Of a stretch of DNA of 64,000 nt, positions 1-64,000 are shown piece after piece (positions within the stretch are counted from its first letter, which is position 1; each line of letters opens with the position of its first letter). The notes under the pieces were generated by a model that made no database searches, was not told where the DNA came from, and saw only the letters and a list, made by a program, of their open reading frames with translations. The position numbers and the translations under genes were made by a program. This DNA is from an uncultured Acetatifactor sp. (GTDB lineage: Bacteria; Bacillota; Clostridia; Lachnospirales; Lachnospiraceae): contig CAKRYI010000011.1 in assembly GCA_934426825.1 (NCBI GenBank), positions 5,302 through 69,301 on the forward strand, written 5' to 3'.

Positions 1-889
1 TTTTGCGGTCTAAAAACATTACCGGGTAGTAGTGCATCAGGTAGATGGAAAAGCTCATATCTCCCAGACGGACGAAAAGGCGCGGCATTTTCAGCCAGAG
101 ACCGGCGGTGAAAACCAAAAGCACCATAAGCATTGCAGGGATTCCCCAGAAAACAAATCTGCGGTAGCCGAGGATGTTGATGCCGGGCTTGGTGGCAACC
201 AGAAGAACAAAAATGCAGGCGGCAATGCACAGGCTTAAAATCGAAACCATGCGGGGAATCCGGTTTGCCTGAAAGAGGGCATAAATCCCACGGGCAGCGT
301 AGTAGCACAAAATTCCGAGCACAAATTCAAGCATCACAGAGTCGCCGTAAAAGCGGAGGAACGGGCAGCTTTCCGTTACGGAGGCAGGCAAAAGCGCCGT
401 GACAAGCACTATGCCGCCCAACATCAGGCTGCTGATGAGGCCCCTGTAACGGTGGCTGATATGCAGGGCAATAAAAAATATCAGGTAAAAAAAGATTTCG
501 CAGTTGACGGTCCAGCCGATGCGCATGATGGGCTGTAAAATCCCGTTTCCAATGTCAAAAGGGATAAACAGAAGGCTTTTTATCAAAAATTCCGGTTTCG
601 CCGTACTTTGGGCAAACATGGACGGGAAAAGCAGCAGGAGAAAATACGTCCCGAAAGTCATAAGGTAGTACAGGGGAAGAATACGGATCAGACGTTTTCT
701 TAAAAAGCAGGCGGAGCTTTTATGCGTGGAAAACATAATCATAAAGCCGCTGATGCAGAAAAAAATGTCCACGCCGAAAGCACCGCAGTTTAAAAAGCGG
801 ACATGCTCCAAAATAATGAACAGTGCGGAGAGTCCCCGCAAAGCCTGTATGCTGTCAAAACGATTGTCATGAAATGCTTTTGTTTCCAT
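1..889 (-). CDS. Acyltransferase family 3 (OatA/OpgC-like membrane acyltransferase), partial. The N-terminus is in the window and the C-terminus runs off the window start.
   Basis: Reverse-complement translation from the ATG at 889..887 gives METKAFHDNRFDSIQALRGLSALFIILEHV... followed by multiple hydrophobic helices. The AxRG(L/I)AA..V...H N-terminal signature is typical of Acyl_transf_3. AGGAGG-like SD (ggagga) lies 8 nt upstream on the minus strand. It is absent from the ORF track only because it has no in-window stop. Confidence 0.7.
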   Translation of the reverse strand, partial: METKAFHDNRFDSIQALRGLSALFIILEHVRFLNCGAFGVDIFFCISGFMIMFSTHKSSACFLRKRLIRILPLYYLMTFGTYFLLLLFPSMFAQSTAKPEFLIKSLLFIPFDIGNGILQPIMRIGWTVNCEIFFYLIFFIALHISHRYRGLISSLMLGGIVLVTALLPASVTESCPFLRFYGDSVMLEFVLGILCYYAARGIYALFQANRIPRMVSILSLCIAACIFVLLVATKPGINILGYRRFVFWGIPAMLMVLLVFTAGLWLKMPRLFVRLGDMSFSIYLMHYYPVMFLDRK

Positions 890-1088
890 GAAAAATCCTC
901 CCGAATTTTCTTCCAATATTTTTAAGGGTCCTGCAAAAGTTCAATGATACATCTGATTGTAACATGAAAAAGAGTATTTGAAAACGGAGGAAAACTGAAA
1001 ATTAGCTTGCGCAAGAGAATGGAACATAATAAAATATACATCATGGGTTATTCTAAGCTGTTGTGAAAGCGAGGTGGCAGACATACGG

Positions 1089-2690
1089 ATGAATGAGAAA
1101 GAACTCCAAAAGTTTACGGACAATCTGGACGAAAAGATTCTTTCCGGTCAGGAAATAGTGTGGGAAGATATTCGGTATGCCCTGTCACTGATAACGCCGG
1201 AAAAAGATGCCGGATTGTATGGAAGGGTCTGTTATTATGCGGCGTACTATATGCTTTGCAACGGACGGCAGGAAGAGTGTTTGTGCTATCTGAATGAGGG
1301 AATCCGCTACATAATCGGCACGGAGCAGGAGGTACATCTGGCGCGCTGCTACAACATGCTGGGCGTGGTCTGTCACAGTCAGAATAATCTGGTGGTGGCA
1401 ATGGAAAACTACGGCAAGGCTTTGAAATATGCCGCCCAATATGACCAGTTATTTATTCACAGCCTTGTCCTTGGGAACATGGCGGACGCCTATCAGCGGG
1501 TGGAATCCTATGCGCAGGCGGTAGTGTGCTATAAAAAGTGCATAAAAGAAATGCGGGAAAGCGGAGACCGTTCCGTGAACGGGGAAAATGTCTACTACAA
1601 GGTGCTTGCGTGTTACGGCTACTGTCTGGTGATGACGGGGGACGAAGAGGAAGCAATCCCGGTGGCGAGGGAGCTTGGTGCCTATTCTAAGGAAAATATC
1701 AACGACGCAGCGGCCAAACTGGCTGCCTACAATTTATTTGCCCTGCTCAGCTACAAGAAGGGCTTTTTGGAGGAAGCGGACAGATATATGAGAAAAGCTG
1801 TCCGGATAGCGCAAAACGGATGCACGATTTCCTCGGACTTTGATAATATATTGAATCTGCTCCAGTATGTGATTCTGGTGAAAAATACGGATTGCCTAAG
1901 GGAACTGTTGGACTATCTGGAACCACAGGCGGCGATTGAACGAAACGAGGGATTTTTACTGCAATTACTGCTGTTCCGGCTTCGCTATTGCAGTGATGAC
2001 ATGGAGCAGGAGAGTTTTGTCGAAAATACCAATACTTTTTTCCGTCTGAAAAACAAATATGAAAATACAGAAAACGGGCAGGTTTTGCGTATGATGAGCC
2101 TGCGCAGCAGACTTCGGAAAATAGAGGAGGAGCAGGGAAATCTTAAGAAAAAGAATTCCCGCTTGGTATACCAGACGGAGCATGACGAATTATCCGGTCT
2201 GTATAACAAAAGGCATCTGAACCGGCACATGGAAGAAATGTTTGAGGAGGCGCTGCATAAGGGGCTTCCTTTAGGTGTTGTGTTCACGGACATCGATTAT
2301 TTTAAGCAGATGAACGACCACTACGGTCACCAGAAAGGTGACAGCTGTATTGTGGCGATTGCCGAGGTAATCCGCGAGTGTATGCCGGAGGATTTTGCAG
2401 CAAGATACGGCGGAGACGAGTTTGTGATTCTCACGCTGGGGCGTTCCAAGGAGTATTTGGAGGAGCGTGCCAAAATGCTTGTGGATAAGGTGAGGGAGAG
2501 GCAGATTCCAAATGTGGATTCCAAGCAGACGGACATTGTGACCATTACAGTGGGAGCAGTCTGCGCTGTTCCGCATAAACCCAATAAAATGTGGGATTTT
2601 CTGACGGCGGCGGACGAGACTTTGTACGAGCAGAAGAAGGAAAAGAGGGGGTGCGTGCGCTTTTATGTGGGAAAGGATGACGGACTTTAG
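1089..2690 (+). CDS. Diguanylate cyclase (GGDEF domain) with an N-terminal TPR-like helical sensor region
   Basis: The C-terminal ~170 aa contain the canonical GGDEF core (LSGLYNKRHLN...VVFTDIDYFKQMNDHYGHQKGDSCI...RYGGDEFVILTL). The upstream half is alpha-helical and TPR-like. The ATG at 1089 is preferred over the GTG at 1074 because GAGGTGG lies about 10 nt upstream. Confidence 0.85.
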   Translation: MNEKELQKFTDNLDEKILSGQEIVWEDIRYALSLITPEKDAGLYGRVCYYAAYYMLCNGRQEECLCYLNEGIRYIIGTEQEVHLARCYNMLGVVCHSQNNLVVAMENYGKALKYAAQYDQLFIHSLVLGNMADAYQRVESYAQAVVCYKKCIKEMRESGDRSVNGENVYYKVLACYGYCLVMTGDEEEAIPVARELGAYSKENINDAAAKLAAYNLFALLSYKKGFLEEADRYMRKAVRIAQNGCTISSDFDNILNLLQYVILVKNTDCLRELLDYLEPQAAIERNEGFLLQLLLFRLRYCSDDMEQESFVENTNTFFRLKNKYENTENGQVLRMMSLRSRLRKIEEEQGNLKKKNSRLVYQTEHDELSGLYNKRHLNRHMEEMFEEALHKGLPLGVVFTDIDYFKQMNDHYGHQKGDSCIVAIAEVIRECMPEDFAARYGGDEFVILTLGRSKEYLEERAKMLVDKVRERQIPNVDSKQTDIVTITVGAVCAVPHKPNKMWDFLTAADETLYEQKKEKRGCVRFYVGKDDGL

Positions 2691-2825
2691 AAACGGGCAG
2701 GGAGATGTCAGTGAACACTTGCGGAAACCGCCCCATACCTATTATAATAGGATTAAGACAGGGTGAATGATAGGGGAATTACGAGCAAATGCTCTACAAT
2801 AGACACGGAAAGGGGTTCGATTGGT

Positions 2826-4424
2826 ATGAAATTAATTTTTATCGGAGCAGACCATGAGGTTACGGGAAGCTGCCATTACATGGAGGTAAACGGCAAGCAT
2901 GTTTTAGTGGACTACGGCATGGAACAGGGAGTGAATGTGTTTGAAAATGCGCCGCTCCCGGTAAATGAGGCACAGATTGATTATGTTTTTCTGACCCATG
3001 CCCATGTAGACCATTCAGGACTGCTTCCGCTTTTGTATGCGAGAGGCTTCAGAGGACAGGTGTTTACCACGGATGCGTCCGCAGATTTGTGCAGCATTAT
3101 GCTGCGTGACTGCGCCCACATTCAGATGATGGAGACGGAGTGGAAAAACCGCAAGGCGAGAAGAAGCGCAGGAGCCGCAGAGCAGGAGCCGCTTTACAAG
3201 ATGGAGGATGCAGAGGGCATTATCAAGAGAATTGTCCCCTGCCACTATAACAGCATTATCGAAATCTGTGACGGTATCAAAGTGCGGTTTACGGATATTG
3301 GACATTTGCTTGGTTCTGCCAGCATTGAGTTCTGGCTGTCGGAGAACGGCAACGAAAAGAAAATCGTCTTTTCCGGTGATATCGGAAATAAACATCAGCC
3401 GCTTTTGAAAGACCCCGCGTTTACGAAAGAGGCGGATTATGTGGTGATGGAATCCACCTACGGAGACCGTCTCCATTCTGCGGAAACACCGGATTATGTA
3501 AACGAACTGGCAGCCATACTTAAGGAGACCTTTGACCGTGGCGGAAATGTGGTGATTCCTTCCTTCGCAGTGGGAAGAACACAGGAAATGCTGTACTTTT
3601 TGCGTAAAATCAAAGTGGGACGTCTGGTGGAAGGACACGAGAATTTCCCGGTTTATGTGGACAGTCCGCTGGCGGTGGAGGCGACGGATATTTTCAATGA
3701 AAACCGCATGGAATGTTTTGATGAGGAAGCCATGGAAATGGTGCGGGAGAATATTAATCCCATTTCCTTTGCAGGATTGAAGCTGTCCATTACGAGTGAG
3801 GAATCCAAGGCAATCAATTTTGACGAGACACCGAAGGTTATTTTGTCCGCCTCGGGAATGTGTGAGGCGGGACGAATCCGCCATCATCTGAAACACAATC
3901 TCTGGAGACCGGAGTGTACCATACTGTTTGTAGGCTATCAGGCAGTGGGAACCTTGGGCAGGAGCATTGTGGAAGGCGCGGATGAGGTAAAACTCTTCGG
4001 TGAGTCCATTCAGGTGAGAGCGCAGATTAAGAAAATGGCAGGTCTGAGCGGTCATGCGGACAAAAACGGCCTGATTGAGTGGATTTCCGCTTTTGAGGAA
4101 AAGCCGAAAAAGGTATTTGTCGTGCACGGTGAGGACAGTGTCTGCACCGCCTTTACGGAATGCCTGAAAATAGAGCATGGACAGAGAGCTTACGCTCCTT
4201 ATAGCGGAACGGAGTTCAATCTGGCAAGCAACAAGTTTGAGTATGAGGCAGAGCCTGTTGCGGTGAAGAAGAAAGTGCACCCTGCAGCCGGTGTTTATGC
4301 AAGACTGATTGCAGCCGGACAGAGACTGATGGCTCTGATTAGTAAGAGTGACGGTCTGGCAAATAAGGACATGGCAAAATTTGCCGACCAGATTAATTCC
4401 ATCTGTGATAAATGGGAATCTTAA
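2826..4424 (+). CDS. MBL-fold beta-CASP family RNA-processing hydrolase (RNase J / CPSF-like)
   Basis: The N-terminus MKLIFIGADHEVTGSCH...VLVDYGMEQG...FLTHAHVDHSGLLP is the metallo-beta-lactamase HxHxDH motif. Length is about 530 aa with a beta-CASP-like middle and C-terminal region. The ATG at 2826 with an AAAGGGG SD is preferred over the upstream GTG at 2763. Confidence 0.7.
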   Translation: MKLIFIGADHEVTGSCHYMEVNGKHVLVDYGMEQGVNVFENAPLPVNEAQIDYVFLTHAHVDHSGLLPLLYARGFRGQVFTTDASADLCSIMLRDCAHIQMMETEWKNRKARRSAGAAEQEPLYKMEDAEGIIKRIVPCHYNSIIEICDGIKVRFTDIGHLLGSASIEFWLSENGNEKKIVFSGDIGNKHQPLLKDPAFTKEADYVVMESTYGDRLHSAETPDYVNELAAILKETFDRGGNVVIPSFAVGRTQEMLYFLRKIKVGRLVEGHENFPVYVDSPLAVEATDIFNENRMECFDEEAMEMVRENINPISFAGLKLSITSEESKAINFDETPKVILSASGMCEAGRIRHHLKHNLWRPECTILFVGYQAVGTLGRSIVEGADEVKLFGESIQVRAQIKKMAGLSGHADKNGLIEWISAFEEKPKKVFVVHGEDSVCTAFTECLKIEHGQRAYAPYSGTEFNLASNKFEYEAEPVAVKKKVHPAAGVYARLIAAGQRLMALISKSDGLANKDMAKFADQINSICDKWES

Positions 4425-4478
4425 TACAACCGGACAAAGACTATTTATGCGGGACAGCAGCGCAGGATTGGAGAAAAA

Positions 4479-5327
4479 ATGAGTTTAGCAGACCATATTT
4501 TTATTGATATGTGCAAGGATATTCTGGAGAACGGAACCAGCACGGAGGGAGAGAAGGTTCGTCCGCACTGGCCGGACGGCACCCCCGCTTATACCATAAA
4601 AAAATTCGGAGTGGTGAACCGGTATGATTTGTCCAAAGAATTTCCCATTATGACATTGAGACGGACGGCGCTTAAGTCGGCAACGGATGAGATTTTGTGG
4701 ATATGGCAGCAGAAGTCCAACAATATTCATGACCTGCACAGCCATATCTGGGACGAGTGGGCGGATGAGAACGGCTCTATCGGAAAGGCGTACGGCTACC
4801 AGCTTGGCGTGAAACATAAGTATAAAGAGGGAATGATGGATCAGGTGGACCGGGTGATTTATGATTTGAAAAACAATCCGTTCAGCCGCAGAATTATGAC
4901 CAATATATACGTTCATCAGGACTTGCATGAAATGAATCTGTATCCCTGTGCGTACAGCATGACCTTTAATGTGACGCAGAAGCCGGGGGAAGAGAGACTT
5001 ACTCTGAATGCCATTTTAAATCAGCGCTCGCAGGATGTGCTGGCAGCAAATAACTGGAATGTGGTGCAGTATGCGGTGTTGGTGCATATGCTGGCACAGG
5101 TCTGCGATATGAATGTGGGAGAGCTGGTGCATGTGATTGCGGATGCCCATATTTATGACAGGCATATCCCGATTATCCGGGAACTGATAAGCAGGGAACC
5201 GAAACCGGCGCCGACGTTCTGGCTGAATCCCGATGTGCATGATTTTTATCAGTTTACCAGAAATGATGTGCGGGTGGACGGATATGAGACCGGCGAACAG
5301 ATAAAAGACATCCCCATTGCCATTTAA
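4479..5327 (+). CDS. thyA: Thymidylate synthase
   Basis: 282 aa with strong ThyA signature regions (…PIMTLRRTALKSATDEILWIWQ…, …YPCAYSMTFNVTQ…, …LNQRSQDVLAANNWN…). Confidence 0.95.
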   Translation: MSLADHIFIDMCKDILENGTSTEGEKVRPHWPDGTPAYTIKKFGVVNRYDLSKEFPIMTLRRTALKSATDEILWIWQQKSNNIHDLHSHIWDEWADENGSIGKAYGYQLGVKHKYKEGMMDQVDRVIYDLKNNPFSRRIMTNIYVHQDLHEMNLYPCAYSMTFNVTQKPGEERLTLNAILNQRSQDVLAANNWNVVQYAVLVHMLAQVCDMNVGELVHVIADAHIYDRHIPIIRELISREPKPAPTFWLNPDVHDFYQFTRNDVRVDGYETGEQIKDIPIAI

Positions 5328-5379
5328 GAAAATCGCAAAACGACATAGAGCGCAAAAGGGCGCAGAAAAGAGGCATAAC

Positions 5380-5874
5380 ATGAATTTAATCGTTGCAGTG
5401 GACAACAACTGGGCAATCGGCAACAAAAATGAATTGCTGATCCGGATACCCAATGACCATAAGCATTTCAGGGAGGAGACGACGGGAAAGGTTGTAGTGC
5501 TCGGACGAAAGACGCTGGAGACATTTCCTCAGGGACTTCCTTTGAAAAACCGCACCAATATCATTTTGTCCAAGGATATGAATTATAAGGTAAAGGACGC
5601 TGTGGTGGTGCACTCTGTGGAGGAACTTCTGGAGGAGTTGAAGCAGTATGCCGAGGAGGATGTTTACATTATCGGCGGGGAAAGCATTTACCGACAGCTG
5701 CTCCCGTATTGTGACGTAGCGCATATCACAAAGATAGACCATGAGTATGAGGCAGATTCCTATTTCCCGAATCTGGACGAGGACGACGAGTGGGAGATTA
5801 CCGCAGACAGCGACGAGCAGACTTATTTTGATATTGCGTACCAGTTTTTGAAGTATGAGAGGAAACGAAAATAG
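5380..5874 (+). CDS. folA: Dihydrofolate reductase
   Basis: MNLIVAVDNNWAIGNKNELLIRIPNDHKHFREETTGKVVVLGRKTLETFP is the classic DHFR N-terminus. AAAGAGG SD sits before the ATG at 5380. It lies immediately downstream of thyA as the usual thyA-folA operon. Confidence 0.93.
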   Translation: MNLIVAVDNNWAIGNKNELLIRIPNDHKHFREETTGKVVVLGRKTLETFPQGLPLKNRTNIILSKDMNYKVKDAVVVHSVEELLEELKQYAEEDVYIIGGESIYRQLLPYCDVAHITKIDHEYEADSYFPNLDEDDEWEITADSDEQTYFDIAYQFLKYERKRK

Positions 5875-5920
5875 GGAACGCGTTGAAAGAAAAATAGTGT
5901 GATAGTGATTGATAATGTAA

Positions 5921-5957
5921 AAAGACAGTGATTCGGGAATGATTCACTGTCTTTTTT
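5921..5957 (+). terminator. Rho-independent terminator after folA
   Basis: Stem gacagtgattc-gggaat-gattcactgtc followed by TTTTTT. Confidence 0.75.
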
Positions 5958-6066
5958 AGGTGGCTCACGGTTGAGTATAAAAAGGACTTGATGACATGTG
6001 TTATGTACAGTATAATGATACAGTGAAAAGACAATGAAAAGCTACATTGAAGAATGGAGAAATAGG

Positions 6067-7440
6067 ATGAGAAAAAAGATAAGTTATCTGACAACACTGT
6101 TGTGTCTGTTTCTGTTGACCGGGTGCGGGAATGGTGCAAGTGAAGCCGCAACGCAGCCGGACAAGGTACAGACACAGGACACCGAACGCACTGTACTTAC
6201 CTTTGGGTATATAGACAGTTCTCCGGATTTGGATTTGGACAGCAATATTAATGAGAGGATTGTGACATTTAATAAAGGACAGGATAAATACTTTATTGAA
6301 GTTATCAAGTATGGTGAGGGTAGTTATAAAGATGGACTGAATGCCCTGAATGCCGATATTTCAGCCAAAAAGACACCGGATATTATTGCAATCGATGGAA
6401 AATCACTGCTTTGGCAGCTTGGAAATAAAGGTGCTATTGAGGACTTGTACCCGTATATTGATCAGGACGAAGAACTGAGCAGGGAGGATTTTGTAGAAAA
6501 TACGCTGGCTAATTTCGAGCGGGATGGAAAGTTGTACGGAATGAATCCTTTTTTTAGTATTTGGAGTATCTATGGTGATCCGGATATTATGACCTCGGAT
6601 AAAATCACGTTTCAGGAATTAAAAACGATGTACGAGGAAAATAAGGACAATGATGAAATGCTGGTATACAACGGTTTGAACCGGCATCAGCTGTTAGTGA
6701 CATGTATTTATAAATCTATCAGCAGTTTTGTAGACAAGGAAAACGGTAAATGTAATTTCATGGATGAACGTTTTCGTGAGATTTTGGAATTCTCAAAAGA
6801 ATTTGATGATACCCCATACAGTGATGTATCTTATGACTCGGAAAACAGTATCCGGTTGATGGAAGGAACACTTCCGCTCTTTACAGACAGAGAATTGAAT
6901 GGATTTGAGCAATATACCCATTATCGCGAATTGTCGGGAAAAAGTTGGGTGTTTATGGGTTTTCCGACTGTTGACGGATGCAACCCAAAGATTACCACTA
7001 AGGCGGTTGGCGCACCATTTCTGGCTATCGGCAGGGATTCAAAGAATAAAGAAGCGGCATGGGAATTTATCTGTACTTTTTTGGAAGATAAATTTTTCCT
7101 TGCCAACAAAGATGTGAACAGGGGAAAAGGATTTCCCATTACTGTAAGCGGATTTGAGAGAGCAGCCCAAAGAGCAGTACAGACTTCGTTAAGCAATGGA
7201 GAGGCGTCGATTACGGATGATATGGGAAGAACAATCAGCTATTCCATGGAGCCCACAACCGAAGAAGAGGTGGCATACATTAAAGAAGTGATCAGCCGGT
7301 GCAGACCGGAAGAAAACTATGATGAAATCGAAAACATTATTTCGGAAGAGATTCTGAACTACTGGAACGATACCAAGAGCGTGGAGGAGGTCATGGAAAT
7401 TATTCAGAACAGGGCGCAGCTTTACTTGGATGAGCAGTAA
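6067..7440 (+). CDS. Lipoprotein, probable ABC-type extracellular solute-binding protein (orphan)
   Basis: MRKKISYLTTLLCLFLLTGCGNG has a lipobox LTGC. About 450 aa mixed alpha/beta. No adjacent permease or ATPase genes. GGAG SD before the ATG at 6067. Confidence 0.6.
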   Translation: MRKKISYLTTLLCLFLLTGCGNGASEAATQPDKVQTQDTERTVLTFGYIDSSPDLDLDSNINERIVTFNKGQDKYFIEVIKYGEGSYKDGLNALNADISAKKTPDIIAIDGKSLLWQLGNKGAIEDLYPYIDQDEELSREDFVENTLANFERDGKLYGMNPFFSIWSIYGDPDIMTSDKITFQELKTMYEENKDNDEMLVYNGLNRHQLLVTCIYKSISSFVDKENGKCNFMDERFREILEFSKEFDDTPYSDVSYDSENSIRLMEGTLPLFTDRELNGFEQYTHYRELSGKSWVFMGFPTVDGCNPKITTKAVGAPFLAIGRDSKNKEAAWEFICTFLEDKFFLANKDVNRGKGFPITVSGFERAAQRAVQTSLSNGEASITDDMGRTISYSMEPTTEEEVAYIKEVISRCRPEENYDEIENIISEEILNYWNDTKSVEEVMEIIQNRAQLYLDEQ

Positions 7441-7516
7441 CATTTTATTGACTTTTTTTTCAAAAAGTATAATAATGTTAGGCAGATATATAATCTGAGA
7501 AAAGAGGGAAATACCG

Positions 7517-8542
7517 ATGGAAAAGAAAAATATCGATTGGAGCAATTTAGGCTTTGGATATGTACAGACAGACAAAAGGTATGTGTCCAATTTCAAGGAT
7601 GGAGCATGGGATGAAGGAACTCTTACAGATGACCCCAATGTTGTGCTGAATGAGTGCGCAGGAGTTTTGCAGTATGCCCAGACTGTATTTGAAGGTCTTA
7701 AAGCATACACCACAGATGACGGTCATATCGTAACATTCCGCCCGGACTTAAATGCAGAGCGTATGATGTCCTCCGCAGAGCGTTTGGAGATGCCCGTATT
7801 TCCCAAGGATCGTTTTATAGATGCTGTAACTAAGGTAGTAGCTGCAAATGCGGCATTTGTACCCCCTTACGGCAGCGGAGCAACACTGTATGTACGTCCC
7901 TACATGTTTGGAACTAACCCGGTTATCGGTGTAAAGCCCGCGGACGAGTATCAGTTCCGTATTCTCTGTACTCCCGTAGGTCCTTACTTTAAAGGCGGCG
8001 TAAAGCCTCTGACCATTCGTGTCAGTGATTTTGACCGTGCGGCACCTCATGGAACCGGTCATATCAAGGCAGGTCTGAACTATGCAATGAGTCTGCATGC
8101 AATCGTATCCGCCCACAAAGAGGGATATGATGAGAATATGTACCTTGATCCCGGAACCAGAACCAAGGTAGAGGAGACCGGCGGAGCAAACTTCCTGTTC
8201 GTCACCAAGGACGGCAAGGTAGTAACCCCGAAGTCCGACAGTATTCTGCCCTCCATCACCCGTCGTTCTTTAATATATGTTGCAAAAGAGTATCTGGGTC
8301 TTGAGGCTGAGGAGAGAGAGATTTATCTGGATGAGGTAAAAGATTTCGCTGAGTGTGGTCTGTGTGGTACGGCAGCAGTTATTTCCCCTGTAGGAAAGAT
8401 TGTAGACCATGGCAAAGAAATCTGCTTCCCCAGCGGTATGACCGAGATGGGTCCTGTTACCAAGAAGCTGTATGATACCCTGACCGGTATTCAGATGGGC
8501 AGAATCGAAGCGCCTAAGGGCTGGATTCATGTAATTGAGTAA
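7517..8542 (+). CDS. ilvE: Branched-chain amino acid aminotransferase
   Basis: 341 aa, class IV aminotransferase. VFEGLKAYTTDDGHIVTFRPDLNAERM and the region around EGYDENMYLDPGT...ETGGANFLFV match BCAT. Confidence 0.9.
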   Translation: MEKKNIDWSNLGFGYVQTDKRYVSNFKDGAWDEGTLTDDPNVVLNECAGVLQYAQTVFEGLKAYTTDDGHIVTFRPDLNAERMMSSAERLEMPVFPKDRFIDAVTKVVAANAAFVPPYGSGATLYVRPYMFGTNPVIGVKPADEYQFRILCTPVGPYFKGGVKPLTIRVSDFDRAAPHGTGHIKAGLNYAMSLHAIVSAHKEGYDENMYLDPGTRTKVEETGGANFLFVTKDGKVVTPKSDSILPSITRRSLIYVAKEYLGLEAEEREIYLDEVKDFAECGLCGTAAVISPVGKIVDHGKEICFPSGMTEMGPVTKKLYDTLTGIQMGRIEAPKGWIHVIE

Positions 8543-8583
8543 TTCTGAAATACACAGAAAATAGAGAAGAATGAAAATAAGGA

Positions 8584-8623
8584 ATATCCCCATGATATGG
8601 CGACATATCAGGGGATATTTTTG
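8584..8623 (+). terminator. Rho-independent terminator after ilvE
   Basis: ATATCCCC ... GGGGATAT stem followed by TTTTTG. Confidence 0.7.
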
Positions 8624-8794
8624 TACACCGGAGAGGGAAGAGTATGGTATAATGATTCTGCTGGCGCAGAATCCAAGACAGCAGAGCTGTCTTGCCGCCA
8701 CTTCGTGGCGTATTATACAAATCCATGGCTCGAAAAGTAAATGTCCCTGCGGGACGCTTCCACACCATTATCAAAACCAGAAAGAGTAAACACT

Positions 8795-9943
8795 ATGAAA
8801 TTTTTGCATACGGCGGACCTTCATATCGGGAAGAAAATTTTTGAATATTCTCTATTGGAGGATCAGAGATACATTTTGAATCAGATATTGGAAATTGCAG
8901 AAAAGGAAAAGGCAGATGCGCTTTTGATTGCGGGGGACGTCTATGACAGGGCAATCCCCTCCACGGAGGCGGTGAGCCTTTTAGATGATTTCCTCACAAA
9001 GCTGAATCGGGCAAAAATCCTTGTAGTGATGATTAGCGGCAATCACGATTCACCGGAGAGGGTGGCGTTTGCAGAGCATATTCTGGAACAGAGGGGACTT
9101 TACATTGCGGGAACCTACAGTGAAAAATTAAAGACGGTTGAATTTCAAGACGAGTATGGAACCGTGTCGGTAGTATGTATGCCGTTTGTAAAACCTGCGG
9201 TCGTGGGAGCGCAAAGCAGTGCGCAGGCGGTGGAAACGATGTTAAAACAACTTGACGACACAACGCAAAAAGGAACAAGGCGTATTCTTTTAACCCATTA
9301 TTTTGTGACGGGGGAGCAGGGGGAAACACCGGAATTATCAGACTCGGAAACGGACGTAAATGTGGGAGGTCTGGACAGTGTGCCGGCGGGACTTTTTCAT
9401 GATTTTGAGTATGTTGCGCTGGGGCATATTCACAGACCGCAGCGGATAGGACAGGGACAGGTGTATTATGCGGGCGCACCGCTAAAGTATTCCTTTGGGG
9501 AGGCACACAATGAAAAGAGTGTCAATCTGGTGGAGTTAGGACAGCCCGGAGAGGTGAACGTAAAGAAGATTCCGTTAAAACCCATGCGGGAGATGCGCTG
9601 CCTCAAGGGCAGACTGGCGGATTTAATTGAACCGAATGTGCTGGAACTGTCTGAATCTGACAGAGAGAATTATGTGCAGGCAACCCTGACGGACACGGAG
9701 GAATTGATTGACGCCATGGGAACACTCAGGAGCGTATACCCCAATGCACTGCAGATATTGTTGGAAAAGAATCAGGTGCAAACACAAGAGGGGTATGAAT
9801 GTGGAATTCATGCGGTAAAAAAGAGTACCATGGAATTGTTTTCGGAATTTTATGAAATGCTGAAAGGGGAACCCATGGACGAAAAGCGGTATGCCATGGC
9901 AGAGGCGGCAGCGAAAGAAGCTGAGAACGGGGGAGCGCTATGA
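8795..9943 (+). CDS. sbcD: Exonuclease SbcD (Mre11-family nuclease subunit)
   Basis: MKFLHTADLHIGKKIF...ADALLIAGDVYDR...ISGNHDSP are calcineurin-like phosphoesterase motifs. Its stop overlaps the sbcC start (ATGA). Confidence 0.9.
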   Translation: MKFLHTADLHIGKKIFEYSLLEDQRYILNQILEIAEKEKADALLIAGDVYDRAIPSTEAVSLLDDFLTKLNRAKILVVMISGNHDSPERVAFAEHILEQRGLYIAGTYSEKLKTVEFQDEYGTVSVVCMPFVKPAVVGAQSSAQAVETMLKQLDDTTQKGTRRILLTHYFVTGEQGETPELSDSETDVNVGGLDSVPAGLFHDFEYVALGHIHRPQRIGQGQVYYAGAPLKYSFGEAHNEKSVNLVELGQPGEVNVKKIPLKPMREMRCLKGRLADLIEPNVLELSESDRENYVQATLTDTEELIDAMGTLRSVYPNALQILLEKNQVQTQEGYECGIHAVKKSTMELFSEFYEMLKGEPMDEKRYAMAEAAAKEAENGGAL

Positions 9944-12591
9944 GACCGAAGAAATTAAGCCTGTGCGCATGGGGACCCTATCGCGACAGGGAGGAAGTAG
10001 ATTTTACAGCGTTTGAGGATAAGGGGATTTTTCTGATTACGGGAGCTACCGGTGCAGGAAAGACCACTATTTTTGATGCCATTACTTATGCGCTGTACGG
10101 CGCTTTGAGCGGGGATGAGAGAGACCGGGAGCGCAACAGCGTCCGCAGTGATTTTGCAAGTCCGGAGACGCCTACCTATGTGGAGCTCACCATGGAGCAT
10201 GGCGGAAAAATTTACCGGATACGGAGAAACCCGGAGTATCTGCGCCCCAGAAAGCGAAGCAGCAATCCGGCACAGTACACCAAAGAAAAGGAAAATGCTG
10301 TTTTGTATTATCCGGATGAGAGGGTGCTTGAGGGCGTAAGAGAAGTCAATGCGGCATTGCTGGAACTTTTGGGACTGGATTATCAGCAGTTTAAAAAGAT
10401 TTCCATGATTGCCCAGGGAGAATTTGCAAAGCTGTTGGTGGCGCCCCCGAAGGAGAAAACCAAAATTTTCCGGGAATTGTTTGGAACGGGAATTTATGAG
10501 CGTTTTACGCAGGTGCTGAGCGCCCGCGTGAGACAGCTCTATGGAAAAGTGACGGAGCAGAAAAGCAAGCTGGAGGAGGATGTCCGTCTGCTTGCCGTTG
10601 ACTTGGAAAAGGCGGATTGGAGCGAAGAAATCCGCGACAGATTCCGGGAGCTTGTGGCGGCGGAAAACTGGAACTATGCGGAGTTAGCGGAACATTTAAA
10701 CCGGATGGAAACAGAGGCAAAGCACAGGACGAAGGAGAATCAGAATGCTTTTGAGGAGGCAGACCAAAAAGGAAACCTGCTCACCGTCACACTAACCGAG
10801 AAAGCGCAGGACAACCGCAATTTAGAGGAATTGGACAAGGCAAAGGCGGCTCAGAGCAGCCTGAAAGAGAAACAGAAAATTTATAAAGAGAAGGAAGTTT
10901 TACTGAAACAGGCTCAGGATGCAGGCTTTGTGGAGGGTGCCGAGGAAAAGGTATTGCAGCTTGAGAAACAGTGCCAAGCCAATGTAGAGGAGAGAACACG
11001 TCTCGGCACGGAAATGCAAAAGCTGAGCGGGGAGCAGGAACAGTTGTCCGAAGTGGTAAGCCTTGCTGACCGCCTGAGGGAGCTGATAAACCATAAGAAA
11101 CAACTATCGGAGCAAAAAGAAGCTGCGGATAGGCTGCAGAAAGAACTTTCGGATAAAGAAAAGCAGCTTACTGTAAAACAGGCAGAGTATTTACAGCAGG
11201 AGGAAGCAAACAGGGAAGCTAAGGACGCTTATGAGGAGGCTGATTACCGGCGCAGATTAGCAGCAGTTGGACTGGCTGCACAGCTTTTAAAGGAAGGGGA
11301 ACCCTGTCCGGTCTGCGGTTCCACCGAGCATCCGGCACCGGCAAAGGTGGGGGACGATATTGTATCGGAAACAGAATTGAGGGCGTTAAAAGAAAATGCG
11401 CAAAGGCAGGATAAGCTGCTTAGGGAGCTGCATGAAAAGCTGGTGAGACAGACTGCCGAATGGGAAAACCAAAAAGAACTTTTGCACCGCCGGCAGGAAG
11501 AAATTGCGGCGGGAGAAGCAGTTTTGGCTCAGACAGACGATTTGTCTGACAAGAAATATCTGGAATTGCCTGCGCAGAAGGCACTGGAGGACATTGGAAA
11601 GAAGTGCGACCGTTTTGGAAGAATTGCGGGGCTGTTGCAGGAGAAACAGGCAAGGAAAAAGGAACTGCTTACACTGACACAAACGAAAGAGGCGGAGCTG
11701 GAGCAGGCAAAAGTGCAGATGGGCGAACTGCTAAAGGAGTACGGATTTGCCGACAAAGAAGCGTATCTGTGCGCAAAACGTTCTGCAAAGGAAAGAGAAC
11801 TGCTGTACCGGGAGATAGAAGACTATGGAAAGCAGGTTGCCGCAAACAATCAGCTTATCTCACATTTAGAGGAACTTACAAAGGGCAAACCCCGGACGGA
11901 TTTGGGGTTACTTAAGCGGGAGCAGGAGGAGAACAATGCGGTTCGGGAAAATGCCCTGAGAGCACACAGACAGTGGGAGCGCAATCTTTCCGATGTCAAA
12001 AAGACCGTACAGATGATGCGGGAAAAGCAGGAGATTATCGAAAAGAACAGCACCGAGTACGGTTATATGAAAGATTTGGAAAACATGGCAATCGGCAACA
12101 ATTCCAAGAAACTGGTATTTGAACAGTATGTTCTCGCCGGATATTTTGAGGAAATTTTGCGGGCGGCAAATATCAGGCTGCGGCGTATGACGGACGGCAG
12201 GTATGAGATGGAGAGGGTCAGCGAAGTGGGGGACGGCAGAGTAAAGGATAATCTGGAAATTCAGGTTATGGATTACTATACCGGAAAGTACCGCTCCGTC
12301 AGAACGTTGTCCGGCGGAGAGTCCTTTAAGGCGTCTTTAGCACTGGCGTTAGGACTCAGCGATGTGATTCAGTCCATGAACGGCGGCATCCGGGTGGACA
12401 CCCTCTTTGTGGATGAGGGCTTTGGTGCGCTGGATGAGGAAAGTCTCAATCAGGCGTGTGATGCGCTTATGGGACTGGTGGACACAAACCGGCTCATCGG
12501 CATTATCTCCCATGTGCAGGAACTGCGGGAGAGAATCGACAGACAGCTTGTGATTGAAAAAAGCAGCAGTGGAAGCACGATTCAACAATAA
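9940..12591 (+). CDS. sbcC: Exonuclease SbcC (Rad50-family ATPase)
   Basis: Walker A FLITGATGAGKTTIFDAITYALYG, a long coiled-coil, a central CPVCGS zinc-hook, and a C-terminal signature/Walker B (LSGGESFKASLALAL...LFVDEGFGALD). Confidence 0.92.
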   Translation: MRPKKLSLCAWGPYRDREEVDFTAFEDKGIFLITGATGAGKTTIFDAITYALYGALSGDERDRERNSVRSDFASPETPTYVELTMEHGGKIYRIRRNPEYLRPRKRSSNPAQYTKEKENAVLYYPDERVLEGVREVNAALLELLGLDYQQFKKISMIAQGEFAKLLVAPPKEKTKIFRELFGTGIYERFTQVLSARVRQLYGKVTEQKSKLEEDVRLLAVDLEKADWSEEIRDRFRELVAAENWNYAELAEHLNRMETEAKHRTKENQNAFEEADQKGNLLTVTLTEKAQDNRNLEELDKAKAAQSSLKEKQKIYKEKEVLLKQAQDAGFVEGAEEKVLQLEKQCQANVEERTRLGTEMQKLSGEQEQLSEVVSLADRLRELINHKKQLSEQKEAADRLQKELSDKEKQLTVKQAEYLQQEEANREAKDAYEEADYRRRLAAVGLAAQLLKEGEPCPVCGSTEHPAPAKVGDDIVSETELRALKENAQRQDKLLRELHEKLVRQTAEWENQKELLHRRQEEIAAGEAVLAQTDDLSDKKYLELPAQKALEDIGKKCDRFGRIAGLLQEKQARKKELLTLTQTKEAELEQAKVQMGELLKEYGFADKEAYLCAKRSAKERELLYREIEDYGKQVAANNQLISHLEELTKGKPRTDLGLLKREQEENNAVRENALRAHRQWERNLSDVKKTVQMMREKQEIIEKNSTEYGYMKDLENMAIGNNSKKLVFEQYVLAGYFEEILRAANIRLRRMTDGRYEMERVSEVGDGRVKDNLEIQVMDYYTGKYRSVRTLSGGESFKASLALALGLSDVIQSMNGGIRVDTLFVDEGFGALDEESLNQACDALMGLVDTNRLIGIISHVQELRERIDRQLVIEKSSSGSTIQQ

Positions 12592-12614
12592 ATGGAGACA
12601 GAGAGGAATCAGGA

Positions 12615-13679
12615 ATGAAACGATATAAGAAAATTCTGGCACTGGGACTTGCCGCACTATTGGCTGCGGCAGCTTTTACCTCCTGCGGAAAAGGCGGGAA
12701 TACCAAAGTGGTGTTTACCACGGGATTCGGGAAAAATGAGGTGTTCCGCATTGACAACGCATCTTGCAGCAGAGAGGAGATGATGGTATATCTCACCAAC
12801 ACCCAGAATCAGTACGAGAATGTATACGGTGCCGAGATATGGAATACCTCTTTGGACGGGGTGACGCTGGAAGAAAATGTGAAAGATACCATGCTGGCAA
12901 AAATTGCACAGATTAAGACCATGAATCTTCTGGCGGAGGAAAAAGAAATTACGCTGGATGAGACGGAGGAGGAAACGGTTGCCCATGCGGCGGAGGAATA
13001 TTTCCAGTCCTTAAATGAGACGGAGATAGAGCAGATGGGCGTTACGATGGATACCATCAAGCAGCTTTACAGGGAACACCTGATAGCGGACAAGGTGTAT
13101 CAGGAGATTATCCGTGATGTCAATCCGGAAATCAGTGATGATGAGGCGAGAACCATCACCGTGCAGCACATTCTGATTCGCACGGTAATGTCGGATGGAA
13201 ACGGAAAGCAGATTCCTTATTCGGACGAGGAAAAAAAGGCGGCATTTGCCAAGGCATGCGAGGTACGCAGTCTGGCAGTGGACGGGGAGCATGATTTTGC
13301 CGAACTTGCCGCAGAGTACAGCGATGACACCAATCTGACATACTCCTTCGGAAAGGGAGAGATGGACGCAACTTTTGAGCAGGCGGCATTTAGTCTGGGG
13401 ACGGACGAGATAAGCAATGTGGTGGAGAGCAAAAAAGGCTACCATATTATCAAATGTATCAGCACGTTCAACAGAGAGGAGACGGATGCCAACAAACTTC
13501 AAATCGTGGAGGAGAGGCGCAGGGAAGTGTTCGGGCAGGAGTATGACGCTTTTGTGGACACGCTGGCGCGGAAACTGAATCAGAAGGTATGGGATGAAAT
13601 CACGCTGATTCACGATGACAGGGTGACGACCTCCGGTTTTTTTGATGTATATGAAAAATATTTTCCCGCAAAATCCTGA
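12615..13679 (+). CDS. PrsA/SurA-like lipoprotein peptidyl-prolyl isomerase (PpiC-type)
   Basis: Lipoprotein signal MKRYKKILALGLAALLAAAAFTSCGK. The C-terminal half has PpiC parvulin motifs (ITVQHILI... KKGYHIIKC). Confidence 0.75.
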   Translation: MKRYKKILALGLAALLAAAAFTSCGKGGNTKVVFTTGFGKNEVFRIDNASCSREEMMVYLTNTQNQYENVYGAEIWNTSLDGVTLEENVKDTMLAKIAQIKTMNLLAEEKEITLDETEEETVAHAAEEYFQSLNETEIEQMGVTMDTIKQLYREHLIADKVYQEIIRDVNPEISDDEARTITVQHILIRTVMSDGNGKQIPYSDEEKKAAFAKACEVRSLAVDGEHDFAELAAEYSDDTNLTYSFGKGEMDATFEQAAFSLGTDEISNVVESKKGYHIIKCISTFNREETDANKLQIVEERRREVFGQEYDAFVDTLARKLNQKVWDEITLIHDDRVTTSGFFDVYEKYFPAKS

Positions 13680-13787
13680 AAATGAAAAATGATTGAAACT
13701 TTTTGCAATTCTCCCGGCTCTAATCATTGTCATCGGAATGGGTGATAAAAAGCACTGCGTCCCGGGAAGGCAGTGCGGAAAGGCAAG

Positions 13788-14306
13788 ATGATTGACATGA
13801 GTGTACGTTTTGACAGACACACAAAAGAGCAGACGGTAGAACAGGTGATTTTAGATAACTATGATAAATATTACCGCTTGGCGTACAGTTATGTGCACAA
13901 CGAGGCGGATGCTTCCGACATTGTGCAGAATGGTGCATATAAAGCAATTTTGAATTGCCGTTCCCTGCGCCATGCAGAGTATGCTGCTACCTGGGTTTAT
14001 CGGATTATGATAAATGAGATTTTCAAATTCTATACCAGAGGCGGACTTCTTGCGGGAAAGCAGATGGCGTCTTTGGAAGAAATGGATACAGAAACAGGTG
14101 CGGAGGATGTTTATCAGGATATTGATCTGCGCAGAGCACTGGATTCTTTGGATGCAGGGGATAAGGCAGTGGTGGAAATGCGGTACTTTGAGGATATGAA
14201 GTTAGAAGAGATAGCGGATGTCCTGCAGGAGAATTTAAGTACCATAAAAAGCCGGCTGTATCGGAGCCTGAAAAAGCTGCGGCTGAAACTGGAATACGAG
14301 GCATAA
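13788..14306 (+). CDS. ECF-type RNA polymerase sigma-70 family factor
   Basis: Region 2-like (YYRLAYSYVHNEADASDIVQNGAYKAI) and region 4-like HTH (LEEIADVLQENLSTIKSRLYRSLKKL). About 172 aa. GGAAAGG SD before the ATG at 13788. Confidence 0.8.
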   Translation: MIDMSVRFDRHTKEQTVEQVILDNYDKYYRLAYSYVHNEADASDIVQNGAYKAILNCRSLRHAEYAATWVYRIMINEIFKFYTRGGLLAGKQMASLEEMDTETGAEDVYQDIDLRRALDSLDAGDKAVVEMRYFEDMKLEEIADVLQENLSTIKSRLYRSLKKLRLKLEYEA

Positions 14307-14366
14307 AATGCAGTAAGGGAATCCGACATGCAGAAAAGGAATCTGAAGTTGAAAGGAGCGGCGCAT

Positions 14367-15272
14367 ATGAGTGGCAATCGCAAAAAGGATTGGGAAGAAA
14401 TGAAACAGGAATATGAACAGAGACATATGCCGGAACAAAAGGTGGAGCTTTTAAAGGACACCATAAACCGGGCGAAGCAGGACGGAAGAAAGAAAAGACG
14501 GGGAAGAGTTGTGCGGGGCATTGCCTCTGTGGCAGCAGTGGCGGTGATTTTTGTTGCCCTGCCCAACACGTCGGCACAGGTGGCGCACGCCATGAGCAGT
14601 ATTCCGGTTATCGGAAAACTGGTGGACGTGGTGACATTCCGCAATTATCAGTATAACAGTGAAAGAAACAATGCAGATGTGGAGGTGCCGGAACTGGTGG
14701 TAAAAGAGGATGAAACCTCCAAGCCGCAGGCACAGGAAAATCTAAAAAAAACGACGGAAGAAATCAATGCGGAAATTAAGCAGATTTCAGACAGTTTTAT
14801 AACGGAATTTGAGGAGAATATGCAAAATGAGGAGGGCTATCAGAATGTGACGATAAAGTCCGAGGTGATAGCTACCACAGAGAATTATTTCACCTTGAAA
14901 TTAATCTGTTTTCAGGCTGCCGGAAGCGGTGCAGAGTGGGATTATTATTACACCATTGACTTAAATACCGGAGAGAGGCTTGCGCTGAAAGATTTGTTTA
15001 CAGAGGGTGCGGACTATATTACGCCTGTCAGTGACGACATCAAGAGACAGATGAGAGAACAGATGGCGCAGGATGAAAATGTGATGTACTGGCTGGATGA
15101 CCCGGAGGTGCCGGAGTGGAATTTTCAGGCAATTACGGATGACACGGCTTTTTATGTGAATGCAGATGGCAATCTTGTGATTTTCTTTAACGAGGGAGAT
15201 GTGGGACCTATGAGTATGGGTGTGGTACAGTTTACCATCGCACCGGAGGCGATTCAGAATATCCGGAAATAA
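14367..15272 (+). CDS. Anti-sigma factor, RsiV-like (cytoplasmic N-terminus, one TM helix, extracellular DUF3298-like domain)
   Basis: Follows the sigma gene directly. Has a basic N-terminus, a single TM (VVRGIASVAAVAVIFVALP), and a C-terminal domain with the WDYYYTIDLNTGE...FYVNADGNLVIFFNEGDVGPMSMG pattern that I associate with DUF3298/RsiV. AAAGGAG SD before the ATG at 14367. Confidence 0.65.
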   Translation: MSGNRKKDWEEMKQEYEQRHMPEQKVELLKDTINRAKQDGRKKRRGRVVRGIASVAAVAVIFVALPNTSAQVAHAMSSIPVIGKLVDVVTFRNYQYNSERNNADVEVPELVVKEDETSKPQAQENLKKTTEEINAEIKQISDSFITEFEENMQNEEGYQNVTIKSEVIATTENYFTLKLICFQAAGSGAEWDYYYTIDLNTGERLALKDLFTEGADYITPVSDDIKRQMREQMAQDENVMYWLDDPEVPEWNFQAITDDTAFYVNADGNLVIFFNEGDVGPMSMGVVQFTIAPEAIQNIRK

Positions 15273-15307
15273 ACCGGAAAAGTTAATATTCTCTTTGGCG
15301 TAGGGGA

Positions 15308-15352
15308 AAAGGCACTTGTCAGGGCTTTGTACAGCGGACAGGTGCCTTTTTT
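15308..15352 (+). terminator. Rho-independent terminator after the sigma/anti-sigma operon
   Basis: AAGGCACTTGTC...GACAGGTGCCTT stem followed by TTTTTTG. Confidence 0.7.
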
Positions 15353-15472
15353 GTGTCGTTTTGTGACGATAGACGTCATCTCGTGCAGGAGGTCTTGCGG
15401 GGAGGGGAGGCTGTCATATATATTCATAGTGTAAGTTCGGGGAACTGAAACCATGATATAACAGGAGAAGGT

Positions 15473-15820
15473 ATGAGGGCACTGATTTATACAAACAGCG
15501 AGAGGGAGTATCAGCTTTTACGGGAGATTACGGAGGAAGAGGTTGACGGTATCATTGTCAGTCAGGTTTGCATGGACGGACATTTCCATGTGTCGGAGGA
15601 CAGTGATATCGCCGTTATTGCGCTCAACGGCGCCATGGGTATGGAAATTATGCAGACCTATCAGAGCAGGCATCCCGCGTGTAGAATTATCTGGATTACG
15701 GATGACCAGTATTTTGGGAGAACCGCCATCAGAAATCACATCTTTGATTTCATTTTGCGCCCCTACCCGGACAACCGTTACCGGGAGGCGGTCAGGAAAG
15801 CGGCAGGAAATAATAATTAA
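15473..15820 (+). CDS. Small receiver-like (degenerate REC fold) protein, co-transcribed with the giant surface-protein gene
   Basis: 115 aa with an alternating beta/alpha pattern resembling CheY-like receivers (ALIYT / IIVSQ / DIAVIAL / IIWITDD / IFDFIL) but lacking the N-terminal acidic pair and the conserved Lys. Its stop is 18 nt before the giant gene start. Good SD (ACAGGAGAAGG). Confidence 0.45.
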   Translation: MRALIYTNSEREYQLLREITEEEVDGIIVSQVCMDGHFHVSEDSDIAVIALNGAMGMEIMQTYQSRHPACRIIWITDDQYFGRTAIRNHIFDFILRPYPDNRYREAVRKAAGNNN

Positions 15821-15837
15821 AAAAGAGGAAGTGGATT

Positions 15838-18800
15838 ATGCAAAATCAGACGATGAAACATCATCTTGGAAAACAGCAGAAAATGGAAAATAGAAACGGA
15901 AATGGAAGAAAGCGCACTGCAACGGGTGGTCTGCGCAGAGCGGGCAGATGGGCAGCGGCATTTTTGCTTGTGGGCTTCCTTGCAGGTGCCTCTTTCGGGG
16001 CACCGGGCATGGAAAGGGTAAACGCGGCGCAGACAATACAGACGCAGACAGCGGTGATGGAGCTGAGCAAACTGCCGCTCATAGCGGACAACGCCCAGCG
16101 CCTTGACTTTACGATCAATGCGGGCAATGTATCCAAGTACGACAATGCGGTTCTGACGGGCAGCTTCTCGGACGAGGACGGAAATATCGCGCGAAAGAGG
16201 ATCGTGATAGACGGTACGACCGTAAACCTGACAATCCGGGATGTGAACATCGACCGCAGCACATGGTACGCTACGACGGCGGCGGTTGAGCTGATAAACG
16301 GCGCAAAGCTGAATCTGACGCTGGAGGGGGACAATGTGCTCAAGGGCAGTATCGGAGGCGCCGGCATCGGCGTCGGGGAGGACTGCACCCTGACGATCAC
16401 CGGACAGAGCATGGGAACACTGACAGCGGTAGGCGGCAGTTATTACGGAGGCGCAGCGGGCATCGGCGCCAACGGAACAGGGGCTTATGCGGGTAAGCCG
16501 AGAGAGGTTATCCAGAAGTTCGGAACCATCATCATAGAGGGCGGTACAGTCAATGCAGAGGGCGGAACCTATTTCTATAGGGGCGTGCTGGAATCCTCGG
16601 GAGCCGGAATCGGCGGCTCCGGCTATGGATCCGAGGGAACCATTATCATCCGGGGCGGCGTTGTCAATACCGTCGGAGGAACCGGAGCAGCCGGAATCGG
16701 CGGCGGATGCGCCGGTCATGTGGATAAGATCGAGATTACCGGCGGTAAGGTGACTGCCACCGCCGTGGTAGATGGAACCAATTCCACAATTCAGGGAGCG
16801 GCGATCGGCAGTGGATACAATGGAAACTCTATGGAGGCGATGCCCTGCGGGGAAATTTCCATTATGGGCGGGGAAATCACTGCAGACGGAAATATCGGCT
16901 ATGGAACAGGAGACAACGAATATAATGGCGGCAGTATCCGCATTGGCGGGGAGGCGAAGCTGGATGTCACGGGAACGATAAGCCTCAAAGACCCTGAGGG
17001 AGTGGCGTACATGCTGCAGCTTACGGTATATGATGTAAGACTGGTGGGAAGTCAGAATATTGCAGGAACCGCAGAATTGAAAAATCAGAAAAGGAAAACA
17101 ATCGGCGAGGTTTCCGGGGCTTCCGCTGCGATCGAGTTAGAATATTTTGCCGAGAGCGAACTGACCGGAAAGCAGGACGTCAAGGTAACCATTGGGGAAT
17201 ACGAGTATCAGACACAGGTGGATTTTCAGGCGGGAAAGACCGACTATGCCGTGCAGATCGGACAGCCGCTGTGCGACACGCGGCTGCGGCTTGACATCGA
17301 CTGGACTTGGGGGACGAAAGCGCGGAAGGTCACTTCCCTCAGCGTCACGAAGGCGGGCAAGGAGTTTGACCGTCAGGAATATTATGTGGCAGAGAAGACG
17401 GAAGGCACCGAATCGAAGGACTATCTTTATCTTCAGATGTACCTTCCGGAGGGAGAGCAGTATGACATCACTGCTGCCATTGAAGGTGTAAATGGTGGAG
17501 AGCCTGTGACCGTGAGCGGGCAGACGGTAAAAGGCGGTGCAGAAAATGTGATCTATGTTCTGCCCCTCAATGTGGAACTGATCGATGCGGACAATACGGA
17601 TAATCTAGCGGAGGTCACAGTCTCCGGCAAAAAGGATATAACGGTACATTATCTGGTAAGCAAAACTGACTTCACGGATGAGGAGATTCAGGCAAAGGCG
17701 GAGATAGGGGAGACCGAAAGCCTTAAATTGACCGGTGGAACACAGACCTTTTCCGTGGCAGCGTCGGACGTAGAGACGGATGTGACCTGCTATGTCATTG
17801 CCAAAGGCAGTAATGGTTATTCAAAGGTTTACAGACAGAGCTTCCATTCGGGGGAATTGGTTGCGGTGGAAGCCATGCTGTATAAGCGCGGCGAGACGGA
17901 AGGAATTGCCTATGCCACATTGGATGCCGCAGTCGCGGCGGCACAGAAACCGGAGAATAAGGGCTGTACGGTTCGTCTTCAGGAGAATATGATCCACAGC
18001 GGCACCCTGACCGTGAACGATGGCAGCTTTACGCTGGACGTTAACGGCAAGCAGTTGACGGCGGAGGACCGCACAACGCTCCTGCAGCTGGACGGCGGAA
18101 GCCTCACCCTGAAGGACAGTAAAGGAACCGGCAGCATGGTGGGCGGAAAAAGGGTTGGGAGCACCGTTGCGCATATAATCGTCGCCAACGGCGGCACACT
18201 GACCATACAGAACGGTAACTATTGGGTAAACGCAAACGGAAGCGGAGCGGACGCAGATAAAGGTGCCGTTATTTACACAGACGAGGGGGCGAATCCGGTT
18301 GTAAAAATCAAGGATGGCAGCTTTGGAAGGAAGACCCAATGTTCAAAATATGGTTTTTATATGCAGAGTGGTATACTGGAGGTGGAAGGCGGCACATTTG
18401 TAGAAGTGTGGAATTATGCAATTAAGGATACCGAGGCAACGATCAGCGGGGGCGAGTTCCAAAGCAATCTTATTCTGAGTCAGGACAATGCGAAGCTGAG
18501 GGGAGGCAGCTTCGCCACGCTCATGGTGGCGGATGAAGCGGGTAATATTGCATCAGACGGAGACTGTAGCCAGCTGCTGGATGGAACATATGGAGAGAAG
18601 TATCAGTATAAGAAGAACGGTAACTTGGTAGAGGCGAAAGATGCAAAAGGTAATAGTTTGTTTAATGTCGAGGTCATCTGCGTGCTGCCGGAGCTGGATA
18701 GAAGCGCCAAAATCACGATTGTTAACGGAGGCACAAGGCAGCCCATGGTCGGGGATACCCTGCAGTGTACATTTGAGCCGTATCCAGTCGGAAAGGAATG

Positions 18801-21800
18801 GGATGTGATAGATACACATACCTACAACTGGTATCGTGTGGACGGCGAGGAGGCGACGCTTGTGCACACAGGTTCAGGAAGATGGAACTGCACCTACGAC
18901 GTGACGGCGGACGACATCGGAAAGAAGCTCTATTGTGAGGTGGTGTTCGAAAAGTACCAGAGCGTACGCACAGAACCGACGAAAACAGTGACAAAGTACA
19001 GACTGAACGCCATCAATACCCTGTTCAAAAACACGGTCACCAAGTATTATACGGGAGAGCCGGTTACACTGACGGCGGAAGACTTAGCTGACGCAGGTGT
19101 GGGAGGCAACAATAATCTGAATCTGCAGCTGGACACCGACTTTATTGTTCAAAGGTACGAGAACAATACAGAAGTCGGCAAGGCGACGGTGTGGGTTGAG
19201 GGAATCGGTGATTATATAGGTTCCACGCAAAATAGATTCGACATCGTGTATAAGCCCATGAATGTCACTCCCACCGTAAAAGGGCTGGGAGCGGACGGCT
19301 GGACCAATTGTGCCGAACTGGTGGCACCGGAGGGCTATACTATCAGCTTTTCCCAGAAGGATGGCTACGCGGGCAGTATTTTCTATGACAAGGAGAGTGG
19401 CATGGACGGTGTGCAGCCTACCTATTATCTGCGGGAGACTGCAACCGGTTATATTTCCGATGCAAAGCAGCTGGCGGATGTGATCAAAGTTGAGAAGGAG
19501 GCGCCTGCCTTTACCGGAGAATCCGACGGCATTTCCTTCGGCCTGAGCAACTGGAAGGAACGGGAGAAGCCTATTTCCTTTGAAATAAAGACGAAATCTG
19601 CGCAGATGGCGCTTCATGCCACGGACGCACTTTCCGGCATACAGACCTACTATTACTACGCAGACCGGGTACAGGACACTGCCAATTATCAGGTGCTGAC
19701 CGATTACCAGCTGCAGGAACTGGAGCGGAGCTTCAAGGCTGCTGAAAACGGCAGATTTACGTTGGATACGGACGGCAGCTATGTTGTGTACGCCTATGCG
19801 GTGGATAAGGCGGGCAACCGGAGCACTGTAATCTGCTCGGGCGGCATTGTGATTGACAACACCGCACCGGGACTGACGGCAGCCGTGCCTGCGGAGAAGA
19901 TTAAGTCCAATGAGGCGGATGTGGAATTTACAATGGATGAGGCGGGAACGCTTTCTTATTATTATTGCGACAGCAATTCCGGCTTTGGGATGAATGAGAC
20001 GCCGACTTTTGAGGAACTGGAGAACCATAAGGGTGCTTTTGACGAGCATTTCAGATACGGTACCGTTTCCGTTTCCCTTGGTCAGGTGGGGCAGAAGCAG
20101 AACCTTTCTTTGGAAAATTTAGACATTCATACAGAGTATGCGGTCTATCTGGTGACAGAGGATGAAATGGGTAATGTCAGTCAGGTGAAACGGCTGAATT
20201 TCAGAACGAAGAAGTTGCTTCCTGTTTTGAAGGAGGCTCCGACGCTTACCGGAGAGTACGGTACGAAAGTAGCTGACCTGCAGATTACCGGAGGCAGCGT
20301 CTTACAGCCGGACAAAGAGACTGCATTGGAGGGAACATGGTCCCTTGTAACCGGCAATACGGGACTTGACCTTGTGCCGCAGGTAGGAGAGGAAAAAACC
20401 TATCGCGTGATTTATAAGATAACAAGTGCAGGAGGGCTGAATGACGCTTACGAAGATGTGGAATGTGACGCAAAGGCAGTAATCACACCGAAGGACATCA
20501 GTTCCTTTACGGTGGAGGACATTGCGGACTGCGAGTACAGTGGTGCAGAACTGACTCCGGAGCCTGTTGTAAAGGGGACGGACCGCTACGGCGCGGAACA
20601 GACATTGACAAAGGGTGTGGACTATCAGGTTTCCTACCGGGATAATACGCATGCGGGAACGGCGACGATTGTTATCACCGGTCAGGGCAATTATCAGGGA
20701 GCACTCGAGAAGGAGTTTCAGATTACGCAGGCAAGGAATGAATTTACCTCGAAGCTGACCTGTGACAGTTATACCTACGACAAGGAAGCGGTACCCGCAC
20801 CGAACGTGACGGCAAAGTATGGAACGGTGATTTATGAGTATGCAAAGGTAGCGGACAACGGAAATCCGCCGGTAGAAGACGATTACACGACTGAGCTTCC
20901 GGTAAAGGCGGGAGAATGGTGTGTCAGGGCTTATGTGCCGGAGACAGAGGATTATACCGGAATGCTCAGCGGAGGCGTGCCATTTACAATCCGTAAGGCG
21001 GAATACCGGAACGGAATACAGTACGGGGAATATGTGTCTTACAGAGACTGGACGGGAGAAACAGTGACGGTTCCGGGAGAAAAGTTTTTCCCGAATCCGC
21101 CCGAAGATTGCGGCAAGATTACCTACAGTGTGAAGGTGGATGACCTCTCTAATATTTTAGAAGGAACGGCTGTGGTAGATGAGAACGGAACCCTGTCGTA
21201 CCGGTTGAGGCAGGTTACGGCAAGTGAGATAGAAAACGGGAAAAAACAGGCATGGATCACTTACAAAATCTCCACGGAAAATTATGAGATTGTCGGAGAT
21301 TCCGGCTGGAGGATTGAAGTTGTCGATTGGCTGGAGTTTCAGGGAAGGGATGAGGTGCAAATTGATGGAAGCAATGAGCTGACTTACGGTCAGAAGCTGT
21401 CCGCACTGACCTTAAATAGCAGAAATAGCGTCTTCCATGACGTGCACATGAACGAGGTAGAGGGCAGCTTTGAATGGCTGGAGCCGGAGAGCGTGCCTGC
21501 CGTCGGAACGACATCGGCGACCTATTACCTCCGTCATTCTTTAAAGGAAAGCTACAAGACATATCAGAACGAGATTGCGATTACCGTTGTTCCGGCAGCG
21601 CCGAGGGTGACGGCACCCGTGTTGGGGAACGGCGTGACAATTACCTATGACCCCGCAAAGACGTTGGGCGACGTTTTTCCGATGAACGGCTATGCAGCGG
21701 CAGGCAGTATGGCAGAAAGTATCTGGACGGGCGGCAGCGCCGTATGGACGGTTGGAGACAATGAGGTGACTGTGGACGGAAGCTGGAGCTGGCAGAACCC

Positions 21801-23544
21801 GGACATTGTACCGACGGTGGATAGCGAGGGCTATGTGGCTGTCTTTACGCCGACAGACAATGTAAATTATAAGCCGGCAACGGCAGTTGTAACGCTTGCA
21901 CTCGGAAAGGCAAAGCCTGAAATTACGGAGAAGCCGACGGCGGCAGCAATCACTTACGGGCAGACGCTTGGGGAGAGTCTGCTGAGCGGAGGTGCAGGAA
22001 ACGTAGCAGGAACCTTCGCATGGAAGGATGGGAACGTGAAACCCACTGTTTCTGATGGTGACGCAACGCCGTACGAGGTAGTATTTACCTCAGAGGACAG
22101 TAACTGGGGAACGGCGGAGACGACAGTGACCCTTAAAGTCAACAAGGCGCCCTGTCCGTCCAATATGCCGCAGACGCAAATGGCGCCCGCGCATAGATTC
22201 AAGACGGTCGGAGAGGTGGAGCTGCCGCAGGGCTGGTACTGGGTGGAAACCGATGCTCTGCAGGAGCTTGCCGATGAGACGGCGGTGACTGCAACGGCAG
22301 TTTACAACGGAAGCGACAAGGGCAATTATGAGACCGAGAGCGTTGAAATTGTGCTGATAAGGAGTAAATGTGAGCATACGTCCACGGCGGTGAACGGAAG
22401 GAAGGATGCGACCTGTCAGGCGGAAGGTTATACCGGAGACACGGTATGTGCGGAATGTGGTGTCACGCTGTCAGTGGGAACGACGATTCCCAAGACGGCG
22501 CACAGCTATACAGGTGTGGTGACGAAGGCTGCGACAACGGAGGAAGAGGGCGTCATGACCTATACCTGTGGCATTTGCATGCACAGCTACACCGAGGCAA
22601 TCGCAAAGCTGACACCTGCCCCCGCACCGGCACCGACGCCCGCACCCACGACAGAGCCTGCAGCGGCACCTGCAGCGTCAACACCTGCGGCAGAGCCTGA
22701 AACAAAACCCGCACCGGCGAATGACCGGACGACAAAATCCACAGAAGCTCCCAAGGCAGAGACTGAGACAGCACCGGCACCGACGACGAAGTCCACAGCG
22801 GAGTCCGCGTCTGAGGAAACACCGGATGCAGGAATGCCGTACCTTAAGAAAGATACCGGAAAGAACGGCTGGGAACTGATTAAGGAACAGTTGGAGAATG
22901 TGCCGGACAGAGATGTTGTTGACGTGGAAATGAACGGTGCAACCACCGTGCCGGGAGATGTTTTTGACACCATCAAAGGCAGAGATTTGACAGTTGTTTT
23001 CCATATGGGAGACGGTATCAGCTGGACGGTGAACGGTAAGGATGTCACGGCAGATAAGGGTAAGGATATTGATTTCGGGGTAGTGTTTGGCAAAGAAGCC
23101 GGAAAGACGATTCCGGTGGAGGTCATCAATAATGTTACCGGAGAGAGATATTCCATCAACCTGACGCTTGCGTATGACGGCGAGTTTGGCTTTCAGGCGA
23201 CGCTTACCGTGAATATGGATAAAAAGAATGCCGGACTTTTTGCAAACCTGTTCTATTATAACGAACAGTCCGGCGAACTGGAATTTATCTGTGCCGGTGA
23301 GATAGACAGTAAAGGAGAGGTCGGACTGACCTTCACCCATGCTTCGGACTACACGATTATCGTGGATGTGCAGTCGATGGAGCCGAATGCGATGGACGAT
23401 GCGGCAAATCCGGCGGTTTCGCAGGAGGTAAGTGCAGCAGGAAGTTTCCATCCCGTTGGGGCACTCCTTATCGCACTGGCGGTGATCGCTCTCGGCGCAG
23501 GAGGATTCCTGCTTGTGAGAGCGAAAAAGGGAGAGGAAGAATAA
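15838..23544 (+). CDS. Giant cell-surface protein (2568 aa): signal peptide, Gly-rich beta-helix-like repeats, many Ig-like/beta-sandwich repeats, 6-Cys module, Pro/Thr-rich linker, conserved about 190-aa C-terminal module, C-terminal TM anchor
   Basis: N-terminal signal (RWAAAFLLVGFLAGASFGAPG). Repeated G-G-x-x-AGIGG motifs between aa 150 and 350. Long T/V/Y-rich repeat region. Cys module CEHTSTAVNGRKDATCQAEGYTGDTVCAECG...TYTCGICMHSYTE. PAPAPAPTPAPT... linker. The C-terminal module and hydrophobic tail (ALLIALAVIALGAGGFLLVRAKKGEEE) are shared with the downstream paralogue. No LPXTG. SD AAGAGGAAGTGG. Confidence 0.85.
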   Translation: MQNQTMKHHLGKQQKMENRNGNGRKRTATGGLRRAGRWAAAFLLVGFLAGASFGAPGMERVNAAQTIQTQTAVMELSKLPLIADNAQRLDFTINAGNVSKYDNAVLTGSFSDEDGNIARKRIVIDGTTVNLTIRDVNIDRSTWYATTAAVELINGAKLNLTLEGDNVLKGSIGGAGIGVGEDCTLTITGQSMGTLTAVGGSYYGGAAGIGANGTGAYAGKPREVIQKFGTIIIEGGTVNAEGGTYFYRGVLESSGAGIGGSGYGSEGTIIIRGGVVNTVGGTGAAGIGGGCAGHVDKIEITGGKVTATAVVDGTNSTIQGAAIGSGYNGNSMEAMPCGEISIMGGEITADGNIGYGTGDNEYNGGSIRIGGEAKLDVTGTISLKDPEGVAYMLQLTVYDVRLVGSQNIAGTAELKNQKRKTIGEVSGASAAIELEYFAESELTGKQDVKVTIGEYEYQTQVDFQAGKTDYAVQIGQPLCDTRLRLDIDWTWGTKARKVTSLSVTKAGKEFDRQEYYVAEKTEGTESKDYLYLQMYLPEGEQYDITAAIEGVNGGEPVTVSGQTVKGGAENVIYVLPLNVELIDADNTDNLAEVTVSGKKDITVHYLVSKTDFTDEEIQAKAEIGETESLKLTGGTQTFSVAASDVETDVTCYVIAKGSNGYSKVYRQSFHSGELVAVEAMLYKRGETEGIAYATLDAAVAAAQKPENKGCTVRLQENMIHSGTLTVNDGSFTLDVNGKQLTAEDRTTLLQLDGGSLTLKDSKGTGSMVGGKRVGSTVAHIIVANGGTLTIQNGNYWVNANGSGADADKGAVIYTDEGANPVVKIKDGSFGRKTQCSKYGFYMQSGILEVEGGTFVEVWNYAIKDTEATISGGEFQSNLILSQDNAKLRGGSFATLMVADEAGNIASDGDCSQLLDGTYGEKYQYKKNGNLVEAKDAKGNSLFNVEVICVLPELDRSAKITIVNGGTRQPMVGDTLQCTFEPYPVGKEWDVIDTHTYNWYRVDGEEATLVHTGSGRWNCTYDVTADDIGKKLYCEVVFEKYQSVRTEPTKTVTKYRLNAINTLFKNTVTKYYTGEPVTLTAEDLADAGVGGNNNLNLQLDTDFIVQRYENNTEVGKATVWVEGIGDYIGSTQNRFDIVYKPMNVTPTVKGLGADGWTNCAELVAPEGYTISFSQKDGYAGSIFYDKESGMDGVQPTYYLRETATGYISDAKQLADVIKVEKEAPAFTGESDGISFGLSNWKEREKPISFEIKTKSAQMALHATDALSGIQTYYYYADRVQDTANYQVLTDYQLQELERSFKAAENGRFTLDTDGSYVVYAYAVDKAGNRSTVICSGGIVIDNTAPGLTAAVPAEKIKSNEADVEFTMDEAGTLSYYYCDSNSGFGMNETPTFEELENHKGAFDEHFRYGTVSVSLGQVGQKQNLSLENLDIHTEYAVYLVTEDEMGNVSQVKRLNFRTKKLLPVLKEAPTLTGEYGTKVADLQITGGSVLQPDKETALEGTWSLVTGNTGLDLVPQVGEEKTYRVIYKITSAGGLNDAYEDVECDAKAVITPKDISSFTVEDIADCEYSGAELTPEPVVKGTDRYGAEQTLTKGVDYQVSYRDNTHAGTATIVITGQGNYQGALEKEFQITQARNEFTSKLTCDSYTYDKEAVPAPNVTAKYGTVIYEYAKVADNGNPPVEDDYTTELPVKAGEWCVRAYVPETEDYTGMLSGGVPFTIRKAEYRNGIQYGEYVSYRDWTGETVTVPGEKFFPNPPEDCGKITYSVKVDDLSNILEGTAVVDENGTLSYRLRQVTASEIENGKKQAWITYKISTENYEIVGDSGWRIEVVDWLEFQGRDEVQIDGSNELTYGQKLSALTLNSRNSVFHDVHMNEVEGSFEWLEPESVPAVGTTSATYYLRHSLKESYKTYQNEIAITVVPAAPRVTAPVLGNGVTITYDPAKTLGDVFPMNGYAAAGSMAESIWTGGSAVWTVGDNEVTVDGSWSWQNPDIVPTVDSEGYVAVFTPTDNVNYKPATAVVTLALGKAKPEITEKPTAAAITYGQTLGESLLSGGAGNVAGTFAWKDGNVKPTVSDGDATPYEVVFTSEDSNWGTAETTVTLKVNKAPCPSNMPQTQMAPAHRFKTVGEVELPQGWYWVETDALQELADETAVTATAVYNGSDKGNYETESVEIVLIRSKCEHTSTAVNGRKDATCQAEGYTGDTVCAECGVTLSVGTTIPKTAHSYTGVVTKAATTEEEGVMTYTCGICMHSYTEAIAKLTPAPAPAPTPAPTTEPAAAPAASTPAAEPETKPAPANDRTTKSTEAPKAETETAPAPTTKSTAESASEETPDAGMPYLKKDTGKNGWELIKEQLENVPDRDVVDVEMNGATTVPGDVFDTIKGRDLTVVFHMGDGISWTVNGKDVTADKGKDIDFGVVFGKEAGKTIPVEVINNVTGERYSINLTLAYDGEFGFQATLTVNMDKKNAGLFANLFYYNEQSGELEFICAGEIDSKGEVGLTFTHASDYTIIVDVQSMEPNAMDDAANPAVSQEVSAAGSFHPVGALLIALAVIALGAGGFLLVRAKKGEEE

Positions 23545-23547
23545 ATC

Positions 23548-24861
23548 TTATTTTTGTATCACAATATCAATCGTGAAACAATCGGCGGTGTGGGAGAATT
23601 TAGCCATGCCGCCGTATTTTTCTGCCACGGTGGCAATGGAGGTCAGACCGATGCCGGAACCGCCCTTATGTGTGGAGAGGTAGGCATCGTCCCTTTGCTT
23701 TACAACACCGTCAAAGCTGTTTTCAGAGATAATGTAAAGACAACGGTCATGCTGCGGCTGAATTGTTAAGTTGTGATATTTTTTCTCCGGCGGAAGGGTC
23801 TGGCAGCCATAGTATACATTTTCCAGCAGATTGCCGAGAAGCCCGCAGAGTTCGGTGTCCGTAATTTGAAGGTTGTTCGGAAGACTGATTTTCCAGCTAC
23901 GGCGGATTCCGTCGGCGTCCATCCTTGCCGCATAGTAATTTAACAGGGCATTGACCGGAATGTTCAGGCAATAGGTCGTTACGGATTCCGGAAGAGAAGA
24001 AATGTATTCCGACAGATGGCTTGTCAGCGCATCATAGTCTTTATCCTGAGCCATCTGGGCAATGCTTAAGAGCTGCTGGCGGAAATCATGGCGCTGTCTG
24101 GAGGATTCTGTAATGTAGCGCTGCTGGGCAAGGTAATGGCTCTCCTGCATCTCGAAAAAGCGGATGCGTTCCCTGTCCTGAGAACTCCGGCGGAGTTCCA
24201 CGGTCATCATATAGAAAATCAGATAAATGATATTGAACAGGAAGAATACAAGAGCTATGTAAATAAGGTAAATCGGGTAGACACGGTTGACGTACATGGT
24301 TTCGTATTTATGCGGCATCATCATAATGTTGAGCACAATAAAAATCAGCGGAACCGGCAGGGAAACAGCCCACACGCGGGGGGATTCCGTGAAATCAATG
24401 AAATCTCCGAGAAAACGGTAGAAGAACCACGCATATAACAGCAAAAACAGGACACTGATACCCAGTTGGACGCTCCCGACAAGGGGACAATGGGACAGGG
24501 AGCCTTCTAACGGGTGTACGCGGCAGTCGATGGCAAGGGTGATGAGCGTGGGAAAGGACATCAGAGCCATGACAAGCAGAAAGACGGATGCAGTTGTGCA
24601 GATATGTGTCTTAAGCACCTTTTGATAACAGGCAAAAAGGACTGCCACCAACGGCAGAAGGACATAGTTGGTTGGAAGATCGGCAAGGGTGACGATAGCA
24701 GCGCAGAGCGGTATCAGGACGGCAAACAGACCGCTCGCCACAAGGCAGAGCTTCCGGATGGGGAGGCGCAGCTGGTTCCGCACGGGAAGCAGACACAGCG
24801 CAGCAGCCGGAAACAGTATCATAAATGAAAAAATTTCAGATAAATAATTCATGGGATTCAA
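23548..24861 (-). CDS. Sensor histidine kinase, LytTR-associated (AgrC/GHKL-type) with polytopic N-terminus
   Basis: 437 aa with about 6-7 N-terminal TM helices. The C-terminal HATPase with GGSGIGLTSIATVAEKYGG is typical of HPK10-type kinases paired with LytTR regulators. It overlaps the upstream regulator gene by 4 nt. Confidence 0.8.
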   Translation of the reverse strand: MNPMNYLSEIFSFMILFPAAALCLLPVRNQLRLPIRKLCLVASGLFAVLIPLCAAIVTLADLPTNYVLLPLVAVLFACYQKVLKTHICTTASVFLLVMALMSFPTLITLAIDCRVHPLEGSLSHCPLVGSVQLGISVLFLLLYAWFFYRFLGDFIDFTESPRVWAVSLPVPLIFIVLNIMMMPHKYETMYVNRVYPIYLIYIALVFFLFNIIYLIFYMMTVELRRSSQDRERIRFFEMQESHYLAQQRYITESSRQRHDFRQQLLSIAQMAQDKDYDALTSHLSEYISSLPESVTTYCLNIPVNALLNYYAARMDADGIRRSWKISLPNNLQITDTELCGLLGNLLENVYYGCQTLPPEKKYHNLTIQPQHDRCLYIISENSFDGVVKQRDDAYLSTHKGGSGIGLTSIATVAEKYGGMAKFSHTADCFTIDIVIQK

Positions 24862-25597
24862 TTCCTTTCTGACATGGAGTTATGGAATTTGGTAAAGTTG
24901 TAATTGTGCCATGTCTGGGTCAGCTGGCGCAGTTTTCGCTGTGTCACCGGAACATTCAGACCGTTTTGCAAAAGACAGGCATTTCCCTGAAAGCCGGTGA
25001 TATGGTCCATATTCACAAGGATTCCGCGGCTGACAAGCAGAAAGCGTCCGTCCTCCGTAAGCGGCTTTGTAAAGCCGGAAAATGCGGAGTATACGGTGTA
25101 TTCCCTGCCGGAAATACACTGCACGAGTGTGGAATGTCCGGAGGCGGATAAACAGGCAATCTCGCTGTAGAAGAGCCGGATGTCCAGACCGTTTGAGGAA
25201 AAGGACAGGTAATCCTCCGGCTTTGGCAGAAGCGCAAGGGAATCCGTCAGACAGGTAAAAAATTTATTCTTTTCCAGTGGTTTTTCAATGTAATCGAAAG
25301 CATGGACGGAAAATGCCTGCCCCATATGCTCACCGCTGGAGGTGAGAAAAATCAGCAGGGAACGGCTGTCGGATTCCCGCATTTTCTTGGCGGTGTCGAT
25401 TCCGCTCATGCCGCCCATGTAAATATCCATAAACACAATGTCATAAGTATAGGGAACAAACGCGGAGAGAAATGACTCGCCGCTCTCAAACATATCTACT
25501 TCAAATTCCGTGTGCATTTCCTCGGCGAAGGAGGAAAACAGTCTGCCGGCGGACTCTCTCTCCACCGCAGAATCATCCACCAGTGCAAATCGCATCA
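24858..25597 (-). CDS. LytTR-family response regulator (REC + LytTR DNA-binding domain)
   Basis: MRFALVDDSAVER...DIVFMDIYMGGMSGID (REC with phospho-Asp context) and a C-terminal LytTR domain (…DIRLFYSEIACLSASGHSTLVQCISGREYTVY…LLVSRGILVNMDHI…). The ATG at 25597 has AGGAG 7 nt upstream. The longer ORF-track start at 25727 lacks an SD. Confidence 0.85.
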
Positions 25598-25693
25598 GAT
25601 TCAACGCTCCTCTTCTGTATTTATACATAGTATAGCATAAATGGGAAGTGGGGACATAAATTTTTTGCGGGAAGCGGAAACAGTCATTTGTTA

Positions 25694-25722
25694 TTCGTGA
25701 CGAAAGTTGTCGTTTCGTGCAA
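25694..25722. promoter_or_regulatory. Direct repeat TTCGTGA-N13-TTCGTGC (20-bp period), a candidate LytTR regulator binding site, with a TATAAAAT -10-like box about 27 bp downstream
   Basis: Two near-identical heptamers at 25694 and 25714 sit in the divergent intergenic region between the LytTR regulator gene and the surface-protein paralogue. LytTR/AgrA-type sites are paired direct repeats with about a 21-bp period. Confidence 0.4.
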
Positions 25723-25834
25723 GTCACCTTGCGCAGAGAGTCAAACCTATATAAAATTAGAAAAAGTGTAGTTATTTATAACCGAGATATTAGATGAAAG
25801 CAGGCATAAAGAGTATGAAGAAGTGGAACAAAGA

Positions 25835-27558
25835 ATGAAAAAAAATAATGGCGGTAACGCTGGCGGCGCTGATTGCCGGCAGTACGGTGGAACCGTCGGC
25901 ATTGGCGGCGGCAGCGGCGGGTCAGAAGCAGGAAGTGACGCTGACGGCAGTTGATACACCGGATGCGGCGGTAACGGGGAGCGCGGACGGGAAGGATTCT
26001 GTGAGCGGTAACTCTGTGACAGCCGGGGACAGTGCACTTGCCGGGGAAAATGGAATAGCGACGCTGGCTGAGGAGAGCGGTTCCACGGAAGATGTGGTCA
26101 GTCTGACCATAGGTGAGACCACCACAAACTATACGTCTCTGTCAGTAGCAGTGGCGGCGCTGCCAACAGATTCCGACGCAACACTGACGCTGCTGGGGGA
26201 TTGTCCGGCAGATACCTATATACTTGGAGACAAGGTAACAGGCACGGTAACGCTGGATCTGGCGGGGCATGCATTGACAGTGCCGGACGATAACAATATT
26301 ATGTTAAGCAGTGATAGTTTTATTGTGATGTCTTCACAAAATGTCGGTTACAAGGTCTGAGTGCAGTCATCCCCAGACGGTAGTAAGGAATGCACAAGAG
26401 GCAACCTGTACCGAAGCCGGCTATACCGGAGACACCTACTGCACAGAGTGTAACCAAATTACCGTGAACGGCACGGTAATCCCCGCCAAGGGACACAGCT
26501 ACACGTCAGTGATTACAAAACAGCCGACGACCGCAGAGGAAGGCATCCGAACCTACACCTGCGGAGGCTGCGGACACAGTTACACGGAACCTGTGGAAAA
26601 ACTGAACGACAGCGGTTCGGGTAGTACAGATACTGGAAATAAAGACGCGGGAAATGCGGATAGCGGAAATAAAGACGCAGGAAGCGCAGGTGCCGGAAAC
26701 AAAGACACGGGAAGCACAAACACAGAAAGCACAGAACCGGGAAACAAAAATACGGCAAGCACAGATACCAACACCACAGACGCAGGAAACGGCAGCCGCA
26801 GCGCAGCTCCATTCCTCAAGGGAGAGAACGGCAAAGAAGGCTGGGACGTCATCTGTGAGGATGTGAAGGCGGCTTCGGCGGGAGAAGAGATTACCGTGGA
26901 TATGAACGGCACTACTGTGGCACCCGGCAACCTGTTTGAACTGATTCACGGAGAAAATATTACTGTTGTGTTTGATATGGGTAACGGCATTGCATGGAGT
27001 GTGAACGGAAAAGATGTCACCGACATAAAAGGTGATATTGATTTCGGCATTACATTCGGAACAGAAGCAGGGAAAAACATTCCGGTAGATGTGATTAACA
27101 GTATCACAGGCGAGCATACATCGATGAATCTGACGTTAGCATATAACGGCGAGTTTGGATTTACGGCAGCACTGACAGTCAATCTGGAAGAAGCAAATGC
27201 CGGATACTATGCAAATCTGTTTTATTACAATCCGGATAACAGCAGCTTGGAGTTTGTATGTGCCGGACAGATTGGAAAAGACGGTAATGTAAATCTCACA
27301 TTTACGCATGCTTCCGATTACACGATAGTAATTGCAGAAATTATAATGGATGAAAAGAATATCGACAGTATTCAAAAAACTGACGATAAGGAACTGTCTG
27401 AACAGGATGCAGAACCGGCTTCTCAGGATTCAAGCGCCGGGTCAGCCAAAGCGGATGATTCCGCGTGGAGAAGTTTTTGGATGATAATGCTTGGTTCGAT
27501 AGTAGTTGTTGTAGGAGTGGGTATGTTCTTTATTAACAAAAAGAAGAAATCCGAGTAG
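25835..27558 (+). pseudogene. Paralogue of the giant surface protein (about 575 aa if repaired), apparently disrupted by two +1 frameshifts in A-runs. The intact ORFs are 25848..26360 and 26341..27558.
   Basis: With A7 instead of the observed A8 at 25838-25845, the ATG at 25835 gives MKKIMAVTLAALIAGSTVEPSALAAAAAGQ, a textbook signal peptide. As sequenced, the ATG at 25835 frame stops after 39 codons, and the ORF from 25848 has no SD and no charged n-region. The second ORF begins SECSHPQTVVRNAQEATCTEAGYTGDTYCTECN, which is homologous to the Cys module of the giant protein. The frames would join (…FIVMSSQ|MSVTRSEC…) if the A4 at 26337-26340 were A3. The C-terminal module and TM tail are homologous to the giant protein's. 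Confidence 0.5.
26635..26790 (+). repeat. Imperfect 18-bp tandem repeats encoding a GNKDAG/S-T low-complexity linker in the paralogue
   Basis: ggaaataaagacgcgggaaatgcggatagcggaaataaagacgcaggaagcgcaggtgccggaaacaaagacacggga... encodes TDTGNKDAGNADSGNKDAGSAGAGNKDTGSTNT... Confidence 0.6.
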
Positions 27559-27577
27559 GATAAATACAGAAACAAAA

Positions 27578-27656
27578 ACAGGCTTGCCGACATGTGTTGG
27601 TTAAGCCTGTTTTGTCGTGGTGCGCCGGAGGCTCCCTTTAGGGAGCACCCGGCGCC
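27578..27656. terminator. Pair of hairpins between convergent genes. The first (27578-27614) is a bidirectional rho-independent terminator. The second is a GC-rich palindrome (27620-27656).
   Basis: ACAGGCTT...AAGCCTGT is flanked by an A-run upstream and a T-run downstream, so it can terminate both the paralogue (+) and cstA (-). The second is GTGCGCCGGAGGCTCCCTTTAGGGAGCACCCGGCGCC. Confidence 0.7.
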
Positions 27657-27674
27657 GTATTTTACTGCATATCT

Positions 27675-29372
27675 TTACTGTACATTCGCTGTTTTCTTTT
27701 TACGAAGCAGCTCTTTGCCGGAAGTGACGACGATAATGACTCCCAGAACCATAAGCAGAATCGCAATGATTAATTGTAATCCCTCTACCATGAAAACGGC
27801 GGTGCCTGCACCGAAGGCTTTGACAAGACCGATGGTACGCTCTACCAAAGCGGTGAAGGTGACACCCAACATAATCACCAGAGGAACGATTAAGGTACGG
27901 TTTTCTCTGCCGGTTACTTTTAAGAAAACGCAGAGGGTGATGAGTACCAAAGCGCTCAGCAACTGGTTGGCGCTGCCAAACAGCGGCCAGATATTGGAGT
28001 AACCGATTTTTGTCAGAATAAAGCCGCAGGCGAGGGTAACAACGGTGGAGAAATATTTGTTGCAGAGAACCTTTCTCCAAAGAGCGGCGTTTTTCATATC
28101 ATCCGTGCTGAACAGTTCCTGAAAGGACATACGTCCGATTCTTGCCACGGCGTCCAGACTGGTAAGAGCTAAAGCGGAAACACACATGGTCATGAAGCAC
28201 TGGGCTACATAGACAGGGAATCCGAACATTTCCAGCAGTCCTGCCACACCGGAGGAAAAGATTTGGAAAGGAGTTCCGGTGGCGGGAGTTCCGTCAGCGG
28301 CGGCAGCGGCTCCGGCAACACAGAGTGCCAGAATAGCCAGCAGACTTTCCAAAATCATGGCACCATAACCGACCTTTAACATATCCTTTTCGTTGGCAAT
28401 GGTCTTGGATGAGGTTCCGGAGGAAACCAGACTGTGGAAACCGGATACGGCGCCACATGCCACAGTTACGAAGAGAATGGGGAACAAATCACCCAGCTTT
28501 TCGTTATGGAATCCGGTAAAGGTGGGAAGGTTCATGGAAGGGTGAGCAACCAAAAGGCCTACCACAGCGCCTAAAATCATACCGCCGAACATGAAGGTGG
28601 TCATATAATCACGGGGCTGTTTCAACAGCCACATGGGAAGTACGGATGCAAGGAATATGTAAGCAAAGGTAAAGTAAATCCAAGCGTCCTTGCCGCCGGT
28701 GATGGGGAATGCCATACCGATACCGAGGGAGGCTACGGTGCAAAGCAGTCCGACCACACATTCCTTCCAGCCGGAGAGGTTGAATTTCTTTTGCAGTAAA
28801 CCGAAAATCATGGCAAACACGATAAACAGGATGGAAATGGTTCCTGCGGCGCCGTTTGCTTTTGCGGCGGGTGAAAGAGAGGTTACACCGTCAGTCACAA
28901 CAAACGCATTGAAAGTGCCCGCCACCATGTCGGCAAATGCGGCAATGACAATCAGGGTAAAGAGCCAGCAGAAAATTAAGAACAGCTTTCTACCGGTTTT
29001 GCCAATGTATTTTTCAATTAACAGTCCCATGGATTTGCCTTCGTTCTTGACGCTGGCATACAATGCGCCGAAGTCGGTAACGGCACCGAAGAAAATACCG
29101 CCTAAGACAATCCAAAGAAATACGGGAACCCATCCAAAGACAGCTGCCTGAATGGCACCCGTTACAGGGCCGGCACCGGCAATGGAGGAGAACTGGTGGG
29201 CAAATACTACCCAGCCGTGGGTCGGAACATAGTCCTGACCGTCCTCATGGACACAGGCGGGAGTTTTGGCTTTCGGGTCAATGCCCCATTTTTTTGCAAG
29301 CCATCTGCCATAGAGTGTGTAGCCTGCCAAGAGGCATACAGCAGCGATTAATACGATTACAAGTGTGTTCAT
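27675..29372 (-). CDS. cstA: Carbon starvation protein A (CstA family peptide/pyruvate transporter)
   Basis: 565 aa polytopic protein. The N-terminus MNTLVIVLIAAVCLLAGYTLYGRWLAKKWGIDPKAKTPACV...HQFSSIAGAGPVTGAIQAAVFGWVPVFLWIVLGGIFFGAVTDFGALYASV is strongly CstA-like. Confidence 0.9.
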   Translation of the reverse strand: MNTLVIVLIAAVCLLAGYTLYGRWLAKKWGIDPKAKTPACVHEDGQDYVPTHGWVVFAHQFSSIAGAGPVTGAIQAAVFGWVPVFLWIVLGGIFFGAVTDFGALYASVKNEGKSMGLLIEKYIGKTGRKLFLIFCWLFTLIVIAAFADMVAGTFNAFVVTDGVTSLSPAAKANGAAGTISILFIVFAMIFGLLQKKFNLSGWKECVVGLLCTVASLGIGMAFPITGGKDAWIYFTFAYIFLASVLPMWLLKQPRDYMTTFMFGGMILGAVVGLLVAHPSMNLPTFTGFHNEKLGDLFPILFVTVACGAVSGFHSLVSSGTSSKTIANEKDMLKVGYGAMILESLLAILALCVAGAAAAADGTPATGTPFQIFSSGVAGLLEMFGFPVYVAQCFMTMCVSALALTSLDAVARIGRMSFQELFSTDDMKNAALWRKVLCNKYFSTVVTLACGFILTKIGYSNIWPLFGSANQLLSALVLITLCVFLKVTGRENRTLIVPLVIMLGVTFTALVERTIGLVKAFGAGTAVFMVEGLQLIIAILLMVLGVIIVVTSGKELLRKKKTANVQ

Positions 29373-29735
29373 AGTATAACCTCGTTTCTTAGAGTATTTT
29401 GTGTATCAAAATCCATAATGGGTGACCGGGTAGGGGAAAATAAAAAATCCTCCGTCTTTACAGTTACCTGTAGAAGACGAAGGATGAATCTCCGCGTTAC
29501 CACTTCTTTTGCCGGGTTATACCGACCTCTCTGCCACATCCGCTGTTATTCAGGTGAATGCGTTCCTTTTTAACGGTAGGATACCGGCGAGGGCTACTTG
29601 CAAAGCGTTTGCCCAAGCTGCTGGCAGGGGATAGCCTCGCACCGACGCTGTTGTCTCACACCAGCCGACAACTCTCTGAAAACGTGCTATGGTAGGAAGT
29701 CCTGTCCTGTTCATCGCATTTGGATATTGATGTTG
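29373..29735 (-). ncRNA. Structured 5' leader of cstA with T-box-riboswitch-like elements: antiterminator GAAG-UGGUAAC-GCGGAG…CUUCGU-CUUC, overlapping terminator hairpin plus U-run, F-box-like CCGUUA, AGAGAG, and a GCGAUGA K-turn-like segment
   Basis: Minus-strand RNA of about 360 nt lies between a sigma-A promoter and the cstA SD. Plus-coordinate 29492-29502 (CCGCGTTACCA on the plus strand) reads GUGGUAACGCGG on the transcript, against the T-box consensus GGUGGNACCGCGG. The flanking 4-bp and 6-bp helices with a 7-nt bulge reproduce antiterminator geometry. The mutually exclusive terminator is CCUUCGUCUU-loop-AAGACGGAGG followed by AUUUUUUAUUUU at plus 29437-29484. CCGUUA is at plus 29571-29576. 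Confidence 0.55.
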
Positions 29736-29741
29736 ACACTT

Positions 29742-29769
29742 ATTTTAGTCCTAAAAATTGGTTTGTCAA
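29742..29769 (-). promoter_or_regulatory. Sigma-A-type promoter for the cstA leader: TTGACA-16 nt-TAAAAT
   Basis: On the minus strand TTGACA is at plus 29769-29764, a 16-nt spacer follows, and TAAAAT is at plus 29747-29742. Confidence 0.6.
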
Positions 29770-29818
29770 GATACATAATGTATTTTTTTGAATACAAAGT
29801 CAAAAAATTATACAACAA

Positions 29819-31150
29819 TTATTTCCGGGAATCTTTTTTCCGGTAAATGAAAACAGCCAGCACGGCGGTCAGGCTTTCGGCAACCACAAAGGCGCTCCAC
29901 ACGCCGTCTACGCCAAAGGCACGGCTGAGAAGAAAAGCCGCCGGAACAGTAATCACAATATACCGGGACAGGGAAATCATCAGGGAGGAAAATCCTCTTC
30001 CGAGAGCCTCCAGTGCACCGCAGGAGGTGACGGACAGGGTGGAGACAATGAATCCCAGACTGATGATATGCAGTGCGGTGACACCGAGGGAAACAGTGTC
30101 AGGGTTTTCCGTGAACAGACCAATCAGATTTTCGGGAATCAGCCAGCACAACAGGGTGCCGATTGCCATTATGGTTATGGAAAAGCCGCAGGCGGTGCGG
30201 TAAATCGCGGACACCCTTTTGTGCTCACCGGCACCGTAATTGTAGCTGATAAGAGGTCGGATACCCTGTATGATACCGTTGGTGGGCAGATAGATAAAGG
30301 TCTGTAGTTTATAATATACGCCCAGCACCAGTACGGCGGACTGGGAGTAGGCGGCAAGAATACTGTTTAACGCCGTAATCAGAAACGAGGGCAGTGCCAT
30401 GTTTAAGGTCGCGGGGATGCCGATTCCATAGAGCTTTTTCCACAAATCCGTGTCCGGTGTCAGGAAAGAACGGCTGATTTTTACCGGCAGGGGCTTAAGA
30501 ATAGAAAAGACAATATATGCCAATAATGTCAATATCTGACCGATGACGGTAGCCCATGCGGCGCCGGCAATTCCCATGGCGGGAAAAGGCCCGATACCGA
30601 AAATAAAGAGCGGGTCCAGTACGATATTTGCCACAAATCCGACGAGCATACAGAGCATGGTTTCTTTCATTCGCCCCACGGACTGGAAAATCTTTTCATA
30701 GGTGATTCCCAGTGTGACAACCGGACAGAACAGGAACACAATATTGGAGTAGTCCAGTCCGGATGCCAGAATGTCCCGGCTGTCCGTGAAGGAGCTTAAA
30801 AAAGCCGGCATGGCAAAAAGCAGCAGGAGAGCCAGCAGAATACCGTGTACCAGACCGAGCAAAAGACCCTGAGAGGCGGCACGGTTGGCACGCTTTTTAT
30901 TGTCAGCCCCTAAGTGATAGGAAATCATGGCATTGACACCGACGCCGAATCCTACGGCGATGGCAGTCAGCAGATTTTGCGCGGGATAGACCAAAGAAAG
31001 CGCAGTGATGGCGTCCTCGCTGAGTTTTGCCACAAAATAGCTGTCCACGATATTGTACAGAGAGTTGACTGCCATGGACAATACCATGGGAAAGGACATG
31101 GACAGTACAAGCGGAACAATTTTCTTTTCTTTCATAAATGTCTGGTTCAT
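29819..31150 (-). CDS. MATE family efflux transporter
   Basis: 443 aa with 12 predicted TM helices and the MATE N-terminal pattern (LVLSMSFPMVLSMAVNSLYNIVDSYFVAKLSEDAITALSLVYP). SD AAAGGAAAC. Confidence 0.85.
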   Translation of the reverse strand: MNQTFMKEKKIVPLVLSMSFPMVLSMAVNSLYNIVDSYFVAKLSEDAITALSLVYPAQNLLTAIAVGFGVGVNAMISYHLGADNKKRANRAASQGLLLGLVHGILLALLLLFAMPAFLSSFTDSRDILASGLDYSNIVFLFCPVVTLGITYEKIFQSVGRMKETMLCMLVGFVANIVLDPLFIFGIGPFPAMGIAGAAWATVIGQILTLLAYIVFSILKPLPVKISRSFLTPDTDLWKKLYGIGIPATLNMALPSFLITALNSILAAYSQSAVLVLGVYYKLQTFIYLPTNGIIQGIRPLISYNYGAGEHKRVSAIYRTACGFSITIMAIGTLLCWLIPENLIGLFTENPDTVSLGVTALHIISLGFIVSTLSVTSCGALEALGRGFSSLMISLSRYIVITVPAAFLLSRAFGVDGVWSAFVVAESLTAVLAVFIYRKKDSRK

Positions 31151-31415
31151 AGTTGTTTCCTTTTACTTTCTGAATGATATTGGGTAATGATTTGCGCCGT
31201 GTTTTTATTTTGCGCACATAAAAAGCCACACAACCATAATTTATGATTGCATGGCGAAAAAAGATTTGCATCTTAAAAAATCCACTACCCAAACGGGTTT
31301 TATAGGGTTATTATAAAGAGGAGGATGTGTTCTGTCAAGATTGGAAAAAGGGGATTGCCTGTAAAGAAAAATTTGTTATAATGCTTAAATGAAAGAGACG
31401 GACAGGAGGAATACC

Positions 31416-32261
31416 ATGGATAAGAGAGAAATCAGACAGCAGTTTCTTACCGGTGAGAGAGCTTTGTTTCAGGGAGAGAACCTGCAAATTTACGATACTA
31501 TTTTTGCCGACGGCGAGTCTCCGCTTAAGGAGAGCCATGATATTGAGTTATACGGAAGTATGTTTAAGTGGAAGTACCCGCTTTGGTACAGCCGCAATAT
31601 TTTGCTGAAAGACTGTACCCTGTTTGAGATGGCGAGAGCGGGTATCTGGTATACGGACCATATTTCCTTAACAGATACCATTGTGGAGGCACCGAAGAAT
31701 TTCAGACGCTGCCATGATGTGACGCTTGAGAATGTGTCTTTCCCCAATGCTGCGGAAACACTGTGGAGCTGCGACGGAGTGCAGATGAACCGGGTGACGG
31801 CAAAGGGCGATTATTTTGCCATGAACAGTAAAAATATGGTGATAAAGGATTTCCAGTTATTGGGAAATTACAGCTTTGACGGAGCGGAGAATGTGGAGAT
31901 TCACAATGCAAAAATGTTGTCCAAGGACTCTTTCTGGAACAGTGACAACATTACGGTATATGATTCTTTCATTTCCGGAGAATATTTAGGATGGAATGCC
32001 AAAAATCTGACGTTAATTAACTGTACGGTGGAAAGTTTGCAGGGAATGTGTTATATCGACAATCTGGTTATGAAAAACTGCAAGCTGATTAACACGACAC
32101 TGGCATTTGAATATTCCACGGTCGAGGCGGATATTCACAGTAAGATTGACAGCGTGCTGAATCCCAATGGAGGAATTATCCGTGCCGATTCTATCGGGGA
32201 ACTGATTATTGAGAAGGACAAGGTTGACCCCGCAAAGACTAAAATTATTTGTAAAGAATAA
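31416..32261 (+). CDS. Uncharacterised protein, DUF3737-like (predicted beta-helix). Family name is from memory and unverified.
   Basis: About 281 aa with short, repeated N/D/G-rich beta-strand units (…NVEIHNAKMLSKDSFWNSDNITVYDSFISGEYLGWNAKNLTLINCTVES…). The ATG at 31416 has GGAGGAA immediately upstream. The next gene, patB, starts 20 nt later. Confidence 0.5.
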   Translation: MDKREIRQQFLTGERALFQGENLQIYDTIFADGESPLKESHDIELYGSMFKWKYPLWYSRNILLKDCTLFEMARAGIWYTDHISLTDTIVEAPKNFRRCHDVTLENVSFPNAAETLWSCDGVQMNRVTAKGDYFAMNSKNMVIKDFQLLGNYSFDGAENVEIHNAKMLSKDSFWNSDNITVYDSFISGEYLGWNAKNLTLINCTVESLQGMCYIDNLVMKNCKLINTTLAFEYSTVEADIHSKIDSVLNPNGGIIRADSIGELIIEKDKVDPAKTKIICKE

Positions 32262-32280
32262 CCGTTCAGGAGGCAGCAGG

Positions 32281-33438
32281 ATGCAGTACGATTTTGACAA
32301 AGTGATTGACAGAAGAAACACTAATTCCCTGAAGTGGGACGTGCCGGAGAGAGAACTGCCCATGTGGGTGGCGGATATGGATTTTCAGACGGCACCGGAA
32401 ATCATTTCGGCGCTTCAAAAGAGAACGGAGCATGGCGTTTTCGGTTACTCTGTTGTGCCGGATGAATGGTATGACGCATATGTTCACTGGTGGAGGGACA
32501 GACATCATTTTACGATGGAAAAGGACTGGCTGATTTTCTGCACGGGAGTGGTTCCCGCCATTTCCAGTATGGTACGGAAGCTGACAACGGCGGGCGAAAA
32601 GGTGCTGGTGCAGACCCCGGTTTACAATATCTTTTTTAATTCCATTGTTAACAACGGAAGAATCATTCTGGAAAATGAGCTTTTGTACGATGGCAATTCC
32701 TATTCCATGGATTTTGAAGATTTGGAAAGAAAGCTGTCTGACCCGCAGACCACGCTGATGCTTTTGTGCAATCCGCAGAATCCTGCCGGCAGAATCTGGG
32801 GATGCGAGACTTTGGAAAAGGTGGGAGAGCTGTGCTGGAAGCACCATGTGCGGGTGATTTCGGACGAGATTCATTGCGATTTGGCTTTTCCCGGACAGGA
32901 GTATATTCCGTTTGCCTCCGTTTCGGACAAATGCAGAATGAACAGTGTTACCTGTCTTGCACCGACAAAGGCATTCAATATCGCCGGACTCCAGACTGCG
33001 GCGGTGTCCGTGCCTGATCCGGTACTTCGGCATAAAGTAAACAGAGGCCTGAATACGGATGAGGTGGCGGAACCGAATGCGTATGCCGTGCAGGCGGCGG
33101 TGGCGGCATTTACGGAAGGTGCGCCGTGGCTGGATGAACTGCGGGAATACCTCTATGGAAACAGGCAGTATGTGCAGACTTTTTTGAAAAAAGAGCTCCC
33201 GCAGGTGAAATTAGTGGAGTCTCAGGCAACCTATCTTTTGTGGCTGGACTGTGAGAAAATTGCAAAAGATACGGAGCCGCTGGCAGACTTTTTGCGGAAA
33301 GAGACCGGACTGTATGTGACGGCGGGCGGCTGTTACGGCTCCGGGTCACAGAAATTTTTAAGGGTCAATATCGCATGTCCGAGAGGGACATTGGAGGACG
33401 GAATGAACCGCCTGAAAACAGGTTTACAAAAATTTTAG
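32281..33438 (+). CDS. patB: MalY/PatB-type PLP-dependent C-S lyase (cystathionine beta-lyase / aminotransferase class I-II)
   Basis: MQYDFDKVIDRRNTNSLKWDV...MWVADMDFQTAPEI is the hallmark N-terminus of PatB/MalY. SD CAGGAGG before the ATG at 32281. Confidence 0.85.
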   Translation: MQYDFDKVIDRRNTNSLKWDVPERELPMWVADMDFQTAPEIISALQKRTEHGVFGYSVVPDEWYDAYVHWWRDRHHFTMEKDWLIFCTGVVPAISSMVRKLTTAGEKVLVQTPVYNIFFNSIVNNGRIILENELLYDGNSYSMDFEDLERKLSDPQTTLMLLCNPQNPAGRIWGCETLEKVGELCWKHHVRVISDEIHCDLAFPGQEYIPFASVSDKCRMNSVTCLAPTKAFNIAGLQTAAVSVPDPVLRHKVNRGLNTDEVAEPNAYAVQAAVAAFTEGAPWLDELREYLYGNRQYVQTFLKKELPQVKLVESQATYLLWLDCEKIAKDTEPLADFLRKETGLYVTAGGCYGSGSQKFLRVNIACPRGTLEDGMNRLKTGLQKF

Positions 33439-33480
33439 AATTTGTGAAATGCCTGAAAATACTGGGTTTTCACGGAATTA

Positions 33481-33507
33481 TTAGCACTCGGTAAAAACGA
33501 GTGCTAA
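33481..33507. promoter_or_regulatory. CIRCE operator (HrcA binding site) TTAGCACTC-N9-GAGTGCTAA, perfect match
   Basis: ttagcactc ggtaaaaac gagtgctaa lies 155 nt upstream of htpG and is immediately followed by a TTGACT-17-TACACT promoter at 33515-33543. Confidence 0.85.
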
Positions 33508-33514
33508 TTTTATC

Positions 33515-33543
33515 TTGACTTTTCCGGTGGACAGAATTACACT
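33515..33543 (+). promoter_or_regulatory. Sigma-A-type promoter of htpG: TTGACT-17 nt-TACACT
   Basis: Hexamers at 33515-33520 and 33538-33543 with 17-nt spacing, abutting the CIRCE element. Confidence 0.55.
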
Positions 33544-33682
33544 TATCTCAATGGGGTGAAACGGAGGCGTAAAAGCCGAAGGAATCACACACGGAAAGCC
33601 GTCGGGCGGACATCGTTATGCGGACGCTGTTATATGGCGGCAGACAAGATAAAAACAAGAAATGAAGAAGGATGTGGTAGAA

Positions 33683-35767
33683 ATGGCAGCAAAGAGTGGC
33701 AGTTTATCAATTAACAGCGAAAATATTTTCCCGATTATTAAAAAGTGGTTGTATTCGGATCATGATATTTTCTACAGGGAGCTTATTTCCAACGGCTGTG
33801 ATGCAGTTACCAAGCTGAAAAAGTTAGACATGATGGGAGAGTATACCCTGCCGGAAGGTTATAAGGGCAGAATAGATGTTGTGGTCGACCCGGAGAAGAA
33901 AACATTGACCTTCAAGGATAACGGTCTGGGAATGACGGCTGACGAGGTTGAGGAATATATTAACCAGATTGCCTTTTCCGGTGCAACGGATTTTATTGAA
34001 AAATATAAGGATAAGAGCAATTCCGACCAGATTATCGGACATTTCGGATTAGGTTTCTATTCGGCATTTATGGTGGCGGACGAGGTACATATTGACACCC
34101 TTTCCTATAAGGAGGGTGCAAAGGCGGTTCACTGGGAATGTGACGGCGGTACGGAATTTTCCATGGAGGATGGGGATAAGACGGAGGTCGGTACGACCAT
34201 AACCCTGTTCCTCAATGAGGACTGTCTGGAATTCTGCAATGAGTACAAGGCTCGTGAGGTAGTGAAGAAGTATTGTTCTTTCATGCCTACGGAAATTTAT
34301 TTGTCCAAGGCAGATACCAAGGAAACCCAGATTATTAAAGAAGAGGAAAAACAGGCTGACGACGTTGTGTTAGAAGTCATTGAGCCGGAGAAAAAAGAAG
34401 GCGAGGAAGCTGAGAAGGAGTCGGCGGACAAAGAGCCGGAACCCCGTAAGTTAAAAATCAGAAAGCGTCCGGAGCTTATCAACGAGACTACACCGCTTTG
34501 GACAAAACACCCCAACGACTGCACCAAGGAGGAATATCTGGAGTTTTACCGTAAGGTATTTCAGGATTACAAGGAGCCGTTGTTCTGGATTCATCTGAAT
34601 ATGGACTATCCTTTTAATTTAAAGGGTATTTTGTACTTCCCTAAGATTAATATGGAGTATGAGTCCATTGAGGGAACGATTAAGTTATACAACAATCAGG
34701 TGTTTATTGCAGATAATATCAAGGAAGTCATTCCGGAATTTCTGCTTCTGTTAAAGGGCGTTATCGACTGCCCGGATTTGCCGCTTAACGTATCCAGAAG
34801 TGCCTTGCAGAATGATGGATTTGTGAAAAAGATTGCGGAGTACATTACCAAAAAGGTAGCGGATAAGTTGTCCGGTATGTGCAAAACGGATAAGGAAGAA
34901 TACGATAAATACTGGGATGACATCAGCCCGTTTATCAAGTTCGGCTGCCTGAAGGACGACAAGTTCTGCGAAAAGATGAATGATTTTATTCTGTTCAAGA
35001 ACTTGGAGGGCAAGTATCTGACGCTTCCCGAATGTCTGGAGCTGAAACCGCAGGAGGAAGAGGGCAGTGACAGCGCCGTGGATGAAAACGGCGAAAAGGT
35101 GGAAGCCGAAGTAGTGGACGAGAATACGGAGGCGGAAGCTGAGGAAGAAAAGAAAGAGAAAATCATTTATTATGTCACGGATGAACAGCAGCAGAGCCAG
35201 TATATCAATATGTTCAAGGCTGCAAAGATGGACGCTGTGATTTTGACCCACAATATCGACCAGCCTTTCATTTCACAGCTTGAGTCCAAGAACGAGGGAA
35301 TCAAATTCCAGCGTATTGATGCGGATGTGACGGACGCCCTCAAAGCAAAGACCTCGAAAAAGGCGGAAAAAGAGCTGGAGGAGCAGGCTGAGGCAATTTC
35401 CAAACTCATGAAGAAGGCGCTGAAAAACGACAAGATTACCGTAAAAGTGGAGAAATTGAAGAACAAAAAGATTTCTTCCATGATTACCCTGTCCGAAGAG
35501 AGCAGACGTATGCAGGATATGATGAAGATGTACTCCATGCCCGGCATGGATATGGGAGGATTTGCGTCCGAGGGCGAGACTTTGATTCTGAATGCAAACC
35601 ATCCGCTGGTTCAGTTTGTGACGGAGCATCAGGACAGTGAGAATGCCGAGATGATTTGCGAGCAGCTTTATGATTTGGCAAAGATACAGCATGCACCGCT
35701 GTCTCCGGAGGCAATGACGAAATTTATTGCCCGCAGCAATGATATTATGATGATGCTGGCAAAATAA
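33683..35767 (+). CDS. htpG: Molecular chaperone HtpG (Hsp90)
   Basis: The GHKL N-domain motif ELISNGCDAVTKL and overall length and architecture. A Glu/Lys-rich charged linker is present (…KEGEEAEKESADKEPEPRK…). An alternative start is the ATG at 33662. Confidence 0.9.
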   Translation: MAAKSGSLSINSENIFPIIKKWLYSDHDIFYRELISNGCDAVTKLKKLDMMGEYTLPEGYKGRIDVVVDPEKKTLTFKDNGLGMTADEVEEYINQIAFSGATDFIEKYKDKSNSDQIIGHFGLGFYSAFMVADEVHIDTLSYKEGAKAVHWECDGGTEFSMEDGDKTEVGTTITLFLNEDCLEFCNEYKAREVVKKYCSFMPTEIYLSKADTKETQIIKEEEKQADDVVLEVIEPEKKEGEEAEKESADKEPEPRKLKIRKRPELINETTPLWTKHPNDCTKEEYLEFYRKVFQDYKEPLFWIHLNMDYPFNLKGILYFPKINMEYESIEGTIKLYNNQVFIADNIKEVIPEFLLLLKGVIDCPDLPLNVSRSALQNDGFVKKIAEYITKKVADKLSGMCKTDKEEYDKYWDDISPFIKFGCLKDDKFCEKMNDFILFKNLEGKYLTLPECLELKPQEEEGSDSAVDENGEKVEAEVVDENTEAEAEEEKKEKIIYYVTDEQQQSQYINMFKAAKMDAVILTHNIDQPFISQLESKNEGIKFQRIDADVTDALKAKTSKKAEKELEEQAEAISKLMKKALKNDKITVKVEKLKNKKISSMITLSEESRRMQDMMKMYSMPGMDMGGFASEGETLILNANHPLVQFVTEHQDSENAEMICEQLYDLAKIQHAPLSPEAMTKFIARSNDIMMMLAK

Positions 35768-35887
35768 ATTCAGGTGTAACATAAGATTGTGCAATCTGCT
35801 TGAAATACTTTTTCGGGTGGATTGCACATTTTTGGGTTGTAAGCATGACAGCGTATGACGTTTGCAATAACAGGAATGAGGGACAGG

Positions 35888-36460
35888 ATGGACAGAAAAA
35901 AAGGAAAACTGCTCTGGCAGTTATTTGTAAATATCCTATATGTCAGCACATTTACTTTTGGCGGCGGCTTTGTGATTGTTTCGATTATGAAGCAGAAGTT
36001 TGTGGATGAACTGCACTGGCTGGATGAAAAAGAAATGCTGGATTTCACAGCTTTGGCACAATCCTCGCCCGGAGCCATAGCGGTCAATGCCGCCATTCTG
36101 GTAGGGTGGAGAATAGCAGGGCCAGTGGGAATGGTAGTGGCAGTGGTGGCATGTATTCTGCCGCCCATGCTGATTTTGTCTATCATATCGGTCTGCTATG
36201 CAGCGCTGATTCAAAACACCTATGTGGCAATGCTGCTCAAGGGGATGCAGGCGGGAGTTGCTGCAGTGGTTTTGGATGTGGCGTGCGATTTGTGTCTGAA
36301 AGTGGGAAGGGATAAGAAAATTCTTAATATTCTTCTCATGGCAGCGGCATTTGTGGCGGCATTTTTCTTCCGGGTGAACGTGATTTTCATTATTTTAGGT
36401 GCCGCTGTGTGCGGAATCGCAGGTGCACTCTTTCAGTGGAGAAAGGGGGCGGCAAAATGA
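35888..36460 (+). CDS. Chromate transporter ChrA family, half-size protein (first of a pair)
   Basis: LFVNILYVSTFTFGGGFVIVSIMKQKFVDELHWLDEKEMLDFTALAQSSPGAIAVNAAILVGWRIAG is the ChrA signature. The ATG at 35888 has a GAGGGA SD. Its stop overlaps the next start. Confidence 0.8.
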   Translation: MDRKKGKLLWQLFVNILYVSTFTFGGGFVIVSIMKQKFVDELHWLDEKEMLDFTALAQSSPGAIAVNAAILVGWRIAGPVGMVVAVVACILPPMLILSIISVCYAALIQNTYVAMLLKGMQAGVAAVVLDVACDLCLKVGRDKKILNILLMAAAFVAAFFFRVNVIFIILGAAVCGIAGALFQWRKGAAK

Positions 36461-37020
36461 TATATTTGCAGTTGTTTTGGAGTTTTTTACAGGTAGGACT
36501 GTTCAGTATCGGAGGCGGATATGCGGCAATGCCTTTGATTCAGGCGCAGATGGTGGAAAAGCACGGCTGGATTACGATGAACGAGTTTGCCGACCTGATT
36601 ACCATTGCCGAGATGACACCGGGGCCCATTGCGGTGAACTCCGCGACCTTTGTGGGAATCCGGATAGCGGGAATACCGGGGGCAATCGTGGCTACGCTCG
36701 GCTGTATTCTGCCGTCTGTTGTTATCGTGTCCCTTTTGTTTTATGTGTATTTTAAGTACAGAGAGTTGTCGGTGTTGGAAAGCATACTGGCGGCTTTGCG
36801 TGCAGCAGTGGTGGCGCTGATTCTCTCGGCAGGGATTGATTTGTTAAAAAATGCGGTGCTGGACGGAAGAGAATTTAATATTCAGTATGTGGACTGGATA
36901 GGTGCCGGATTATTTGTGGCGGCATTTTTGATTCTGCGCATCCGAAAATGGAATCCCATTCTTGTAATGTGCCTGTGCGGGGTTGCCGGGTTGGGGATTC
37001 GGATGATTGCGAGGGTGTGA
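36457..37020 (+). CDS. Chromate transporter ChrA family, half-size protein (second of a pair)
   Basis: LQVGLFSIGGGYAAMPLIQAQMVEKHGWITMNEFADLITIAEMTPGPIAVNSATFVGIRIAG. The ATGA overlap with the first half fits the usual two-gene heterodimeric ChrA arrangement. Confidence 0.8.
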   Translation: MIYLQLFWSFLQVGLFSIGGGYAAMPLIQAQMVEKHGWITMNEFADLITIAEMTPGPIAVNSATFVGIRIAGIPGAIVATLGCILPSVVIVSLLFYVYFKYRELSVLESILAALRAAVVALILSAGIDLLKNAVLDGREFNIQYVDWIGAGLFVAAFLILRIRKWNPILVMCLCGVAGLGIRMIARV

Positions 37021-37107
37021 ATGGGGTAAAAACAGGTTATTTATTAGACAGGCATAACGGTGCCATGCTATAATAAGGCATATGGACAGGGAGAGAAGGT
37101 GAGAAGC

Positions 37108-38247
37108 ATGGAGTTGTCACAGACCAAATGGCAGGAATACGAGATTATGCACGGAAATCAGAAAGTTGCGGGGGTCTGCCGGAATGGCAGATGCCGGATT
37201 TATGCAGAAAAAATGCTACCATACAATCTTTATCTGGAAGAAATTTCAGAGGATGATATAGACGGCAGAATACAAAATCTGGATAACTTTTACCATTGGT
37301 GTGCTTCCCGGATTCTCACATTGGACAGGGAGTATGCCAAGGAGATTATGAACAGTATTGGGGCAACGCAATCGACTACAGACAAAGAGCGGGCAGAGAT
37401 TGCACTGTCGTATCATTGCCTGTCACTCATGGATATTTTCTGGGTAAAAGAGAAAAGCGAGCGGCAGGATTTTTCTCAGCTGAATTTGTTTGAAAATCAT
37501 TTGGAATCGACTTTTGTGGATGTTTCTCTCAGGGGAAGGCAGATGACCATACAGAACAGGCACCTGATAGCGGACGATCTGGGAACACAAGGATGTTATC
37601 CGAAAGCATGGATCAGAGAACGGGAGGGATTCCGGCTTTTAAAAGACGGAGGAACGGAGCCTGTTGAAAACGAGCTTTTGGCAAGCAAAATAGTAAGATG
37701 TTTCCGGGTGAATCAGGTGGAGTATGAGGAAGCGTTTTATGATGGGCAGAAGGTGTCAGTGAGTAAAATCATCACGTCTCTGAATGAGAGTATTGTGCCT
37801 ATGGAATATTTTGAGGTTTACGCCTGCAATCATGAGATAGATACCATGCAATATATTTTGCAGCTGGATGGATATTCCTATTATATGATGAATATCATTG
37901 ACTATTTGATTGGAAATACGGACAGACATTGGGGGAATTGGGGATTACTGATTGACAATGAAACAAATCAGCCCATCCGCCTCTATGATTTAATGGATTT
38001 TAACAAAGCATTTCAGGCATATGATACACCGGATGGAGCCAGCTGTCTGACAACCAAAGCCAAAATGACACAAAGACAGGCAGCGATTGAGGCGGTAAAA
38101 AAGGTTGGGTTAAATCAGGTGAAAGAAGTGGATTTGGCGTGGTTTACGGATGCGGCAGCGAGAGGGATGTTTGAAGAAAGACTGAGGATATTGCGGGAAA
38201 ACCACACCTGCACGGACCGTGTCAAAGAATACGAAGAAAAAGTATAG
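37108..38247 (+). CDS. HipA-like Ser/Thr kinase domain protein (orphan, no adjacent HipB-like gene)
   Basis: Catalytic-loop match IGNTDRHWGNWGLL (HipA: GNxDDHxKNFSLL), a downstream RLYDLMDF segment (HipA AP(A/L)YD), and an upstream LGTQGCYPKAW segment that loosely resembles the HipA G-V-Q-x-K phosphate-binding motif. SD GGGAGAGAAGG before the ATG at 37108. Confidence 0.55.
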   Translation: MELSQTKWQEYEIMHGNQKVAGVCRNGRCRIYAEKMLPYNLYLEEISEDDIDGRIQNLDNFYHWCASRILTLDREYAKEIMNSIGATQSTTDKERAEIALSYHCLSLMDIFWVKEKSERQDFSQLNLFENHLESTFVDVSLRGRQMTIQNRHLIADDLGTQGCYPKAWIREREGFRLLKDGGTEPVENELLASKIVRCFRVNQVEYEEAFYDGQKVSVSKIITSLNESIVPMEYFEVYACNHEIDTMQYILQLDGYSYYMMNIIDYLIGNTDRHWGNWGLLIDNETNQPIRLYDLMDFNKAFQAYDTPDGASCLTTKAKMTQRQAAIEAVKKVGLNQVKEVDLAWFTDAAARGMFEERLRILRENHTCTDRVKEYEEKV

Positions 38248-38360
38248 ATAATTTGGTGTACGGAAATATAAAATACAGTGACAGGGACGGAGAGGATTCA
38301 TTCATAATCCTCTCCGTCCCTGTTTTGAATATTCCGCATTTCTGTGACCGGGGCATTTCC

Positions 38361-39638
38361 TCAGCCGGGTTCGGCAATTCTGGTAACTCCCACATAAATA
38401 TCTGAAATTTCATACCATGTGGCATAGTCGGTAATCCCTGTCTGGGGCAGGTTGAAAATACCCTGAAACACTCTGACTGCCTCGGCGGTGGCGGGCCCGT
38501 AAATGCCGTCCGGTGTGACGGAGGGGATTGCCGGATAATTGCGGGCAATGCGGTTTAGCTGGGCCTGGAGCTGCCTTACCTTATCTCCGGAGGAACCGAT
38601 GGTAAGCGGGTAGCCCGGAAAAGAGGATGGAACACCGGAGATTACCTCGGCAGTGTTGATGTACATATCATTTCCGTAAAAATAGCGGATAATTTCTATG
38701 GCAGAATACCCCTGCTCGGACAGGTATTGGGAGCCCCACTGGCTTAAACCGTTGCAGGTTACTCTCTGTCCGTCGCAGTAGGAAGTAAAAATAGGCTGCT
38801 GTACACCCGGTCTTGACAGGTAGTTGGCAAATACCGTGTCCACCAGATAATCAATGTTTTCGTAAACATTGCGCCCATACACCCATTTCTGGTCATAGGC
38901 GGTGGAGGAGGTAATGGTAAAGTCATAGCCCTGATTCCGGTACCACTCCGTATATACTCTGTTCAGCGTAAAGGACATAATCACTAAAATATTGGCATAC
39001 AATGCGCTTTCCGACCATGTGGAATAAATCTCGCAGGAGGCAACATTTTTGATGTAATCTTTGTATCGCACCCAGTAGTTGGAGGCGGTGGGGTCACTGG
39101 GAACACCGTCATGCACGATGACATATTCCGGAATTACCACACGGCTTAAGACAATTTCCCCCGTCTCTGCCATGGGCTTGATTTCGTCCTCCGGTATTTT
39201 CGGGGGATATTCCCCGAAAAGGGTGTGGGCGGGAATAATCACAACTTTTTCTTCCTCCTCCGTCGTGGCAAGAGGATTCATGCGGATGGGCTGCAGGGAC
39301 AACTGGTCGGCAAAGATTTCCGAACCGGATACCAGCACCGGCTCATAACCGGGAGCCGTCACCAAAAGATTGTATTCCGAGTAAGGCTGCTGTTCGGTGT
39401 CCGGGGTCAGGGACAAATTCAGGGGAGGAGCCGGGAGCTCCACGGTAGGCGTCTGACCGGAAATGTCGGTGGTAAGTGTTTCGATAGGAGAATCGGGGTC
39501 GCCGGTGTAGGAGATGACAACGGTTGCACCCTCAACAGGAATCAGATTGATGGCAGATACCACGCTGATTTTCATGGCGCCGGCATAAGCTGCATCAATC
39601 GGTTCCGGTTCCTGTGTAATATGAATGGATTCAGGCAT
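38361..39638 (-). CDS. SpoIID/LytB-domain protein with N-terminal beta-sandwich (carboxypeptidase-regulatory-like) and C-terminal peptidoglycan-binding domain
   Basis: The middle region has SpoIID-like motifs (…ESALYANILVIMSFTLNRVY…GYDFTITSSTAYDQKWVYG…). The C-terminus has a PG_binding_1-like helix pair (KVRQLQAQLNRIARNYPAIPSVTPDGIYGPATAEAVRVFQ). SD AACGGAG. Confidence 0.6.
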   Translation of the reverse strand: MPESIHITQEPEPIDAAYAGAMKISVVSAINLIPVEGATVVISYTGDPDSPIETLTTDISGQTPTVELPAPPLNLSLTPDTEQQPYSEYNLLVTAPGYEPVLVSGSEIFADQLSLQPIRMNPLATTEEEEKVVIIPAHTLFGEYPPKIPEDEIKPMAETGEIVLSRVVIPEYVIVHDGVPSDPTASNYWVRYKDYIKNVASCEIYSTWSESALYANILVIMSFTLNRVYTEWYRNQGYDFTITSSTAYDQKWVYGRNVYENIDYLVDTVFANYLSRPGVQQPIFTSYCDGQRVTCNGLSQWGSQYLSEQGYSAIEIIRYFYGNDMYINTAEVISGVPSSFPGYPLTIGSSGDKVRQLQAQLNRIARNYPAIPSVTPDGIYGPATAEAVRVFQGIFNLPQTGITDYATWYEISDIYVGVTRIAEPG

Positions 39639-39840
39639 ATAGTACTCCGTTTTTTGCTGCCAGACCGGCGGGAAAAGCCAGGGGTGACAGCTATAGATTC
39701 ATTTTCGTTACCGTATCTATATGAAAAAAAGTAAAAAAATATGAAAATGGTGTTGACGAATCGGAAAAATGAGTATATTATTGTACTATGCTATTAATAC
39801 AGATAGAACAGAAGCATTATAAACGGAAAGGAAGGAGAAT

Positions 39841-40218
39841 ATGGCGTGGAATTTAGATGCGGACAGACCGGTTTATACCCAGCTTGTTGAGCGGATTCAG
39901 ATGCAGATTGTGTCAGGGCATTACGCACCCGGCGAGAAACTTCCAAGTGTCAGGGAACTGGCGATGGTGGCAGCGGTGAACCCCAACACAATGCAGCGCG
40001 CATTGTCGGAACTGGAGCGGACAGGACTTGTCATTACGCAGAGAACAAATGGCAGAAATGTCACAGAAGATGTGGAACTGATTCAGAATATCCGAAACAA
40101 ACTTGCAAAAGAGCTGATGACAGATTTCTTCGGAAAGATGACAGAGCTGGGGTACTCGCAGGAGGAAACTTTGGATTTGATTCATGGAACTTATGAGCAG
40201 GGAAAGGGAGAGAGGTAA
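39841..40218 (+). CDS. GntR-family transcriptional regulator (YtrA-like, short)
   Basis: 125 aa with a winged HTH (KLPSVRELAMVAAVNPNTMQRALSELERTGLVITQRTNG). Directly followed by ABC ATPase and ABC-2 permease genes. Confidence 0.8.
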   Translation: MAWNLDADRPVYTQLVERIQMQIVSGHYAPGEKLPSVRELAMVAAVNPNTMQRALSELERTGLVITQRTNGRNVTEDVELIQNIRNKLAKELMTDFFGKMTELGYSQEETLDLIHGTYEQGKGER

Positions 40219-40224
40219 CTATTT

Positions 40225-40926
40225 ATGAACGGATTAGTGGAAATCGTGGGACTGACAAAAGCATATAATGCGAACACGATTGCAGTAAACAATGTCACAC
40301 TGACACTTCCCAAGGGAAAGATTATCGGTCTTTTGGGGCCCAACGGAAGCGGCAAAACAACGTTGATTAAGATGATGAACGGACTTTTGAAGCCGACGGC
40401 GGGAAGCATAAAGATTGCCGGTTACGAGGTTGGAACGGAGAGCAAAGCCCACGTGGCATATCTGCCGGACAGAACCTATCTGGCAGGAGGACAGAGCATT
40501 AATGAAATCCTGAATTTCTTTCAGGCGTTCTATGCTGATTTTTCAAAAGAAAAGGCGATGGAAATGTTACAGAGCCTGAACATCAGTCCGGATGCCAAAA
40601 TGAAAACTTTGTCCAAAGGTACAAAGGAAAAGGTACAGCTTATTCTGGTGATGAGCCGTCAGGCTGACCTCTATGTGCTGGATGAGCCGATTGCCGGAGT
40701 GGATCCCGCAGCGAGGGATTATATTCTTAGAACCATTATTAACAACTATAATTCGAATGCCACGGTACTGATTTCCACGCATTTAATCAGCGATATTGAA
40801 CCGGTGCTGGACGAGGTGATTTTTATGAAATACGGACACATGGTGCTGTACACCTCCGTTGACAATATCAGGGAACAAAAGGGAAAATCTGTGGACGCAT
40901 ATTTCAGGGAGGTGTTTGCATGTTAG
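40225..40926 (+). CDS. ABC transporter ATP-binding protein
   Basis: Walker A GPNGSGKTT, ABC signature LSKGTKEKVQL, and Walker B LYVLDEP. Confidence 0.9.
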   Translation: MNGLVEIVGLTKAYNANTIAVNNVTLTLPKGKIIGLLGPNGSGKTTLIKMMNGLLKPTAGSIKIAGYEVGTESKAHVAYLPDRTYLAGGQSINEILNFFQAFYADFSKEKAMEMLQSLNISPDAKMKTLSKGTKEKVQLILVMSRQADLYVLDEPIAGVDPAARDYILRTIINNYNSNATVLISTHLISDIEPVLDEVIFMKYGHMVLYTSVDNIREQKGKSVDAYFREVFAC

Positions 40927-41786
40927 GAAAGTTGATAAAATACGAATGGAAGAGCGTGTACAAGATTGGCTGTGTTCTTCTTTTGACGATATTTGCAGTT
41001 ACGCTGTTGGGAAGCATTATGATGAGGATGCCTTTTGTGACGGATGTGTTCGCTGCTACAAACGGAACCGGCTACGCCAGTGACCAGCAGGCGTTTATCA
41101 CTCTTTTTGGCATGATAATAAGTTTTGTGTTGTATGTTCTTTTACTTGTAGGAACGATATACGGCATTACCATTTATTTAGGCGTTCATTTTTACAAGAC
41201 CATGTATACGGATGAAGGGTATCTGATTCACACCCTTCCTGTTACACCACATCAGATTCTGGTTAGTAAGATTCTGGTAGGCGGACTGTGGCAGATCATC
41301 ATTAACGTTGCGATGGTTCTCTCGGTGGCGGTACTGGCTACCGTGTTTGCAGGAACCGTTTTCCAGAGTACACATACGGACATGAGCATCTTTGAAGTGT
41401 GGGGGCAAATCGGGGAAGGATTTATGGAACTGGAGTATATGCTCGGTTCCGGAGCGTTCAGTCATTATATCATAGGAATGATACTGATGTTTTTGATAAC
41501 ACCGTTTACCGGTCTCATGACGATGTTCGGTGCCTTTACATTAGGGCAGACGTCCTCAAAGCACAAGGTCATGATGGGAATCCTTTGCTATATCGGTTTG
41601 TTGTTCGGAACCAATCTTCTGAAGGCAATGGTACAGATGCTTATTGCACTTGCTGTGCAGGATATAGACGGCAATACCATTTTGGTGGCACAGAATGACG
41701 CACTGTTAATTGTTTCTGTGATACTCGGTGCCGTGATGTACTTTGTATCCCACCTGATTATCAGCAAACATTTAAATCTTGATTAA
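40920..41786 (+). CDS. ABC-2 type transporter permease
   Basis: 288 aa with 6 hydrophobic helices. Overlaps the ATPase gene stop and lies in the same operon. Confidence 0.7.
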   Translation: MLGKLIKYEWKSVYKIGCVLLLTIFAVTLLGSIMMRMPFVTDVFAATNGTGYASDQQAFITLFGMIISFVLYVLLLVGTIYGITIYLGVHFYKTMYTDEGYLIHTLPVTPHQILVSKILVGGLWQIIINVAMVLSVAVLATVFAGTVFQSTHTDMSIFEVWGQIGEGFMELEYMLGSGAFSHYIIGMILMFLITPFTGLMTMFGAFTLGQTSSKHKVMMGILCYIGLLFGTNLLKAMVQMLIALAVQDIDGNTILVAQNDALLIVSVILGAVMYFVSHLIISKHLNLD

Positions 41787-41949
41787 AATACGAACACTTT
41801 TGAATGAATATTCAAAGATGGAGCGGACAACGTGGCAATACGGTCCGCTCTGTTTTGCATTCTTTGTTTTTCGTGAAAATAATTTGCCCTATGTGTGATA
41901 ATTTGGTATAATCGAATTATATATTGGACAAAAGCGGGTGAGTGTATTA

Positions 41950-44900
41950 ATGCAGGAGATTATTAATCGAATTTTAGAGGGAAACTTCGATTATGAGAAT
42001 GGTTCTCTTGATTTTTCATGCGCAAAAATCGAAATAAATATCCCCGCCGGAAGTTCTTACGAAGGAACCTTTCATGTGCGCTCCACGCCCGGACAGATTA
42101 CGGACGGCTATATCAGCACCACGGATTTGCGTATGGAGTGCCTCACACCGGAGTTTGTGGGAAGCGACGAGGAGATTGCGTTCTGTTTCCATGGCGAGGA
42201 CATGGAAGAGGGCGAAGTCGTAAAAGGTGCCTTTAACGTTATCAGCAATCACGGCGAGTATTATCTGCCGTTTGTGGTGTCTATCGAACATATCGTTTTA
42301 AATTCCTCCATTGGAACCATTAAGAATCTGTTTCATTTTGCGAATCTGGCGAAGAGTAACTGGCAGGAAGCTGTCAAACTGTTCTATTCGCCTGAGTTTG
42401 AGCGCCTTTTTACCGGGAGCGATTCCAAGGTATACGACAGTTACCGGGGATTGGCGGCACATCCGGGAAATGAGCAGAATGTGGAAGAATTTCTGATTCA
42501 GGTAAATAAAAAGCAGAAAGTGGAATTCCTTGCGGAAGAAAAGGAATTGACCATGGAGCTGGCAAACACCGGAAATGTATGCAGGGTGCTGGAAAATGAA
42601 GTTACCATTGTACGGAACGGCTGGGGCTATACAGCGCTGAATGTGGAGTGCGACGGCGATTTCGTTTTCACGGAAAAAACGCTGCTTACGGATGATGATT
42701 TTCTGGGAAACCGGTGCAGACTGCCGGTATTTGTGGACAGCAGTCTCTGCAGACGCGGGAAAAATTTCGGGCAGGTGGTGCTTTACAATTCCTATGTATA
42801 TCTGACGATACCGGTGATGGTAAAAGTCGGTGAGATAGGCAGAGCGGGGCATGCCGATTTGTCCAGACGGCGGATTACCGTGCAGCTTATGGAGTTTTAT
42901 CAGGCTTTCCGCACGAAAAAAATCAGTTCCGCTACATGGATGAAGGAAAGCACAAAACTGGTGGACAGACTGGTGGCAATGGATGAAAACAATGTGCCGG
43001 CAAGACTTTTTCAGGCACAGTTACTCATATCCGAGGAAAGGTACAACGAGGCGGAGTGGCTCTTGGAGCATGCCATGTCTCTGATGGAACAAAGGCAGAT
43101 TGAGGACGACACCTTGCAGGCGTACTACCTGTATCTCACCACGCTGATTCACCGGGATGAAAAATATGTGAAACAGATTACCGACGAGGTAAGGCAGATA
43201 TACCGGAAGCACCATACCAACTGGAGAGTGGCGTGGCTCTTGTTATATCTTGCGGAGGAGTACAATAAGTCCGCCGCCGTCACCTTATCTTTGCTGGAAA
43301 AGCAGTTTTATTACGGGTGCAGCAGTCCCATTTTGTACATAGAGGCGTTATACCTTTTGAACAACAATCCGGCGCTTTTGCGAAAACTGGACGACTTTGA
43401 GTTACAGGTGCTCGGATATGGCGCAAGGCAGCAGATTCTCGGAATGGAACTGGTGGAACAGTTATTGTATCTGACGGGAAAAGTACGGGAGTATTCGCCG
43501 GTGCTTTTAAAGACGCTGTTAAAACTGTATGAAAAGAAAAAGGATGTAAGGGTACTGCAGGAGATTTGTACCCTGTTGATAAAAGGCGGTAAGACGGAAC
43601 ATAAATACTTTGAGTGGTACGAGCGGGGAGTGGAAGCGCAGCTTCGTATTACGAACCTGTACGAATATTATATGATGGCGCTGGATTTGTCGGTGCCCTG
43701 CACCCTGCCGAAAATTCTGCTGATGTATTTTTCCTATCAGAATAACTTGGATTACGAACACAGCGCATACTTGTATTATTATGTGGTACGGCACCGGGAC
43801 GAGATGGCGGAGCTGTACGAAAATTACGGACTGCGCATAGAGCGTTTTGTCATTGACCAGATTCAGAAGCAGCATATCAACCGCAATCTGGCAGGTCTGT
43901 ACCAGACCTTTTTGACACCGGGCATGATTACGCAGGACACGGCGCGGGCGCTGACGAGGATTCTGTTTGCCCACCAGATATGGGTGGAGGATTCCAGACT
44001 GCACAAGGTGATTGTGTATCAGGCGGGCAATCTCGTACCGGAGGAGTACAGCCTGCAGGACAATACGGCATGGGTTGCCCTTTACGGGACGGACTATACG
44101 GTATTGTTTGAGGACGGCTGGGGCAACCGGTTTGCCAAAAGTGTGGATTATACGTTGGAAAAACTGATGATGCCGGGAAAATTTTTGCGCATGATAGTCA
44201 ACTATGACAGGGATTGTCCGGCGTTTGATTTGTATTTGTGCGAGTCGGAGCATTATGACGTCACGGCGGAAAATGTAGAGCGTGCCATCCGTGTGGCGGG
44301 ATTTGACAATATCGCCAACAATATCCGTCAGGAAATCTATCTGAGAATTTTGCAGTATTATTATGATGCGGACGATATGCGGGCGCTGGACGACTATCTT
44401 GAGCAGATTCCGTTTGAGGCGCTTACCATGTCCGAGCGCGGAACCGTGCTGCGATATATGGTGCTGCGCGGAAAATACGACACGGCGTATATGTGGCTGG
44501 AACGGTACGGTCCTTATTTTGCGGACACCAAAACGCTTGTAAGGCTGATTTCCGAAATCATGCAGCGCAATAATATGCTGGAGAACAGGGTACTTACGGC
44601 GGCTGCACTGTATGCTTTCCGAAAAGGAAAATACAACAGCACCGTGCTTTTGTATCTCACCATGTATTTTGAAGGACTGACAAAGGACATGCGGGACATC
44701 TGGAAGGCGGCAAGAGCCTTTGAGGTGGACTGTTACCGGCTGGCGGAGAAGATGATTGTGCAGATGCTTTACTCCGGCGCGTTTGTGGGAGAGAAAGCGG
44801 ATGTGTTCCGCTATTATGTGTCGCAGGGAGCAAAGCAGGACGTCGAGGAGGCATTTTTGATGCAGTGCGCTTACGACTGCTTTGTGCGGGAAAAAATAAC

Positions 44901-45519
44901 GGACAGCTATATTTTTCAGGAAATCCGTTATTCCTATCTGCGCGGGGAAGAGGTTTCCTTGGTATGTAAACTGGCGTACTTAAAATATTTTTCCGAAAAT
45001 CAGGCGGAAATAGCGCCGGAGGACAAGCCTCTTATCGGAGATTTTTTAGGGGAAATGTTAGGGAAAAACATTCACCTGAATTTCTTCCGGGAATTGAAGG
45101 ACTTTAGTTATCTGACAAGGGTGATGGGAGACAAGACCATTATCGAATACCGGACAAAGCCGGGCGGGAAGGCACGTATCCACTATGTGGTGATGAACGA
45201 GCGCGGCGAGGCGGCGGAATATCTGTCGGAATATATGGTGGATGTGTACGGCGGCGTGTGCTTTAAAGATTTTGTGCTGTTTTTCGGAGAGACCCTGCAG
45301 TATTACATTACGGAGGAAAACGACGGCAAGGAACAGCTTACGGAGAGCGGCAATATCCAGGAGAGCGACATTGTAAACGACAGCCACGGAAACCGCTACG
45401 AGCTGATTAACGATATGGTAATCAGCAAGACCCTGCAGGATTACGACACGCTGGACAAGCTGATGGAGGATTATTTCCGCAAAGAGAGCTGGAATAAAAA
45501 ACTGTTCCGCCTGCTGTAA
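41950..45519 (+). CDS. Large hypothetical protein (about 1189 aa): N-terminal beta-rich region plus long alpha-helical repeat (TPR/ARM-like) body. No recognisable catalytic motif.
   Basis: Long intact ORF with consistent codon usage. The ATG at 41950 is preceded by GGGTGAG. The GTG at 41938 is also possible. It is the first gene of a tight four-gene same-strand block (gaps 88, 13, 8 nt). Confidence 0.7.
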   Translation: MQEIINRILEGNFDYENGSLDFSCAKIEINIPAGSSYEGTFHVRSTPGQITDGYISTTDLRMECLTPEFVGSDEEIAFCFHGEDMEEGEVVKGAFNVISNHGEYYLPFVVSIEHIVLNSSIGTIKNLFHFANLAKSNWQEAVKLFYSPEFERLFTGSDSKVYDSYRGLAAHPGNEQNVEEFLIQVNKKQKVEFLAEEKELTMELANTGNVCRVLENEVTIVRNGWGYTALNVECDGDFVFTEKTLLTDDDFLGNRCRLPVFVDSSLCRRGKNFGQVVLYNSYVYLTIPVMVKVGEIGRAGHADLSRRRITVQLMEFYQAFRTKKISSATWMKESTKLVDRLVAMDENNVPARLFQAQLLISEERYNEAEWLLEHAMSLMEQRQIEDDTLQAYYLYLTTLIHRDEKYVKQITDEVRQIYRKHHTNWRVAWLLLYLAEEYNKSAAVTLSLLEKQFYYGCSSPILYIEALYLLNNNPALLRKLDDFELQVLGYGARQQILGMELVEQLLYLTGKVREYSPVLLKTLLKLYEKKKDVRVLQEICTLLIKGGKTEHKYFEWYERGVEAQLRITNLYEYYMMALDLSVPCTLPKILLMYFSYQNNLDYEHSAYLYYYVVRHRDEMAELYENYGLRIERFVIDQIQKQHINRNLAGLYQTFLTPGMITQDTARALTRILFAHQIWVEDSRLHKVIVYQAGNLVPEEYSLQDNTAWVALYGTDYTVLFEDGWGNRFAKSVDYTLEKLMMPGKFLRMIVNYDRDCPAFDLYLCESEHYDVTAENVERAIRVAGFDNIANNIRQEIYLRILQYYYDADDMRALDDYLEQIPFEALTMSERGTVLRYMVLRGKYDTAYMWLERYGPYFADTKTLVRLISEIMQRNNMLENRVLTAAALYAFRKGKYNSTVLLYLTMYFEGLTKDMRDIWKAARAFEVDCYRLAEKMIVQMLYSGAFVGEKADVFRYYVSQGAKQDVEEAFLMQCAYDCFVREKITDSYIFQEIRYSYLRGEEVSLVCKLAYLKYFSENQAEIAPEDKPLIGDFLGEMLGKNIHLNFFRELKDFSYLTRVMGDKTIIEYRTKPGGKARIHYVVMNERGEAAEYLSEYMVDVYGGVCFKDFVLFFGETLQYYITEENDGKEQLTESGNIQESDIVNDSHGNRYELINDMVISKTLQDYDTLDKLMEDYFRKESWNKKLFRLL

Positions 45520-45607
45520 GAACAGAAGTGAGGGCATTTGCAATAAGGGTGCCATAAAAACAGAAGAGACGTAAAAGACAGAAGAGCCGGGAAAGGAGGG
45601 GAGCGGC

Positions 45608-46891
45608 ATGCTGAAACTGGGAAACGGTGAAAAATTATATGTGGGATATGATTTGGGAGACGACTACTCGCAAATCAGTTTTTGTACCCGGACGGGAGAG
45701 GTGGAGACGCTCTCCTTGGTGGCGGGAACGGAAAATTTCAATATTCCCACCGTGCTCTGCAAACGAGAGGGCGTCAACCAGTGGTTTTACGGCAGGGAGG
45801 CGCTTCGGTATGCGGAGAACAATCAGGGAATTTTATTGAAAAATGTGCTTTCCATGGCGGTGGACGGGGAATCGGTTCAGGTGGAGGGAAAAACATTAGA
45901 CCCGGTGGCGCTTCTGACGCTGTTTGTCAAAAGAAGTCTCGGACTTTTGTCGCAGGTATCTTCCCCCGATAAAATCGACATGCTGATGTTTACCTGTGAA
46001 ACGCTGAACCACCGGATGCTGGAGGTGCTGTCGCAGGTGGCGGCGGGACTGAAGCTGAAACCGGAGCAGGTATGTTTTCAGAGCCATACGGAGAGTTTCT
46101 ATAATTATATGATTCATCAGCCGGAGGAATTGTGGAATTACCCGGTGCTTTTGTGTGACTATCGGGAGAACCATATCACGGTGTACCGCATGGAGTGCAA
46201 TAAGCGGACAACCCCTGTTGTTGTATATATCGGCAACCGGGAGTATGCTTTCCCGGCGTATCAGCCCATGCCGGAGGCGGAGACGCTGCGCCGTGAAAAG
46301 ATGGAGCGGCTGGACAGTGAATTTCTGCACCTTATGACGGATGTGTGTCAGAGCGGAATGTTGTCTGCGGTGTATTTGATTGGCGAGGATTACTCGGAGG
46401 AATGGATGAAGGAATCCCTGCGGTTTTTGTGCAGGGGACGGAGAGTTTTTCAGGGAAACAATCTGTACAGCAAGGGAGCCTGCTACGGCATACAGGAGCG
46501 GCAGTCTGCCAGTGAGGCGGGAAAGAGCCATGTATTTTTGGGTAATGACAAGCTGAAAGCCAATGTGGGAATGAAGATTTTGCGCAGGGGCGAGGAATCG
46601 TATTTTGCGCTTTTGGATGCGGGAGTGAACTGGTTTGAGGCGGAGCAGACCATGGAGTGCTATCTGCAGGACGGCAATTCCGTTGAGTTTGTGATAACTC
46701 CCCTGATTGGCAAAAAAGGAAGAGTCGTGCAGATGACGCTGGACGATTTACAGGGCAGTATCAACAGGCTGAGGGTACGGCTTTATATGAAGGAAGAGAG
46801 CAAGATGGCGGTGGAGATAACGGATTTGGGATTCGGCGAAATCCGTCCGGCAAGCTATCATTTGTGGAGAGAAGAAATCGGATTATACTAG
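45608..46891 (+). CDS. Hsp70/actin-fold (ASKHA) protein with degenerate nucleotide-binding motifs, a likely pseudo-ATPase
   Basis: N-terminal phosphate-1-like YVGYDLGDDYSQISF (Hsp70 IGIDLGTTNSCVAV). VLLCDYRENHITVYRM stands in place of phosphate-2 DLGGGTFDVSIL, with the GGG lost. SAVYLIGEDY stands in place of the adenosine motif. Strong SD GGAAAGGAGGGGAG. Confidence 0.55.
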   Translation: MLKLGNGEKLYVGYDLGDDYSQISFCTRTGEVETLSLVAGTENFNIPTVLCKREGVNQWFYGREALRYAENNQGILLKNVLSMAVDGESVQVEGKTLDPVALLTLFVKRSLGLLSQVSSPDKIDMLMFTCETLNHRMLEVLSQVAAGLKLKPEQVCFQSHTESFYNYMIHQPEELWNYPVLLCDYRENHITVYRMECNKRTTPVVVYIGNREYAFPAYQPMPEAETLRREKMERLDSEFLHLMTDVCQSGMLSAVYLIGEDYSEEWMKESLRFLCRGRRVFQGNNLYSKGACYGIQERQSASEAGKSHVFLGNDKLKANVGMKILRRGEESYFALLDAGVNWFEAEQTMECYLQDGNSVEFVITPLIGKKGRVVQMTLDDLQGSINRLRVRLYMKEESKMAVEITDLGFGEIRPASYHLWREEIGLY

Positions 46892-46904
46892 AGGATGCGG
46901 TGAG

Positions 46905-47762
46905 ATGATGCGTATAAGTGTCTGTGTCGGAGAATATGCAAAAATTCCATATTGTATTGCCGGACTGGAAATCCCTGTGTACTGCATGGAGGAGCTGTGT
47001 TACTGTCTGCGGGAAAATGCGTTTTTGTTGGATACAACGCTGATGGAAGATTCTCTGGTGAACTGGATTGGCGAGGAGTGCGGTTTGACGGAGCTTGCAC
47101 AGGAATTATATCCCATGGTCCGCAAACAGGGCTCGCTGAGCGCTTTCGTGTCACTGATTCTGGAATATGTGGGACTGTACAGCCATGACATCATCCGCAA
47201 TGTGGAGCAGGTATTGAAGGAAGGTTCCGGACTCAGCGGAATGGAAAAGCGGAAGAACCAGATAGATTATCTTGTGCGGAAGGGAAAATATCCGCTGGCG
47301 GTGCACCGGTACGACATTCTCCTTTCAGGATGGCAGGAGGATGAGGGGCAGGACGCAAAACAGCCCGGATACAAGGTGAAGGCGGGAATTTTGCATAACA
47401 AGGGCGTGTCGTTGACCGGAATGATGGAATACATGGCGGCGGCGGACTGCTTTTTGGAGGCGTACGAGACAGACCGTGACCCAGAGCATTACAGGGCATA
47501 TCTGGCGGCAAAGCGCACGGGGATGAGTGAGGAGGAGTATCTGTCCTTTGTGGCGGAACAGCCGGACAGCTACGAGGAATCGCTGGAACTGGAAAAGGAA
47601 ATTGAGAGAATGGAAGGGGAATTCAGGGATACGGAAGCGGGAAGAAAGCTGGCGGATTTGAGAGAATGGAGAGCCGGCGGCGACAAGCAGAAGTATTATG
47701 AGGAAGTGGAACGGATTACATGCCTGATGAAAGAAAATTATCGAAACAGCGGGGATGAGTAG
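46905..47762 (+). CDS. Hypothetical protein (285 aa), third gene of the block
   Basis: Intact ORF 13 nt after the previous stop with an SD present. Cys-rich N-terminus (CVGEYAKIPYCIAGLEIPVYCMEELCYC) and acidic C-terminus. No family recognised. Confidence 0.55.
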   Translation: MMRISVCVGEYAKIPYCIAGLEIPVYCMEELCYCLRENAFLLDTTLMEDSLVNWIGEECGLTELAQELYPMVRKQGSLSAFVSLILEYVGLYSHDIIRNVEQVLKEGSGLSGMEKRKNQIDYLVRKGKYPLAVHRYDILLSGWQEDEGQDAKQPGYKVKAGILHNKGVSLTGMMEYMAAADCFLEAYETDRDPEHYRAYLAAKRTGMSEEEYLSFVAEQPDSYEESLELEKEIERMEGEFRDTEAGRKLADLREWRAGGDKQKYYEEVERITCLMKENYRNSGDE

Positions 47763-47770
47763 GAGACCAT

Positions 47771-48940
47771 ATGGGATTTTTAGGCAGATTATTTGGAAAA
47801 AAGAAACGGGCGCAGGCTGAGGAAGAAAACTGGGAACAGATTGTATATGCCAGAGACGAAGTGGATTTCAAGGATGAGGAGCAGAGAAGCCGGTATATCA
47901 CCAACTGTTTGGAGCAGATGGCGGAAGCCTTGAAGGAAATGAATCTTCTCATGGGCGAGTATTCTCTGGTAACGTCCTATCTGACGGATATGGAAGAGAT
48001 TGAGGCGCTTGGAGAGAGCGAGCGGGAGGAGATTGACATGCTTGCCCGCCGTCTGGACGCGCTGGAAGGCGAGCGGGAGAGATACCGCGGCAGAAGCGTG
48101 CGCATGAAGGACGCAGAATATGACCATATGCGCAAGCAGGAGAACGAGATAGAGGAAGGAATCAAGAGAATCCGCAAGGAGGAGCAGTACGGGGAACTGG
48201 TCAAGCGGGATTTGGGACGGCTGGACAGGGAGCGCCACGCCTATGAATACCGCAGGGAAGAACTGGGAACCATTCAGACCAATCTGCGGGGAATGGCGCT
48301 TATTTTTCTGGTTGCACTGATTATCTGCCTGATTATGCTTGCTATTTTGCAGTTCGCGTTTGGAATGAACACTTACGTGGGATATTTCCTCTCTGTGATA
48401 GCGGCGGCAATCGCCATTACGGTTTTGTGTGTCAAATATATGGATGCGGACAGGGAGTACGGAAAGGTTCAGAACGCTATCCGCAAGCTGATTCAGTTAC
48501 AGAACAAGGTCAAAATCCGCTATGTCAATAATGTGCATCTGCTGGATTATCTCTATATGAAATACAATACGGACAGCGGCGACAGACTGGAAAAGAGATG
48601 GCAGATTTACCAGCAGGAAAAGGAAGAGAGAAAGCAGTATGCCGAGGCGGAGGCAAAGACGGACTATTACAGCAGACAGCTGGTGGAGAAGCTGTCCAAT
48701 TACCGGGTGGCGGACCCCGGACGCTGGGTGCATCAGGCAAAGGCACTGTTGGATAAGAGGGAAATGGTGGAGATTCGCCACGAACTGATTCAGCGCAGGC
48801 AGGCTTTGAGAAAACAGATGGATTACAATAAAGATGTGGCGGCAACCGCAAAAAATGAAATTATGGATGTGGCTAACCAGTATCCCGCCTATGCAAAAGA
48901 AATTCTGGACATGGTAGACCGCTATGACAGTGGGATATAG
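47771..48940 (+). CDS. Membrane protein with two central TM helices flanked by long coiled-coil segments (389 aa)
   Basis: SD AGGAGA before the ATG. Charged coiled-coil N-terminus (…EALGESEREEIDMLARRLDALEGERERYRG…), then TM1 ALIFLVALIICLIMLAILQFAF and TM2 YFLSVIAAAIAITVLCV, then a C-terminal coiled coil. Confidence 0.6.
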   Translation: MGFLGRLFGKKKRAQAEEENWEQIVYARDEVDFKDEEQRSRYITNCLEQMAEALKEMNLLMGEYSLVTSYLTDMEEIEALGESEREEIDMLARRLDALEGERERYRGRSVRMKDAEYDHMRKQENEIEEGIKRIRKEEQYGELVKRDLGRLDRERHAYEYRREELGTIQTNLRGMALIFLVALIICLIMLAILQFAFGMNTYVGYFLSVIAAAIAITVLCVKYMDADREYGKVQNAIRKLIQLQNKVKIRYVNNVHLLDYLYMKYNTDSGDRLEKRWQIYQQEKEERKQYAEAEAKTDYYSRQLVEKLSNYRVADPGRWVHQAKALLDKREMVEIRHELIQRRQALRKQMDYNKDVAATAKNEIMDVANQYPAYAKEILDMVDRYDSGI

Positions 48941-49074
48941 CTGATTTTCCCAAAGCGGGAAAGGGCATATTCTGAAAAAGGGATTGATTTTTTTTGTCAA
49001 ATCTGTTTATCTATTTAGTGGAATGTTTTTATATTCAGATACAGCGCGTGGTGTAGCGCAGAAATGAGGAGAAT

Positions 49075-49956
49075 ATGAGTATGCAGGAATTGAAACCAAT
49101 CAAAGAAGGCAAGGTACGCGAAATTTATGACAATGGAGACAGCCTGATTATGGTGGCAACTGACAGAATCAGTTGTTTCGACGTGATTCTGAAAAACATT
49201 GTGACCAAAAAGGGAACGGTTCTGACCCAGATGTCCAAGTTTTGGTTTGACTTGACAAGCGACATCATTCCCAACCACATGATTTCCGTAGATGTAAAGG
49301 ATATGCCTGAATTTTTCAGACAGCCGAAATTCGACGGCAACAGCATGATGTGCAGAAAGCTGAATATGCTTCCCATCGAGTGCATTGTCCGTGGATACAT
49401 AACCGGAAGCGGCTGGGCAAGCTATCAGGAAAACGGAACGGTATGCGGAATCAGACTTCCCGAAGGATTGAAAGAATCCGATAAGCTGCCGGAGCCTATT
49501 TATACCCCTTCCACAAAGGCAGAGATTGGCGACCATGACGAAAATATTTCCTATGAGCAGAGTGTGGAGTATTTGGAAAAGCGCTTCCCCGGAAAGGGTG
49601 AGGAGTATGCGGCAAAGCTGCGCGATTACACCATTGCTATCTATAAAAAATGTGCGGACTATGCTTTGACGAAGGGTATCATTATTGCAGATACCAAGTT
49701 TGAGTTTGGCTTGGACGAGGACGGAAACATTGTTCTCGGTGACGAGGTGCTGACACCCGACAGTTCCCGTTTCTGGCCGGTAGAGGGCTATGAACCCGGA
49801 CACGGACAGCCTTCCTTTGACAAGCAGTTCGCCCGTGACTGGCTGAAAGCAAATCCCGGAAACAACTGGGAGCTGCCGGAGGAAATTGTACAGAAGACAA
49901 TCGACAAATATCTTCAGGCATATGAACTTCTGACCGGCAAAAAGATTTCTCTGTAA
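49075..49956 (+). CDS. purC: Phosphoribosylaminoimidazole-succinocarboxamide synthase
   Basis: ELKPIKEGKVREIYDNGDSLIMVATDRISCFDVIL… is the SAICAR synthetase N-terminus. About 290 aa (long form). SD GAGGAG. Confidence 0.9.
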   Translation: MSMQELKPIKEGKVREIYDNGDSLIMVATDRISCFDVILKNIVTKKGTVLTQMSKFWFDLTSDIIPNHMISVDVKDMPEFFRQPKFDGNSMMCRKLNMLPIECIVRGYITGSGWASYQENGTVCGIRLPEGLKESDKLPEPIYTPSTKAEIGDHDENISYEQSVEYLEKRFPGKGEEYAAKLRDYTIAIYKKCADYALTKGIIIADTKFEFGLDEDGNIVLGDEVLTPDSSRFWPVEGYEPGHGQPSFDKQFARDWLKANPGNNWELPEEIVQKTIDKYLQAYELLTGKKISL

Positions 49957-50011
49957 ATAAGAAATGTAACTTCATTAAGATGGACAAAGGCGTCCGAACC
50001 CGAAGGGATTC

Positions 50012-51544
50012 GTGCGCCCTTTGCCCGGATATGAATATGGGTGGTACGATGTATCGGGAGAGGACTTTCGGATTTGGGAAAGGTATGGTAAATCAGTGAC
50101 CGAAAATATCTATATTCAAACAGAAAACAACGATAAACTTAAGGAAGAATGCGGCGTCTTCGGTGTGTACGATTTTGACGGAAAAGATGTGGCATCCACC
50201 ATATACTACGGTCTTCTGGCATTACAGCACAGAGGACAGGAAAGCTGCGGTATCGCAGTCAGCGATACAAGCGGCCCGAAAGGGAAAGTGCTGAGCAGCA
50301 AGGATATGGGACTGGTGAACGAGGCATTCACCCCGGAGCATCTGGAGAAATTAAAAGGCAACATCGGCGTTGGGCATGTGCGGTATTCCACGGCAGGCGG
50401 TTCTACCAGAGAAAATGCCCAGCCCTTAGTCATTAATTATGTAAAAGGGGCGCTGGGACTGGCACACAACGGAAACTTGATTAATACACCCGAACTACGG
50501 CAGGAGCTTGCCTATACGGGCGCTATTTTCCAGACAACCATTGACTCGGAGGTTATTGCCTATTATATCGCCAGAGAACGATTGAACAGCAAATCCGTTG
50601 AGGAGGCTGTCGGACGTACCATGGGCAAAATCAAGGGTGCGTACTCTCTGGTAATTATGTCTCCGAGAAAGTTAATCGGAGCGAGAGACCCCTACGGCTT
50701 CAAACCTCTTTGTATCGGAAAGCGGGACAACACGTATCTCTTGGCAAGCGAAAGCTGCGCACTGGATACGGTGGGAGCTACTTTTGTCAGGGATGTGCTG
50801 CCGGGCGAAATCGTAACCATTTCGCCGGACAAGGGAATCCAGTCGGATATGAGCCATGCGCTGAAACCCGAACAGGTGGCGCGCTGTGTATTCGAGTATA
50901 TCTATTTTGCAAGACCCGACAGTATCATTGACGGGGTCAGTGTCTATCATTCCCGCATTATGGCGGGGAAATACCTTGCCATGGATTCACCGGTGGACGC
51001 CGATTTGGTGGTGGGAGTACCGGAGTCCGGAAACTGTGCCGCACTGGGATATTCCTTACAGTCCGGCATTCCCTACGGAACGGCTTTTGTAAAAAATGCC
51101 TATGTAGGACGAACCTTTATCAAACCCAAGCAAAAAGCGCGGGAGAGCAGTGTGCAGGTCAAATTAAATCCCATTCGTGAGGCGGTGGAGGGAAAACGTA
51201 TCATTATGATAGATGATTCCATTGTCCGGGGAACGACCTCGGACCGCATTGTGCGGATGCTTCGGGAGGCAGGAGCGAAGGAAGTGCATATGAGGGTCAG
51301 CTCGCCGCCCTTTTTATGGCCCTGCTATTTTGGTACGGATGTACCGGCGAGAGAGCAGTTGATTGCGTATAACCGGACCATTCAGGAAATCGGTGATATT
51401 ATCGGAACGGATTCGCTGGATTATCTGAGAGTGGAAAGACTTGAGGAGATTGTAAACGGTCTGGGTATCTGCAAGGGGTGCTTTACGGGAAAATATCCCA
51501 TGGAGCCTCCGAAAGAAGATATTCGCGGTGAATTTGAAAAATAA
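50012..51544 (+). CDS. purF: Amidophosphoribosyltransferase with N-terminal propeptide. The true start is probably the GTG at 50096.
   Basis: …KLKEECGVFGVYDF… matches the B. subtilis PurF propeptide junction (…GLNEECGVFGIW…). The Ntn Cys follows. PRTase motif IIMIDDSIVRGTT. The ORF-track ATG at 50012 lacks an SD. The GTG at 50096 has GGAAAGG upstream. Confidence 0.85.
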   Translation: MRPLPGYEYGWYDVSGEDFRIWERYGKSVTENIYIQTENNDKLKEECGVFGVYDFDGKDVASTIYYGLLALQHRGQESCGIAVSDTSGPKGKVLSSKDMGLVNEAFTPEHLEKLKGNIGVGHVRYSTAGGSTRENAQPLVINYVKGALGLAHNGNLINTPELRQELAYTGAIFQTTIDSEVIAYYIARERLNSKSVEEAVGRTMGKIKGAYSLVIMSPRKLIGARDPYGFKPLCIGKRDNTYLLASESCALDTVGATFVRDVLPGEIVTISPDKGIQSDMSHALKPEQVARCVFEYIYFARPDSIIDGVSVYHSRIMAGKYLAMDSPVDADLVVGVPESGNCAALGYSLQSGIPYGTAFVKNAYVGRTFIKPKQKARESSVQVKLNPIREAVEGKRIIMIDDSIVRGTTSDRIVRMLREAGAKEVHMRVSSPPFLWPCYFGTDVPAREQLIAYNRTIQEIGDIIGTDSLDYLRVERLEEIVNGLGICKGCFTGKYPMEPPKEDIRGEFEK

Positions 51545-51563
51545 AAAATGAGGAGAACGGAAA

Positions 51564-53015
51564 ATGAGTACAGACAGATATGTAAGCCCTTTATCAGAGA
51601 GATATGCCAGCAAGGAAATGCAGTATATTTTCTCCCCGGACATGAAATTCCGTACATGGAGAAAATTGTGGATTGCATTGGCTGAGACGGAGAAGGAACT
51701 GGGATTGTCCCAGAACGGAAAGCCTGTCATTACGGATGAGCAGATTGAAGAACTGAAAGCGCATGCGGAGGACATTAATTATGAGGTGGCAAAGGCTCGC
51801 GAGAAAGAGGTTCGTCATGATGTCATGAGCCATGTGTATGCTTACGGACAGCAGTGCCCCAAGGCAGCGGGAATCATTCACTTAGGTGCAACCTCCTGTT
51901 ATGTGGGAGACAATACGGACATTATCGTTATGACGGAAGCACTGAGACTGGTGAAAAAGAAGCTGATTAACGTAATGAAGGAACTGGCGGATTTCGCTGA
52001 CAAGTATAAGGCACAGCCCACACTGGCATTTACTCATTTTCAGCCTGCACAGCCTACCACGGTAGGAAAAAGAGCGACACTGTGGTTACAGGAGTTCTCT
52101 TTGGATTTGGAAGATTTAAATCATGTTCTTGACAATATGAAGCTGCTCGGTTCCAAGGGAACCACCGGCACACAGGCGTCTTTTTTAGAGCTCTTTAACG
52201 GAGATCAGGAGACCATTGATAAGATTGACCCCATGATTGCCGCAAAGATGGGCTTTAAGGAGTGCTATCCCGTGTCCGGACAGACCTATTCCAGAAAGGT
52301 TGATACAAGAGTAGCAAATGTTCTGGCGGGAATTGCGGCTTCCGCACACAAAATGAGCAACGACATTCGTCTGCTGCAGCATTTGAAGGAAGTGGAGGAG
52401 CCGTTTGAAAAGAGCCAGATTGGTTCTTCTGCCATGGCTTACAAGAGAAACCCCATGAGAAGCGAGAGAATTGCTTCCCTGTCCAGATATGTGATGGTGG
52501 ATGCACTGAACCCTGCCATTACTTCCGCAACCCAGTGGTTTGAGAGAACTCTGGATGATTCCGCAAATAAGCGTCTGTCCATTCCTGAAGGATTTCTTGC
52601 CATTGACGGTATTCTGGATTTGTGCCTGAACGTGGTGGACGGACTGGTAGTATATCCCAAGGTAATTGAGAAACATATGATGAGTGAGCTGCCTTTTATG
52701 GCAACGGAAAATATTATGATGGATGCCGTGAAGATGGGCGGCAACCGTCAGGAGCTTCACGAGCGCATCCGCGAGCTTTCCATGGAAGCGGGACGCAATG
52801 TGAAGGTGGAAGGAAAGGACAACAACCTTTTGGAGCTGATTGCGGCAGACCCTGCTTTCAATATGTCTCTGGAAGATTTGAAGAAGAGCATGGAGCCTTC
52901 TAAATATATCGGACGTTCCAAGGAACAGGTGGACGCATTCCTTGCCAAAGTGATTCGCCCCATTTTGGAGGAGAACAAAGATTTACTGGGTGTAAAAGCA
53001 GAGATTAACGTTTAG
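51564..53015 (+). CDS. purB: Adenylosuccinate lyase
   Basis: MSTDRYVSPLSERYASKEMQYIFSPDMKFRTWRKLWIALAE… and the fumarate-lyase signature region (…GSSAMAYKRNPMRSE…). Confidence 0.92.
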   Translation: MSTDRYVSPLSERYASKEMQYIFSPDMKFRTWRKLWIALAETEKELGLSQNGKPVITDEQIEELKAHAEDINYEVAKAREKEVRHDVMSHVYAYGQQCPKAAGIIHLGATSCYVGDNTDIIVMTEALRLVKKKLINVMKELADFADKYKAQPTLAFTHFQPAQPTTVGKRATLWLQEFSLDLEDLNHVLDNMKLLGSKGTTGTQASFLELFNGDQETIDKIDPMIAAKMGFKECYPVSGQTYSRKVDTRVANVLAGIAASAHKMSNDIRLLQHLKEVEEPFEKSQIGSSAMAYKRNPMRSERIASLSRYVMVDALNPAITSATQWFERTLDDSANKRLSIPEGFLAIDGILDLCLNVVDGLVVYPKVIEKHMMSELPFMATENIMMDAVKMGGNRQELHERIRELSMEAGRNVKVEGKDNNLLELIAADPAFNMSLEDLKKSMEPSKYIGRSKEQVDAFLAKVIRPILEENKDLLGVKAEINV

Positions 53016-53028
53016 GAGAAGCAAAGAC

Positions 53029-54435
53029 ATGGGTGGTTTTTTTGGAGTGGCATCAAAGCAGGACTGCGTATTTGACCTGTTTTTCGGAACAGACTATCAT
53101 TCCCATTTAGGAACGAGACGTGCGGGAATGGCGGTTTACAGTAAGGAAGAGGGATACAACCGGGCAATTCACAATATTGAAAATGCCCCGTTCCGTACCA
53201 AATTTGACAAAGATGTAAATGAGATGCGGGGGAATTTCGGAATCGGCTGTATTTCGGATTATGAGCCCCAGCCCTTGATGGTGCGTTCCCATCACGGCAC
53301 CTTTGCCATCACGACGGTGGGAAAGATTAACAACATGGACGCCATTTTGAAGGATATTTTCGCGAAAGGCCACTCCCATTTTCTGGAGATGAGCGGCGGC
53401 GATATTAATGCTACGGAACTGGTGGCGGCAATCGTAAACCAGAAGGACAATCTGGTGGAAGGCTTGCAGTACGCACAGGAAATTATCGACGGTTCCATGA
53501 CCATTCTGATTATGACTCCCAAGGGGATTTATGCGGCGAGAGACAAAATGGGAAGGACACCGGTCGCCATTGGCAAAAAGGAGGGAGCATGCTGTGTTTC
53601 CTTCGAGAGCTTTGCTTACCTGAATCTGGGTTATACTCCGGTCAGGGAACTAGGACCCGGAGAAATTGTGGTGGTGGAGCCGGACGGAGTACATACGCTG
53701 GTGAACCCCGGAAAAGAAATGAAAATCTGTACGTTTTTGTGGGTTTACTACGGCTATCCGTCATCCTCCTACGAGGGTATCAGTGTAGAGCAGATGCGCT
53801 ATAACTGCGGTTCCCTGCTGGCGGAAAGAGACAATGTGAAGCCGGATATTGTGGCGGGAGTCCCCGATTCCGGAACAGCCCATGCCATCGGATACGCAAA
53901 CCGTTCGGGAATTCCGTTTTCCAGACCGTTTATCAAGTATACGCCGACCTGGCCGCGCTCCTTTATGCCGACCATTCAGACACAGAGAAATCTGATTGCC
54001 AAGATGAAACTGATTCCGGTACATGATTTGATTCAGGACAAGAGTCTGCTTCTGATAGACGACTCTATCGTGCGTGGAACCCAGCTTCGGGAGACTACGG
54101 AATTTTTGTATCAGAGCGGCGCAAAAGAGGTGCATATCCGCCCGGCATGTCCTCCGCTTTTGTACGGCTGTAAGTATCTGAACTTCTCCCGTTCCTCTTC
54201 CGAGATGGATTTGATTACCAGACGTGTCCTTAAGGAGATGGAGCAGGAGGGCAGACAGATTGATTTGAAGGATTACGTGAACCCGGATACCACGGAATAC
54301 GCAGAGATGGTGGAACGGATTGGAAAGCAGCTTAATTTCACCAGCCTGAGATTCAACCGTCTGGACGATATGATTGAATCTGTCGGAATCGGACGGGACA
54401 AACTGTGTACCTACTGCTGGGACGGCAGAGAATAA
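53029..54435 (+). CDS. PurF-like amidophosphoribosyltransferase-family paralogue (class II amidotransferase-like N-domain plus PRTase domain), function unclear
   Basis: PRTase motif LLLIDDSIVRGTQ and a C-rich C-terminus (CTYCWDG). The N-domain is only distantly GATase-II-like and begins MGGFFG rather than the Cys-first processed N-terminus. Inserted between purB and purA. Confidence 0.6.
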   Translation: MGGFFGVASKQDCVFDLFFGTDYHSHLGTRRAGMAVYSKEEGYNRAIHNIENAPFRTKFDKDVNEMRGNFGIGCISDYEPQPLMVRSHHGTFAITTVGKINNMDAILKDIFAKGHSHFLEMSGGDINATELVAAIVNQKDNLVEGLQYAQEIIDGSMTILIMTPKGIYAARDKMGRTPVAIGKKEGACCVSFESFAYLNLGYTPVRELGPGEIVVVEPDGVHTLVNPGKEMKICTFLWVYYGYPSSSYEGISVEQMRYNCGSLLAERDNVKPDIVAGVPDSGTAHAIGYANRSGIPFSRPFIKYTPTWPRSFMPTIQTQRNLIAKMKLIPVHDLIQDKSLLLIDDSIVRGTQLRETTEFLYQSGAKEVHIRPACPPLLYGCKYLNFSRSSSEMDLITRRVLKEMEQEGRQIDLKDYVNPDTTEYAEMVERIGKQLNFTSLRFNRLDDMIESVGIGRDKLCTYCWDGRE

Positions 54436-54610
54436 GACAACTTGAAATAAGTTAAATTTATAACACATATAAAATTTATTGAATTTACTTATGAATACAA
54501 ATGTTGTATAGTATAGTAAGAGATGCGGTTACGGAGAAAACACAGAATTTCCGCAGACTGTACAAAATATGTGTTTCTACCGCGTCCTGCGGTAAAGAAT
54601 GGAGGATAAA

Positions 54611-55903
54611 ATGGTTAAAGCAGTTGTAGGCGCTAACTGGGGTGACGAAGGAAAGGGTAAGATTACAGATATGATGGCTGAGAAAGCGGACATTATTGTG
54701 CGTTTTCAGGGCGGTGCCAATGCAGGTCATACCATTGTAAACAATTACGGTAAATTTGCACTTCATACACTTCCTTCCGGTGTGTTTTATAATCATACCA
54801 CCAGCATTATCGGTAACGGCGTGGCATTGAATATTCCTTTGCTTTTCAAGGAAATTAAGTCTATCACGGACAGAAATGTTCCCATGCCCAAGATCCTGGT
54901 GTCTGACCGTGCCCAGATTGTAATGCCCTATCATATTCTCTTTGACCAGTATGAGGAGGAGAGACTGGGAGGCAAATCCTTTGGCTCCACGAAGTCGGGA
55001 ATTGCTCCTTTCTACTCTGATAAATATGCAAAAATCGGTTTCCAGGTGAGTGAACTTTTTGACGAGGAATTGTTAAAAGAAAAGGTAGAGCGTGTCAGCC
55101 AGACCAAGAACGTGCTGTTAGAGCATTTGTATCACAAGCCCCTGATTGACACTGCAGAACTTTTGAATACCCTGCATGAATACCGTGACATGGTAGCTCC
55201 TTATGTGTGCGACGTTTCCGCATTTTTGGATAAGGCATTGAAGGAGGGCAAGACAGTTCTCTTAGAGGGACAGCTCGGAACCATGAAAGACCCTGACCAC
55301 GGAATTTATCCCATGGTTACTTCTTCCTCCACCTTGGCAGCATACGGTGCCATTGGTGCTGGACTTCCTCCTTATGAAATCAAGGAGATTGTAACGGTAT
55401 GTAAGGCATATTCTTCCGCAGTGGGAGCAGGTGCGTTTGTATCGGAAATCTTCGGAGAGGAAGCAGATGAGCTGCGCCGCCGCGGTGGTGATGGCGGAGA
55501 GTACGGTGCAACCACAGGACGTCCCAGACGTATGGGCTGGTTTGACTGTGTGGCTTCCAAATATGGCTGCCGTTTGCAGGGAGCAACGGACGTGGCATTT
55601 ACGGTGCTGGATGCACTCGGTTATCTGGACGAAATCCCGGTATGTGTCGGTTACGAGATTGACGGTGAGGTGACAACCGATTTCCCTGTTACTTATAAAC
55701 TGGAAAAAGCAAAGCCGGTTCTGAAAAAACTGCCCGGATGGAAATGTGACATCAGAGGCATTAAGAACTACGACGAATTGCCTGAGAACTGCAGAAAGTA
55801 TGTTGAGTTCGTGGAAGAGCAGATTGGTTATCCCATTACCATGGTGAGCAACGGTCCCGGACGTGACGACATTATTTACAGAGAAAGTCCTTTGAAAAAA
55901 TAA
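54611..55903 (+). CDS. purA: Adenylosuccinate synthetase
   Basis: MVKAVVGANWGDEGKGKITD…GGANAGHT is the P-loop signature of AdSS. The ATG at 54611 has GGAGGA 6 nt upstream. The ORF-track start at 54599 is also possible. Confidence 0.92.
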   Translation: MVKAVVGANWGDEGKGKITDMMAEKADIIVRFQGGANAGHTIVNNYGKFALHTLPSGVFYNHTTSIIGNGVALNIPLLFKEIKSITDRNVPMPKILVSDRAQIVMPYHILFDQYEEERLGGKSFGSTKSGIAPFYSDKYAKIGFQVSELFDEELLKEKVERVSQTKNVLLEHLYHKPLIDTAELLNTLHEYRDMVAPYVCDVSAFLDKALKEGKTVLLEGQLGTMKDPDHGIYPMVTSSSTLAAYGAIGAGLPPYEIKEIVTVCKAYSSAVGAGAFVSEIFGEEADELRRRGGDGGEYGATTGRPRRMGWFDCVASKYGCRLQGATDVAFTVLDALGYLDEIPVCVGYEIDGEVTTDFPVTYKLEKAKPVLKKLPGWKCDIRGIKNYDELPENCRKYVEFVEEQIGYPITMVSNGPGRDDIIYRESPLKK

Positions 55904-55961
55904 TGTGAGAGTGATACCCCTTCGCTGATGCGGCGGGGTATCTTGTGTATTACGGGAGGAA

Positions 55962-56870
55962 ATGTCTGTGATTATCAGCAATCTGGAATATTTCAAAGTC
56001 TTTTATTATGTGGCGGGACTTGGAAGTGTGACAAAGGCGGCGGAGGAGCTTGCGGTTTCACAGCCGGCGGTCAGTCAGGCATTGAAACAATTAGAAAAAC
56101 AAATGGGGGTTCCCCTGCTTTATCGCGCATCCAGAGGAATCCGGCTCACAGGGGAAGGACAGCTTCTTTACGATTATGTGCGACAGGGCTATGAACAGAT
56201 GGAACTGGGTGTGAAAAAGGTTCGGGAAATGCAGAATTTGGAGTCCGGGGAAATCCGCATTGGCGCCAGTGATATGACGCTGCAGTATTATCTGCTCCCG
56301 TATCTGGAACAGTTCCACGAAAAGTATCCGGCAATCAAAGTGACGGTGACAAACGCACCTACACCGGAAACTTTAACGTTTCTGCGGGAGGGTAAGATTG
56401 ATTTTGGAGTGGTAAGTACCCCATTTTCGGAGGCGGAGGGACTTAAGGTGACGCCTGTCCGGGAAATTGAGGACGTGTTTGTGGCGGGGCGGCGTTTCCT
56501 TCCCTATAAAAACAGGACGCTGGATTTTCAGGAACTGGAAAAGCTGCCGCTTATCTGTCTGGAACACAATACCAGCACAAGGCGCTATATGGACGAATTT
56601 CTTTCGCAGAACGGCGTGGAGATTCAGCCGGAGTTTGAACTGGCAACCAGTGATATGATTGTGCAGTTTGCCCTCCGCTCACTGGGGGTGGGAAGCGTGG
56701 TAAAGGATTTTGCCAAGGAATATGTGGAGTCGGGACTGCTGTTTGAACTTCGCTTTAATAAAATGATCCCCAAACGACAATTCTGTGTAGTGGAAAATAC
56801 GAAGGTGCCCTTGTCGGCGGCTTCAGCGAAGCTGTTGGAGATTATGGAACTTGCCGGAAAACAGGGGTAG
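55962..56870 (+). CDS. LysR-family transcriptional regulator
   Basis: N-terminal HTH LEYFKVFYYVAGLGSVTKAAEELAVSQPAVSQALKQLE plus a substrate-binding-domain-size C-terminus. Confidence 0.85.
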   Translation: MSVIISNLEYFKVFYYVAGLGSVTKAAEELAVSQPAVSQALKQLEKQMGVPLLYRASRGIRLTGEGQLLYDYVRQGYEQMELGVKKVREMQNLESGEIRIGASDMTLQYYLLPYLEQFHEKYPAIKVTVTNAPTPETLTFLREGKIDFGVVSTPFSEAEGLKVTPVREIEDVFVAGRRFLPYKNRTLDFQELEKLPLICLEHNTSTRRYMDEFLSQNGVEIQPEFELATSDMIVQFALRSLGVGSVVKDFAKEYVESGLLFELRFNKMIPKRQFCVVENTKVPLSAASAKLLEIMELAGKQG

Positions 56871-56896
56871 AGGAAGAAGGAAAGGAAAAGAGTAAG

Positions 56897-57502
56897 ATGG
56901 CAATTAAAAATATAATTTTTGATATTGGAAATGTTCTGACGGATTTCAGGTGGAAGGAATTCCTGTTTGACAAAGGTTTTGATGAGGCAATGGTGGAGCG
57001 GATTGCCAAGGCTACCGTGTACAGCCCGGTCTGGTGTGAGTACGACAGGGGAGTGTGGACGGACGAACAGATTATGGACGGTTTTGTAAAGAATGACCCG
57101 GAAATCGGAGATAAGTTACATCGTGCTTTTGATGATTTTAAGGAACTGGTAACGATTCGGGAGTATGCAATTCCGTGGCTGAAAGAATTGAAAGCGAAAG
57201 GATATAAGCTGTTTTACCTGTCCAACTTTTCCCATAAAGCGGAAACGGAGTGCGCGGATTCTCTGGCGTTCATGCCCTGTATGGACGGCGGAATCCTGTC
57301 TTACCGGGATAAGCTGATTAAACCGGACGCCGCCATCTACGAACTGCTGTTATCCCGCTATGGACTGAAAGCGGAGGAGAGCGTTTTTCTGGACGATACG
57401 GCAGTCAATGCAGAGGCGGCAAGGCAGGTAGGGATTCATGCCATCTGTTTTAAGGGCAAAGAACAGGCGGAAAAGGAACTTGCGGATTTGGGCGTTATTT
57501 AA
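56897..57502 (+). CDS. HAD-superfamily hydrolase (subfamily IA-like phosphatase)
   Basis: Motif I IIFDIGNVL and a C-terminal Asp-containing motif (VFLDDTAVNAEAA). Confidence 0.75.
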   Translation: MAIKNIIFDIGNVLTDFRWKEFLFDKGFDEAMVERIAKATVYSPVWCEYDRGVWTDEQIMDGFVKNDPEIGDKLHRAFDDFKELVTIREYAIPWLKELKAKGYKLFYLSNFSHKAETECADSLAFMPCMDGGILSYRDKLIKPDAAIYELLLSRYGLKAEESVFLDDTAVNAEAARQVGIHAICFKGKEQAEKELADLGVI

Positions 57503-57925
57503 GTCCGCCGTCCTCCGCATTTTCCCCATCGGGTGTCTGCTCGGATAAGATTTCCTGCAGCTTTTCGTCGGAAATGTGGTCTTTGCCGCCGATATTAAAA
57601 TCGGCAATAGTGGCTTTCCCTGTGAGTTTGCCGTACATCCAGGTGTACACCCAGATAATCAGGGGAACCACGAAGGTGGCAAGGAGGCAGATTCCGAACA
57701 TGGTGCCGGAAAACGGGGTGTCAATGATTGCCGTAATGAGAGTGACCACATACAGCAGCACTAAAAGCACGATTCCAATAATGGCGGCAATTCGTCTGTG
57801 GTCCATACGGCTTTTGGTCTGGGGATTTTGAGTCTGACCTTGGTTCTGTTCCCTCTGCTGATTTTTAGTTTCATTCCGGCCTTGATTTTGGTTCTTATTT
57901 TGATTCATTTGGTTCTGGTTCATAA
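57495..57925 (-). CDS. Small membrane protein with a Q/N-rich low-complexity N-terminus (about 143 aa)
   Basis: MNQNQMNQNKNQNQGRNETKNQQREQNQGQTQNPQTKS followed by two TM helices (IAAIIGIVLLVLLYVVTLITAIID, FGICLLATFVVPLIIWVYTWMYG). The ATG at 57925 has GAGGAT upstream. The ORF-track extension to 58124 has no SD. Confidence 0.5.
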
Positions 57926-58160
57926 AATCCTCACTTTTCTTGTATGTAACTGAGTTATAGTTGCAGTAATGTCCGGTTCTCTCTTTTTCATAAAAAATTT
58001 TCAGAATATGTATAAGGGGAAGAATCGGTGGCATACTACTACTATCATTGGAACCCCCTCCTTTGATAGAACCAAGGATAAAAATAATACTTAATCCTCC
58101 CCTTGAAAAATCCCGGACTCGCAAAGGTGCCTGTCTGGGGTTTTTTGTATGGAAAAATTC

Positions 58161-58637
58161 TTAAAAACCTTCCTTGCGGCGCCGTAACCGTAACTCCCGG
58201 CGTTTCAGGGCGCTTTCCCATTCCATCTGTTCTGCCGGGTCATCCGGATTTAACAGAAGCGGCGGTACTTCGGCGGGCTTGCCGTCCTCACCCATATTTA
58301 CCATGACAAAATAGGCACGGTTGATGGGATGGCGAGTACCGTCCGGGTTTTCCTTATAGGTGTCCACTCTGACCTCCATGGAGGTGTGCCCCACATAGGT
58401 GACACGTCCGATTAAAACAAGGACGTCATTTAAAAAGGCTCCGGCTTTGAACTGGAGATTGTCGATAGCTGCCGTGGTGGCATTGTGACCGCAGTGCCTT
58501 CTCGCGGTGGCGCCGGCAACTTCGTCCACCCATTTCAAGAGCTGACCGCCGAAAAGCCGCCCGAATCCGTTAATGTCCGGGTAGATGACGACGCGAATCT
58601 GTTCGGTAATTGAATCTGTAACTTTTTTCGGTTCCAT
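58161..58637 (-). CDS. Acyl-CoA thioesterase (hotdog fold)
   Basis: MEPKKVTDSITEQIRVVIYPDINGFGRLFGGQLLKWVDEVAGATA… is typical of YciA/Acot-like thioesterases. The start at 58637 follows an unsupported N-extension in the ORF track. Confidence 0.75.
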   Translation of the reverse strand: MEPKKVTDSITEQIRVVIYPDINGFGRLFGGQLLKWVDEVAGATARRHCGHNATTAAIDNLQFKAGAFLNDVLVLIGRVTYVGHTSMEVRVDTYKENPDGTRHPINRAYFVMVNMGEDGKPAEVPPLLLNPDDPAEQMEWESALKRRELRLRRRKEGF

Positions 58638-58650
58638 TTTTATCCACATT

Positions 58651-58736
58651 TCTGCGCACGTTCTTTGTGCATAGCGAGTTTGTGGCAAGTGCGCGCAGAC
58701 ACAAATCTCGTGATTGAAAAATTTTATTTTTCAATC
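58651..58736. promoter_or_regulatory. Two inverted repeats in the divergent thioesterase / SEC-C intergenic region: a GC-rich hairpin (58651-58699) and a perfect AT-rich palindrome GATTGAAAAAT-TTT-ATTTTTCAATC (58712-58736)
   Basis: tctgcgcacg…gtgcgcgcaga and gattgaaaaat ttt atttttcaatc. Confidence 0.4.
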
Positions 58737-58938
58737 TTATCCTTCTTCCGTTATTTCTCTCTGTGAGAAACGATATAAAAACAGTTTAGTACAGATGTCC
58801 TTTTTTGACAAGAGGAATGATTCTTTCTGCAATTTTCTGTTGTCTAAAATGCCAATCTGTTATATACTATCAGATATGAAAATGAATATGCCGCTATCTT
58901 TTGGCGGTAATTATAATGAGAATAAGGATGGGATTATT

Positions 58939-59442
58939 ATGGCATTATTAGAGCAGTGGAGAAATGTTGCATATAACGAGGAGACAGGCAAAGCAGAGCT
59001 TCAGAAACTCTGGGCAAACTATTTTCAGGAAGAAAAGGGAATCTACGCACAGCTTTTGAAAAAACCGGATGAAGTGGTAAAGGGAACCGTGAAAGAATTA
59101 GCGGACAAGTATGGCGTAAGCATTATGACTATGACCGGATTTTTGGACGGTATTGACGAGAGCCTTGTAGAGCCTAACCCGATTGAGGAGATGGACGAGA
59201 ACACCGAGGTAAATCTTGGTTTTGACAAGGCACGTCTGTACAAGAACATGGTAGCTGCAGAGGCAGACTGGCTGTATAATCTGGAAGAGTGGAACGATAT
59301 TTTCGATGAGGAGACCAGAAAAGAACTCTACAAAGAGCAGAAATCTTCCACTACCATTGTAAAGGACAAGAAGGTATACCCCAATGACCCCTGTCCTTGC
59401 GGAAGCGGTAAAAAGTATAAGAAATGCTGTGGCAGAAAATAA
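58939..59442 (+). CDS. SEC-C motif domain protein (about 167 aa)
   Basis: The C-terminal [19 protein letters not shown] is the SEC-C metal-binding motif. The ATG at 58939 has AAGGATGG upstream. The upstream ORF-track extension is unsupported. Confidence 0.65.
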
Positions 59443-59483
59443 ATAGAAGCTGCCGGAGCGGTCTGGCAATGTACAGGATAGAG

Positions 59484-59528
59484 AACAGAGAGTTTTCCGG
59501 GAGAGAAGTCTCTGTTCCTTTTTCTTTT
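59484..59528 (+). terminator. Rho-independent terminator after the SEC-C gene
   Basis: AACAGAGA…TCTCTGTT stem followed by CCTTTTTCTTTT. Confidence 0.6.
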
Positions 59529-59546
59529 CGGAAAGGAGAATATCTT

Positions 59547-60164
59547 ATGAAAATGTTGAAAGAAATGAAGTGGGACGCACTGCTGCAGGGAATTCTTTAC
59601 ATTGTGCTCGGAGCAGCGGCACTGATAATTCCGGAGACAATGGAGAAGACTCTGGGTTATCTGATTGGAATTGTACTGATACTGGTTGGAGCGGTATCCA
59701 TGGTCTGCTATCTGCTCAGGGACGCGCACCAGAATTACTACCACAATGATTTTGTCTACGGTCTGGTAGGGATTGTGATAGGCTGCGCAGTGCTCTATAA
59801 AGTGGAGCTGATGATTTCACTGATTCCCTTTATTCTGGGAATGCTGGTACTGGCAAGCGGCTGTACAAAGCTGCAGGATGTCATTGACATGAAGCGGATG
59901 GAGTACGGCAACTGGGTGATTATGCTGATTCTTGCCGTTATCAACCTGATTTTGGGAATTTTGCTGATTTGCAATCCCTTTGAGGCTGCCACCGTGCTGT
60001 TCCAGATTATCGGAATCGGACTGGTGTTCAGCGGACTGACGGACTGCGTGGTGACAATCTATTTTGCCCGGAAAATAGGAAATTACTTAAAAGAGCAGGC
60101 TGCGGTGGAAACCACTTTTGCAGAGGTTGAGGAAGAAACCGCACAGGATCATACGGAAGAATAA
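59547..60164 (+). CDS. DUF308/HdeD-like membrane protein
   Basis: About 205 aa with six short hydrophobic helices with G-rich packing (ILYIVLGAAALIIP…LIGIVLILVGAVSMV…). SD AAAGGAGAA before the ATG at 59547. Confidence 0.6.
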   Translation: MKMLKEMKWDALLQGILYIVLGAAALIIPETMEKTLGYLIGIVLILVGAVSMVCYLLRDAHQNYYHNDFVYGLVGIVIGCAVLYKVELMISLIPFILGMLVLASGCTKLQDVIDMKRMEYGNWVIMLILAVINLILGILLICNPFEAATVLFQIIGIGLVFSGLTDCVVTIYFARKIGNYLKEQAAVETTFAEVEEETAQDHTEE

Positions 60165-60201
60165 AGCATACATTGCGATTCATACATAAAGGAGTATAGC
60201 G

Positions 60202-60633
60202 TTGAATATTGCATCATTTTTAGTGCCCAAGGTGGAGGTATCCTATCTGCGGAAGGATATGACAATCAGACAGGGACTTGAAAAATTAAAAAGAAGCGGC
60301 TATGCGGCGATTCCCGTCATTGACGAGGAAGACCGGTATGTGGGGGCAATCAGCGAGGGTGATTTTTTGTGGAATATTCTGGAGCACAATCAGTTTCTGG
60401 ATGACATTACCATGAAAAAGTTAGAGTACATGACGCTGGGGGATATTATCCAGAGCGGAAAGGTCAGTCCGGTTTGTATCGATACGGATATGGAGCAGCT
60501 GCTCGGACAGGCGCAGATGCAGAACTTTGTGCCGGTTATCGACGACAGGGGCATTTTTATCGGAATTATTACCAGAAGTGATATTATCAAATATTTTGTA
60601 AAGAAGCAGCTGGACAGTGCGGAAGGCTTGTAG
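60202..60633 (+). CDS. CBS-pair domain protein
   Basis: Two CBS motifs (…AIPVIDEEDRYVGAISEGDFL… and …FVPVIDDRGIFIGIITRSDII…). TTG start with AGGAG 8 nt upstream. Confidence 0.7.
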   Translation: MNIASFLVPKVEVSYLRKDMTIRQGLEKLKRSGYAAIPVIDEEDRYVGAISEGDFLWNILEHNQFLDDITMKKLEYMTLGDIIQSGKVSPVCIDTDMEQLLGQAQMQNFVPVIDDRGIFIGIITRSDIIKYFVKKQLDSAEGL

Positions 60634-60712
60634 GCGCACATTTTGACTTTATTTATGAAAAAATATATAATGGGATAAAATGGTTTTAGGAAAGAAAGGA
60701 TGCGTGCGGATT

Positions 60713-61237
60713 ATGAAAAAACTGGAAGAGTACGTCAGAACAATACCGGATTTTCCGGAGAAGGGAATTATGTTCCGGGATGTGACAAGTGTATTGCAGG
60801 ATGCGGATGGACTGCATTTGGCGATTGATACCATGGAGGATTTGGTAAAGGACTTGGATTACGATGTGGTAGTGGGACCGGAATCCCGTGGATTTATTTT
60901 CGGAACTCCTATTGCATACAATAACAGAAAGCCCTTTGTACTGATTCGCAAAAAGGGTAAACTTCCCTGTGAGACAGTGGCTATGACCTATGATTTGGAG
61001 TACGGTCAGGCAACTATCGAAATGCACAAGGACAGTATCAAACCCGGACAGAAGGTTCTGATTGTGGACGATTTGATTGCAACAGGCGGAACCACAGAGG
61101 CTATGATTAAATTGATTGAATCTTTGGGCGGCAAGGTCGTCGGCGTGGTTGTTCTTATGGAACTGGCAGGTCTGAAAGGACGCGAGCGCATTGCCGGATA
61201 CAGACTGGATTCGGCGATTTGCTATCCCGGAAAATAA
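60713..61237 (+). CDS. apt: Adenine phosphoribosyltransferase
   Basis: …FPEKGIMFRDVTSVL… and the PRTase motif VLIVDDLIATGGT. The ATG at 60713 has AAGGATG upstream. Confidence 0.9.
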   Translation: MKKLEEYVRTIPDFPEKGIMFRDVTSVLQDADGLHLAIDTMEDLVKDLDYDVVVGPESRGFIFGTPIAYNNRKPFVLIRKKGKLPCETVAMTYDLEYGQATIEMHKDSIKPGQKVLIVDDLIATGGTTEAMIKLIESLGGKVVGVVVLMELAGLKGRERIAGYRLDSAICYPGK

Positions 61238-61265
61238 AAAGAGCTTTTATAAAGAGTGAGATTTT

Positions 61266-63572
61266 ATGACAGAAGAAAAGAAAGATGTCATTTTTGATGA
61301 TGGGAAAATGAATGAGGCGCAGGAATTTGTGAATCCGGATGAGTTATATCGGGAGCTTATTCAGCGTGTGCGGAAATATCACCCCAGTGATGATATTTCC
61401 ATGATTGAGAAAGCCTACAAAGTTGCCGGCGAGGCACACAAAAACCAGTTCCGCAAGTCAGGGGAACCGTACATTATCCACCCGTTAAATGTGGCAATTA
61501 TCCTTGCAGACCTTGAGCTGGATAAGGAAACCATAGTTGCCGGAATCCTCCATGACGTCGTGGAGGACACGGTGATGACGGACGAGGATTTGAGACGGGA
61601 ATTCGGCGAAGATGTGGCGCAGCTGGTGGACGGCGTGACAAAGCTGGAGAAAATTCCGCTCTCCGGCGGGGTGGAACAGTCAGATGCAAAGCTGGAAATG
61701 CAGGCAGAAAATCTGCGTAAAATGTTTCTTGCCATGGCGAAGGACATCCGCGTGATTATGATTAAGTTAGCGGACCGTCTGCATAATATGAGAACTCTGA
61801 AATATAAGACACCGGAGAGCCAGCAGAGAATCGCCAAGGAGACATTGGAGATTTATTGTCCCATCGCACAGAGACTCGGCATCAGCAAGATTAAAGTAGA
61901 ACTGGATGATTTATCTTTAAAATATCTGGAGCCGGATATTTACTATGATTTAGTGGATAAAATTGCCGTGCGCAAAAGCGTGCGGGAAAAGTATATTCAG
62001 GGAATCGTGGATGAGGTCAGCGAACACATTGCCAATGCGGGTATCAAGGCGAAGGTGGACGGACGCGTCAAACACTTTTTCAGTATTTATAAGAAAATGA
62101 AAAACCAGCACAAGACGCTGGATCAGATTTACGACTTGTTTGCCGTGCGTATAATTGTGGATACCGTGAAGGACTGTTATGCGGCGCTGGGTGTGATTCA
62201 TGAAATGTATAAACCCATTCCCGGACGTTTTAAGGATTATATTGCCATGCCCAAAGCAAATATGTACCAGTCCCTCCACACCACGCTAATCGGAAGCAAC
62301 GGACAGCCCTTTGAGGTGCAGATTCGTACCTTTGAAATGCACAAGGCTGCAGAATATGGTATTGCGGCGCACTGGAAGTACAAGGAAGCATCCGACGGCA
62401 AGAAGGTGGAGACACAGGAGGAGGAAAAACTGGTATGGCTGCGCCAGATTCTGGAGTGGCAGCGGGATATGTCCGACAATAAGGAATTCATGAATCTGTT
62501 AAAGAACGATTTGGACTTGTTCTCGGACAGCGTGTACTGCTTTACGCCTACCGGTGAGGTGAAGAACCTTCCTGCCGGTTCCACACCCATTGATTTTGCT
62601 TACAGTATTCACTCTGCTGTGGGAAATAAGATGGTGGGAGCGAGAGTAAACGGCAAGCTGGTTACCATTGATTACGAAATCAAAAACGGCGACCGGATTG
62701 AAATTATCACCTCGCAAAACTCCAAGGGTCCCAGCCGGGACTGGCTGAATGTGGTCAAGAGTACCCAGGCAAAGAATAAGATTAACCAGTGGTTTAAGGC
62801 AGAATTAAAAGAGGATAATATATTCAAGGGAAAGGATTTGCTGGCAAATTACTGCAAGTCCAAATCCATTAATCAGTCCGCACTGATGGTTCCGGCATAC
62901 ATGGACGTGGTAATGAGAAAGTATGGATTCCGTGACTGGGATTCCGTGCTTGCGGCGATTGGACACGGTGCCCTGAAAGAAGGGCAGATTGTCAACAAAA
63001 TGCAGGAGCTCTATGAGAGAGACCACAAAAAGGAACTGAGCAACGAGGAAGTTCTGGCAAGCATTGCGGAGGCTTCCGCAGCACAGACCGGAAAGCCCGC
63101 CGCCATGAAATCCAAGAGCGGAATCGTGGTGAAGGGAATTGCGGATTTGTCCGTGAGATTTTCCAAATGCTGTTCGCCGGTACCGGGGGATGAAATTGTA
63201 GGTTTTGTCACCAGAGGAAGAGGGATTTCCATTCACCGAACGGACTGCATTAATATCCTGAATCTGCCGGAAATGGACCGCTCCAGATTGATTGATGCGG
63301 AATGGCAGGCTCCGGAAAATGCCGAGACGGAGAAATATACGGCGGAGATTAAAATCTTTGCCAATAACCGAAACGGTCTCTTGGCGGATATTTCCAAGGC
63401 GCTTACGGAGAAAAATATTAACATTCTCAGTATGAACACACGAACCAGCAAGCAGGGACTGGCTACTCTGCAGACTACTTTTGAAATCCGCAGCCGTGAG
63501 GAACTGAATCGTGTGATTGATAAGATTCGCGGAATTGAAAGTGTCATTGATATAGAAAGGACAACCGGCTGA
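61266..63572 (+). CDS. relA: Bifunctional (p)ppGpp synthetase/hydrolase Rel (RelA/SpoT homologue)
   Basis: HD hydrolase motif (HPLNVAIILADLELDKETIVAGILHDVVEDT), synthetase domain (…YKPIPGRFKDYIAMPKANMYQSLHTT…), and TGS and ACT C-terminal domains. Classic apt-rel linkage. Confidence 0.93.
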   Translation: MTEEKKDVIFDDGKMNEAQEFVNPDELYRELIQRVRKYHPSDDISMIEKAYKVAGEAHKNQFRKSGEPYIIHPLNVAIILADLELDKETIVAGILHDVVEDTVMTDEDLRREFGEDVAQLVDGVTKLEKIPLSGGVEQSDAKLEMQAENLRKMFLAMAKDIRVIMIKLADRLHNMRTLKYKTPESQQRIAKETLEIYCPIAQRLGISKIKVELDDLSLKYLEPDIYYDLVDKIAVRKSVREKYIQGIVDEVSEHIANAGIKAKVDGRVKHFFSIYKKMKNQHKTLDQIYDLFAVRIIVDTVKDCYAALGVIHEMYKPIPGRFKDYIAMPKANMYQSLHTTLIGSNGQPFEVQIRTFEMHKAAEYGIAAHWKYKEASDGKKVETQEEEKLVWLRQILEWQRDMSDNKEFMNLLKNDLDLFSDSVYCFTPTGEVKNLPAGSTPIDFAYSIHSAVGNKMVGARVNGKLVTIDYEIKNGDRIEIITSQNSKGPSRDWLNVVKSTQAKNKINQWFKAELKEDNIFKGKDLLANYCKSKSINQSALMVPAYMDVVMRKYGFRDWDSVLAAIGHGALKEGQIVNKMQELYERDHKKELSNEEVLASIAEASAAQTGKPAAMKSKSGIVVKGIADLSVRFSKCCSPVPGDEIVGFVTRGRGISIHRTDCINILNLPEMDRSRLIDAEWQAPENAETEKYTAEIKIFANNRNGLLADISKALTEKNINILSMNTRTSKQGLATLQTTFEIRSREELNRVIDKIRGIESVIDIERTTG

Positions 63573-64000
63573 TGTCAGAATTAAAAATCGGACGCATGGT
63601 ACTGGGAATGTACCAGACAAACTGCTATTTTTTATACAGGACGGGAACACAGGAAGCGATTGTGGTAGACCCGGCAGACCACGGGGATAAGATTGCGGAT
63701 GCTTTGAAGCGCAATGGATTTCATGTGGCGGGAATCCTCATTACCCATGGACATTTTGACCATATCTGGGGATGCGAGGAGCTGAAAGAGGCAGCAAATG
63801 CGGATGCGAAAGAAAGAGGAGCGGAGCCGGTAAAGGTATATGCCTGTGAGGCGGAGCGTGCGCTCCTTCTCGATACCCACATGAATGTTTCCGCGCAGAT
63901 GCACAGACCGTGCAGCGTGGAAGCTGATGTGTATGTGAAGGACGGCGATGAGATTACCATAGCGGGAATTACCTGCAAAGTGATTGCAACACCGGGACAC
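63572..64000 (+). CDS. MBL-fold metallo-hydrolase (glyoxalase II-like), partial because the C-terminus runs off the window
   Basis: Reading from the ATG that overlaps the relA stop (TGATG) gives MSELKIGRMVLGMYQTNCYFLYRTGTQEAIVVDPADHGDKI…GILITHGHFDHIWG, the HxHxDH zinc motif. It is absent from the ORF track only because it has no in-window stop. Confidence 0.7.
   Translation, partial: MSELKIGRMVLGMYQTNCYFLYRTGTQEAIVVDPADHGDKIADALKRNGFHVAGILITHGHFDHIWGCEELKEAANADAKERGAEPVKVYACEAERALLLDTHMNVSAQMHRPCSVEADVYVKDGDEITIAGITCKVIATPGH

Follow-up and report, generated by a model that had tools for sequence, protein, structure and literature searches.

A probable recent and fixed pseudogene of a large surface protein, carrying a nonsense codon and an internal deletion, in an uncultured Acetatifactor lineage

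Repeats of Neisseria and Haemophilus belong to the contingency loci. In Campylobacter such loci carry homopolymeric polyG tracts within the reading frame, and tracts of at least 7 bases inside frames work as ON/OFF switches, for example in Campylobacter jejuni (PMC4965091). Transcriptional slippage and the "saviour" correction of indels are furthermore known to occur at runs of A (PMC1088944, PMC5009743). Finally, lineage-associated decay of surface and adhesin genes has been described for the autotransporter genes of Campylobacter (PMC7168839).

Here we compare with these systems the region 25815-27558 of a 64,000-nt stretch of DNA from an uncultured Acetatifactor sp. (contig CAKRYI010000011.1), referred to below as the window. 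This region very probably represents a recent, fixed pseudogene with a nonsense mutation at codon 8 and an out-of-frame internal deletion of about 3.6 kb. Like the Campylobacter autotransporter pseudogenes, it has an intact syntenic counterpart in relatives and carries disabling, lineage-specific lesions that are fixed in a clonal lineage, while differing lesions occur among lineages. Unlike the autotransporters, the family concerned here is an uncharacterised one of Lachnospiraceae without assignment in Pfam, NCBIfam or the PDB, and is known here from sequence alone. With contingency loci the region shares an 8-base homopolymer at the very 5′ end of a surface protein gene, where a change of one base alters the frame, but the present tract is not conserved, is invariant among assemblies, was made by substitutions around a nonsense codon and is followed by a gene that a deletion has irreversibly broken. 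As in slippage rescue at poly(A)/poly(T) runs (PMC1088944, PMC5009743), a one-base change of the mRNA at an A run would alter the frame; however, the run has 8 and not at least 9 bases, a stop codon is present instead of an indel, and conservation is missing. The process proposed here is gene decay of an ordinary kind.

A sequence-only reading of the window had described the locus as a paralogue broken by two +1 A insertions, one in an A8 run directly behind an ATG and one in an A4 run, and had offered phase variation, pseudogene formation or sequencing error as explanations. The ATG and the A8 run directly behind it were confirmed in the sequence, while the A4 run is located one base to the right of the position given for it (26338-26341 and not 26337-26340). 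The last A of this run is the A of the ORF2 start codon. The frames of ORF1 and ORF2 differ by one base and the two ORFs overlap by 20 nt. Indeed, if one A is dropped from each run, a continuous ORF of 573 aa is obtained, which starts with MKKIMAVTLAALIAGSTVEPSALAAAAAG. The term paralogue is justified for the C-terminal piece, since ORF2 is 43% identical to the end of the 2568-aa protein encoded upstream (Table 1), but not for ORF1, which gave no significant match to this protein. Eight-base A/T homopolymers are scarce in the 64-kb window, which contains two A8 and two T8 runs. The other A8 run (14744-14751) lies in frame within an intact ORF (14328-15272), and the T8 runs (7453-7460 and 48988-48995) are located outside all checked long ORFs (≥250 aa).

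Table 1 Features of the region, with positions in the window
Feature	Position	Strand	Remarks
Intact 2568-aa paralogue	15838..23544	+	Residues 2171-2566 are 43% identical to ORF2
GHKL histidine kinase, HATPase_c_5	23548..24861	-	Pfam; intact, synteny anchor
LytTR response regulator	24858..25727	-	Pfam; intact, divergent from the probable pseudogene, synteny anchor
Ancestral start ATG	25815-25817	+	Opens seven sense codons (MKKWNKE) ahead of a premature stop, TGA 25836-25838
Out-of-frame ATG noticed first	25835-25837	+	Three-frame translation, alignment A3
A8 run	25838-25845	+	Exactly eight A, flanked by G and T
ORF1	25848-26360	+	170 aa
Retained N-terminal block	25848..26347	+	About codons 12-180; hydrophobic core of the signal peptide and about 145 mature residues
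A4 run	26338-26341	+	CAA AAT in the frame of ORF1
ORF2	26341-27558	+	405 aa
Deletion junction	26347..26348	+	...CACAAAATGTCGG / TTACAAGGTCTGAGTGC (slash: junction)
Retained C-terminal block	26348..27558	+	Begins near codon 1383 in L015 and 1459 in L014 and includes the stop; aligned to L013-L015 by tblastn and blastn
Cys-rich module	~26368-26610	+	ORF2; residues 10-90, pLDDT 81-89 in the AlphaFold model
Low-complexity linker	~26614-26802	+	ORF2; disordered stretch 92-154 in the AlphaFold model
Beta-rich domain	~26803-27360	+	ORF2; residues 155-340, pLDDT 67-93 in the AlphaFold model
C-terminal membrane helix	~27460-27549	+	ORF2; helix 374-403 in the AlphaFold model

By looking up contigs and scanning species-representative genomes, we obtained four orthologous loci, which originate from a Logan assembly (L013), the Lachnospiraceae MAG HGM12151 (L014), an uncultured Acetatifactor MAG (L015) and Lachnospiraceae UBA5895 (L016). 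Two of them harbor an intact single ORF at this locus (1861 aa in L014, 1798 aa in L015), and the deduced proteins span from MKKQTR(G/R)WKRIMAVALAVLIA... to a C-terminal hydrophobic anchor. The histidine kinase and the LytTR regulator have counterparts at the matching position in L013, L014 and L016 with amino acid identities of 82-89%, and for the shared upstream set (orthologue of the 2568-aa paralogue, kinase and regulator) the identity amounts to 79-89%. The same three relatives show a tandem arrangement of giant surface protein, kinase, LytTR regulator, second giant protein, second kinase and second regulator. In the window the second kinase/regulator pair is missing and CstA directly follows the remnant. 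For the LytTR regulator on the minus strand, the mechanically derived ORF comprises 289 aa from a GTG, and gene callers predicted 245 or 256 aa on identical contigs. Its true start is probably internal, so that the intergenic region in front of the pseudogene would be longer than it appears.

A DNA alignment of the window with the four orthologues (A3) contains no gap across the start region. The window reads ATG(25815) AAG AAG TGG AAC AAA GAA TGA AAA AAA ATA ATG GCG and the orthologue DNA ATG AAG AAG CAG ACC AGA GGG TGG AAA AGA ATC ATG GCA. Codon 8 is TGG (Trp) in 4/4 orthologues and TGA in the window, both in this gapless alignment and in the pairwise one (A1). On the protein level, MKKWNKE-TGA-KKIMAVTL of the window stands against MKKQTRGWKRIMAVAL in all four orthologues, whose N-termini follow the pattern MKKQTR(G/R)WKRIMAVAL. 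According to the gapless alignment, the ATG at 25815 is the ancestral start; the reading frame has been kept throughout, and a TGG at codon 8 has become TGA. The A8 run can be attributed to two G>A substitutions, which converted TGG AAA AGA A to TGA AAA AAA A with no base gained or lost. At the corresponding site the orthologues read TGGAAAAGAA (TGGAAAAGAATC in all four), and thus lack the tract. The ATG at 25835 owes its existence to the A of the codon GAA in front of the TGA stop. The ideal signal peptide that had been seen after removal of one A is a coincidence, since the codons for KKIM are already in frame just past the stop. A reading of TGA as Trp was considered and ruled out, as TGA is an ordinary stop here and terminates 6 of the 32 long ORFs in the window.

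At the site of the A4 run the orthologues show CGA GAT (L016), CAA GCT (L013, L015) or AAA GAT (L014), again without an indel. In L016 the sequence CAC GAG ATG TCG G / GAAACTG corresponds to CAC AAA ATG TCG G / TTACAAG in the window (slash: position of the junction). Since the alignment has no gaps, A4 also arose by substitutions, and the ATG of ORF2 is an old out-of-frame ATG. Insertion of an A at either run is thus contradicted by the alignments to the four orthologous loci, which pass through both runs without gaps. Against each orthologue the window instead splits into two aligned blocks, one ending at 26347 and the next starting at 26348 or 26350, and this junction lies 7 bases beyond the A4 run. 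By blastn, window positions 25402-26347 align to L013 (5617-6562), L014 (952-1891) and L015 (79-737) at 74-76% identity, and by tblastn the N-terminal block matches orthologue residues 1-180. In the register of L014 and L015, both the last base of the left block and the first base of the right one occupy codon position 2, which leaves one surplus base. The net missing sequence, calculated from the orthologue stretch that separates the two blocks after subtraction of the window bases 26348-26349, amounts to 3605 nt relative to L014 and 3608 nt relative to L015, both 2 mod 3. A deletion of 3n+2 nt thus produces the +1 offset between the ORFs, and no other event is needed. No microhomology was visible at the deletion junction, and the final four codons and the stop of ORF1 are read across the scar. 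The polarity of the event as a deletion rests on orthologues of about 74% nucleotide identity and, for the right side, on a sister lineage of 97% identity.

Taken together, the ancestral gene would have comprised about 1,800 codons and encoded a large surface protein with an N-terminal signal peptide, a long extracellular part bearing Ig-like domains, the Cys-rich module and the beta-rich domain, and a C-terminal membrane anchor. It would have been located downstream of the divergent histidine kinase/LytTR pair, where the gene is still intact in related Lachnospiraceae. One lesion is the change of TGG to TGA at 25836-25838, which together with the adjacent change of AGA to AAA created the A8 run and the out-of-frame ATG as incidental products. 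The other is the deletion of about 3.6 kb (3n+2 nt), which fused codon ~180 out of frame to codon ~1383 (L015) or ~1459 (L014). ORF1 and ORF2 as called would be what is left open of this gene to the left and right of the scar. A loss of function of the locus appears likely from the sequence, because ORF1 lacks the basic part of the signal peptide and ORF2 has neither a signal peptide nor a Shine-Dalgarno sequence. Of the three explanations offered earlier, the pseudogene is upheld by the syntenic intact orthologues, but with a stop codon and a deletion as lesions and not with inserted A residues. The two pieces are still free of stops and thus the decay would be recent; in ORF2, 3.7% of the possible point substitutions would create a stop. 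We suggest annotating 25815-27558 as one pseudogene rather than as two hypothetical proteins.

The reproducibility of the sequence was examined by an exact-protein look-up with ORF2, which matched 14 contigs, and ten of these were retrieved (L001-L010). They were assembled independently from short reads in three studies (Hadza, MERR22, ERZ27287xxx). The look-up is biased toward the A4 site as it is based on ORF2, while it is unbiased for the A8 site. The ten contigs are 99.8-100% identical to the window, gap-free over 2.5-9 kb, and have the same neighbouring genes. A8 was found in 9/9 contigs that cover the site and A4 in 10/10. The sequence-only reading had itself named orthologues with this two-ORF arrangement, together with uniform reads, as grounds against its proposal, and the arrangement of a 170-aa and a 405-aa ORF is indeed shared by all contigs of the same lineage. 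Neither a collection of 5.8 billion protein clusters nor the 90% clusters around ORF1 and ORF2 contained a fused or in-frame allele. The ORF1 cluster consists of 170-aa forms only, and the ORF2 cluster comprises forms of 405, 467, 476 and 218 aa. A search with the repaired protein revealed no protein that spans both halves, the best match (P0001) covering only the C-terminal 71%. In the JGI metagenome collection, neither a scan with ORF1 peptides nor a DNA pattern allowing any tract length retrieved anything from the window lineage.

No family reached the threshold when the repaired fusion, ORF2 and the intact orthologues were searched by sequence against Pfam, NCBIfam and the PDB; matches were confined to sub-threshold ones of the Ig_3, Pentapeptide_2 and OmpL47 type. 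The AlphaFold model of ORF2 (mean pLDDT 67) was compared to the PDB by Foldseek and yielded nothing at E ≤ 0.001 and only weak beta-sandwich or CBM-like resemblances.

A point against a pseudogene is that both frames are still open and long (170 and 405 codons). Reinitiation at the ATG at 25848, ten bases past the stop and thus behind a leader of 7 codons, could yield a 170-aa product, and ORF1 and/or ORF2 (from the ATG at 26341) might accordingly be new, shorter proteins. A near-consensus sigma-70-like promoter element (TTGACA-17-TATTAT, 26274-26302, 11/12 matches) is situated within ORF1 and precedes the ATG of ORF2 by 40 nt. Furthermore, dN/dS of ORF2 against the sister lineage is below 1 (0.18-0.27, compared to 0.03 for CstA and 0.07 for MatE), a value of low power, since it is derived from 10-43 substitutions, of which many fall into a recombinant segment and only 10 outside it. 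Nevertheless, the ORF1 product from the ATG at 25848 has no basic residue before the hydrophobic core, while the orthologues have 5-6, and ORF2 has no signal peptide although it encodes extracellular-type modules and a C-terminal anchor. No Shine-Dalgarno sequence was found upstream of either ATG. The promoter candidate was rejected as probably fortuitous: its words are ancestral coding sequence and occur in the coding sequence of L016 as well, and the region contains two promoter-like sites, where 3.1 would be expected by chance. In addition, the lineage is nearly clonal, so that conservation is uninformative, and the sister lineage retains a differently truncated piece. We therefore regard functional short proteins as an unlikely outcome of the two lesions.

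The slipped-strand switch considered in the sequence-only reading would toggle a surface protein between A8 (OFF) and A7 (ON), with the A4 run acting likewise. Loss of one A would indeed place MKKIMAVTL..., with two basic residues ahead of the hydrophobic core, behind a start codon, and the run reaches the length at which tracts act as switches in C. jejuni (PMC4965091). However, the tract is not conserved among the orthologues, as it arose by two substitutions in a collinear frame, and its length is constant in contigs from different samples. Neither a 174-aa nor a 573-aa allele exists in the protein clusters, and the second break is the scar of a 3.6-kb deletion and not a repeat, the A4 run being far below the length for useful slip rates. 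Even in the presumed ON state, A7 would yield only a 174-aa fragment without anchor, and slippage cannot repair the deletion. As the tract neither varies in length nor is conserved, and an ON state does not exist, phase variation is very improbable. That dropping one homopolymer base closes a broken frame says nothing in favour of slippage, and here the orthologues reveal a stop and a scar. It is likewise very improbable that slippage from A8 to A7 in a minority of cells or transcripts gives a secreted 174-aa N-terminal fragment (MKKIMAVTL...), by which the dead gene would at low frequency supply a new small protein for export.

A programmed recoding would have to combine slippage or sliding on the A8 run with a +1 frameshift in the overlap 26341-26360 for synthesis of the full product. 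Although A runs are known slippage and indel-correction sites, the present run is shorter than the 9A/9T used in the search for functional slippage (PMC1088944). Neither site is conserved in the orthologues, which are single ORFs (L014, L015) or broken elsewhere (L013, L016), and both sites are lineage-specific lesions. Moreover, the overlap AAT GTC GGT TAC AAG GTC TGA offers no prfB-like slippery codon before the stop and no upstream Shine-Dalgarno-like stimulator, and an evolved signal would hardly be expected at a deletion scar of such recent origin. We attach hardly any probability to this mechanism. A homopolymer sequencing or assembly error that masks an intact 573-aa ORF, suggested by the fact that both breaks are mended by taking an A from a run, is excluded at the assembly level, given the same gap-free sequence in ten independently assembled contigs from three studies, the control A8 run within an intact ORF (14744-14751) and the orthologue alignments without a surplus base at either run.

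For the probable pseudogene, further comparison is provided by a sister lineage (L011, L012, L017-L020; at least 15 contigs) with 97.4% nucleotide identity over 11 kb. Its homology to the window starts exactly at 26348, with none upstream, and the sequence reads GTGAAGATT / ACAAGGTCTGAGTGC across this position (slash: position of the junction). The sister lineage is truncated differently: only a C-terminal piece of 467 or 476 aa is left, which starts about 80 codons further upstream than the C-terminal block of the window. In front of this piece (L017, 1-1965), about 1.6 kb of DNA with a GC content of 0.28-0.38 contains a gene for PfkB as well as an ORF of 84 aa that weakly matches Mrr_cat. 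The 5′ truncation of the sister lineage is thus adjacent to low-GC foreign DNA with a fragment of an Mrr-type nuclease. Most contigs of the sister lineage break within 0.4-1.8 kb upstream.

The two remaining orthologues are also disrupted. In L013, a 1328-aa and a 451-aa ORF are separated by one missing C (ATGCCGGCG compared to ATGCCCGGCG in the sister lineage) at about 9985-10004, and in the L016 orthologue (10001-12740) residues 36-93, 366-691 and all from 1347 onward are missing. Part of the breakage in L013 and L016 could be due to assembly errors in MAG or Logan contigs. Intact copies were found in two of the six lineages examined, and decay of the second tandem giant surface protein gene is apparently independent in several Lachnospiraceae lineages. 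This recurrent loss hints that the protein may be dispensable or selected against in the gut.

Within the remnant, 33 of 252 nt (13%) deviate from the sister lineage in the segment 26350-26601, which corresponds to the Cys-rich module, compared to 10 of 954 nt (1%) in the rest. This divergence resembles a patch left by recombination or gene conversion. As its donor, the paralogue in the window was rejected, being only about 43% identical on the protein level. The mosaic Cys module also raises the very improbable alternative that the C-terminal remnant itself serves as a silent donor cassette for recombination.

Follow-up and report, generated by a model that had tools for sequence, protein, structure and literature searches.

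A conserved T-box leader with predicted isoleucine specificity upstream of cstA in gut Clostridia

The window, by which we mean the whole 64-kb stretch of DNA analyzed here, carries on its minus strand a cstA gene preceded by a promoter and a long structured leader. The features that frame this locus are the following.

27675..29372, minus strand: cstA, 565 aa, Pfam PF02554, the sole gene under the leader
29380..29383, minus strand: ribosome-binding site GAGG, 7 nt before the ATG, read from the sequence
29470..29723, minus strand: T-box leader, end-to-end match to RF00230
29742..29747, minus strand: -10 hexamer TAAAAT, separated from the -35 hexamer by a 16-nt spacer, with TATAAT or TAAAAT at the same place in homologues
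29764..29769, minus strand: -35 hexamer TTGACA from the promoter scan, with an aligned TTGACA in nearly all homologous leaders

The cstA product scored 473 bits with PF02554 (TC 2.A.114), whose cut-off is 27 (E = 1.9e-141). Against NCBIfam NF011590, the equivalog model of the E. coli protein, it reached 238.6 bits where 1188 are required, the best stretch covering residues 2-354, and the substrate of E. coli CstA is therefore not to be transferred to the protein in the window. A search for homologous proteins returned close relatives only (84-99% identity over the full length), and a sequence search of the PDB yielded no solved structure matching this CstA. In the ORF map, cstA is followed by genes of the opposite strand that run toward it and is therefore monocistronic, while the gene upstream of it, on the same strand, encodes a MATE transporter. 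A nearby LytTR response regulator was considered as a BtsR-like co-regulator and rejected, as the kinase paired with it belongs to the Agr/GHKL type and not to the LytS type, and the pair is not conserved beside cstA.

The first-pass annotation of this DNA had described the transcript as starting from a TTGACA-16-TAAAAT promoter, and this promoter was indeed present at 29769..29742 on the minus strand, the -35 and -10 hexamers together showing 11 of 12 consensus matches in the promoter scan. It lies about 363 nt upstream of the cstA ATG at 29372, and its position suggests a transcription start near 29735 and hence a leader of about 360 nt. No promoter-like site was detected by the same scan between the terminator described below and the cstA ATG.

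The same annotation had regarded the leader as T-box-like and proposed an Infernal search with the Rfam T-box model (RF00230). Scanning the whole window at Rfam gathering thresholds reported nothing, whereas a scan at E-value thresholds aligned 29470..29723 (minus strand) to the model from end to end (positions 1-219 of 219). The alignment scored 89.9 bits, with an E-value of 2.9e-20 when the scan was local and of 3.1e-18 when all 64 kb were searched, and it was the sole Rfam match across the window. The gathering score of RF00230 is 93 bits, and the default scan stays silent on this leader because the window copy scores 3 bits lower. The practical lesson is that the T-box of the cstA leader escapes a default Rfam scan.

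For comparison we assembled 80 cstA loci, one per species, whose proteins share 78-86% identity; most belong to Lachnospiraceae, some to Oscillospiraceae, and a few to metagenome-assembled genomes (MAGs) labeled Spirochaetaceae. With the window leader as the nhmmer query, the leader was found directly upstream of cstA in 64 of the 80 loci; as three loci had no usable upstream DNA, the proportion is 64 of 77, with the element absent in 13. Cultured bacteria with this leader include Anaerostipes sp. 992a, Hominiventricola filiformis, Dorea ammoniilytica and Ventrimonas faecis. Among 19 leaders scanned with Rfam, 14 exceeded the RF00230 gathering score (93.2-130.2 bits). Nine loci lacking an nhmmer match were scanned and showed no T-box, nor did the Spirochaetaceae-labeled MAGs, whose CstA is about 80% identical. 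An internal deletion has removed both T-box and terminator in one locus (L066), and another (L001) keeps only a 15-bit T-box remnant; some lineages have thus lost the cstA switch. No conserved neighboring genes were found when they were sought around cstA in the 80 loci; the leader and cstA travel together on their own. Outside this set, we compared distant cstA homologues located on large plasmids or chromids, and neither a T-box nor any other Rfam match was found in Collinsella (52% identity), Acetoanaerobium (47%), a Butyrivibrio plasmid (43%), C. butyricum (32%) or Cytobacillus (31%). The link between T-box and cstA is therefore specific to one clade, since these homologues, at 31-52% identity, lack the element.

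The aligned leaders allowed the structural domains upstream of the antiterminator to be placed on the window copy as follows.

29620..29717, minus strand: Stem I, from the Rfam alignment, covariation in 54 leaders and RNAalifold
29717..29711, minus strand: K-turn GCGAUGA of Stem I, at the Rfam T-box consensus position
29709..29706 with 29628..29625, minus strand: CAGG/CCUG helix of Stem I
29677..29672, minus strand: AG bulge AGAGAG, at the Rfam T-box consensus position
29666..29656, minus strand: distal loop GGCUGGUGUGA, at the Rfam T-box consensus position
29634..29629, minus strand: 3' side of the specifier loop, CUAUCC
29630..29632, minus strand: specifier AUC (Ile), on the 3' side of the specifier loop
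29588..29617, minus strand: Stem II, CUUGGGC ... GCCCUCG with a GAA...AGUA-type internal loop, from the Rfam alignment and covariation on alignment A2
29565..29586, minus strand: Stem IIA/B pseudoknot, from covariation in 41 leaders
29586..29584 with 29576..29574, minus strand: IIA/B helix CGG/CCG, invariant in 41 of 41 leaders
29576..29571, minus strand: F-box CCGUUA, at the Rfam T-box consensus position
29580..29578 with 29567..29565, minus strand: covarying pseudoknot pairing of loop CCU with AGG
29511..29526, minus strand: Stem III, GUCGG-UAUAAC-CCGGC, from the Rfam alignment, with the same hairpin in the single-sequence fold

The CCGUUA, AGAGAG and GCGAUGA motifs singled out in the first-pass annotation as F-box-like, unassigned and K-turn-like, respectively, each fell on the matching consensus position of RF00230. 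A foldable Stem I with a specifier codon, which it had asked for as a check, was also recovered. In 54 leaders (alignment A1, five helices), 92.8% of the Stem I cells were paired and 20 of 23 pairs carried compensatory changes; none of 500 shuffles equaled this pairing, slid controls reached 38-54%, and unguided RNAalifold predicted the same Stem I helices. Folding of the single 373-nt leader gave no T-box architecture, and the Stem I stretch alone had z = +1.44; because single-sequence folds missed the architecture in this way, comparative analysis was required. Stem II showed compensatory changes in all six of its pairs with 94.3% of cells paired (alignment A2), and the pseudoknot covaried in three of three pairs (for example, UA in 21 leaders and CG in 17). 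For Stem II and the IIA/B pseudoknot together, 95.7% of cells were paired across 41 leaders and 9 of 12 pairs covaried; on four measures no shuffle out of 500 was as good, on the count of covarying pairs 3 of 500 were, and slid controls gave 31-61%. The window copy departs from this structure by two mismatches, one in Stem I and the other in Stem II (U29616 with C29589), and relative to the Rfam consensus it contains a 29-nt insertion (about 29570..29542) just upstream of Stem III.

Further downstream, two alternative structures follow, with these elements.

29473..29506, minus strand: antiterminator, read from the sequence, all 10 pairs forming, -5.6 kcal/mol
29506..29503, 29495..29490, 29482..29477 and 29476..29473, minus strand: antiterminator strands GAAG, GCGGAG, CUUCGU and CUUC
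29502..29496, minus strand: antiterminator bulge UGGUAAC, 7 nt
29489..29483, minus strand: antiterminator loop AUUCAUC
29442..29485, minus strand: intrinsic terminator, a stem-loop at 29485..29447 (12 + 5 bp, one bulged C) with a U run to 29442

The antiterminator is the one that had been spelled out before, strand for strand, and all 10 of its 10 pairs are present in the window; the stretch GUGGUAACGCGG aligns to the T-box sequence of the RF00230 model. Across the leaders, 10 of 10 antiterminator pairs were formed in 46 and 9 of 10 in 18, and the bulge read UGGUANC in 65 of 65 (UGGUAAC in 49, UGGUACC in 10 and UGGUAUC in 6). As for the terminator, the earlier description was right that it shares the antiterminator 3' strand and ends in a U run, while its size had been given as 10 bp and is actually 12 + 5 pairs with one bulged C. 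With its bulge and upper helix, this stem was not picked up by a simple terminator scan; it folds at -23.5 kcal/mol (z = -6.65), which none of 200 shuffles equals. Its 5' arm (29485..29474) contains the antiterminator 3' strand, and in 64 of 65 leaders the terminator 5' arm takes in six or more of the ten bases of the antiterminator 3' strand, with a median stability of -23.7 kcal/mol. Antiterminator and terminator are thus mutually exclusive.

The identity of the sensed tRNA is predicted from the specifier and the bulge. In bacteria the discriminator of tRNA-Ile is A73, which is also found in tRNA-Leu. The UGGU present in every leader (65 of 65) fits the A73-CCA end of tRNA-Ile, in keeping with the earlier proposal that UGGU would pair with an acceptor end carrying discriminator A. 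Of 64 aligned leaders, 63 have AUC as specifier and the remaining one (L040) has CUC (Leu), and this near-uniformity, together with the RF00230 match, argues for the suggestion, likewise made earlier, that a T-box ties CstA to one specific amino acid, here probably isoleucine. A purine usually follows a T-box specifier, as a frequent feature and not a strict requirement. In the window AUC is followed by C29629 and then by the CCUG strand that pairs with CAGG, so the window copy deviates from this feature, and among the 64 leaders the base 3' of the specifier was A in 32, C in 30 (including the window) and G in 2. By the TBDB rule a specifier lies 2-4 nt before the loop ends on its 3' side, and AUC occupies this canonical position; in TBDB, 99% of Ile specifiers are AUC and 77% of Leu specifiers are CUC. 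A tRNA search found no tRNA gene in the window and no tRNA-Ile in the 80 cstA loci, which held only Ala, Leu(UAG) and Arg tRNAs.

The same loop can be read one base later, as UCN, in which case the leader would respond to serine, or it could accept more than one tRNA and give a mixed signal. All codons in this +1 frame are serine codons (UCA in 32 leaders, UCC in 30 and UCG in 2), the CUC leader still reads UCC there, the base after AUC is often C instead of the usual purine, and the U of UGGU could form a wobble pair with G73 of tRNA-Ser. We nevertheless consider a serine or mixed signal highly improbable: AUC sits at the canonical position, whereas UCN would abut the helix with no base in between; 63 of 64 leaders retain the A of AUC, a constancy that is unexplained if this A lies outside the codon; three Ser isoacceptors across close relatives would be unlike known T-boxes; UGGU in 65 of 65 leaders is a Watson-Crick fit to the A73 of Ile and Leu tRNAs; and UCA and UCG are rare as Ser specifiers (6% and 3%), in contrast to AUC and CUC, which dominate for Ile and Leu (TBDB). 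The +1 frame was accordingly rejected for its missing spacer, its three isoacceptors and the invariant A that it leaves unexplained.

A different objection accepts the T-box and denies its function, holding it to be an inactive relic of rearrangement that always terminates or always reads through and does not regulate cstA. Such a relic has been proposed for the T-box of Bacillus methanolicus cstA1, where transcript coverage is interrupted on the way from the transcription start of the T-box to the gene (PMC4342826); a working terminator in well-fed cells, however, would give the same coverage break after the T-box. The window copy does lie below the Rfam cut-off with a few mismatched pairs, and decay in this leader family is real, as seen in the remnant and the deletion described above. 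Against this stand the 64 species that keep the element beside cstA, with compensatory changes in four helices, and the conserved promoter upstream of the T-box, with no promoter-like site between terminator and cstA. With AUC as specifier in 63 of 64 leaders and UGGU in all 65, both are essentially invariant; together with the intact terminators and the compensatory changes, this indicates purifying selection on function, and a relic is, in our judgment, very unlikely. The remaining reading, in which the leader is a riboswitch or attenuator of some other class, or encodes a small RNA or a leader peptide, and resembles a T-box by chance, might appeal to the empty default Rfam scan and to a 15-codon upstream ORF (29416..29369) overlapping the cstA start as ATGA, but it is effectively refuted by the RF00230 scans, the covariation and the comparison of upstream ORFs, as the T-box was the sole significant family in the permissive scan (the other two matches had E > 1), the upstream ORF is conserved neither in sequence nor in presence, and the stop in its frame follows automatically from the gene start ATGAA.

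Taking together the family match, the covarying structural domains, the conserved specifier and UGGU and the mutually exclusive terminator, we put at roughly 0.88 the probability that the cstA leader is a complete canonical transcription-attenuating T-box specific for tRNA-Ile. By analogy with the established T-box mechanism, such a leader would bind the tRNA, sense its charging state and set the physiological response of cstA in the following way. Transcription would start at the TTGACA-16-TAAAAT promoter, and the AUC of Stem I would pair with the GAU anticodon of tRNA-Ile as the AG bulge and the distal loop dock on the tRNA elbow, a contact that Stem II and the IIA/B pseudoknot would support. 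If the tRNA-Ile is uncharged, its free A73-CCA end would pair with UGGU at 29502..29499 and stabilize the antiterminator, which is weak on its own (about -5.6 kcal/mol), letting RNA polymerase read through into cstA. Charged tRNA-Ile would be unable to pair with the bulge, so that the stronger terminator (-23.5 kcal/mol) would form and transcription would stop at the U run near 29442. Overall, cstA would be switched on specifically when isoleucine is limiting.

The specifier of a T-box can be regarded as a built-in label of the physiological role of the gene it controls. The CstA family is widespread and poorly understood, and the leader is valuable mainly for the clue it gives to the function of this CstA subfamily, as a testable hypothesis on what the transporter supplies. 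Genes under T-box control nearly always serve the amino acid of the tRNA that is sensed, and for this reason we infer that this CstA contributes to relieving isoleucine shortage. The CstA subfamily of the window would then supply isoleucine, with Ile-containing peptides or another Ile source as the likeliest route, and the conservation of an Ile T-box upstream of cstA in over 60 gut species of Lachnospiraceae and Oscillospiraceae suggests that the signal is a shortage of isoleucine and not of carbon. A tentative and rather doubtful extension is that the short (about 565 aa) clostridial CstA is a dedicated isoleucine-acquisition transporter, as opposed to a pyruvate or general carbon-starvation transporter, whose cargo might be free isoleucine or branched-chain amino acids, peptides rich in Ile, or a precursor in the form of a branched 2-oxo or short-chain acid. 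If true, the CstA family would gain a new physiological role and perhaps also a new class of substrates, and the finding would bear on whether CstA proteins carry peptides or pyruvate.

From the characterized members of the family, a link to isoleucine is not obvious: these either carry pyruvate or have been tied to peptide use. The E. coli proteins CstA and BtsT, of about 700 aa, are narrow-specificity pyruvate/H+ symporters, and older work and studies of other species connect the CstA family with peptide use.

The first-pass annotation knew of no reported T-box control of cstA, which does not quite hold, as '(T-box)-cstA1' is listed for Bacillus methanolicus MGA3 by Irla et al. 2015 (PMC4342826), with no specificity assigned and its function doubted. 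Elsewhere, the terms 'cstA' and 'carbon starvation' were absent from the texts and supplements examined of Wels et al. 2008 (PMC2494555) and of the RegPrecise-based study of Sun et al. 2013 (PMC3766115), and they were absent from the TBDB paper; Vitreschak 2008 or Gutierrez-Preciado 2009 may mention them. A literature search found no paper combining 'T-box', 'carbon starvation protein' and 'specifier'. A conserved cstA T-box with specificity for Ile thus appears to be undescribed in the searchable literature, and unpublished annotation of such cstA leaders likely exists. The switch itself is textbook; what is new is that its target is cstA, that its Ile specificity is conserved and that it is so widely distributed among gut Clostridia.

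Compared with known systems, the cstA leader resembles the canonical Ile and Leu T-boxes of Firmicutes (ileS, ilv-leu) in its full set of domains and in the combination of AUC and UGGU that is usual for Ile. It differs from canonical T-boxes in the C that follows the specifier in about half of the copies and in the 29-nt insertion before Stem III, and from the ileS and ilv-leu T-boxes in its target, which is a CstA-family transporter, whereas those control tRNA synthetase genes or biosynthetic operons. In E. coli, cstA and btsT belong to the same transporter family and are also induced by nutrient shortage, but their control is exerted by proteins (cAMP-CRP, CsrA and BtsS/BtsR), not by a tRNA-sensing RNA. 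T-box specifiers have already been used to assign transporter substrates (Wels et al. 2008, PMC2494555). The families listed in that survey are ABC, APC, DAACS, LIVCS, MFS, NHAC and NSS, and the cstA leader is like the Ile T-boxes on LIVCS/BrnQ homologues of the Bacillus cereus group in that its specifier would tie a transporter to the charging of one tRNA (PMC2494555). Another counterpart is B. methanolicus cstA1, which by its published description also has a T-box directly upstream and also comes from a Firmicute, although from another order (Bacillales); the conservation of the clostridial leader suggests that the doubted T-box of B. methanolicus cstA1 may be functional as well.

Other loci in the window lie around cstA, the gene of the CstA-family transporter:

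15838-23544, plus strand: a 2568-aa ORF in which a Pfam-A search at E <= 0.001 found nothing
23548-25727, minus strand: overlapping genes for a GHKL (HATPase_c_5) histidine kinase and a LytTR response regulator, identified by domain matches
25848-26360 and 26341-27558, plus strand: a pair of ORFs (170 and 405 aa) that overlap each other and run towards cstA in convergent orientation, without a match in Pfam or NCBIfam
32209-33438, plus strand: a PatB-family C-S lyase (TIGR04350, 426.7 bits)

The kinase and regulator genes, which lie about 2 kb past the end of cstA, form an Agr-like two-component pair; the kinase is of the GHKL class and not of the LytS/BtsS type. Comparison of the neighbourhoods of the fetched cstA loci revealed that this pair is not kept beside cstA in other genomes. 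The lyase gene adjoins a DUF3737 gene and is divergent from the side carrying the MATE transporter gene and cstA.

Compared with the Rfam consensus, the window T-box has extra sequence in a linker whose length is highly variable across homologous leaders:

about 29542-29570, minus strand: a 29-nt insertion that follows the IIA/B pseudoknot and precedes Stem III

The switch has been lost naturally at two of the fetched cstA loci, L066 (2840-3000) and L001 (2700-2940, Enterocloster alcoholdehydrogenati). The L066 leader passes from the promoter and the initial Stem I bases straight into the 3'-terminal part of Stem III, so the T-box and terminator have been deleted. L001 retains a T-box remnant scoring 15 bits, in which the bulge reads UGGCAGC, the distal part of Stem I is missing and the terminator is intact. 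The T-box was likewise absent upstream of cstA in six MAGs labelled Spirochaetaceae or Spirochaetales (L027, L028, L031, L034, L035 and L049), the CstA proteins of which share 78-80% identity with the Lachnospiraceae protein; a different conserved stretch upstream of cstA, containing AAAAATATATTTTCTTTTCAATTCG, is common to several of the six. These loci could reflect horizontal transfer of cstA with replacement of its regulation, or else mis-binning. A further cstA without a T-box, in a Bariatricus MAG (L078), has a TPP riboswitch just upstream on the opposite strand (2563-2670, minus strand; 65.2 bits, exceeding its Rfam cut-off).

Among the cstA T-boxes, the specifier was AUC (Ile) in all 63 leaders other than that of Oscillospiraceae bacterium SUG7 (L040:2660-2764), where it was CUC (Leu), which looks like a one-base change of specificity that would stay among the branched-chain amino acids.
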